A DNA stretch of 64,000 nt from Glycera tridactyla (lineage: Eukaryota): the NCBI GenBank assembly GCA_965644265.1, contig OZ286473.1:50282001-50346000 (forward strand). The letters are read 5' to 3'. The notes under the pieces were generated by a model. It did no database searches. It had not been told where the DNA came from and worked only from the letters and a program-made list of their open reading frames with translations. Shown here in pieces: positions 1-64,000 of this stretch (positions are counted from its first letter, which is position 1; each line of letters begins with the position of its first letter). A program made the position numbers and the translations under genes.

Positions 1-2299
1 ACATCAGTTTTTATTCTCTGCACATCCCTGTGCAATGCCAATTTCATGACAAAGGAAGAGGCAAAAATGTGTGAAATGCCTCCATCTCTGGATGCAACTC
101 TGCATCAGTGCCATCACACACGGAGTGTGACATAAATGATGATGCACGTAGCTCGTAAATATGTGAGAGTGGACTGCTCTGCTCGAGAAACCAAACTGAA
201 CTGTCACCCTGGAGCAAACCCATCTTAATGCTAATGTTTATACAGTGAGTAAAATTGGCATTTCCTATTGACTCGCCCACTTAGCATTCCATAAAGAAAT
301 CCAGTCAAACTACAGTCTGACCTGCTCAAAACGTAATCAAGGACTTGACGCTAAGGTTTCCATCACAAATGTGTATTCACTATAACAGTAAATGTTCTCG
401 CCTCACTTATTTTACGTAAATTAATATCCGTGAAATGTACTTGCCATTCGGGCAAGTAGTCATGGTAATCCACTACAGCCTAACTACAAATTTTACTTGC
501 CCCGCACAGCGAATAGGCTAAATTAACATCAAGTCCTGCCATCTCTATAAAGGCCGCCTTGAGTTAGGACTGGCTGGACATCAAATATGGATACATGACC
601 GTTAACAATTATTCATATCTTTCAGCCAGTAGCACAAGGCCATTTTATCCCAGAGATCCTACGATGAGAAAGATTAAAGTACATCCTTGTGCAATGCTAA
701 ATGGGACTAGGAGAAAATACATTTCAAGATAAACCTTGTCTGTATGAAGCAAAATGCTTTAAATCAACTGTGGTGCTGCGAGATAGATTAGAGAAATCAG
801 ATGCAGGATCTTCCTTGAATCAATTTCCGAGTGAATCACCTAAACCCACCACCAGTGTTCGCCGCCACTACAGAACAAACACGGAAAAGTCCGAGCTGCC
901 CCCTCCCCCCATCCCAGCTGTACCTCAACAAGTATGTAACCAGACAACTGTGTCAGGTCACTCACTGACCAGTTCACTAAATAGCAGAACTATCAAGGTC
1001 CATAATGTCGCTAAAGTTACAGGCAGGACTATGACTACAGAAAGCACCTACGTCTATGACAAGTAAACTTTTACTGTAGTGAGCTGTGGCATGGTCCAGG
1101 CACACTCTACCAGGGAGTTATGAGAGATATGCATGCACATTGTGAGGTAGGTACCTCATGTATTCCATGTATCCCAGTATCTGCATGATCAGGGATAATT
1201 TTACGCTGTGCCCTGTGGCAAATGGCACATGAAATCTGCATCAATGTGCCCAAAAGACCCATACATATTCCCGAGCAAGAAAATCACTGTGCATGACAAC
1301 AATTTTAAACATTATTCAATTTTTTCTCAAAATTTTCTTCACCCTAAGTTCTCTGAGAATAGTATGGTATGATGCACAGGTATTTCTCATATTTTGGGCC
1401 AAAGAAGCAGTCCAATATTCAGCCTGGACAAGGCTTGATACTATAATCTCCCAGAGTACATGTACTTGAGGACCTACTCGAGTATCAAATGTATCACTCC
1501 AACTTTTCTAGGTGAAATTCAAATAAACAGTCTTCTTACGAGATAATTCGCTGTATAACATTCAGTACAGTGGTCATTGTACCAAGGTGGTCTCAAATAG
1601 TCAAACCTTTCAATAAGGACCACCTTCATTCGAATCAAAAGGTGGTCTTCACTGTGAAAAATACTATCACAGTCGCAGCTCAGGGTAACCTTCATAGAGG
1701 TGATCTTTATAGAGAGGTGGTCTTTAGAGAAAGTTTGACTGTAGGTGAGAATACCTGATCCATTTTCACAAAATATACCACTGAACTTGCATTCTGCAGC
1801 AGCTGACATTTCCCACTGGAGTATTTGCCACGATTCACCTGCCAATTCTCATCTCCGCTGACCCCAGACTTGCTACCAAAATTATGGATTGCCTTGCAGA
1901 AATGTGATAGAACAAGCCAATCACACTCATTGATGTTTCGGCCCAGATGAACTGTAACAACTGCGCTACACTTAGAAGAACGAGATGAATCCTGCGTCTC
2001 AATATATCCTCCTTCTTTTTCCGTTCTAGTGTCAGATAGGGACCACAAATGCAGCCCAATCGTCTCGTAGGACGATCTGTAACGATGACAAATAATGGTG
2101 CAGGGCCAACTTTTACGATCTTCTCAGCGAACAATCACAATAAAAGCTAGCATCAAGCACCTAGTAATGTGATTGGTGTGAGGTTATGCGAGGTTACAAG
2201 TGCTACATTGTGGATGCAGCACATCCATGCAGTACAATGAGAATTCAAATAGTAATATCTGTCCTGTCTCACAGCTAGCATGGCAATGAGGTTGTATGC

Positions 2300-2301
2300 A
2301 T

Positions 2302-2373
<72 letters not shown>
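2300..2373. repeat. (GCAC)n(AC)n microsatellite; others are (GCAGT)n 4163-4243, (CT)n(AT)n 35538-35575, (GAAT)n 38609-38643, (CCAT)n 38877-38910, (AC)n 56100-56190, (AAT)n 56400-56453 and (TTC)n with a CT-rich tract 63040-63360
   Basis: Directly visible; they explain the low-complexity ORFs in the track. Confidence 0.95.
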
Positions 2374-2374
<1 letters not shown>

Positions 2375-5300
2375 AGGGCTCTACATTAAATTTTTTCAGC
2401 TGTCCTACGGGCAGGTGAAGGGTAATTTTCACCTACCCCCTGCATATATTCATAGCATAAATAATGATGGGGTAGACTGATAAAACCACCTGCCCCGACA
2501 ACAATCCTGCTTACCTGTGCAAGTATGGCAACCCTTGGCATAGAGCCCTGCACATGAAAGCCTCCTCCCCCCCCCCCCCCCCCCCACACGCACACGCACT
2601 ACTTGAGGCACAAGTGATACTCATCTGCTGCTTGAAAGACCACCTCATTCTTCATGAAAATCTTACCTGAAATCAAACAAAAAGATACAATTCATTATTG
2701 ACCACTATCCATGTATATCGAAAATATTTAGTGATGAGCAGTCTATCCTGAAAACAGGAAATCTCCTGCCATCTGAAGCACTATGATGTAAACAAAGGCA
2801 ACCTGCAAACAAAAGCCACCATGGCTAATGACCGTGATAGTATTTCTCACAGAAAAACAACTCTACAAAATCCCCTGCATAAAAAGACCATTTTTTGCTC
2901 AAACCAAGGGTATATTTCTTTATTTGGATTGGCCAGTGAAAGGGTGGTCATCGTGGACAGGTTCTCGACTGTACATTCAAATCCTCCTGACCTTCGAACC
3001 ACAGCCCGATCATCACAACTGAGCGATTGCCAGTGAGTCAAACAGCAATCAGAACGGAGCCATTCATGACCAGGACAAATTCCAACTGCTACACACATAC
3101 ACACTCACGCACGCACACACGCACACACATACACATACACGACATTCAGTAAATGCTACGCATACTGGTGACAAATGCCTGTGGGAGATTGGAATGACCC
3201 ACTTTCTATGAACAGCTGAAGTGGTTGTTTAATGGAGGCCTTGTACATGTAGGGCCCGTATACCAGTCACTCTGCCCTTTACAACCAATTAAATGACTCA
3301 GTGGTGACTACTTTTGAATTATAATCAGGTCCCCCGAATCCAGGGTTGTGCTGGTATTTGCTCAAACAGAGCGCATCATCTAGGCTTCATCTCGTCTCAT
3401 CTCAGCCAGACGATGATGATGAAGATGAGGCCCTCCTTTCGCTCTAGTTATAATACTATAGCCTACAAACACACCAACACATACGAATGCCTACAATGAC
3501 CCTTTATGCACCACATGCACAGAGACAACACAGCAATAAATGCAATGCAGAGAGTGGTCTGCGGTCCGATATTCCTTTATGCTAGCTCACTTGCAAGAAT
3601 TAGACTAGCTGACTGCCAAAAACCCTGAAAACCTGACTGGAGGCACGTTATACAAAGATTTTGGGGTTCGATAATCTTCACTGGGCTCTCTTCATGGAGG
3701 TCCAAGGACCAAATCTAATAATTCTGGTCCAATTTTCATGATCTAAAATCCAAAATAATCAACATAAAATGCCTTTCTCTTAAATACACTGCATGAAGCA
3801 GTTCAATGAGATCAAAAGCATGTAATTCCATGGATCTGCGCGACAACTGAATCCCTGTATGTCACTTGTCCCTAGTCAGGAATCCATAAATTTCACTTGC
3901 CTTGGGCATCAATGCAGCCCATAATGTCAGACTGACTTGCCACCAGAGTATTTGCATCTGGGCAAGTGAATCCACACTTTGCTCACAACCTCTTCTCTCA
4001 AGGACACAGCCTGTACAAACAGGTGGGATGGGCGGGGAGGGGGGGGGGGGCTACATACACAAACACTCCCCAGACATCAACTGTGTTGATTGAGAGATGA
4101 AGCCACCAGGCGGGTGTTCCAGCAGGCTTAGTTTCATACCCTGCAATGAATAGACCTGAACGTGCAGTGAAGTGCAGTGAAGTGCCGTGCCGTGCAGTGC
4201 AGTGCAATGCAGTGCAGTGCAGTGCAGTGCAGTGCAGTGCAGTCAGACAAATGAACAGGGCTTCAAGGAAGATCTCCAAATTGATCCAGAAAAAATAACC
4301 CAATTGATGACCATGATAGCATTTTACACAGAAAACGACCTCTGTACCTGGGATACCTCGGCCACTATTTATGCCTTTGCAGATAGTCTTTGTAGACAGG
4401 TCCAACAGAACTATCATACCCTTTAACCTTTCACCTCACAGTCCAGGAATTTCCTTGAATGGTCTTTGTAGACAGGTCCAACGGTACTATCATACCCTTC
4501 ACCACCCAGTCAACAGAAGTCCGGGAATTTCCTTGAATGAGTTAACTAGTCAGTTACAGCAGTCGTTATTTGGCAGGCTGAGCTGGTAGTAAATATGGTT
4601 AGATAATCTTACACAACGGAACCAGTCCATTGATCTTCACTAATCCAAGGTATGACCATGACTCAATGACTTCTATTCCAAGCCATGATCTCACACATGG
4701 GACCTGAACACACATCAACTGCCGACCAATTTATTCAATTCACATAAGAGGAAGTTTAACCAGCATTTCATCGATGGGGAACAGTTCCAAAAGCAGGAGT
4801 TCCAGTCATATTTCACAATAGAAGTCGGTTTTTATAATCAATGATACAGATACAGAAGGGATGCTAACTCTTAATAATGAAGCTAATAGTTGAAAGTGAT
4901 GATAGCAGTTGTTTTTTGCGATGAGCAAGTTAGAGTTTGGATTTCTTCGGAGGAATCATGTGTGCATAATTCCAAAATTTCAACACCGGAGGAGAAATCA
5001 TTACTTCAAAATTGTTATGGTTGACATCTTTGGATGTAGCGATGCCAAGGAGATGGGGTAAACTCTCCAAACATGTGATTCAATTTTTGTGAGAATCCTT
5101 TCAAATATCCTCAAAATTTCATTGTTAGTTCTAGGCAGATAGCAGCATCTTCTTTATTTCACTGTCACAACGAATTCTTGGAATTCAGAAAATTTTCAAC
5201 CTCAAGAGACTACACATTTCGATAAACTTCCACAGGATGTGACTGAGCTTTTCGCATGAGATGTCGCAATGGAATGTTGCTCCCCCCCCCCCCCCCCCCC

Positions 5301-5565
5301 CCCCAACCTAGCTAACAAACTCGCCCACATATCCCTGAGAATTAATGTTGGAATATTTCCACTTGAATGAATTGCAAGCCATTGAAGCCAAATGTTTACA
5401 CCTGTGTCCATAGTAAAAGCTGATGAGGCTGACATTCAAATGTGACTCATTACCATGCCTGATCATTTGCTTTTTCCCTGTGGCTCATCCATTATTCATG
5501 AATTTGATGAGGGTCCACTGTGTACATATGAGTGGCACAAATGAGAGCTGATCACCAAGCTGATC

Positions 5566-5765
5566 CAGGGCTTCATGCTAATGGTTGTCCTACTGGCACG
5601 GGCAGGAAGATTTGCTATTAGGGCAGGTGATTTCATCAATATGCCTGCCCAATGGGCAGGTACCCAACCATTATTAGGGTTATGAATATATGCAGGAGGG
5701 CAGGTGAAAATCCTACATCACCTGCACAAAGGACAGCTGAAGAAAAAAGTTAATGTAGAGCCCTG
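5566..5765. mobile_element. MITE with CAGGGCT termini and 5-bp TSD TGATC; related copies at 2374-2550 and about 12769-12965
   Basis: CAGGGCTTC ... TAGAGCCCTG; TGATC at 5561-5565 and 5766-5770; internal GGCAGGT repeats shared with the other copies. Confidence 0.75.
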
Positions 5766-7268
5766 TGATCACCGGCTCAGTTCATGCTAAGCAAGACTTG
5801 CCTCAGCCACTGTCTAGTCCAATATTTATTTACCAAGCCAGCTTGTAGCTAACACTTCACCCACATAGTAGCAGTTGGCATCTATTGAGAACAGTGTAAT
5901 CTGTGATGAGAGACCATCCTGGTAACCTACAAAAACTTGTAAAGTCGAACCTGCTCTAAAGACCACCTCTCTATAAAGACCACCTGAGCTGCGATCGTGG
6001 TAGTATTATCAACAGTAATTGACCTCTCTATAAAGACCACCTGCCCATAAAGACCGTTTTTTCATGCGACCTAAGGCAGTCTTCATATGGAGGTTCGACT
6101 GTATTTGACTTTGTCAAATAGACATAAAGGGGATTTTGAGCGATGGCCTTAAAAGACAGGCAGTCTCTTATTCAGCCTCTAATAGTAGATTTTACTGTAG
6201 TATTCAGTAGTTCACAAAGCCTGCTGTGGGAAAATGAAGTCAACCCTGTCTACAAAGACCACCCTTGATCATGTTGACCACCCCTGACAAGACCACTTTC
6301 CTGTAAGTCAAGTTTGTCAAGTATGCCTCTTACAAGATCACCTCTTGAAGATAACATTTTGTTGATGATTAGAGCAGTCTTTCTTCATAGGTTTCACAGT
6401 ATCACCACAGATGTCAACCTCTGACGGACAAAAATATTTCAAGGAGGAGCAGTTGCTGAATTTGCAATGAAATAATAAGAAAAATCCTGATTTTTCAGGG
6501 TAGCATTAGCTGTAAAATGCAATAATTTTGGTCTAAAAAGAGTGGTTGCTCTTCCAAAACCTTAGTGGTTGGCATCTCTGTATTACAGGCCACATGCTGC
6601 ACCGATGACTGACAAGAAAGAAAACACATGAGGCAGACAGCAGCAAGGGAAAACAGGGCTGGTGTCAAGTTAGTGGTTGGCTGGAAGTTGGTGCTGGCGT
6701 GGGTCCAGAGGGAGAATTAGTAGTATCAGTCGTAAACTTGCTAGGGTTCAGGTCAACCAAGGTTAACCTCTGGTTGTTTACATGATCGAGGGCTCTGTTA
6801 CAGTACACAGACCCGTCATAATATGCAGCAGACTGCCCAACTGGATGTGATTTCTCCAGATTCATTGAACGTTTCGGGCTGGATTTCTTTGACCAACATA
6901 GAGAATGAAATTGGGAAATTGCGCCCAACTTTACAACTTTTTATCCCTCATGAACTAACAACAAACAACCTTCTACAGATGATAATAGGGTGACTGCTCT
7001 GGTCCATTTCTAATTGACAACAGTGGAGTTGATAACCTGCAGAACCCACACAGAGACATGAACAGCCAAAGAAAACATGTGTTCGAGATCAGGGGAGATT
7101 GCGAGATCTTTGTCCCAAATTTCAGTGTAATGTCTCACATTTTGAAAAGTGGTGAGACAAATATCTCATTTCAGTCACACCCCAAAGCAAGCACTTGTAA
7201 CATTTATTTCATATTTGTGTAAATTGTCTCACATTTTGAATAGTGGTGAGACAAATGTCTCACTTCAG

Positions 7269-7356
7269 CAGGGTGAGAAGACATCATGAAAATCCACCCA
7301 CCCCCCTGGAAAATCCACCTGTCCAGTCATTTATGCGGCTATCTCTTCTCACCCTG
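7269..7356. mobile_element. 88-bp MITE with 6-bp TSD CTTCAG, nested in another repeat
   Basis: TIR CAGGGTGAGAAGA / TCTTCTCACCCTG; CTTCAG on both sides; an uninterrupted copy of the host repeat lies inverted at about 12450-12530. Confidence 0.85.
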
Positions 7357-10300
7357 CTTCAGCCATACCTCAGAGCCAACACTGTGAGTAAACCCTGGCA
7401 TATCCAAATCCATGGTAAAATCTGGCTCAAGCCTCCAAAAAGGATGGATTCAATCAACCCCTGGATATGTTGGAGATCTGAACATGTGCCCATTTATCAT
7501 TCATTAACTTAGCACCAAATACATCATTATCATATGATGAAATGGTTTATTCGATTGTTTGCTCATGAAATCGTGTCATCCGCTTCAAGATCTTACCCGC
7601 CTCAATATGGTATTGCGAAGTACCGGTAAGCATCATATATTGAGGATTCAGATTTCATTCTGAGTAGATCACATGGAAAGTAGAGCACAATCATACAGCA
7701 GTATATCTTCAATAACAAGATCATGTTGTTGAAGACACCAAGGTACACATATAGATAAGATAGATTTCAGTGCATCTGGGTATGATATTCTATTTGTCAC
7801 AAAAGAACCACAGAATACCTCTATACCCATTTCCTAATTCAGAATTTTCAGATCTCCGAATTGAGGTAAAGATGAGGGCCAGCTTGGCCCTATTGCTGGA
7901 GAAATAGGGCCAACAAAGTATGAGACAATGCAGCTTTAATATAGGCAAACTTAGTCCCTACTAATGGCAAAAGTTAAATTTGTATGTGTCAAATGGCACA
8001 TAGTATAGATGCAGGTCTGGACTGGCAGCCGAAACTCCCACCTTGGAAAGTGTTGAAAGTTTTGCGGGTGTGGGTGCCCACATGTGCATAAGCATACCCA
8101 CGAAAGAGGAAGCAAGCTGGTTCTTGGAGGGGAAACGTGCAAATGTGCACTGATAATAAAGGTCACCCAACCAGCCTGCCTGCCAGTGGGTATGCCTCAA
8201 GCTCTGCTGGTCAAATGGCAATAGTACTACAACCACACTGGTTATCCCGCAAGTCTGGCTTGGTTTTCCATAGAAATATCTCAGAATTGAATCACATGAA
8301 TTTGCCCCTAAAAAGGATAGGACAAGGAAAGTCAAATTACAATATGTTTTCTGTACTTTTCTAGCCCTGAGATTGACTGTGGGTGAATATGTTGTATCAG
8401 GAGTTTTATATTGCAGGAGTGCACGCCAGGTCAACCACCATGTAAACACAAACAGGTACCCCTTCTACATCAGCCAGGCTATAATTTCATGGGGGTGTGT
8501 TTACAATAAGTAGGTCATGCTTCTACCCGCAAACAAAAGATACTCCCAACTACAACTTCCTCAGAATAACATGTGCAGTAGATAGAAGCCAAAAGACGAG
8601 AAATTCATTCTCAGGGTTGCATCAAGGATTTCCAAAATCAGGAGCATTCACCCCCTTGAATTAAAGTGGGCATTTCTCCACAAACTGATTGCCCTGAAAA
8701 GGCACCCACAGGTGACAGGATACTTGAAATGCCTCATGCCCCCTCCAGTTGCAACCCATTATATGGGAATATAACTGATTCTGAAGATCATCTTTTTCTC
8801 CGGACTCTGAATGGCTCTCAACGTATGTAGCTATAGAATGAGTGACAATCATTTTTTGGGACAGGATACACAAAATGTTCCAAGCTTCCTGGTTGAGACC
8901 TCTCACCCACAAAGCAAACCCTTGTCACTTCTGGTCCAAAATATGTCGTTTGAAGGGACAAAATCCCCGCTGACATTTGTAAACCTTCCGACATGGAATC
9001 TCCCAAAGGAAAAATTTCTTCTAAAATCAGACTGGGGCAAAACATTGGCAGCAAGTCAACATTTCATCTGTCGCTCTGAACAAAAATCCTGAAGCACTCT
9101 GACTGTAAATACCAACACTGGCAGTGGTTATCAACTTTTCACCCTCCAACTGAAAACAATATTTTTGTTCTCGGTTGCTGGATAGCAGTGTGGCAGCCAA
9201 GGTACATACTGAATAACCTGCGAAAATTCAGGTTGAGCAGGCATCCTAAAATATTCATATTCACTTCAATTCAATTCAACAGAGACCCTTATCACTGTCC
9301 AAGAAATCTTATACTAAAAGATGAATAGACAGAATGGTGAAGGCGTTCTTCACGCCAAATGTCACTTGCCAACCACGGATGGGTTTGGATGTATTTTTCA
9401 TCAGAGCCTCTGCATAATGGCCACCTCCCTATAACGACCACTTTGTGTGCTACGGGGGGGGGGGGGGGGGGGAGGTTTTACTATAAAGTCAAACCTGTAT
9501 TCAGCAACCACCCTTGGGACAGTGAAAAGTGGTTGCTTAAGACAGGTGGTTGTCCAACACAGGTTAATTATACTGAGAAATACTCCGGAGGGACTTCCAT
9601 AAGTGGTTGCTTAAGGCAGGTGCCCTTTATAGCAGGTTCAACTGCATATGAAGATCATCGCACATCAAAAAGGGCACGGGAACGCCAGTATGAGTAATGA
9701 TAGCAGAATTTGCCATGACCAAATAATAAGATCATGAATTAATGGAGTAATGATACGCTAGAAAAGAGTAATCATTACTCCAAAATAATTATGATTGGCA
9801 TCTCTAGTCAGAGGTGTGAAAGCTCAGCCCAATGCAGCAGCACAGACAGGAAGAGCTTTGGGTTCGAATCAATAACAGGAGTGGGTCAGCAGGCTGGTAC
9901 ATGGTGCCGAACTCGCCCGGGTATGGATGGATGCAGACACTACATCATAGCCACATCGACTCTGCAATATCATAACAGGCCTGACAGCACCAGTCATCCC
10001 ATCTGACAACCCACTAACAGGTGCCCCTGGCTATCACCTGCTATAAGGGTGGGGGGGGGGGGGGGATTCACCCAGAGTAATGATAGGCTGTATTCATTCA
10101 TAACTTATATAGTGGTACCAACTCTCTATGAAGGCCAACTGCATACAACGGCCACCCTGAGATGCGACCTTAATAACATTTTCAACTGTGAGTGACCTTT
10201 CTATAGAAGCCACATGCCTAGACAAAGGTCACTTTTTGAAGCAATCAGAGGTGGCCTTTATAGACAAGTTAGACTGTACTTAACAATTCACTCAAAGAAA

Positions 10301-10740
10301 GTCTCGGAATCCATTGGAATCTACTGAAGCTAGATGTGTACACTGTACAGAGCGTAAATTCTCACCAGAGAATTCAGGCTGCACATGTATCTTGGCAATA
10401 TATCGAATGAAATTCGACTTTAGGACTTCCATTCTTCACTGGCACTACACACAAATGTAAGCTGAATTCGAATAAAGTCTTACGATCAGAGTACTGCACA
10501 CAGTCGAACCTCCTCTAAAGACCACCTCTCTACAAAGGCAACCCTGACCTGCGACCATGGAAGTATTTTGATGACCTCTCTAGATTCTACTTCTATATGT
10601 GACTGTATTACTACAGCAATCGTTCGCAAAAATTCTCATATTTTGGGCCACTTTCAACAACCATGAGTGCAGCTATTGACACAAGTCTGCCTATCTACTG
10701 CTTACTTATGAACGTCTGGCTCTCGTTGGGATTATCAAGG

Positions 10741-11308
10741 CAGGGCGCGAAGAGATAGCCTCCCGAACGTCCCGGGTGTGCCGAAATTGTCGTCGGGCAG
10801 TTGAATCTCAAACTCACACATCTTTCTCGGGCGGGTTCTTTTGGCTATATTTATGTTGGATCACATCTAAAAGTTGCGAAAACGAAGTTTATTTGTCGAA
10901 GAGTTTCGTCACTTTCGGAAGACCTCGCGCCATCTTTAACGCTGGAGGTGATGAAGAACCGACACAGATATCTGTCGCGATCCCTGATTGGCCAAATTGC
11001 CAAAATTGCGGCGAAATTGACCAATCAGCGACCTGCTTTCATGGGGCTCTCGTCGCGAGATGTCAACAATGTGCGCAGAAGACGATTTCTAAGCATCTGC
11101 GCAGGTTTCGGAACCACGAGGAAGCCGAGCATACGAATGAATTTATCACGTTTGACTTTTTCTACGGACATTTTGCGTATATATACGAGTATTTCCTCGA
11201 TCCAGTTGGTATTCGTGCATGGACGGGTTGTTTTTCGTGGTGGGCGGGTGATTTTGAATTTCACCCTCCCGTCGGGCTGGTGAGTTTTTCCGATGTCTTC
11301 GCGCCCTG
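10741..11308. mobile_element. Non-autonomous TIR element with 5-bp TSD CAAGG
   Basis: TIR CAGGGCGCGAAGA / TCTTCGCGCCCTG; CAAGG at 10736-10740 and 11309-11313. Confidence 0.8.
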
Positions 11309-11425
11309 CAAGGTCAAACAAGTAGGCTCAATCTAGGGTGGCCCAAGTCTACAGCATACAACATTCAAGTCAGTTGCCTGAGAATGATGCTTTGGGTTAG
11401 CTGTGAGCCAAGGTGGAACCTATGG

Positions 11426-11650
11426 CAGGGCGAGATTACATCAAAAATATCCATCTGCCCACCAGGCAGGTACATTTTGAATTGACCTGCCCCCTTCAAA
11501 GTTCAGCCTGCCCCTTTGTTTCTTCATTGCAATTATCGTCATTTTTCTCCCATCCACCAGGCAGGTGAATTCAAAATCAACCTGGCCCTTTGGAAATCTA
11601 CCTGCTCATGGTAGGTCCAGGCAGGTGGGAAGCTATCTCTCCTCAGCCTG
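11426..11650. mobile_element. MITE with 6-bp TSD CTATGG
   Basis: Starts CAGGGCGAGAT, ends with a degenerate ...CAGCCTG; CTATGG at 11420-11425 and 11651-11656. Confidence 0.6.
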
Positions 11651-14121
11651 CTATGGAGTATAAGTGAACTCACAGTTATCAAAATCCAGTCTCCCAGCAT
11701 CCAGAGCCTTACATCATCCCCCCCCCCCTCCCCAGCCCCAGGAAACACTGTGATAACCACCCCCCAGCACTCACCAATGAATATTGCAGTCTAGGAGCCA
11801 ACCAGCTCACTGTATGGCTTTCTAATGTCTTCCCCGGCAGTAGGGTAGGGAATTCCTGACTCAACCCTCCCTGCCTACGATGACTCATCTCCCAAACCCA
11901 CATCAGTCAGAAGAAAAAGTTCCCCTTTCTCCCCCAAATGATGAGGGATGAGGCAGCATTTCAGTGGAGTACAGCACACAATCTATGCTGTGTAATGGGT
12001 TGGCAGAATATCAATAAATTGGCCAATGTTCATAATAATGGGTCCTGTATGGAGGGCACAGGCTAGTGCTAGGGTCATGACTTCTCTCAAATCATTCAGT
12101 TTGAACAGTGTTGCCAACTTGATCTGAACATATTCCTGGGGGCATGGAATACAATTACAAGAACACATTTCTGGAGGATTGGTTAATCTGCAGCTTCTTT
12201 GAGCCAAACAGGAGATGATGAAGTCATTTCTTACAATGACAGTGACCGCACCATGCAATATCAAAACCACTGAAGTGGGACATGAAAACTGCTCTGGATG
12301 ATAGTAAGCAGCCAATTAGGACAAATTAGCAACTATCGTGAAGGCAGGACAATACAAGGGCCAATTGACGCTGAGGTGAGCACCATATGACACAGCTGCA
12401 CAGCCCAGAACAAACAATTGGGAGTTCTCACAACAGGTGACAATCAAACAGTGTTGGCTCTGAGGTGTTGCTGAAGCGAGACATTTGTCTTGCCACTATT
12501 CTAAATGTGAGACAAATGTCTCATGATCTCTCCTGATATCCAACACCGATCAAAGTAGTCAAGTACCCATATCTGAAATGCACTTCAATGTGTTTGCAAT
12601 GCCTGAGGACCTATCTCAAAGCTGAATGGGTGAAGATACAATGGAATGTACTACGACAACATTTGAAAAAGCAACCAAGCACCCCAGCTGATGATGATGC
12701 AGGTTGGGGGGGGGGGGGAGGGGGGGCCAAGCCCCGGGCGCCATACTGTGTGGAGAATGGTATTCATACAGGGCTCTAGGTTAACTTTTCTCTTCACTCG
12801 TCCTTCGGGTAGGTGAAGTGGAGTTTTTGCCTGCCCTCCATAAAATCATACGCTTAATTATGGTTATGGACCTGTCCATAGGGCAGGTACTGTGATATAT
12901 TCACCTGCCCTGACTATTATTCTGCATGCCTGTGTCAGTAGGGCAGTCCTTTGCACAGAGTGCTGTTATATTGTAGAGCGCTGTTATATTGCCCGAACAA
13001 GTAGCTGCTTCAGTTCACCACCGAATCCCCACACCATGAAAAATTCATTAGACAGCTGGCTGAATATCACCTGTTACAACCACGCCGCCGAGCCTTCAGG
13101 CCACTGTCACAACCATTCAGTCGCCTTCAGAATGCATAGTTTCAGAATACATACATTCACCTAGTGAGTAAAGTTGGCATTCTTCATCCACTGGCCTGCA
13201 TAATTATGAGAATTCCCACATAGAACCGCTGTTATTTCACAATGCTGCTATTTCACAATGTCAACCAGCAACTTAGTGATGATACTAAATTTCAAGAATA
13301 CTTTCAATGATCGTTAACATAAATTTCTTTGGGGAAATGATAGGCATATCTGAAACAGTGATTGCATTAGCCAGAAATAGAATCTCCTGATCTAATGAAC
13401 AGTACAGCAAAACCTGCAACGAGAGGCCGCCTAAATTGTCACCAAAAAGTGGTCTCTCAAAAGAGGGTCTCTGTGACTATCAAATAAAAAAGCCGTCCCA
13501 AGGAAGCGGTCTCCCATCTGAGGTGGTCCCTCCTCCGGGGCATCACCTTGCAAGTTTCACTATAATTGTAAGGACACAAGAGTGCTCGCTGGCATTTTAA
13601 AGGATGGGCATAAATTTAGGTTAAAGCGGTTATCACACCATCTATGGTGAATGCATCCACTAAAATGCACACTGTTCTGAACAGTCTCACACTGCGCCAA
13701 GCCAAGCCCCCTGCTTAGAATGTCAGAAAAAATAATTCACAAAAAACTGTCAGCATGCCAAGTGGTCTGTTTATCTACTGTACAAGAGCATATTCTCTAC
13801 TGGTTCATATATCCATCACCGGCATAAACTTGGAATGCCAGGTTGTACATACCTACATACCAGAACAACACCATGTACAGTTACGTAAACACATACCTAT
13901 GATAGAAAGCAAGTCATAAATTCCCCCATGATGAATATCAACAATAAATGCACTCAAAGATCAAGCGAAGTTCATACATAATGCTTTTAACTGAATTTCA
14001 AGATTTTTCAAGGATTTTTTCGAGGGTGACATCCTCACATGAAAACAAACCCTTGCAGTTGGATGTTTAGCATTTTTCAGATTGTACATGAAAACCAATT
14101 GGCATGATGAAGGCAAAATTA

Positions 14122-17100
14122 CTGTAGTCCGCGCGTATACGCGCAGTGAGCGAAATCGTGACATCCATGGAAAAACCGGGGTGCGCGTACGTCCGAAGAT
14201 GCGCGTATAGTGGTTTCGTGCAAACGCGCACCTTGTCGAAACTCTCTGTTTTTGCTTTATTCTTCGCCCTATCACGTGGAACGAAGAACTTACCAACATC
14301 CGGCCGCCATTTTTCTTGATGATGTAAATATTACAGGGATGATAGTGGGGTTCAGTGAAAAAATCTGAAATTATCGACCCAACCCATAAGACCGGGGGTC
14401 CGGGGCCCGTCGAGGGCCCCGGAAGCTTTGGGTCCCACAATGCTCTCAGATGCATTCTGAGCTTCTCAGGGCATATATTTTTGACAATTTGATGTTGAAT
14501 TTTTCACAGTCACAAAGGCATAGGGAGCAGATGAGCAGATGAGGCACACAAATCAACTGTTTTTGTTGAAATAATCAACTTGCCCAGCAAGACATCTACT
14601 GACAGCTCTCACTTGTCATCTCATACTTGTTCAGCATTGATGTCAGCATTGATGTCGTATTTTCATCATCTTCTCACGCCAGAAACGTGATTTTCTCGTT
14701 GGCAGCATTCGTGATAGTTGATCGCTGATTCACACGTGCTCACGCAGCTGATCGCGCGTGACAACCCCATTCCCAGGTCGCGGAAAACCTCCTAATTGGC
14801 CAACGTTTGTCAATTGAGCGGCGTTGGCCAATTGACCAACGCCTCCCGATTAACGGACGCTCAAGAAAGCACAGATTCTCGCCTCTAGAAGCCAAATTTC
14901 ATTATAAACCCCACACAACCAGATAGAACATGCAATAATCTTCCAACGTGAGAAGTTTGATGACTATCGGTCACGTTTCTGAGCGGTGGCGGCGAATTTT
15001 CCAAGTGACAACGATCCCGAATTTCAACCTTCCTCCAGCATTTCCTCCACGCGCAAAATTGAGGAAGCCGCCGCAACGAGAGTTTTCTTATGTATAAAGA
15101 AAACAAAATTTCCCATCGATTGTATGTATGACATTTTGAATTCTATGTATTACTTTTTTTATATTGTGGCCGAAAGTCGGCGATATCGGATGTAAACAAT
15201 CGCCGCCATCTTGTTTTTCACTTGCCGACCTCCGAACTTTGATGCTAGATATTTCAGCAACCGCGAGACATACAGCAAAAGCGAACATTGCTGTGTAAAG
15301 AACAAGGATGGGAGATTTCCCCACTGAAGTTTCATAGTTTTTCAAGTTGTTTATCACCTCCAAATACGAGTGCAAAGTTACGATTTTACGGCAAACTTTC
15401 GCGATGACGAAACACACGCTCCCGCCATCCCATCTTGGTGACCTCTGGCGGCGGTAGCCGGCTGTGTCCCAAAAATGGATTCCCGCACAGAACGCCGCCA
15501 TTTGCAGCTTTTTCATCTCCAAATCAGCCACAACGAACGATATTTGTCAAGAAACAAGGGTAACCGATGAAAGTTGATGTATTTATGGCCGAAAATCTTG
15601 AATATTCGAGGTTTTATCGAAATCGTGATGACGTCATCGGGAAAACTCCCGTCCGTCAATTGGCCAACGCCGCTCATTTGGCCAACGTCGTCCAATTAGA
15701 GGGTTTTCCGCGACCTGATTCCTACAACAGTGAAGTTTATTTGCAGCGCCATCGCGCCCATGGCGTGTTACATGTTGATGTGGGCGCACTAACAAATAGC
15801 TCCATGGGCCCCCCTGGGCGCACCAGTAATTTCGCACCAGTAATTTCGTCAATAAACCAACAGTGACTATACTCAAAGACTACATTTGTTGGCAGGGGCA
15901 TTCTACAGGGTCAAAGAAAGTAATCCCTCTTAATGACCCCCTACTGGCTGATGACTGGGATGTTACCACAACATCAACAGACAGTTCCTGTTCACCCTCC
16001 GCCTGATGAGGGGGTAATTCTGGGGTGACCAGATGTTGTGTGCTTCGAGAATTGAGATGGCCTCCCAACTGGCCCTAGCAGGTAGATTTCCAAGGTAGAC
16101 AGAATGATTTTGAAACCTACCTGCTCAATGGACAGGTGGAAAATGATAATAGATTTAATAAACACATAATGGAGACATCCTGAATTTTGAAGGGGCAGGT
16201 AGATCTGAAAATGTAAATGCTAAACAGGCAGGTGGATCATTTTGATGCCATTCCTTGTGTGTGTGTGTATGTGTGTGCATGTTTGTGTGTCCATGTGTGT
16301 GTGCCTACAAAAAAGGTTAACATTAACCTTCAACATGGGCTTCATATATATTACAGAATATGGAATTATGATTCCTTTTCTTTTGTGCCAAGAAAAGTAG
16401 TGAGCCAACTAAGATTAGCCCATTCAATTCCTGCTGTCAACTCAATGTATCACTGAGGATTTCACAAAATAAAAGAAATAGTCAGGTTGGTGGTGGGTCC
16501 GGCCGTTGGTGTATGTGGGCGTGGTGGTTGGTAGGTGTGGGTGGTGGTGGGTGTGTCATATTGTGAAAAATAGTTGTTTTCACAAACCTGGAAATGGCTC
16601 ACAAAATTTTGAAAATGGCCCATTGAATCCTGAAAACGGCCCACTATTTTTCTGCTTAGTGGGCCATTGGCCCGCTCGATTTTTGGGACGGAAACATCGC
16701 TGCTACAATCCCGGTTTTTTTTTCATTGAACCAACACAAATAGCATCCGGTCATCGGGACTAAGGTGAATTCACGATTTGTAACACGCATGCTGATTGGC
16801 CGAAATCGATCAGTTTCGTTTCTCTCAGCCAATCAGAATCAAGATGACAAATCGCCTTCGTCTCCATCTCCATTCCGGCCTTGACACCGCGAGCGATATT
16901 AGAGGTAAATCGCCGATATTTGTCCGATTTAGCGAGAAATACAAGTTTGTTGCGCGACTTTTACACGAAATTTGCGATCGGATTCGCGGTTTCTCCGATT
17001 TTCCCTCCAAATATCGGAATATCGGCCGCATGACAGCTCCATACTGAGAAAATCGGAACACGGTCGACGAAGAACGAAAATATCGGAATTCCGATAAAAA

Positions 17101-17494
17101 TCGGAAAACTTTCATCCCTGATATTAACTTGATTTCTCCCATGATGCTTTGCGCCTGCGAACTCTAGTCCCGACAGAACCGTCTGCGATCGAATATTTGT
17201 ATGACACAAATAGAGAACGAGGTTGGGGTTGGAGGGAACAGGGTACGCACGATTAATATTTTTCAACATCTCCCATCATGCAATGCGCGGAGGAGACAGA
17301 TACAACATGGCGATTCGTTACTAAATAGATCGATTTCTCGTTCATTCTTCAGTTTATTATCGGCGTTTCATCGGTGTTTGTCAGCGAATTTCAGGGGTGT
17401 GCGTACGCGCGAGGACATGCGCGTATTCCGACATTTTGACGAAACGGGGGATGCGCGTTTGTCCGAACCTGCGCGTACACGCGCGAGACTACAG
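14122..17494. mobile_element. pogo/Tigger-like non-autonomous element with TA TSD, expanded by nested insertions
   Basis: TA|CTGTAGTCCGCGCGTATACGCGCAG ... CTGCGCGTACACGCGCGAGACTACAG|TA: about 25-bp TIRs; no transposase ORF recognised. Confidence 0.75.
14774..15717. mobile_element. Non-autonomous TIR element with 5-bp TSD ATTCC
   Basis: About 65-bp imperfect TIRs starting CAGGTCGCGGAAAACC; ATTCC at 14769-14773 and 15718-15722. Confidence 0.8.
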
Positions 17495-20400
17495 TATTCA
17501 TTTAGCTGTTCATCATAACAAGCTTTTTTTGTCATCAAATCAATTTGAAGATTCCTCATATCTCATTTACATTTTTATCGAGAAGCTGACCAGAATTCCA
17601 TCTTATTTCCCAACACTGAAATCCAGTAAAATTTGATGGGGACAGAATATAATTTATATAGGTCAAAATTATCACGTGAAATCTAAGACTGAACCCTGAT
17701 GTCTTCTCAATGACTGACTGCTAATTCACATTGCCACAGGGGTTGCGCAGATCCTTTTCATGCAGATCCATTTCATATGGTTCAGAATATGGTACCTGTT
17801 GATTACATGTTCATAAACACACTAGAAAACTTAACATGGACCACTCCAACTTCTGCCTTCCCACAATGATCGACCAGGGAGATTACAGGGAGGTGGGTTG
17901 CATGCACTGTGAAACCATTCAACTAACTTGGCCACACTTTCTCTCTTCCTCCCCGGAAATTGTCAAGCTCAGGATATGGTATAGAGTCCACCACTGCACA
18001 CAGTAAACATCTTAGAAAAAAATCATTGCAGTAAGCAACTACAGATACCCTTTCATCCTGACATGAACTTTCCATCACTGTACTTATCTGGTCCCTAATT
18101 CACCTAGTGAACACTCTGACACTCTGCCAAGACAATATACAGTAAAACCTGCTATATTGAAATCCTGTCTACAGTGAAAAGAAAAATCTGGCCTGTGACT
18201 CTTCACTATAGACAGGTTTTACTGTACCATGGTTGAGGGATATTGTTAATAGTCTTGGCGAGATAGTGTTGGCTAGAAGCATGAAAATTCTCCAAATCTT
18301 CTTCAAACAGAAAATGGATATCCACTTTTTCCCGAAATAAATGAAGCTGCTATAGTCAATGACATCACAGGAGTGAAAATGATCACAGGTGAATGATACA
18401 TCAATCATGAAGAGACCAATCACACTTGAAACTCCCATTTGGTCTCAGGTTGATTCTTCCAATATCTTCAGGCACGAAACATTTGCAAAAACCATTTATT
18501 GTAAAATGATCTATCCGTGAATCTCTACAGGTGAACTGGGAAATGAATACCATAGACAGGTACAAACTTATCTCACATTTCAATTGAGATGTCTGTCTCG
18601 AACAATGATTCTGGGAGGAGCAGATAGAGCAATAAAAAAAAATCCATGAGCTACATTTCGGGAAATATGATCGGAATTTTGGAAACTACCCTACATGAAT
18701 TCAAGAGTATCTGAGGCTTTCATCAAGTTTCACCAATTCAAGAATTTGAATTTTCCACCAATTTCCTGAATTCCAATTTTGTGTGTAGAAAAATTGGCAT
18801 CACTGGAGGGGGTCACTACTCTTTTCAGCAATACATATTGCCCACTGCTCCACCCCATGGCCTCTACTTGTTCAGAGGGAGCAGCCACAAGCTTCCGATA
18901 TAGGTAATGTCAAGGATAAGTGGACAAAGGTTTAATCATCCTCCGACTTTGACTAGCAATAACTGGGAAATCTGGTTATAGCGCAATGCACAAAGCATTC
19001 AACCGACCCCTTTCACTGGATGTATGCAGGTCAATCAACGAGCCACTGCAAAATCAATGCAAATAATATCACCAGAAGCCAATGCCCCTCACAGGGCCTG
19101 ATGCTAATGTTCCCACCCCACTAGCCTAATGTGGATTTGTCAACCATTTTGATTACAGAATTGTGAACTCTTTTTTGCCAAACATTTTCAATCAATGGCT
19201 AGCAAAATCAGTGAGCGCAAAGTCAGAAATGTTGTTGCCATTCACAGTGATGAAAGTGGCCCATGACAAAATTTTCTGAAAAGTGCGTAAACCCATTTTG
19301 CAGGATTCACGAACTTCCACTGGGCGCGTTTGTGGGTGATAATATCATGCAGATACTACCATTATTATCTCTTTCCTGGAATGACATGCTTTGAACACTG
19401 ACTGAAAATAAGAAAACATGACACTAGAGGAAACAGAAATGTATGTTTCAGGGTCCATATAAATTTTACACCTATGAAAAAAATTGTTGCCACTACTTCA
19501 AACATCTGTTTGACCTCCAAGACAGAAGCTGTCCAGCAATGGTTAGTTGTGGGTGGTAATCGAATACCATCTACCATCAAATTTGTGGGCAAGATTAGCC
19601 TTCCTTGTCTCCCACCAACATAAACATACTGACTCTTATGAAAACAATGACCCACTTCTGGTTTCCGGAGGACATCAATATCATTAGGTCATCTCCGGAA
19701 TTCCGGAGATCTCCAGAAAACTTTCATCACTGCATTCAAACAAGTAGACTCCGTGATTTCCTTGACCTAACACAATTTTCAGCAACAGGGTAAGTCTTGT
19801 GCACAAGCCCTGATGGGTTTTTTTCAGCAGTCGTATGAATCATCCTGTGTTTTTTATCATCTTAAAATCTGCTTTTTGATCGGAGGGCACCAGTTCTTGA
19901 GAGCATCATCACCAGGCAGGTTTTGTCAAGACAATATACAGCTACCATGCAAGTCAACTCCCTCAATTCATGTATGAATATAATGTGGGTAGACGTCCAA
20001 CCTGTTTGTGAACTGGAGGACTGATTTACACCAGATGGGATTTAATGTTTACATCAGGAGTTTCTAAGAATGCAGCTTTTTTATCAATCACACACGACAC
20101 CTTTCACCATGGTGGACACAATCTAATGAATCCTCTCAAGTTACAAATATGACTTGTACAGGGCTAGTAGCAGCTGAAACACAAGAGTGCTAGAGCAAAT
20201 TTTCAACTGCCCTCTCAGGATATTCATTTACCCTCCTGCATATAAACATGGGTTAAATCATGGTACGTGACCAGCCTATACACAGGACAGGCAAACTGAT
20301 GAAATGACCTGCCCTACAAGTTTATTTGCGGGCCTGTGGCATGTATAACTGTAGAACATTGAAGCTCCCAAGTTTGCCAATGCTTGAACAACCTACAAAA

Positions 20401-22671
20401 TCAGCACATCAGTCAGGAAAAAAGGCCCACTTTTCTAGACTGATAGACTTCTGACCCATACATCACATAGTCCATGGAAATCCCCTATTTCATCTAAGAC
20501 AAGCCTCATGAAATGTACTTTTATTTCCTTTGTGTGGGTGAAGGTGAGTCATTTAGTTGAAGTACCAAGGCTCCAAGTTGAGACTGCCCTACTAGTGCAA
20601 ACAGGCAGATTGATTTTTAAGGAAGGTTAATTTGAAGGGTAATAGCCCGAGTCCTTTTGTTGAGTGATGATAGAAAAAACACATTTGACAGCAATGAATA
20701 AGACAAGCTATTTGAACACAAATAAGGGCTGAGCCACAGTGAGTCACTCCCTGTCACAGATTGCCAAGGAACAATCCCTCAATGACCAGATCACCAGCAG
20801 CAGAAGCACAGTCACTTCTTGCTCATGGGAGAAACTGTTCAAACAAACCTTGCTCTCACTATTCCCCCCCCCCCCCCCCCCCCCCCAACCCTGCACCCTG
20901 TTATTACTGGATGGAAGTAGATCTGCCATGCTTGAAATACTGCACGGTTCATTTGTTCCCGTCTTTGACTATTGCACTCAAGTGAATTAGGTCAGGGATG
21001 GACAGTCATGAGCAGTGTTATATTGGTTCAAACAGCTGGTGCAAATGTTTGCCCTGGATAAAGTGGCAGTGCCTCACTTCAATCTCTACTTTTATAACTA
21101 TTTACAGACCAAATTTTCCTCTGCCATGTATTCACCACTTGGATGATATTAACATTGATGTCAACAATGAGATGGAGCCAAATGTTTGAAAAAATTCATG
21201 GGAATACCCCCAAATACATAAGGCCAGGTCTAAGTGTAGAGCCCTGTACCAGTCAGAAGGGGGAGGGGTGCTTGTTTACATACAGACTGGGGAGGATAAT
21301 GAGGCCAATACTGACCAGTATGTGTCTGCCCCCCCCCCCCCCCTCCAACAAGCAGCTGTCCCTGCGTCAGATGTATCAACAGGATACCCCACCCTTCTGA
21401 GAACAAGGGAACCAACACTATGACTAGACAGTAAGACTGAGAGCCACCCCCCTGCAGTCATGAATGAATCATGGGCTCCCGGCTGTTCTGAGCCACTAAT
21501 TGCAAGACACCATCTAGGCAGTTAGCCAGGATAAAGGATTGAGCAAGTCGCTCACTAGAAGTGTGTGTATGTGCATGCCCTGCTTGGGTTTGTAGGTGTT
21601 TGTGAGTGTATGTGTGCTCTCTGGAGCAGCAGTTTGGAGCGCTGAGGGGCTGGGATCCTTATTCAGAGGTTGTGAATACACCAGCCCCCACCCCCCTCCA
21701 CTTTTGCAACTCACATGGAATATATTCGAATCGTGCACATACGCTTAAGTAGAAAAAAATTCTCACATGACCAGAAGGCATGATACAAATGGAAAAAAAG
21801 CATTGACTTTTCTACTCATGACAATGAAAACCATCTATTTGATCTCAAGAACTAAACCAACAATTCTGAATACTTGTCTGGTGATGAAAAATCCAAAGGT
21901 CACGCACTCAAGAGATTCACTTTAGAATATTTTTGGTTGGTTGGTTCCGGTTTAACGTAATGTCAGCTCCATTTGTGCAACATTGTGATGCCCATGCAAT
22001 GGGCATGGGTGATGGCAATCGGTTGCATTTTGAGAATCGATTATCGGTTAGCCCAACCAATTGATTATCGATTATTATCAGTTTGCAACACTGGCACCAC
22101 AACCACTACCTTGTTTCACCAATGTTTCGTGTCCAGAATCATACATATACACAGGTGTATGCAGAGCAGTCTCCAAGGGTATAAGGTTTATCTTGGGTGG
22201 ACTAAGATGACAGCATTTTGACTTTACAGGAAATCCATCGCTTGTTTGATCAAAAAGGCTGGATTTTCCATTGAAATATATGTGCTGATCATGTCCTGAT
22301 TAAATCGATTCTACATCTCTGCGATCGATTGTCTATTTGGCCACCAAGATTGATCGATAATCAGGTATTTATGGATAATCGTGACACCACTAGTTTGCAA
22401 GCAGGAAAGGTGGAATCCACAGATGAGTGGAGCAATCATATACCCATTTCCCTGCATGTATGATGAAAAGTGCAAAAGACTTCATGTGCACAGAATAATC
22501 AACTCCAGCTTCTCATTCACTGAGAAGCAAGATTCCAGGGATTTTCCCCGGAATTTAGGTATACATGTTGTAATTCCGGTTTTACAGACAAAAACCATAG
22601 TTTTCAAGGACAATCAGTACATCAATCTGGGGACTTCATCAGGTTTCAAAGAGCTCTTGGGTGCCCTGTAT

Positions 22672-22909
22672 CAGCGTTGCATCCAGGATTTGCAGAATTG
22701 GGGGCATTTGCCCCCGAAATTTTGTGAAAAGGGGGCATTTCCTCACAAAATCTTTCAAAATGGGTTCACTCAATGAGGAGTAGGTGCAACTCTCTTGCTG
22801 ATTTAGGGGGCATTGTGGCCCCTGGTTACTCCAAAAAAAAGGGGCCATTCTCAGGAAAATGGGTGAAATGACCCGACGCCCCCCCCCCCCCCCCCTGGAT
22901 GCAACCCTG
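22672..22909. mobile_element. MITE with 6-bp TSD CTGTAT
   Basis: TIR CAGCGTTGCATCCAGG / CCTGGATGCAACCCTG; CTGTAT at 22666-22671 and 22910-22915. Confidence 0.8.
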
Positions 22910-23725
22910 CTGTATACCTGCAATAAGAACAATCAACATCAAGTGGTATCACTCCTCCATGAGAGGAGACACATAGTGAACAGGTGTACCCGAGAGTACA
23001 GCCTGGTTGAGGTGCAGCCTGGTTGAAGTGCGTGTGGGCTACCATATCCAGTATACTCTAGAGATGCTAATTTCAGCTCTCATCACAGGGAATCCCACCC
23101 TCCTGATCATAGGGAAGCCCAACCTCCTGGCTCAACGAGTTCAATAATACACACAGCCTGAATGCGACCTGAAGAGGCAGCCTTTGTGGGACGAGTGCAG
23201 CACTCAGTTCATTATGTAACTGCTCCCATGAAAACTTTAACCCTCTCCAAGCCCAGATCTCACTAACCAAAGAGTATAACTCGCCCCTTGTGTGGACCGC
23301 ATGAGTTGAGGTTTCTCACTGCTCTAATTATGCAGGAGGACTTGATACAACCATGGTTTGATCTTATGTGTGCTACAATGTAATCATATTGCCAGCCAGC
23401 ATTGACACTTGAAGGCTATCAACGGTGAGAGCAGCAACATCTGTGGGCAACTTGAGCAGCCGAGATGTCAATTAGGGTAATGATGTGATTGGGGTCCGTT
23501 TCTCTGACACACACAAGAGCAGCAATCATGCATCCTGCAGATGCTGATCGAGCATGAATACCATTGAGTGATTCTCAGCTTCTGTGGAATGGACCCCTTC
23601 CCTAGGGAGTCTAGGCTAGGGCATGGTCATGGCTCCTACACAATGCTCCAGTAGGGAATGACTATAATATACAACATACAACCCCCCCCCCCCCCCCCCC
23701 CCCACACACACACACAAACAAACAG

Positions 23726-26385
23726 CATTTTAACAGTGAATGGTGTACAGTCAACCCTTGGTGGGCATCTGGAGATGGCTGATTTAGAGAGGGTGTTTGG
23801 TACACGCTAGGCGACCAATAAGCCTCAAATGATTGCGAATGACATGGAAACTGGAATTAAACAAGGCTCACTGATACAGTGAAACCTGCGACTAGAGACC
23901 GCCCTGAATGTCACCAAAAACCAGTCTCAAGAGGTGGTCTATTGTCGGGGGTATATTTGACATAGTGACATAAGAAAGCTACCCTGAAATGTGGTCTCCC
24001 GTCAGAGATGGTCTTTCGTCACAGGTTCTACTGTAGTACGGAAGGGGAGGGGAGGAGATTGGCAAGTGCATGGATGACCTCTTCAAAATAGGTAGATTGC
24101 AGGGGACACAACCAGCCCGAACGCTGGGAACGCTTACAGTTTACCAGTGTCGAAGCACTTTCAATGAATGTGAAATACTGACGTTGATCCAGAAATTGTG
24201 TGAAATGAGACATCGAATCTGCTCTATTGTTTGATGGTTGCATTTGAGAAAACTCTATATGTCGGCACCCAAAGCGTAAAACAGCACAACCAGGACAAAC
24301 GGGAGGCAGTCTCATAATGCCCTGGTAGATGCTCTTCAATACACACTACAAGCTCCCTCAAGTAGGCAACGATCCCTAGAACTGTCCGGCGCAGTGATCT
24401 ATAAATTTCTGACATGCCTTTCCTTAAATCTTGCAAATAATGATGATAGTATAACTGGCTACCAATATTGCTCAGAGTCCAGTCAGCTTTTGGGAGTGGC
24501 CTGTTTAGGCTGGTAGCCCAGAGCAGGTCCAATCATACATTTGTTATATCACCAGGGATATACATCACATATCCTGTGCCATTGTACTGTGGGCGTTAAT
24601 TACCCCTTATTGCCAATAAATTATCCACCCTGCACCAGTGATGGTGGCAATACCTGAGAAACCAAGCTTTACAGCCAGGTCAACAGTGAGCATCACATTG
24701 GTTGGTTAGTTGGATGGTTGTTTATGTCCCGTGACCATGACCTGAGCTATATTGATATGCCCATGCAATGGGCATGGGTGAGATCATTCAAGACTTCTTC
24801 AGGGCCCCAAACATCAGATGAAAGGGGATGAAATTTAGACACTCAAGGAGTCATTTCTGGTACCAGGAACGTTGACCAAAATACACTACCTGAGTTTGAA
24901 TGTTTGAAGCGTAAAATCAACATTTTCATTCAGTGCCTGCACTTTTTGTAACCAACCTTGAAGAGTGATACAGAGTGAAACCTCTTTTGAGCGACTGCTT
25001 TTCATTGGTTCACTTCTATTGGGCATAGTCAAATTGACCTCCAATGAGAGACCACCATTTTAACAGTGAATGGTGTACAGTCAACCCTTGGTGGGCATCT
25101 GGAGATGGCTGATTTAGAGAGGGTGTTTGGTACACGCTAGGCGACCAATAAGCCTCAAATGATTGCGAATGACATGGAAACTGGAATTAAACAAGGCTCA
25201 CTGATACAGTGAAACCTGCGACTAGAGACCGCCCTGAATGTCACCAAAAACCAGTCTCAAGAGGTGGTCTATTGTCGGGGGTATATTTGACATAGTGACA
25301 TAAGAAAGCTACCCTGAAATGTGGTCTCCCGTCAGAGATGGTCTTTCGTCACAGGTTCTACTGTAGTACGGAAGGGGAGGGGAGGAGATTGGCAAGTGCA
25401 TGGATGACCTCTTCAAAATAGGTAGATTGCAGGGGACACAACCAGCCCGAACGCTGGGAACGCTTACAGTTTACCAGTGTCTAAGCACTTTCAATGAATG
25501 TGAAATACTGACGTTGATCCAGAAATTGTGTGAAATGAGACATCGAATCTGCTCTATTGTTTGATGGTTGCATTTGAGAAAACTCTATATGTCGGCACCC
25601 AAAGCGTAAAACAGCACAACCAGGACAAACGGGAGGCAGTCTCATAATGCCCTGGTAGATGCTCTTCAATACACACTACAAGCTCCCTCAAGTAGGCAAC
25701 GATCCCTAGAACTGTCCGGCGCAGTGATCTATAAATTTCTGACATGCCTTTCCTTAAATCTTGCAAATAATGATGATAGTATAACTGGCTACCAATATTG
25801 CTCAGAGTCCAGTCAGCTTTTGGGAGTGGCCTGTTTAGGCTGGTAGCCCAGAGCAGGTCCAATCATACATTTGTTATATCACCAGGGATATACATCACAT
25901 ATCCTGTGCCATTGTACTGTGGGCGTTAATTACCCCTTATTGCCAATAAATTATCCACCCTGCACCAGTGATGGTGGCAATACCTGAGAAACCAAGCTTT
26001 ACAGCCAGGTCAACAGTGAGCATCACATTGGTTGGTTAGTTGGATGGTTGTTTATGTCCCGTGACCATGACCTGAGCTATATTGATATGCCCATGCAATG
26101 GGCATGGGTGAGATCATTCAAGACTTCTTCAGGGCCCCAAACATCAGATGAAAGGGGATGAAATTTAGACACTCAAGGAGTCATTTCTGGTACCAGGAAC
26201 GTTGACCAAAATACACTACCTGAGTTTGAATGTTTGAAGCGTAAAATCAACATTTTCATTCAGTGCCTGCACTTTTTGTAACCAACCTTGAAGAGTGATA
26301 CAGAGTGAAACCTCTTTTGAGCGACTGCTTTTCATCGGTTCACTTCTATTGGGCATAGTCAAATTGACCTCCAATGAGAGACCAC
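23726..26385. repeat. Direct tandem duplication of a 1,330-bp unit (23726-25055 and 25056-26385)
   Basis: By-eye comparison finds only two substitutions (near 24154/25484 and 25006/26336); the junction interrupts a MITE. Confidence 0.95.
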
Positions 26386-27900
26386 CTCTCGAGACCACTT
26401 GTGATTGGCATTTGGAGCGGTCTCCCGAGAGAGGTTTTACTGTACTCGTATCAGATCGAGCACTACTGGCAAAATGTTGTAGGATAAATATAGACACTAA
26501 TTCATATTAGAGTAACCAGTCATCAAATGTCATGTCTCACAGCATACTCTATTTCTAAGCTGTAAATTCAACCAATTCTCACTGACAATTTTGGATGCAA
26601 CTCAGCAATGTCTGCCCATGTTAGAGAATGACTTGATTCGATTTGGGCAATAATAATAATGACAGGGCAATGCATTACTACCTGTGGTTAGCCAATGGCT
26701 AACAAATCCACCGTCTGGCTAATATCCATAAATGCCAACTTCTGATGGACAAAAATACAAGCAGTGCAAAATTCAGAGTTGCAGAGCCAGTATTTGCAAT
26801 AAAACAATTAGAAAGATCAGGATTTTGCAGAGTAGCATAACCCATAAAATGAAAAAATTTCTGCCTATAGTTAAGTGTAGTTGCAACCCCAAGATCGCAG
26901 TGGTTGGCATCTCTGACAATATCATAATTGTAATTGCACAATGACAATATATAGGCAAAAATAAAGCCCTGTATGGTTGATGTGGACAACTAGCAATACA
27001 TGACATGTTGATTGTACATTGTACTTGCATATTCACTGGTTGTTCAAGAAAACTACAACCTTTTTCACCATAGACATGAATTCATTGCCATAAGCTGCAA
27101 TTTCCAATCCATGTGATCCTGATAATGATATGGAATGAGCATGATTCCAGCATTGGAATGGACAACAAATTACATATTTTTCATATTTCTATCACTGCAG
27201 ATGCAACTCAGCTGTGCCACCGAACAGAAATATTCCTGGACATGAATCCGGGGGCTCTGCTGGTGCCTTCAATATGTGCAATATACAAATGTATAACTGC
27301 ACTTTCAAATTCATCACATTCTTTGTGCATTCTTGTGGGTGTGGCATGAAAAAAGGGTGGTAACATGGAGAAATTTCACAGATTTTGCTTGCAGAATGAC
27401 AATTACAGAATCCATTTGCGCAAGAGCTGCTGAAAACCCAGACACCAGCAGAGCTACGAGCTGTCAGGATTCAGATACTCAACTCAAAACTATGTACTGT
27501 TATTATGCAGTACATTTGAATGTGATTTCTGAGCGTACCAATGCGAACTGTGCAACCCACAAACAGGCTTTTCTACACATTTTCTCCATTTGTCAGTCTA
27601 ATGTATGTCTATAAGTTGCAGTGCACTCTGTCATATGGGCAGATACTAGCCTGACAACAAATGGCTGAATGGACGATATCTGACCGAAATAGCGGTCCAT
27701 ATTTAACCTGACTGGCCATACAAACAAATTTTCAAAGCAGTGCTAAAATCTCCTCATTGCTACCTAAGTCATAGAGATGTATCCAAAGCTGTGAAATCCA
27801 TGTGAAGTCCATGTGAAATAATTCATTCATGCGGCTGAAACAAATTGGTGATGTTTTGGATGAAATTCCTAGGCTGTAAGAACTGGCTCCATTTGGTATA

Positions 27901-28077
27901 CAGTAAACCTCTCTTGGGAGACCACCCCAAATGCCAACCAAAAGCGGTCTCCCAAAAGAGGTGGTCTCTCATTGGAGGTATAATTGACTACGCCAAAAAG
28001 AAATAAACTGATGAAAAGCAGTCTCTCAAAAGAGGGTGGTCTCCCAAAAGAGGGGTCTCTTAAAAGAGGTTTCACTG
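27901..28077. mobile_element. Representative of the abundant TA-flanked CAGT(C/A/G)AAACC MITE superfamily; further copies at about 1595-1742, 5942-6101, 9405-9645, 10110-10278, 13405-13561, 18140-18224, 23877-24033, 25207-25363, 26301-26442, 45692-45811, 53985-54290, 55780-55940 and 59935-60112
   Basis: TA|CAGTAAACCTCT ... AGAGGTTTCACTG|TA with internal AGACCACC / GGTGGTCT repeats, consistent with Tc1/mariner-pogo derivatives. Confidence 0.88.
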
Positions 28078-41699: not shown

Positions 41700-42790
41700 A
41701 TGTACCTCCTCCAAAGAGTGGAGTCGGGTGTACCTCAAGGCACTGTACTAGGCCCTCTTATATTTTTGGTCCATATTATTGACCTTCCCTCGCATCTTTA
41801 ATCTCAAGTGAAGTTATTCGCTGATGATTGTCTTCTTTACAGACCAATAGACCGAAAGGACCTAATGGCCAACTTGTCGGCCCTTGAAAGATTGGGTAAC
41901 AACTGGGGAATGAGGTTCAACATGACTAAATGCCATGTAGTGAGAATCTCGAGATCTGTTAGTCACATTAACTCTTTTTACACACCATGCAACCACATTC
42001 TTGATCGAGTGGGGAAGGGCACACATTCAGGTTTTACTGTTTCTGAGACATTAGGCCTATTCGGCTGATCGGTTTCATTGAGTACGGCCGGTCCGTTGAC
42101 AACGATTTGTATTCAGGTGGTTGCCTAACGATTTTCCGTTGTGCATAATCTCAACGGTCATTTGACTATGTTGAACTCGTTGAACGAGACCTATTCCGCT
42201 GGGCTACAATCGCTGAGTACATTTCCATCAACGCACTTTCAACAAAACTGACCAGTCGAATAGGCCTATTGTCTTTGTTTGGACACATATTAAAAATGAT
42301 AAACGAAGCTAACGGCACCTTATCTTTCTTACACCGTAATCTCAAATCATGACCTGAAAAACTAAAAGAAACTGCACATAAAGCACTCATACGCACTGTC
42401 CTGTAATGCTTGCACATTGTTGGATCCAAACACAAGAACAGACAGAGAAGGGCTAGAGAGAATTCAGAGGGGAACGGCCAGATTCATCAAAGGGGACTAC
42501 GATTATACCAGTAGTGTGACAGAGATGCTGGACGACCTGGAGTGGGAACCTCTTGAAGGAAGGAGATGGGTACTTAGGTTGACCTTACTCTATAATACTG
42601 TGCAATGGCTTATAGCCATACATTCGGGCGATATCCTCTCACCGGCTGACCCTAGGACACGAACCAAGAACCGCAAAAGCTCAAGCTCATCAGAGCAAAC
42701 AACTCATTCTTTGTATGGACTGTGAGAGACTGGAATAACCTAGACAATCAAACAGGCATCAGTAGCATCATGTCATTCAAGGAAGCACTG
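41700..42790 (+). pseudogene. Decayed CR1/L2-group LINE RT 3' fragment
   Basis: VESGVPQGTVLGPLIFL, KLFADDCLLYRPI, WGMRFNMTKC, LERIQRGTARF and LEWEPLEGRR across shifting frames. Confidence 0.85.
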
Positions 42791-43099
42791 AGCCACGTCC
42801 GCCCAAAGCCCCCATAAAGAAGGCACTACACATTGGCGCGATGCCCAGATGGGCTTTCCCCGATTATCCGCAAAAAATGAAGCAGAAGTGATTGTTGGAG
42901 TATCCCAGTTTATGCTACTGAAGTTGAAATGTATGGCTATGACAATATGTTTGTGCCCTTGAGTGTTTATCTGTGTGATTGAGTTGCGCAGTTCCCTCAA
43001 CGTTGTGGCTCCTGTTCTTGGAGGTCTATAGAAGGAGCTCACTTGCAAGAGGGATTGATTTCGCTTTGTCCGTTCTCTTGATGTGGAGTGTGCTCTGGT

Positions 43100-43330
43100 C
43101 ACTTAGTGCAGAAGCACTGCAGTTCTCTCCCAGTGCATGCCGACTGGGATATCAAAGGCCTGCCGTGTTTACAGGAGTCTCTTCCTGTACGCACATAAAA
43201 GAACCCTCGCTGTCTTTCGCAGAGAGTAGGGATGGCCCCTGGCGGCGGTGACTCTTTTTCTCAGCATTTTCAGTCCAATATAATCCAAGCGGGTTTAAGT
43301 GACCTTAAAATCAAACAAACAAACAAACAA
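43100..43330 (+). mobile_element. SINE fragment, possibly with a Deu/Nin-type core; its 3' part is repeated at about 43660-43760 and inverted at about 36925-36995
   Basis: GCACATAAAAGAACCC...AGAGTAGGG core recalled as Deu/Nin-like; shared 3' end GTGACCTTAAAATC(AAAC)n. No clear tRNA head. Confidence 0.45.
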
Positions 43331-44010
43331 CTACCCGTTGAATCTTGATATATTCCCCAAAGCTGTCCACGAACGGGCCTATGATGGCAATATTGGTAGC
43401 AATTGCCACGCATAGCGCAGTCATTGTGTAGTGCTTGCCGCTTGTAGCACCGTTATCATGAAGCAGTTGCTGCGCATAGAGCGGTCATCGTGTAATGGTT
43501 GCCGCGCATGGCACCGCCACGCCCAAGCGTCATCTAGCAGTTGCAGGAGAGGCTGCTTTTTAGTTCAGGTCCAAACCACAGGTTTCTTGTTCGTATAGAG
43601 ATGGGTGAAGTTCCCCAGCAGGAGTGCTCAAATACCGCCGCCAGGGGCTGTCCCTACTCTCTGTGGTGACTCTTTTCTTCAGCATGTTCAGTATTTTCAG
43701 TCCGATATAATCCAAGCGGGTTTAAGTGACCTTAAAATCAAACAAACAAACAAACAACTACCCGTTGAATCTTGTTATATCCCCCCAAAATTTTGACGAT
43801 GTTGAAGATCCATCCTGTTTTCCAGCCTCCTCTTGGCGGCCGCAGGCCGCCTGCGGGGGAGCTGTCCACGAACTGCCCTATGACGGCAATATTCGTGTAG
43901 CACCGTTATTGTGTAGCAGTTGCGGCGCATAGCGCGGCCATTGTGTAATGGTTGCCACGCATAGCACGGCCACGCCCAAGCATCATCTAGCAGTTGCAGG
44001 TTTCTTGTTT
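43240..44010. repeat. Imperfect tandem duplication (SINE 3' tail plus a GC-rich segment), period about 420 bp
   Basis: GGTGACTCTTTT...CAAACAACTACCCGTTGAATCTTG...GCTGTCCACGAAC...CACGCCCAAGC.TCATCTAGCAGTTGCAGG appears twice. Confidence 0.8.
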
Positions 44011-44610
44011 GTATAGAGATTTTCAGATGCTTATTTATGGTGATCAGGGTATGCCAATTTTCGACTGACCACTCAGAAATGATATATACATTCACAAAGT
44101 ACCTTCATGTATTGATGACTATTCTTTCAAAGCTGGGATTTTTTAAATAAATAACTATCAATTGTCTGGGCAGCTTGTCACATGTGCTTCTTGTTGACAT
44201 CTTTTGGCCAAATACTCTCCAACCCACACAGAAAAATCGACAAAGTCTTTCATCAGTGAGTGCTCCACTGTATCTGTGTGAGATACACTGTATAGTGCAT
44301 ACATAAAAATAATATTATGAAGTAATATATTTTCGGTGGTGGAACCTGAGTCTTGCCTTCATCATAACACCCCACGACAGGCTTGGAGGCCACTCCTGGC
44401 CAATCAGCTACCAGGAATCTAGGTCACAGCAGCAGGGGCATCATGCAAGGTGCATCACTACCAGCGATGGTCCCCTTTCCTCACTGGCAGCAGCGTGAGT
44501 CGGACGTGTTGTCGAGAAATCTAATCAGTGCACCTCCACGTTTTTACCCCCTGTACCACCATAACCTGGTTACATCACCTCTTCTACCAGTAAGTCTACA
44601 CTGTATTATC

Positions 44611-45303
44611 ATGGCTGTAGCTCTATTGACAGGCCACTCATTTATCAGGCGTTTTACTGATGACAAACTATCCCGTTATCGTGGTCCTGATGTAGATTCA
44701 TCAACCCCTCATGCTGCTGCTCTCCTAGCGGTCCGTGCTGGCTACCATGATGGGAGATATTGCAGCCATTTATATACTGCTGCCAGTGAGGTTAACCTAA
44801 TCCATCAACTGCATAATGATAAGGCAAAGATAGAAATTGACGAGATCCAAGCCAGACATATACTTATAGACATTGGAACGAATGACATCGCGCAAATGCA
44901 CGCCGAAGATGCACTCGCTGCCGAAAATCTAGTGGCCAAAACTCATGTCAAAGCAGCCGAAATGATCTGCGATCACCATTCCGTACGCTCCGTGGTTATA
45001 TTTTCTGTCATCCCAAGGAATGATCGGCGTTTAGCAGCTGATGAATCAACATTTAGATTGAACATGGCCCACTACAATAGAAAGTTGAAACAATTGTGTC
45101 AGCCAAAGGATGGATTACACTTTGAAAGGCTCCGAGGTTTTACTAGCGTTGGCGTGAATAATGTGCCACTCGAAGTAGAAACCTGGAGTGACGACCACCT
45201 ACACTTTCGAGTAGCCCCACCAGGCACTGACACAGAATCTCCCATGGATCGATATGCAAAACGGGTGTTCTATGCAGTTAGAAATTTTTTGCATGATCAG
45301 TGA
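44611..45303 (+). CDS. SGNH/GDSL-family hydrolase (esterase), 230 aa from ATG 44611, of the type associated with Ngaro elements
   Basis: Block I LLTGHSFIRR (Ser), block III IDIGTND (Asn), SVIPR motif, block V SDDHLH (DxxH). Uninterrupted ORF, open back to 44383. Confidence 0.85.
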   Translation: MAVALLTGHSFIRRFTDDKLSRYRGPDVDSSTPHAAALLAVRAGYHDGRYCSHLYTAASEVNLIHQLHNDKAKIEIDEIQARHILIDIGTNDIAQMHAEDALAAENLVAKTHVKAAEMICDHHSVRSVVIFSVIPRNDRRLAADESTFRLNMAHYNRKLKQLCQPKDGLHFERLRGFTSVGVNNVPLEVETWSDDHLHFRVAPPGTDTESPMDRYAKRVFYAVRNFLHDQ

Positions 45304-46656
45304 AACATAAGCATGATATAAGCCAGTTTGAACCACTTACCTAACTTTAACAACCCTCATAATGAGACCAGATGATCGTGATACCCTGTTGAGGGCCCAG
45401 TCAGGGGTTTTGAAAGTGAACAAGGTGAAATGACGTCACTACGCTGTCAGGAAATCCCGCAGATACACACGTATCACACAATGCTCCAATTATCGCTCAC
45501 GCGTGACGCGGCGCTAATATTCGATTGCCGGGCTTAGCTATTCATACTTTTTATTTCACTTTTTATTTCACAATAGCTTGTGGTGACCCATAGTCCCCAG
45601 AGTATCATGATTACATATGTATATCAAAACATACACTTTCAAATTCAATCCAAAATCATTATTATAAGTTAAAAGAAAATATTTACATATACAGTTGAGC
45701 CTGTCTATAGGGGTCGCCTTCGGTCGCACCAAAAAGTGGTCCTTACAGACAGGTGGTCTTTGTAGAGAGGTGGTCTTTATAGAGAGGTGGTCCTTGGGGC
45801 AGATTTGACTGCTCAGTTGTTCACCACAGTGACCAGGTGACTCACCTGGTCACACAAAGCATATTGATCAATCCATTTTTAAGCTTGATGCTAGTTCATA
45901 TGCATACCATCTTCCACGTCCACACCTGCCGGCATCTCGAGCTAATATATTAACTAGAGAGCTACTGACACTGCCATCCGCACCTTGGCTAACCATTACT
46001 AGTCATGTGCTCACCAAATTCCTCGTCAGGTCACTCTCATCATTGTTCCATCATCCACTTGCTATACCAATCACCAGGGTATGACCCCATACCTACAAGT
46101 TCATGTATTGCTTTTCAAAGGTCCTCTTTCCTCGTCAGTCATGGCTTTCACATGAGATTCTCAGGTGTACGGCCAATGCATCAGGGGATTCAGTGAACCT
46201 CACATTACACCATTCCAACCCACTGGCTTTTGCACTTGTCATGATCGGTTGCCTCTGGGTTAACATGAGTCTCTCAGGTACACAGCCCATCCGGTCTCAA
46301 GGAATAAGCAGATAACATGGGTTCTCTATATTTCATATTCTTTACCAAGGGGCACCACGCCCACCCCCCGATTATCCTGGTCACATGCACAGTAGCTATT
46401 GCATGAGTGACTCAGGCATACTGCTGGTGCTGGGTGATCCGGGAGATCCGTTTCTTTATCATTTCCACCCCTCAACCTTTAGCCTCTCCATCATTCATCT
46501 AGTTATTCCCTCAATTGGAAATGATGGCCTCAGTTGCAACATGAGTCCCTCAGGTGTGCAACTGGCCCAGCAGACCCTCTCTCAAATAATGGTTTCATGC
46601 GAGAGGGGTCGGCGACAATCAAGCATGGTTTGAAATAGATCTAATTCTGTTAAACA

Positions 46657-47838
46657 GTGCCTCCAAAAGAGCGCAAAAAGCGGGGGAAAAATCTCCAAGC
46701 CCTGCATCGAACCCTGACCGATCTGCAGGAGAGAGTGTCGCATGTCGAAGAATTAGAACGGAAAGTGACTGAGATGGAAGAGGCCTTAGAAACACAGCGC
46801 CCAAAACGCATGCGTAAAACCAAACGGCCATTCACACCTAGTGCTACTGTTGTTGACATTGATGAAAATGTGGGTGTCAACCCATCGCCTGTGCGTCCAC
46901 GAACCACTGACATGATCCGATGTGCCATTCCTCCAGCAGCGATAGCAATGACTTCCACCCCGACAGCCAATATGGGCCAAGGTAATATGCACAATCCCTC
47001 AGAGGCAGAATGGGCACAGGGTCTTACTAACCCGGATTCTATACAACCACTATTTACTCCAACCATCAATATGGCTGACCGACCAACAGTGAAACACAGC
47101 ACCATTGCTGGCACAGCCGTTGATCCAAAGGTGAAAGAAAAGATATGGTCCAATACTTATGTACCCATGGCCCAACTCTTGCGTGACTTCTTCGAGGAGG
47201 AGAACGACACTCTGACCTTTAAACAGGGCAAGTTGAGTGTTGCGACTCCGCGTGCAAAGCTGCTACGCAGTTTTGATGCATGGCAAACAGCATGGGAAAA
47301 TTTCATGGCGGTTTACTGCGAGATACTGTCGAATCGGGCTGAAATTGGGGAGCTCATCACCTATGGGCGGACAGTCCGAAAACTATTCAAGAATGGGGGG
47401 CGATGGGCAGAATTTGACCATGCATTCCGGTGGGAACGCCAATTCCGGGTCTGTCCTTGGTCTGCTGTAGCACCTGAACTGGAAAACGAATTTCGTGGCC
47501 GCCAACCATACGAAACAACAAATCGAAAACCACAGTCCTTTCATGCCGACAACCAGACCCCTGAGATCCCCAATGGGTTTTGTATCAAATTCCACACACG
47601 AGGGACACGTTGCTCAAATAACGAGACCTGTAGATACAAACATGCATGCTGGCAGTGCGGTTCCCGGCACCCAACCTATAGACCATGTAACTCACAGGGA
47701 AAAAACAACCAGGCAGGGTCTACCCAGGATCAACCCAATCAATCTGGCTCAACCGGGAATGGGACGATCAAACCTAAATTCACCGGACAAAGCCATGTCG
47801 GGAAAAATGCCCACCCCAGTGCGCATAAAACAGCTTGA
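46657..47838 (+). CDS. Gag-like protein of the YR retrotransposon; no genomic ATG (GTG CCT CCA AAA)
   Basis: 393-codon ORF with VDPKVKEKIWSNTYVPMAQLL, SFDAWQTAWENFMAVY, WAEFDHAFRWER and a C-terminal Cys/His cluster (FCIKFH...C...CRYKHACWQCGSRH...C) typical of DIRS/Ngaro gag. Confidence 0.85.
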   Translation: MPPKERKKRGKNLQALHRTLTDLQERVSHVEELERKVTEMEEALETQRPKRMRKTKRPFTPSATVVDIDENVGVNPSPVRPRTTDMIRCAIPPAAIAMTSTPTANMGQGNMHNPSEAEWAQGLTNPDSIQPLFTPTINMADRPTVKHSTIAGTAVDPKVKEKIWSNTYVPMAQLLRDFFEEENDTLTFKQGKLSVATPRAKLLRSFDAWQTAWENFMAVYCEILSNRAEIGELITYGRTVRKLFKNGGRWAEFDHAFRWERQFRVCPWSAVAPELENEFRGRQPYETTNRKPQSFHADNQTPEIPNGFCIKFHTRGTRCSNNETCRYKHACWQCGSRHPTYRPCNSQGKNNQAGSTQDQPNQSGSTGNGTIKPKFTGQSHVGKNAHPSAHKTA

Positions 47839-49383
47839 ATTTTATTTGAAGTCATATGACGATGTCAAGAAGAGCCACTTATTGGACGGTTTTCGTGATG
47901 GTTTTAAGACTGGCCACGCGGGAGCAATCCTGCCCAATTTGGATACACGCAACTCACCGAAAACCATGATAAGACCTTCAGTGGTTTCCGAAAAATTAGC
48001 TGAAGAAGTAAAATCTGGCCGAATATCCGGGCCTTTCGAATCACCTCCATATGACGTTTTCAAAATTTCCCCCTTATCATTGAGACCAAAGAAAGAACCA
48101 GGCAAGTTTAGGCTAATCCATGATCTATCTCACCCATATGACGACAGCGCCATCAATGCAAATATTCCAGATTGCAAGAAGGCGGTTAAATACACAGATG
48201 TAAAAGATGCTATTGCGTGTATCCAATCACTTGGTCAGGGATGTTTCCTAGCTAAATCTGACATAAAGAATGCTTTCCGGCTCATACCGATTGATCCATC
48301 AGAACATCATAAGTTAGGTATGACATGGGAAGGTCTTTATTATTTTGACAATTGCCTACCACAAGGGCTTGGCAGCTCTTGCCAAATATTTGAATCCTTT
48401 TCCGAAGCCATACAGTGGGCCTTCACTTCACAGTTCCCAGCTGCATCTATCATCCACTATTTGGATGATTTCTTATTCCTATCGAAAGATAGGCAGATCT
48501 GCCAAGAATACCTGAATGGTTTCTTGACCCTCTGCCGAGACATGGGGGTCCCAATTTCACCCGGGACGACATGTCCCCCTTCTACCTGTCTACCATTCCT
48601 GGGTATTGAGCTGGACACCTCGGCATTTGAGGCCAGACTTCCCCGTGATAAGATCATAGACCTTCTTGACACCATCAATGGAAGTCGAAAATTACGAAAT
48701 ATGACCTGGAATCTTTGGCTGGAAAACTCAATTTTGCAACAGGGGTGCTTCCGGGTAGAGCTTTCATTAGACGTATATATGATACCTTACCTCGTGTGAA
48801 AAAGCCATACCACAAAATTAAGGTTTCCAGATGGTTAAAAGACGACCTTCGCATTTGGTTGGAATTTTTGGAACATTTCAATGGGATCAGTCTTTTTCGA
48901 AAACATGTCTATGCGAATGATATCGCTTTCTATACTGATGCATCAAAGCTGCATGGGATGGCTGGCTGTTATCGAAGTCACTGGATCCAGGCAAGCTGGC
49001 CGAAGTCCTGGCAAATTTATGATATTAATTTACTCGAACTGTTCCCGATCTTAGTCCTGATTGCAACATTTGGTTCCCAGTTGAGGAACACTCACATAAC
49101 TTTGTACACCGATAACATGACTGTGGTTCACGCAATTCAAAACCAATCTTCTAAAAGCAAAACGATCATGTTTTTGTTAAGATCCCTGATTGCTATATTT
49201 CTGCGATACAATATATCTGTTTCTGCCAGACACATCCCTGGTGTCAACAATATCCTAGCTGACAGAATATCACGGTTTCAGGTAACGCCAGAATTGTTGA
49301 AGACACATGGCATGGACAAGCATCCTACTCACATACCGAACCATCTGCTGCCCGAAAACTTCACCATTCCATGTCGATCCTGA
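47795..49383 (+). pseudogene. Reverse transcriptase-RNase H (pol) of the YR retrotransposon, with one frameshift near 48680-48705
   Basis: TPV...GFRDGF, GRISGPF, SPLSLRPKKEPGKFRLIHDLS, KSDIKNAFRLIP, LPQGLGSS and HYLDDF in frame 1; DLESLAGKLNFA, FYTDAS, INLLEL, YTDN and HIPGVNNILADRISR continue in a shifted frame. Confidence 0.9.
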
Positions 49384-50282
49384 TAAAACAAAGTTTGTCA
49401 CACAACACATGCCGTTCATATGAAAAGAGCTGGCTGAAGTTTTTCTATTTTTCCACACAGACTCTTCGCAAAACGAGTCCTTTCCCTGCTGATAGGGATG
49501 ATATTTCATTATACATTACCTATCTCGCTGACAATGGCAAAAGGGCCTCAACGATACGCACACACTTATCTGCCCTAGCATTTGCTCACAAGATCAATTT
49601 CCAAATAGACCCAACAAGTACTTTCAGAACAGCCGAATTACTGAAAGGAGTGTTGCGGCGAAAGGGCCCTGGTGCAAAACGAAGTCCAATTGGCATCCGA
49701 TTGCTCCACTCTATACTTCTGGCCGTAAACAAGACAATACCTGATAAATATGACAAATATCTATACATGGCCCTGCTGGCACTCATGTACCATGCATGCC
49801 TAAGAATCAGTGAGGTAGCAGCCACTAACATTACCTCCCACATTCTACGCCGGGAAAATATACTGGTGTCCAAAAGACCAAATGATGTTCCAAAAATGTA
49901 TCTACAGTTCACATCCTATAAGCACTCAGAGGGAAATGTCCCAGTGCTGACAATACTGCCACGCACACATTCGTGGTCCTGCCCACTGGCCTTATATCAG
50001 CAATTCAATAATATTGCATCTGCGACACGAAAATATGCATTTTGCAGCAAAAGTGGCAAACCCGTCACAAGGACAGCAGTCGCCAAGTTATTAAGACATT
50101 GCATATCTTCCTTGGATCTCCAGGGAAATTTCAACACCCATTCACTACGCATAGGGAAAGCAACAGACATGGTAGCAGAAGGCTTCACAGATGAGCAAAT
50201 TATATCTTTTGGGCGTTGGCGTTCCAATGCTTTCAGAGCATATATTCGCCCAAGTGCCATCCACATGCCCCTAGCAAAGTGA
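49371..50282 (+). CDS. Tyrosine recombinase (YR), 303 aa, apparently intact
   Basis: Catalytic set present: R (ACLRISE), K (SYKHS), HxxR (THSLRIG), W and Y (GRWRSNAFRAYIR). N-terminal SHNTCRSY and YITYLAD; overlaps the RNase H stop. Confidence 0.95.
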   Translation: MSILIKQSLSHNTCRSYEKSWLKFFYFSTQTLRKTSPFPADRDDISLYITYLADNGKRASTIRTHLSALAFAHKINFQIDPTSTFRTAELLKGVLRRKGPGAKRSPIGIRLLHSILLAVNKTIPDKYDKYLYMALLALMYHACLRISEVAATNITSHILRRENILVSKRPNDVPKMYLQFTSYKHSEGNVPVLTILPRTHSWSCPLALYQQFNNIASATRKYAFCSKSGKPVTRTAVAKLLRHCISSLDLQGNFNTHSLRIGKATDMVAEGFTDEQIISFGRWRSNAFRAYIRPSAIHMPLAK

Positions 50283-52128
50283 TACAGAGGGATGCTCTCT
50301 TTTCTCTCTTCTCATACAGTTGGCCACTTGCAATTTCCTTTTTATTTTTATTTATTTATTTATCTTTTTCATTGCCAGTCATGGCCATTTTCCTATGATA
50401 GCCAACTGTTATAAATATTATGAAGCAAAATGATACCTGAAATCACCCATGAGTTGTCTCAGGGGTGAGGCACAGGTCATCCTCTAGAACATTCTTTGTC
50501 AAAATCCACCCTGAGGATTGGTCATGAGTTGTCTCAGGACCACCCTTCCTCAAGGTTATTCTTAGATCTGAGGTTATCCTCAAAAAGCAATAGTGTTAAT
50601 ATGCATTGAGTTGGTTCATGAGTTGGCCTCAGGATCTGACACACATGCTTATTGCCACTGCACAGTTGTGTAGAGGGACATGAGTTGTCTCAGGCACCTC
50701 TGCACAATCTTGCACACTTATGAGGTTGTATTGTATAGAATTAACACATTCAAATACCTGGTATTGCACCACATCCTGGCTCAGACACAGATGGGATCCA
50801 ATACAGGAATAGATCATGAGTCGGAATGTGGTTGAATGTGCCTTGTGGTGACAAGGAGCACCAAAGGCACATTCCATCCAATTCATCCACTATATTTGTA
50901 AACCTTTCTATGACATGTTTTGATATCAAATTTGTTGACAGGCAAGATCATGGTTCTCCTTTTCTCTGGATCTGAAACCGAAAGTTCATGCTTTTACCTA
51001 GTCTGTCAAGAGCGGACTCAAGATAGCACACTATTAGATTCCGTTCATATCAAAATGTGACTCATGTGTCAGTATCTGGCTGTTGAGATATAACTGGAAC
51101 TGTGAATGGTAACTCTCCACCAGGTACCTACCTTGAGCAAAAGAGTAGCCTTATTGAGGATGGCTGTTGCCAGCCTTGATGTAGGTGAGACAGATGAGGG
51201 ATGCAGCAAAACTGTGTTTGAATTTTCNNNNNNNNNNNNNNNNNNNNNNNNNNNNNNNNNNNNNNNNNNNNNNNNNNNNNNNNNNNNNNNNNNNNNNNNN
51301 NNNNNNNNNNNNNNNNNNNNNNNNNNNNNNNNNNNNNNNNNNNNNNNNNNNNNNNNNNNNNNNNNNNNNNNNNNNNNNNNNNNNNNNNNNNNNNNNNNNN
51401 NNNNNNNNNNNNNNNNNNNNNNNNNNNNNNNNNNNNNNNNNNNNNNNNNNNNNNNNNNNNNNNNNNNNNNNNNNNNNNNNNNNNNNNNNNNNNNNNNNNN
51501 NNNNNNNNNNNNNNNNNNNNNNNNNNNNNNNNNNNNNNNNNNNNNNNNNNNNNNNNNNNNNNNNNNNNNNNNNNNNNNNNNNNNNNNNNNNNNNNNNNNN
51601 NNNNNNNNNNNNNNNNNNNNNNNNNNNNNNNNNNNNNNNNNNNNNNNNNNNNNNNNNNNNNNNNNNNNNNNNNNNNNNNNNNNNNNNNNNNNNNNNNNNN
51701 NNNNNNNNNNNNNNNNNNNNNNNNNNNNNNNNNNNNNNNNNNNNNNNNNNNNNNNNNNNNNNNNNNNTGCCATCCTTTTAGGGCCTACTGGCGTAGTTTT
51801 TTAATCCAATCTGTGTCAAGACTATGTTTTAGAATCGACCATAACTCCAGTCTCAAATAATCCTGCCTAGGTTGACGACACGTTAAGCCCCACTCAATCA
51901 ATCAATGGATGACTCATGTGAAAGTGAAAGTGAAACAGCACCTGGTGCTCTTCGCACACGAGGAGGACACCCGTATCTACTCTCTGCTCCCCGACCCATT
52001 TACTCGAGCGATTGGACTTCAGTGGAAGAACCCGGATGACAAAGTGAAGGAAGTGAATGTGTATCTTTCAACCTGCAACCAACTGTCAAACTGGACTACA
52101 GCTTTAGCCAGCTAGCGAAGTGCTGAAA

Positions 52129-52354
52129 ATGGGTAATGTTTTCGAGTGGGGATGGAGCCGGATGCCCATGGTAACTCGCATCCTGATTGTTGGCGTTTTC
52201 CTGTCAATATTGGCTCTCACGACGCCATTTTGGGCCTATATTCGTGTGTATGAATTGGAAGCCAATCGCCCAACATTTGGCCTGTGGCATTTCTGTGCTG
52301 ATCATCACTGCAACTCGATCCATGACAATTTGGTTCCTGGAAGGGACGTCCCAG
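52129..52354 (+). CDS. PMP22/EMP/claudin-superfamily membrane protein, coding exon 1
   Basis: MGNVFEWGWSRMPMVTRILIVGVFLSILALTTPFW (TM1) followed by W...GLWHFCADHHC, the W-GLW-C-C signature of the first extracellular loop. aaaATG context; donor CCAG|GTTAGT in phase 1. Confidence 0.82.
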
Positions 52355-53369
52355 GTTAGTAATAGCTATACTTTTGAGGCGACTGCTCTTGTACGTCTCA
52401 GGTAGCGGACATCATCAGGACCTTAGTCTTAGAATTCTGAGAGCCTCAGTAATTTTGACGGACGCCCACCAATTGACGAACGACGGCTTTTTTTTACCAT
52501 CATCCATATGTGATTCTCCATAATGAATAGCATGGGAATAGAGGCATTGGATAATAATCATGTAACATGAAAAGGTTTGAGGCTGTCAATCTTTTTTCTG
52601 AGTGCTGGTGACAAACTTCCCGAGCGACAATTATCCTGAATCTCAACCTTGCTCTGGTTTTACCCTGATATGCAGACTTGGAATGAGCCAGGCAAAAAGA
52701 TATTTTTGATGTGTGAAGCAAACAAGATTCCCTATTGATCTGCTGTTCTAGATGTTGATTGTAACACACCGTTAGACAAGAGGATACTGAAATGATGATC
52801 ATCTGTGTGCCTGTCCGTTAGTGGTTTCCAATCAATATCTCCTGAACTGTACACGCTGTGAACTGATCCAAGCAACCCTCAGAAGTGATGAGCGTATCAT
52901 CATGCATGAGTGGTTTCCTGCCATATGGTGGTCTCTGATTGGTCAAGAGGTTTGCACTGATCATCTAAAGTTCTCATTGTATCCCACCCCCATATCATAA
53001 GTATGAACTCATTAGGGATGTAATTAATCTGCGGATCAGCAGATTTCTTGGTTCTTGTCATGAATACAGCAGTTCATAGTTTATATGCAGTCATAGTAGC
53101 CATTATTTACAGTTTTGGCAGTTTCTTAGTCCACAATTCTTGGTTCCTCCGGTCAGGCTTTCAGTATTTTTGGTTGTGATCCAATCACATCCCTGACTCA
53201 TCCAAGTGACCCTCAAAAGTGAAGAGCATACTTTTATGCTTGAGTGATTTCCCGCCAAATGGTGGCATATAATTGGTCAACAGGTTCCCGCTAATTATCT
53301 CCTGAGGCTTTCATCATATCCCTAGACCATATCAGAACTGTTAACTCATCCTAGTGAACCTGTGCCTGT

Positions 53370-53667
53370 AAATCAGGCATGGAGTTCAAGGGAGTTTGTA
53401 AATAAATGAGAGGATATAAACAGGGCTCTATGTTACTACCAATGTGTGGTTGAGAGAGTCTGCCAAAATAGGAGGATGGTAAATGCCCAGCTGGATATCT
53501 GCTGTACTGAGTGAAGTTTGATTGTGGATAGAACAAGATGATGCATTATACATATAGAATGAAAGAATATGATAGATAATCCCCCAACAAGTACCGTTAG
53601 TAACATAGAGCCCTGTTTATATCCTCTCATTGATTTACAAACTCCCTTGAACTCCATGCTTGATTTG
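53370..53667. mobile_element. Fold-back MITE with ~70-bp TIRs in intron 1 of the claudin-like gene
   Basis: AAATCAGGCATGGAGTTCAAGGG...ACAGGGCTCTATGTTACTA is mirrored by TAGTAACATAGAGCCCTGT...CCTTGAACTCCATGCTTGATTT. Confidence 0.75.
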
Positions 53668-53788
53668 AGTCCTTGCTTCATGTGCTTTCTGAGGAAAATC
53701 CACCCAGTGTATCCTTTTTATAAGGCCACTCTAATGAAAGTATACTTTGAAACTTGTGTCAGATTCCATGTATTCTTTTTGATTTCAG

Positions 53789-53938
53789 TGTGGTACCATA
53801 TGACTCAAGTCTGTTACACCATTGGCTGTATCTGCTCAGCGATACCAATGTTTGTTTGTGCCTCGCATCACGAAGGACGGTATTTGCGTATGCCGGCTAC
53901 GCTGAACCAGATGATGGTCCTCATGCTCCTCGCTGGAA
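53789..53938 (+). CDS. PMP22/claudin-like protein, coding exon 2 (VWYHMTQVCYTIGCICSAIPMFVCA...MMVLMLLAG)
   Basis: Acceptor ttctttttgatttcAG, 150 nt, phase 1 to 1; joins exon 1 as DVP-V-WYHMTQ, the usual P-x-W...Q lead into TM2. Donor GAA|GTAAAT. Downstream exons not identified. Confidence 0.75.
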
Positions 53939-55157
53939 GTAAATATCTTTATCCTTCTCTATCGAGACATTGTTGCATTGCATATACAGACCTCTCTATA
54001 AAGACCGCCCTCGGTTGCATAAAAAAGTGGCCTCTATAGGGAGGTGGTCTTCATAGAGAGGTCATCTACTGTTGAAAATACTACAGTAAAACCTGTCTCT
54101 CAAGACAGGTGGTCTCTCATTGGAGGTATATTTGACTATGTCAAATGGAGAAGAGACGATAAAGAGCGGTCTCCCATTTGAGCGTGGTCTCCCAAAAGAG
54201 GGGTCTCCCAAGACAGGTTTCACTGTACCATGGTCACAGCTAAGGGTGGCCTTTATAGAGGGGTGGTCATTAGAGAAGGTTTGACTGTATAGGGGAGCCA
54301 AGATTCATTTCTCTTTCTAAATCCAGGTGTGCAGGGCTTTACATTAATTTCTCCCTTCACTTGTCCTTTAGGCTGGTGGGATGGAGTTCTTGCCTGCCCT
54401 CCTCAACATTTCTTTCTGCCCTCCTCCATAAAATCATACACTGAATCATGGTTACAGAGTTGCTCATAGAGCAGTTACTCGGATCAATTATTATGCCTGC
54501 CCTGGTGTGTTCTATCGCTGCATTTTTCACTTCAGCCATTATGAATTCATGGTCCAGTGCCAGGTTCCTTAGTGTTGCATCTAGAAAAGGGGAGTGGGCC
54601 AATCGACACGCATTTGTTATCTTTGGTCCCTTTTCAAACTGATGAAGGGCCAAATCCCCCATATTTTCTGAATATTTTAATACTATTTCCATTAAAGTGA
54701 CCCTCTAAAGTTTTATGCTGGCCCTTAATGGTTAATCTGATCTGCCAAGTGAAACTTCTAGATGCATCTCTGGTTCCTACAGAAGCATGTTATGTGAGTT
54801 GGGTGCTTTCCTGGGTCTGGAAGAGATATGTTGGATGTTGGGGCCTTCATCCTTCATATCTGGCTCCATCCCACTTGAAAACATTACCCATTTCCAGCAC
54901 ATCACACGCTGGCTACAGCTGTTGGTCCCATTTCATGACTGGTTGGCACATATTCTAGGTGGCCTGATGAATAAAGCAGAATAGGTTAGATTTGTCCAGG
55001 CCCTGAACACATTTCACATTTGGTTCAGGAAATTAGGTTAGAGCGAATGAACCCAGGAATCATATCCTTGCATATACAGTCTAACCTGTCCTGAGCAGCC
55101 ACTGTACTAAGCAGCCGCCTGCCCTAAGCAGCCACTTTTGAAATTCCCCCTGAAGGT

Positions 55158-55681
55158 TTTTATGCTTCCGCCATATCATGGCGGATGGCATATAGTGTGT
55201 GTGTGTGTGTGTGTCCGGTCATTTTCGTGTCCGGCCCATAACTTCGCCATCCATGACTGGATTTTCATAAAACTTGGTACACATGATCATCATATGAAGA
55301 CGATGTGTCACGAGGAAGAACCGTAACGCTTGAGTGATTTCCCGCCAGATGGTGGCCTCTGATTGGTCGATTCGTGTCCGGCCCGTAACTTTGCCATCCA
55401 TGACTGAATTTTCAAATAAATTAGTGCAAATGATCATCATATGAGGATGAGGTTTTGCGTGCCCAATCAACCACATTGCAGTGATTTCCCGTCAAATGGT
55501 GGCCTCTGATTTGTCAATTTTTGTCTGGCCCATAACTTTGTCTTCCATGATAGGATTTTCAAATAAATTGGTACAAATGATCACCATATTAAGACGACAT
55601 ATCATGTGCAGAAACTGAGTTGCTCACTCATGGGTCAGAGTCTCAGCTGAGGCATCCGTGTCCTATGGACACCTTTCTAGT
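55158..55681 (+). mobile_element. Helentron-associated (HINE/DINE-1-like) element with ~120-bp internal tandem units, inserted into a MITE; related copy at about 60850-61320 and degenerate units at about 52830-53340
   Basis: Starts TTTATGCTTCCGCC, then a GT microsatellite and repeated GTCCGGCCCATAACTTTG...GATTTCCCGCC...GGTGGCCTCTGATTGG units; 3' hairpin GTGTCC-TAT-GGACAC near ...CTAGTT; T-rich insertion site. Confidence 0.65.
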
Positions 55682-56134
55682 TTCACTATAATTCACCTGT
55701 TCTAAGCAGCCACCTGCCCTAGGTAGTCACTTTTTGCCTTCCTGAAGGTCGACTGCTTAGAATAGGTTTGACTGTACAGTTGAACCTGTCTATGAAGACC
55801 GCCTTCAGTTGCATCAAAAAGTGGTCTTTATAGGCAGGTGGTCTTTATAGAGGTCATTTACTGTTGAAAATATTACCAGGGTGGTCTTTATAGAGAGGTG
55901 GTCTCTATAGAAAGGTGGTCTCTAGAGCAGGTTCGACTGTACATTGTAGTTTATATAGAGGACGATTTGCTGGCTAGGTGGCGCCTCTGTGCTCCCGCTG
56001 AATCACGGGTAATAGTAGACGCTCTCACCTTGCCCTACCACTTCCGGGCTACATGCGAAGATTATCAGCGCACGGGTGGCGGGTATCGTTGATGCGTATA
56101 GCACACACGCACACAAGCACGCACGCATGCACGT

Positions 56135-56194
<60 letters not shown>

Positions 56195-56395
56195 ACATAC
56201 TCACATCCATGGGCATGAGATTTCTTTTTCGTGGAGTCAAAATTGTGATGATCTGTCTTGATATTGACACCATCAATCTCTCATCAAATGAAATATTCCC
56301 CCTCTCCCATCGGGAGAGTGAGTTTGGTCCTTTCCCTCTCCCGAAATCCAATCCACTCCCGGGATTAGGGAGAGTGGCTGAATTAGAAGACTGTA

Positions 56396-56454
<59 letters not shown>

Positions 56455-56609
56455 CACTCGCTATTTTCATCATTATTCTTATCATGGTGATATTACCTGC
56501 GCGACCAAAGGCGTGAGTCGTACTCCCATAAAGCTGATTGTTTCACCAGTCAGTCAAGCCAGCTTAAGTGTGACTATTCACATCAGGGCTCAATGAGCTT
56601 TGATCAAGA

Positions 56610-56880
56610 TCACAGGTGAAACCACGGCTCACAGCTCGATGACACCTCTGACTTCACAAGTAAACTGTGAAGGTGTGGAAGCCATGGCTCAGTGTTCAGA
56701 GGTGAGAGTGTGGAAGCCATGGCTCAGAGCGTGACAGCCTCTCTATGAGTTCTCAGGTGAACTGTGGAGGCGTGAAAGCCACGGCTCAGCATCGACAACC
56801 CTTCAGGAGCTCACAAGTGAACTGCGAAGGTGTAGAAGCCACGGCTCAAAGCATGACAAAGTTCTTTGAGCTCAAAGGTG
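56610..56880. repeat. Dispersed repeat with ~60-70-bp internal units (GAAGCCA(C/T)GGCTCA); inverted homologue at about 38250-38430
   Basis: Repeated GTGAACTG...GGAAGCCACGGCTCA matches the reverse complement TGAGCCGTGGCTTCC...GTGAACTC near 38.3 kb. Confidence 0.7.
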
Positions 56881-57508
56881 AGGGAGGGAGACCTGAATTC
56901 AATGTATTCTCAAAGGTGTTGTGCTGGACCGGAAGTGAGCGGGCAATGTGCTACTCGCGCGAAAATTCAATATGGCGGGGCCCACAAATTCGCGCAATTC
57001 CTCGTGTATAGTCAAGAGAAATAAGCCACCACCTGGAAGAACAAATTTCTCATGCCTGCCACTTCATGTAACAATTTGAATGAAAGTGATTGTAATAGCA
57101 ATGCATGTACTGTGGGCTAGGACATGAATGAGTTGCTGAAAGTGGGATAGCTAATTCAGCTGGGTTTAATACATGATATACAAGGCTATCATCCATGTGC
57201 GATAGTAATGCAGGGAATTTTCCAGCAACTACTGTTCAATCACTTTTCTGCCTCTTGCATGCTATATTGTATCATTTTCTTTTCCTTATGATCAGAATTT
57301 TCTTTCTTATCTACGATGAAGACCTTTTCAGAAATATCTGGATATATGATTGCTTGGCGGGAATCACACCTATGTACCGGAAATAAGCAAAGTCTTGTGA
57401 TTTCCCTCTTTTTTGCTGATACATGTAAACTATGCACACTTCAGAATGACCAGCAATATATATGCTGTGCTCTTATCTATTCTAAAATAGAAATGAGTGC
57501 CATGAGTA

Positions 57509-57685
57509 CAGTAAAACCTGTCTTAAGTGAAAAGTCACGGGACAAAATTTTTCTTTCACTTAAGACAGGATTTTGCTTAGCGCAGGACAATTATAGTGAG
57601 AAAAAAACATCCGGGCAGACCGTGGGGTATGTGCTTAAGACAGGATTTTGCCTAGCACAGGTTTACTCTCAAGCAGGTTTCACTG
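57509..57685. mobile_element. 177-bp MITE, near-identical to the copy at 63781-63957; partial copy at about 60775-60830
   Basis: CAGTAAAACCTG ... CAGGTTTCACTG; the two copies align over their full length with few substitutions. Confidence 0.88.
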
Positions 57686-60600
57686 TATTCTTGGTGTGTA
57701 CTGAAGGTAGGGCATGCAGAATTATAAGCACCAGTTAATGCATATTAAACTGTTGGAAATCATGATTAGTGTGTTCCTTGTCATCTGTCAGGTGGATGAA
57801 ATCTCTGTATTGTATATCAGTCCTATCTTCAGACAGGAAACAGGTCAGAAATATCAAATTGAACGAGCATTGACTTCCAGAGATGAAGTGGAAAGGTCTT
57901 CATGTGATATGATCTACTGTACTTGTGGTCTTATCTGTGTGCTTTGAGTATCTATTTCAGTTTGTATCTCTTCAGAGAGTATTAGATTTACAGTCGAACT
58001 TCCTCTAAAGGCCACCTCTCTATAAAGACTGCCCTGAACTGTGACCGTGGTAGTATTTTCTACAGTAAATGACCTCTCTATGAAGACCACCTCCCTATAA
58101 AGGCCACTTATTGATGCGACCGAATGTGGTCTTTATGGAGAGTGAAGTGGAGAAAATTCTCAACACTTCCTACCTTTGGCCGTGGTAATATGTGTAATGA
58201 ACTTCACAAAATGTCTGATAAAATGTCACTTGTAAGAAAACAAACGAGTAGATAGAGTCTATAAATCATTTACTGGTACTCTTTTTAGGGAGTAGCCAAT
58301 AATGAAGAAGTGCTATACAAACTAAGGACTAAGTGCTGGGTGATGATGGTGACTGATGTGAAACGTATGTCTGCAGGAAGCCAAGTGATCAGAAGTTTTT
58401 CCACACACTGACTCATATAGACAAAGTTAGCATCACAAGCATCCTCCCCCAAAACATGTCCCAAACTTGTCCACCACTTGCCTCATTATACAGAGAGGGT
58501 TTCACAACCTCTCTATGACCATATACAATATTAGGGTTTATGGGGAAAGGCATGCACATCATAAAATAAACATTGAATAAACATGTGAACTATATACCAA
58601 TGCGTGCCTGACACTGAGACACATCTTTCAAGACGGGTTTGACTGTAATATGTGAACTATTGACAGAAATATGAATGGACACAGAAATAAACAATTACTG
58701 GCTGAATGTGAGCTGCAATAGGTTGCTCGCATAAAGCCAGGGTAAATGAGGGCTTCCCCCACAACAGGCTGTATTTGTTGTAGCCGGTTGCTAGGGGTAG
58801 TGTAGAGAGAGTGGCAGAGGGATGCACTGATGCAATCAGTGCACCACTCATGGCTCACATTCACGCAACTTTATCACCACACTTCTATTGAGATAAACTC
58901 TGAAGAATTTCACACTGACTTCAGAATGTTTCTAAAATAATCATGTCTGAATCAGCCAGGTATTTATCCTGAAGATTGGGATCTTCGATACAAATTAAAT
59001 CCAAGCCATTCAGGGGCAATTCTAGCAAGAGGTAGCTTGCAGATGGTGGTGGGAACTGGGGGTGAGCATTCTTGCATAATGAGATGCGGGTTGGTCATTT
59101 CCCCATGTTTACATGTACAGGGCATGACCAACATATCAAGGTATTGGGATAGACTGATGATCAAAATATTTCTTAATTGATGTAATTTTCAGTAATGATG
59201 GTGAAATAAACAAGAGAAAATAAACTGTCATGTTTGAGACATGCCTCTGATGTGCAAAAGATGTACATCAGGGAGATTCCCATGCCAGCTGGCATTCACC
59301 AGGTCCATGCCACAATCATCTGATCTAAGCTGGCTTAAATATGAATATGATATATTGCAATCATAAACTCTAGTTTCTATCTAAGATCTAATGATTGGTT
59401 CAACAATACATGATACGATATTCAATTAGAAGAGAGAAATCCAGTTTCTCTACCTAGCTGTGAGTTCCATTCTCACAGACCATTCCAGACCTGGCTATCT
59501 GTATAAATCACCAATATTCACAATATCATGTCTGTAAAACATGGAAATCATATTTCAATCATTCAATCATCATGCATCAGCATGCCTAGCATACTGCTCA
59601 AGACATCCATCACATTCATAGATCTCATTCATATCTCACATTCAAACTATTGAGCACAGTTACACACTCTTTCATTGCTGTTCACAGTCATTCTACCAAT
59701 ATTACTGATAATAAACTCCTAAATATGACTTGTGTGATGAACCTCTGTTTCATGATCTGAAACCAACAATCATATCTCCTGAGAGTAATTCCAACTGGGC
59801 GCGCAATTCAATTTGTATATTCAGATTCAAACCATCTATATTCAAATTCAAACCTTCTCAATTCAAACTTTCAACTCTCTCATAATACATAGAATTTCAG
59901 TCCTACGAGAGGTTCGACTGTATATCATCAAGTACAGTCGAACCTCCCTATAAAGACCACATTCGGTTGCATCAATAAGTGGCCTTTATAGGGAGGTGGT
60001 CTTTATGGAGAGGTCATTTACTGTAGAAAATACCACCATAGTCGCAGTTCAGGGCAGTCTTTAAAGGGAGGTGGTCTTTATAGAGAGGTGGCCTTTAGAG
60101 GAGGTTCGACTGTAAATAGATTATGTCAAATTTCTAATTTGTATTGAATTTACATGGTATGGGCATCAGAAATTAAAACGTAATTTTTGGTTCGCATGCG
60201 AAGCAAAATGCGAGTCTATGTAATGATGCAGGTGGTCTGTCTGTTTGGTTGCGTCTGTCCGTCTGTCCGTCTGTCCGGCTATCACTTCGTAGAACGTAAA
60301 CTTTTTGGTTAAAGTTTTGCGTACAAGTTTTTCACTGAGGCCTAACTCGGTTAATATTGCACCTACAATTTTGAAATTTGGTATACATTTGCATTAGTAA
60401 TTGGACAACAACTCTGTAGCATTATTTTCCACATTCAATCCCATATAATTGGGTAATTTTTAGGTAAAAGAAGACTTTTTCATTTGTGAGTTTGGATTTT
60501 TTTGAGACAGCAGAACTCATTAACTCTGTCTGGATTGTGTGAGACCCCTCCGAAATAGACACATTCACCTGGCTGTCCTTTCATTGTTGGGGAAGGCTCT

Positions 60601-63600
60601 CCCGGTGACTCTTTTGTTCTTGGCTGTGTTACATAATAGTCTGATCAGTTCCATACACCGATTGCTACCTGGACCTAAGTTCACTTTCTCATCCATACAC
60701 TAGTATGCATGTCGGATTATTTGCTCCCTCAAGCATAGTAGTGGTAGATGGACCTCATTTCACTTTCTCATACAGTAAAACCTGCTCGAGTGATAACCTG
60801 TGCTAGGTGAAATCCTGTCCTAAGCACATACGCCATGGACGCCCATCTGTTTTCATGCTTCCGCCATATCATGGCGGATGGCATATAGTGTTTACCCTGT
60901 CCGTGCGTGTGTGTGTGTGTCAGGATGTCAGTGTGTGTGTGTGTGTGTCCGCTCATTTTCGTGTCCGGCCCATAACTTTGCCATCCATGAGTGGATTTTC
61001 ACAAAACTTGGTACACATGATCATCATATGAAGACGATGTGTCATGATCAAGAACCGTCACGCTTGAGTGATTTCCCGCCAAATGGTGGCTTCTGATCGG
61101 TCAATTTGTGTTCGGCCCATAACTTTGCCATCCATAGCTGGATTTTCATAAAACTTGGTACACATGATCACCATATGAAGAGGATGTGTCATGAGCAAGA
61201 ACCATCATGTTTGAGGGATTTCCTGCTGAATGGTGGCCTCTGATTGGTCAATTGGTGTCCAGCCCATAACTTTGCCATCCATAACTGGATTTTCATAAAA
61301 CTTGGTACACATGATCACATGGGGGGGGGGGGAGCGTAGGGGAAGATTGGGGGATTGGTGGGGTTTGATTCCGGTGGTGGGGATGGGGTAGGGGGAGGGG
61401 CCAGGATGGGTGGGGTAAGGGCTGGGAGTGGGGAGGCGGGTGGTGGAGATGGGTGGGGGGGGGGGGGGTTGTTGAAGGGTGGGGTGGGGTTGGGAAGGTA
61501 GGGCAGAGCTGCATCCAGGCTGCGCCTTGGCGTGATTTACGCGAGAAAACAAATATTGGCGTGATCCCAAGACTATAGTGTGCCAACTGCTACACTTTTA
61601 TCGAAATATCTACGCGATTCAAAAGAGCAAAGCGCGCCACAAACCTGTATTTCATCATGTTTAATCTGATCAAATCTGGCGATAAGTCTCGCGGCAGCAT
61701 AAGCTCAAGGTGCAATGATGACGGCAATTTGTCTTCTCAATTCTGATTGGCTCGTAGACGCGTAACCGGTCGATCTCAGCCAATCAGCGTGCGTGTTTCA
61801 AACGGCTTCAAAGTGCGCAGTTTGCTGAATATCCGTGAGATGGCAAACATTCATCGAATGATATAAAATTTTCGCAGCGCCACCCCGTGTTGTGAGCGGC
61901 GATATTTCGGAACTATTGACGGGTTGGAGAAGGATCACCAAATATTAGCCTAGACATCTTTTTGGCGGGAGAAATGTGTTCTGTGACGATTTTTGCGTCA
62001 TTATAAATTCAGTCTTTCTGTTGGCCCCAATTTTTCAGGATTGGTGCCCTTTTTTCTACAAATGGGGCCAATTGGCCCAAAATTGGCCCCACTTGATGAA
62101 TTCCTGGATGCAGCTCGGTAGGGGCTGGGAATGGGTTGGGTATGGGCCAGGGTTGGGGGTGTCGGGGTTGGTTCGTGGGGGAAGGGTGGGTTGTTGGGGC
62201 ACAACCACACACAGATGTGTCCCCTTTCGATGAGCGGCGTGCATGCGAGCCTTTTGTGCATTTATGCCTTGTGTAGCTTTCAAATTTCAATCGCTGCCTC
62301 AAAATCAGATGTGAGCTGACAAAATTTGTTAGCTTAACTGAATAAAAACCTCTTGTCTTTTCCTAATGATAAATCAATAGTGGCAGCCAAATTCACTGAG
62401 GTGTGTATTTCTCATGCGCAAAATGTAAACTATACCAGTGCATAGATTATCAGAATACATGTATTATTATAAAATCCAATTGAAAGAAATTACCACCCTC
62501 CAAAAAAAGATGACTCTAATTTGTACAGGTTGAATAGGTGAACCTGTTGAATCTTGAGGGTGAGATACTTATGCATTCACTAATCAAGAATCTGAAATCT
62601 AAGCTCACGGTACTCACAGCGTGTTTTGAAGGCAAGCAGCTTTCTGAATAACCATACAGTATCTTTCCTGTAAAATTCTTATTTATCAGTGCTGTCAAAA
62701 GCTGTTTCCTCTTCAGAAAATCATCGTAGAGAATATTAATGTGTTTGTTGGTGGAACCAAAATGGTTTATCACCCCGAGGCCCTGAAATGTTTGTGCAGA
62801 ATATGTATCCTTTATGTGATGTGTCTTATATTTCTTCTGAAAATTTGTATTATTTTGCGTATTTTTGTTCCGTTCCAATTTTCAGTTGGGTAAAAGACCA
62901 TATTGACTTTCACACCTCTGTATGGCACTCTGCGGTGGTTAGTCGGTGTACCACATTGCTTCATTTTGCACCCATCTGACTTGTTCTGCACCAGGTAAAG
63001 GCATGCTTGTACCACACAAATGCTCACACCCCTTTTCCTTTCCTCCCCCCTCCCTCTCTCTCTCTCTTCTCTCTCTCTCCTTCCACCTCCTCCTCCCCTA
63101 TCTTCCTCTCTCCATCTTTCTGTTTGTCTACCTTCTTCTCCATCTTCTACTCCTCCTTCCCCTCCTCCTTCTCCTTCTTCTTCTCGTTCTTCTCCGCCTT
63201 CTTGTTGTTCTTCTTGTTCTTCTTGTTCTTCGCCTCCTCCTCCTACTTTTCTTCTTCTTCTTCTTCTTCTTCTTCTTCTTCTTCTTCTTCTTCTTCTTCT
63301 TCTTCTTCTTCTTCTTCTCTCTCCTCCACCTCTCTTTCTCTCTCCCCCCTCTCTCTCTCAATCACTCCATCAATACTTTGAAACCGAATGAAACCCTGTG
63401 ATGTGTGTTGGATCTATTTTTTGGTATGATTATCTGTTGATGAAATTGTTCTCGCAAGTTTCAGTTTTAATATTGATGTTGTCTGCATGGCTTAGATGTT
63501 GTAATAGTGATCTTCCTTATTCTGATTGTTAAATGCCACACCTGTCCTGCAAATTATCTTTTTAGTGACTACCTAAATGTTATTATATTCTCTGTGTTAC

Positions 63601-63780
63601 ACATGCGGTTTCATTGAGTGGTGCCAGAAAACATCATGATTGAAGATGCTTGACAGAAATGGAATCTTAATTGAATAATTTTGCTGTCATTTTGAGGGTA
63701 ACTATGATAACATGACATTATATGACATGGCTGGCCGGACTTTTTAGATGAGCAGATGGGTGGATATCATGCTCAATTTA

Positions 63781-63957
63781 CAGTAAAACCTGTCTTGAGT
63801 GAAAAGTCACGGGACCGATTTTTTCTTCCACTTGAGACAGGATTTTGCTTAGCGCAGGACAATTATAATGAGAAAAAAACATCCGGGCAGACCGTGGGTT
63901 ATGTGCTTAAGACAGGATTTTGCCTAGCACAGGTTTACACTCAAGCAGGTTTCACTG
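63781..63957. mobile_element. 177-bp MITE, same family as 57509-57685
   Basis: Same TIRs and internal sequence. Confidence 0.88.
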
Positions 63958-64000
63958 TGCTTGATTGTTCTCACAGAGAAGGAATACGAGCAAATATTCT

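Follow-up and report, generated by a model that had tools for sequence, protein, structure and literature searches.

The closest described systems are the Xenopus elements DIRS-53_XT and DIRS-54_XT, which are Ngaro-like tyrosine-recombinase (YR) retrotransposons with an SGNH hydrolase open reading frame (ORF) (PMC9210276). That paper calls the role of the Ngaro hydrolase unproven, its accessible text contains neither "splic" nor "intron", and the Ngaro literature, as represented there, is silent on how the overlapping genes are expressed. In the Drosophila LTR element gypsy, splicing assembles the start codon of the env mRNA from an exon end and the acceptor side; the codon is split AT|G, the accessory Env comes from spliced RNA and Gag from unspliced RNA (PMC2585583). 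The plant Ty1/Copia element EVD produces a spliced subgenomic Gag RNA alongside its full-length RNA. The EVD splice is centred on the protease region, with an ordinary gag start upstream of it, and early termination is coupled to it; neither a nested gene nor a split codon is mentioned in the accessible parts of that report (PMC5580714). Penelope-like elements retain a 5' intron in their genomic copies, and the introns described (75, 398 and 751 nt) have no gene inside and no split AUG reported in the text available (PMC8557442). The accessible text of three further papers (PMC6681497, PMC8547959, PMC7599744) holds nothing on splicing in YR or Ngaro elements. A search of article texts returned neither a 5' hydrolase nor a spliced gag in YR retrotransposons.

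The element described here lies in a 64-kb window, the whole stretch of DNA analysed, of the Glycera tridactyla genome (GCA_965644265.1, contig OZ286473.1), and the copies used for comparison come from the same 2.04-Gb genome. Like the two Xenopus elements, its complete copies have A1-ORFs-B1-A2-B2 repeats, gag, reverse transcriptase/RNase H (RT/RNase H) and YR genes, no methyltransferase and an extra SGNH ORF. In the Xenopus elements the hydrolase follows YR in overlapping frames, whereas here it comes first, 1.35 kb before gag and within a predicted intron. As in gypsy, the predicted splice would assemble a start codon from an exon end and the acceptor side, but the split is A|TG, the core protein Gag would need the splicing, and the accessory gene lies within the intron. 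The predicted pair of RNAs resembles that of EVD, and the 5' intron retained in genomic copies resembles that of Penelope-like elements. The original prediction offered this arrangement as one of no known description; no account of it was found for YR elements, but a start codon made by splicing has a precedent in gypsy env (PMC2585583).

The element occupies positions 44305-50983 on the forward strand and is a YR retrotransposon of Ngaro type with the ORF order SGNH esterase, gag, RT/RNase H and YR. Its left end is a split direct repeat, A1 (44305..44519), which copies L041-L046 repeat as A2, placed between B1 and B2; the two repeats differ at 1-3 positions per 205 nt in the four copies compared. 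The window copy stops at B1 (50384..50983), without A2-B2. The full A1...B1-A2-B2 pattern is present in L041-L045 and the 3' pattern in L046, with a unique spacer of 55 nt between A2 and B2. The RT/RNase H region (47471..49383) is broken into two frames in the window copy (47471-48799 and 48670-49383) and forms a single 640-aa frame in L041, L043, L044, L045 and L049. The tyrosine recombinase ORF spans 49263..50282 (Pfam PF00589, E 1e-8, plus PF02899). Among Pfam models, RVT_1 and Phage_integrase scored above cut-off and RNase H scored weakly. The 640-aa pol of L041, terminating ~35 aa beyond its RNase H match, gave no methyltransferase match at E<=1. No matching inverted termini were found in the window element, which has direct repeats instead.

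The methyltransferase is a class feature, and none follows RNase H in Ngaro-like elements (PMC3266345); PAT-like elements combine one with split direct repeats (PMC7192593). A DIRS1-like identity, defined by inverted terminal repeats, an internal complementary region and a methyltransferase, was rejected because the element has direct repeats, no inverted termini and no methyltransferase. A PAT-like identity was also set aside, the repeats being present and the methyltransferase undetected. Since split direct repeats occur together with no methyltransferase match, the anatomy is Ngaro-like (order DIRS) by the definitions in the accessible text of PMC9210276, PMC3266345 and PMC7192593. Copies of the element occupy unrelated genomic sites. 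Those of family 1 are 96-98% identical with intact frames and therefore spread recently. A host interspersed repeat (45690..45811) lies inside the predicted intron; it has many further copies in the window and very high depth in the sequencing runs.

The first ORF (44611..45303) encodes 230 residues including GHS, GTND and DxxH motifs, and its product has a predicted SGNH/GDSL hydrolase fold. The structure model (pLDDT 84) matched PAF-AH and Axe2 at E ~2e-5 in a comparison with the PDB, while a sequence search against solved structures gave weak matches only and the Pfam PF13472 match (E 5e-5) was under the curated cut-off. Residues N91, D195 and H198 are invariant in the alignment. Judged by a dN/dS of 0.08-0.12, the esterase is under purifying selection. 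The esterase search yielded 146 matches among the 150 scored of 1,116 candidates, and the closest outside proteins, P0001 and P0002, showed 59-66% identity. A search for gag homologues returned one protein, as did a word search for the esterase; viral contigs searched for relatives gave no match.

The original prediction held that gag lacks a start codon and gains one by excision of an intron containing the hydrolase gene, and its coordinates proved accurate throughout. The predicted end of exon 1 and 5' splice site (44586..44595) comprise the Kozak -3 base at 44586, the A of the AUG at 44589 and the GTAAGT donor from 44590; the esterase ATG at 44611 is 21 nt past this donor. The predicted intron of 2,068 nt (44590..46657), delimited by donor and acceptor conservation, encloses the whole esterase ORF. 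It ends with a branch-point-like CTAAT (46641-46645, A at 46644) and a CAG 3' splice site (together 46641..46657, both conserved across families), the acceptor AG being at 46656-46657. The first two bases of the gag exon (46658..47838) are the split start codon's TG, and the exon encodes a CCCH-like zinc finger near its C-terminus, for which copy L041 gave a weak Pfam zf-CCCH match (E 0.02). Read from genomic DNA, the gag frame (46654-47838) has its first Met only at residue 41, whereas a scripted join of 44589 to 46658 makes the first codon ATG and leaves the frame open for 393 aa. GTAAGT at 44590 is unique on the plus strand of the element (44305-50983), and GTGAGT at 44495 is the sole other GTRAGT. 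The chance of a YAG preceding the TG is ~0.03, and that of an A-GTRAGT within 30 nt of the esterase ATG is ~0.004, both rough values from base composition; conservation among families is a stronger test.

We examined the gag start in 35 copies and found YAG|TG in 34, YAG|AG in one and a contiguous ATG in none, which speaks against a simple A to G mutation in the window copy. Among 35 further loci, 20, from diverged families, had a gag start, 19 of them YAG|TG and one YAG|AG. A genome-wide search for the gag-start motif gave 20 matches, all of them loci already in the copy set, preceded by CAG (18) or TAG (2). Where family 1 copies retain the region, the donor is intact in 13/13 and the acceptor in 15/15.

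Families were then compared using one copy each, with esterases 35-88% identical to that of the window copy. The donor is A|GTRAGT in 12/12 and the acceptor YAG|TG in 10/10; the families share ancestry, and counts such as 12/12 are not independent draws. Donor positions -2, -3 and -5 vary, and -4 is a purine in all 12 (A in 11). Position -4 of a donor is no splice determinant. Here it corresponds to Kozak -3 of the joined AUG. In the branch region T is found at -16 in 9/10 families, A at -14 in 8/10 and T at -13 in 9/10. The intron directly 5' of the acceptor shows 0.44-0.53 identity to the window copy in 7/9 families, against 0.49 for shuffled sequence; by this alignment, the flanking intron is mostly decayed to background while the splice signals persist. 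One point against splicing is a pyrimidine tract that is weak in the group of the window copy (47-59% in 5/10 families). The first ATG past the donor is the esterase start in 9/12 families, the remaining three being broken copies. All 8 families with both ends yield ATG on joining, with introns of 1,384-2,105 nt; the joined gag frame is 386-514 aa long in five copies and meets an early stop in three broken ones.

Selection on the gag N-terminus agrees with a start upstream of the first genomic Met. Codons 2-40 have dN/dS values of 0, 0.13 and 0.05 against L055, L056 and L057, respectively, and are by this measure under purifying selection; they are therefore likely translated, with initiation at or before codon 1. 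The donor, branch point, acceptor, A|TG start and the position of the esterase inside the intron are upheld by family conservation, and the split start is, on DNA comparison, a real, conserved feature. A second split start was considered for pol (CCA-GTG in a PTPV motif) and rejected, its codons varying among split families; nor is the Met that precedes this motif conserved.

The linkage of the esterase to gag also held up: the esterase lies 5' of gag in every retrieved locus of the genome having both, down to 25% esterase identity, and in 19/20 further loci. An RT profile found 80 metagenome loci, and in 22 of them the esterase is 5' of gag. In three it follows YR at a distance exceeding 700 nt; the sequence there aligns in two cases with a close relative's 5' end, the third locus shows terminal redundancy, and the three are best read as permuted or tandem assemblies. 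Most of the remaining loci are too short to show its position.

These relatives have gag unsplit, opening with MPPK from a contiguous ATG. A YAG stands within 12 nt upstream of the unsplit gag ATG in 26/32 starts versus 493/1450 control ATGs (Fisher p 8e-8), and at 0-1 nt in 15/32; the corresponding count within 12 nt of esterase ATGs is 10/31. The 32 callable starts comprise 9 from the genome itself and 23 from metagenomes, some of them without a visible esterase, and leave out 12 uncallable gag frames. None of the 23 metagenome starts is split, and the split families all belong to one genome. The RT tree covers 87 rows whose core is unbroken, and a branch supported at SH-aLRT 98 has the 6 split rows on one side; this tree is midpoint-rooted, excludes split copies with broken RT and contains no named Ngaro, PAT or DIRS1 rows. 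Because the unsplit relatives mostly have an acceptor just before the gag ATG, a spliced Gag mRNA is likely to be general among these elements, and the split codon is likely a variant of one clade. Seven candidate donors of unsplit relatives also have A at -1 (L103, L106, L107, L129, L132, L223 and L230), with mixed bases at -4 (C, G, C, A, G, T and C, in that order). The -1 A is thus common outside the split families, which makes it weaker as sole evidence for a codon role and suggests how the split arose. The relatives share the layout with an acceptor just before an intact ATG, many with A at donor -1; as the exon end supplied an A, one clade could lose the genomic one. An intron could plausibly come to split a start codon in this way.

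From these comparisons, splicing very probably yields the RNA for Gag and creates its AUG at the junction. A1 likely holds the promoter, and we infer a transcription start at ~44475, within a pyrimidine-rich box (44472..44480) that aligns across split families; in the unsplit relatives L223-L228 a similar box lies ~25 nt past TATAAAA. The box is downstream of ATGs at 44443 and 44467, which open frames of 68 and 60 codons that would overlap gag out of frame after splicing, so the model requires transcription to start downstream of both. A depletion of ATGs in the leader (4 observed, 17.9 expected) was discarded as support, as the start motif was missed in 4/12 families and the count is partly circular.

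In the proposed mechanism, a single promoter in A1 would drive transcription from near 44475. The unspliced RNA would double as esterase message and as template for new copies; its first AUG would be that of the esterase, and Gag would be unable to start because 47 ATG triplets intervene between donor and acceptor and the gag AUG is absent. Excision of 44590-46657 would delete the esterase and place A next to UG, giving an AUG in strong context. Splicing would be kept partial by the non-consensus A at donor -1 together with the short distance from branch point to AG, and a switch between spliced and unspliced RNA is inferred. If this is true, the RNAs for esterase and for Gag are mutually exclusive, and a wide range of related elements relies on the host spliceosome for Gag. 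The original prediction further proposed that the CAG at 44588-44590 acts as an acceptor for an esterase mRNA; this was not borne out, since YAG occurs there in only 9/12 families and no upstream donor is conserved.

Gag might instead start at the GUG at 46657-46659 without any splicing, either on unspliced RNA, through internal entry or by re-initiation, or on a shorter RNA that an internal promoter drives. Apart from one copy, every split family has the GTG in frame, the conservation of codons 2-40 fits any upstream start, and intron-less copies have not been found. Such initiation is nevertheless very improbable: it accounts neither for the YA that invariably precedes the GTG nor for the T-N-A-T at -16 to -13 or the distant A|GTRAGT with its -4 purine. 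Moreover, 26 ATGs separate the esterase stop from gag, L071 and L078 carry a C 3 nt ahead of the GTG, and the acceptor is found at the same place in unsplit relatives. The idea that GTG is a point mutation of ATG and the splice motifs are fortuitous, the copies being dead or using Gag made elsewhere, draws on the contiguous MPPK start of unsplit relatives and on the broken pol of the window copy. We consider it extremely improbable, as no ATG was found in 35 copies from 10 families, down to 35% esterase identity, codons 2-40 are under purifying selection, and the near-identical family 1 copies with intact frames have spread recently.

The acceptor could also be real and its partner lie elsewhere, in the GTGAGT at 44495..44500, giving an N-terminally extended Gag, in a host exon or in a trans-spliced leader. 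The original prediction had named 44495 as a second donor. It does join the acceptor in frame, the ATG at 44467 included, and family 1, L057, L064 and L069 have its GT, but it is not conserved as a donor: the GT is replaced in six diverged loci (L055, L056, L061, L062, L063 and L070), and L059-L063, L070 and L071 lack the ATG at 44467. The surrounding box persists where the GT is lost, and reads more like a promoter element. Copies at unrelated sites share no common host exon, and a foreign leader would need A as its last base and would give no reason for the conserved cis donor; a partner other than 44590 is thus very improbable.

Joining of 44589 to 46658 remains the preferred reading. Among the best candidates listed, neither the split families nor four unsplit families gave an intron-less genomic copy. 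As a retroelement could be expected to leave some, their absence is a mild point against the model, unless copying excludes spliced RNA. Internal deletions in L051, L067 and L190 were considered as intron-less copies and rejected, since they start where A1 ends and take out or bypass the donor. The 44589/46658 joint was not seen in sequencing runs X1-X5 at likeness 90 or 80, in contigs that are possibly DNA; X1-X4 are RNA by guess, the kind of X5 is uncertain, and contig depth is ~1-13 outside the host repeat. Unspliced contigs, which may be DNA and so weigh in neither direction, cross the donor in X1 (44549-44635) and X5 (44514-45318) and the acceptor in X1 (46416-47353) and X3 (46543-46693). 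A break in an X5 contig at 46654-46665 is a hole only. The exact predicted junction, 44589/46658, is provided here. Annotation that seeks an ATG would begin split gag genes 40 codons late or call them dead.

More tentatively, and with our expectation slightly on the other side, this widespread YR lineage could reverse the splicing logic of retroviruses. Genomic RNA would then serve only as esterase message and packaged template and Gag would come from spliced RNA only, with the split AUG as an all-or-none lock, host control of splicing as the switch between enzyme and particle, and hairpins in the intron as marks of unspliced RNA for packaging. Packaging of hairpin-marked unspliced RNA, if it occurs, would explain why no intron-less copies are seen. 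The hairpin concerned, TGAG-N3-CTCA, is a candidate RNA signal. It has four copies on the plus strand in 46153..46552, starting at 46153, 46266, 46404 and 46542, and five more at ~50450-50690 in B1. The element contains 10 such motifs, against 0.4 in shuffled sequences, and they are located in B and, in some families, also within the intron's 3' part.

The genome searched (G000) contains many and varied tyrosine-recombinase elements that carry the esterase as their first gene; of the 1,116 candidate places from the esterase search, 150 were scored. Intact copies have 370-590 nt shared between the gag and pol frames (the corresponding stretch of the window is 47471-47838), and the residue preceding the PTPV motif is leucine or another non-methionine residue in most families. 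The predicted intron harbors a high-copy host repeat in two families, and copies of both carry it along. This repeat lies at 45690-45811 in the window copy; in the second family (loci L077-L079 and L081) it is found between the donor and the esterase ATG, which it shifts to 240 nt past the donor without adding any ATG.

A short hairpin, TGAG-N3..6-CTCA, recurs ten times in the window's element compared to 0.4 times in shuffled sequences, with hairpins at 46153-46552 and 50450-50690. It is usually part of a longer stem with an adjoining A.G mismatch, and is also observed at the fetched loci L042, L055-L059, L073, L075 and L078. The B repeat retains the hairpin in most of the checked families with a divided gag start codon, and the intron in some of them. 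The hairpin is a candidate packaging or Gag-binding signal.

Three internal deletions from two families (copies L051, L067 and L190) each start at the 3' end of the A1 repeat and display short microhomology, which suggests that, in reverse transcription, unfinished cDNA switches to the A repeat's end. Four copies (the window copy, at 50983, L047, L050 and L051) lack A2-B2 and terminate precisely where B ends, possibly as a result of B1-B2 recombination. No obvious target duplication is seen at element ends, which have a short A-run in common with the flanks. A short way to the left of the window's element lies a partly duplicated repeat (43129-44020) comprising 32-nt subunits and an inverted pair, and related pieces are also present near several other fetched loci.
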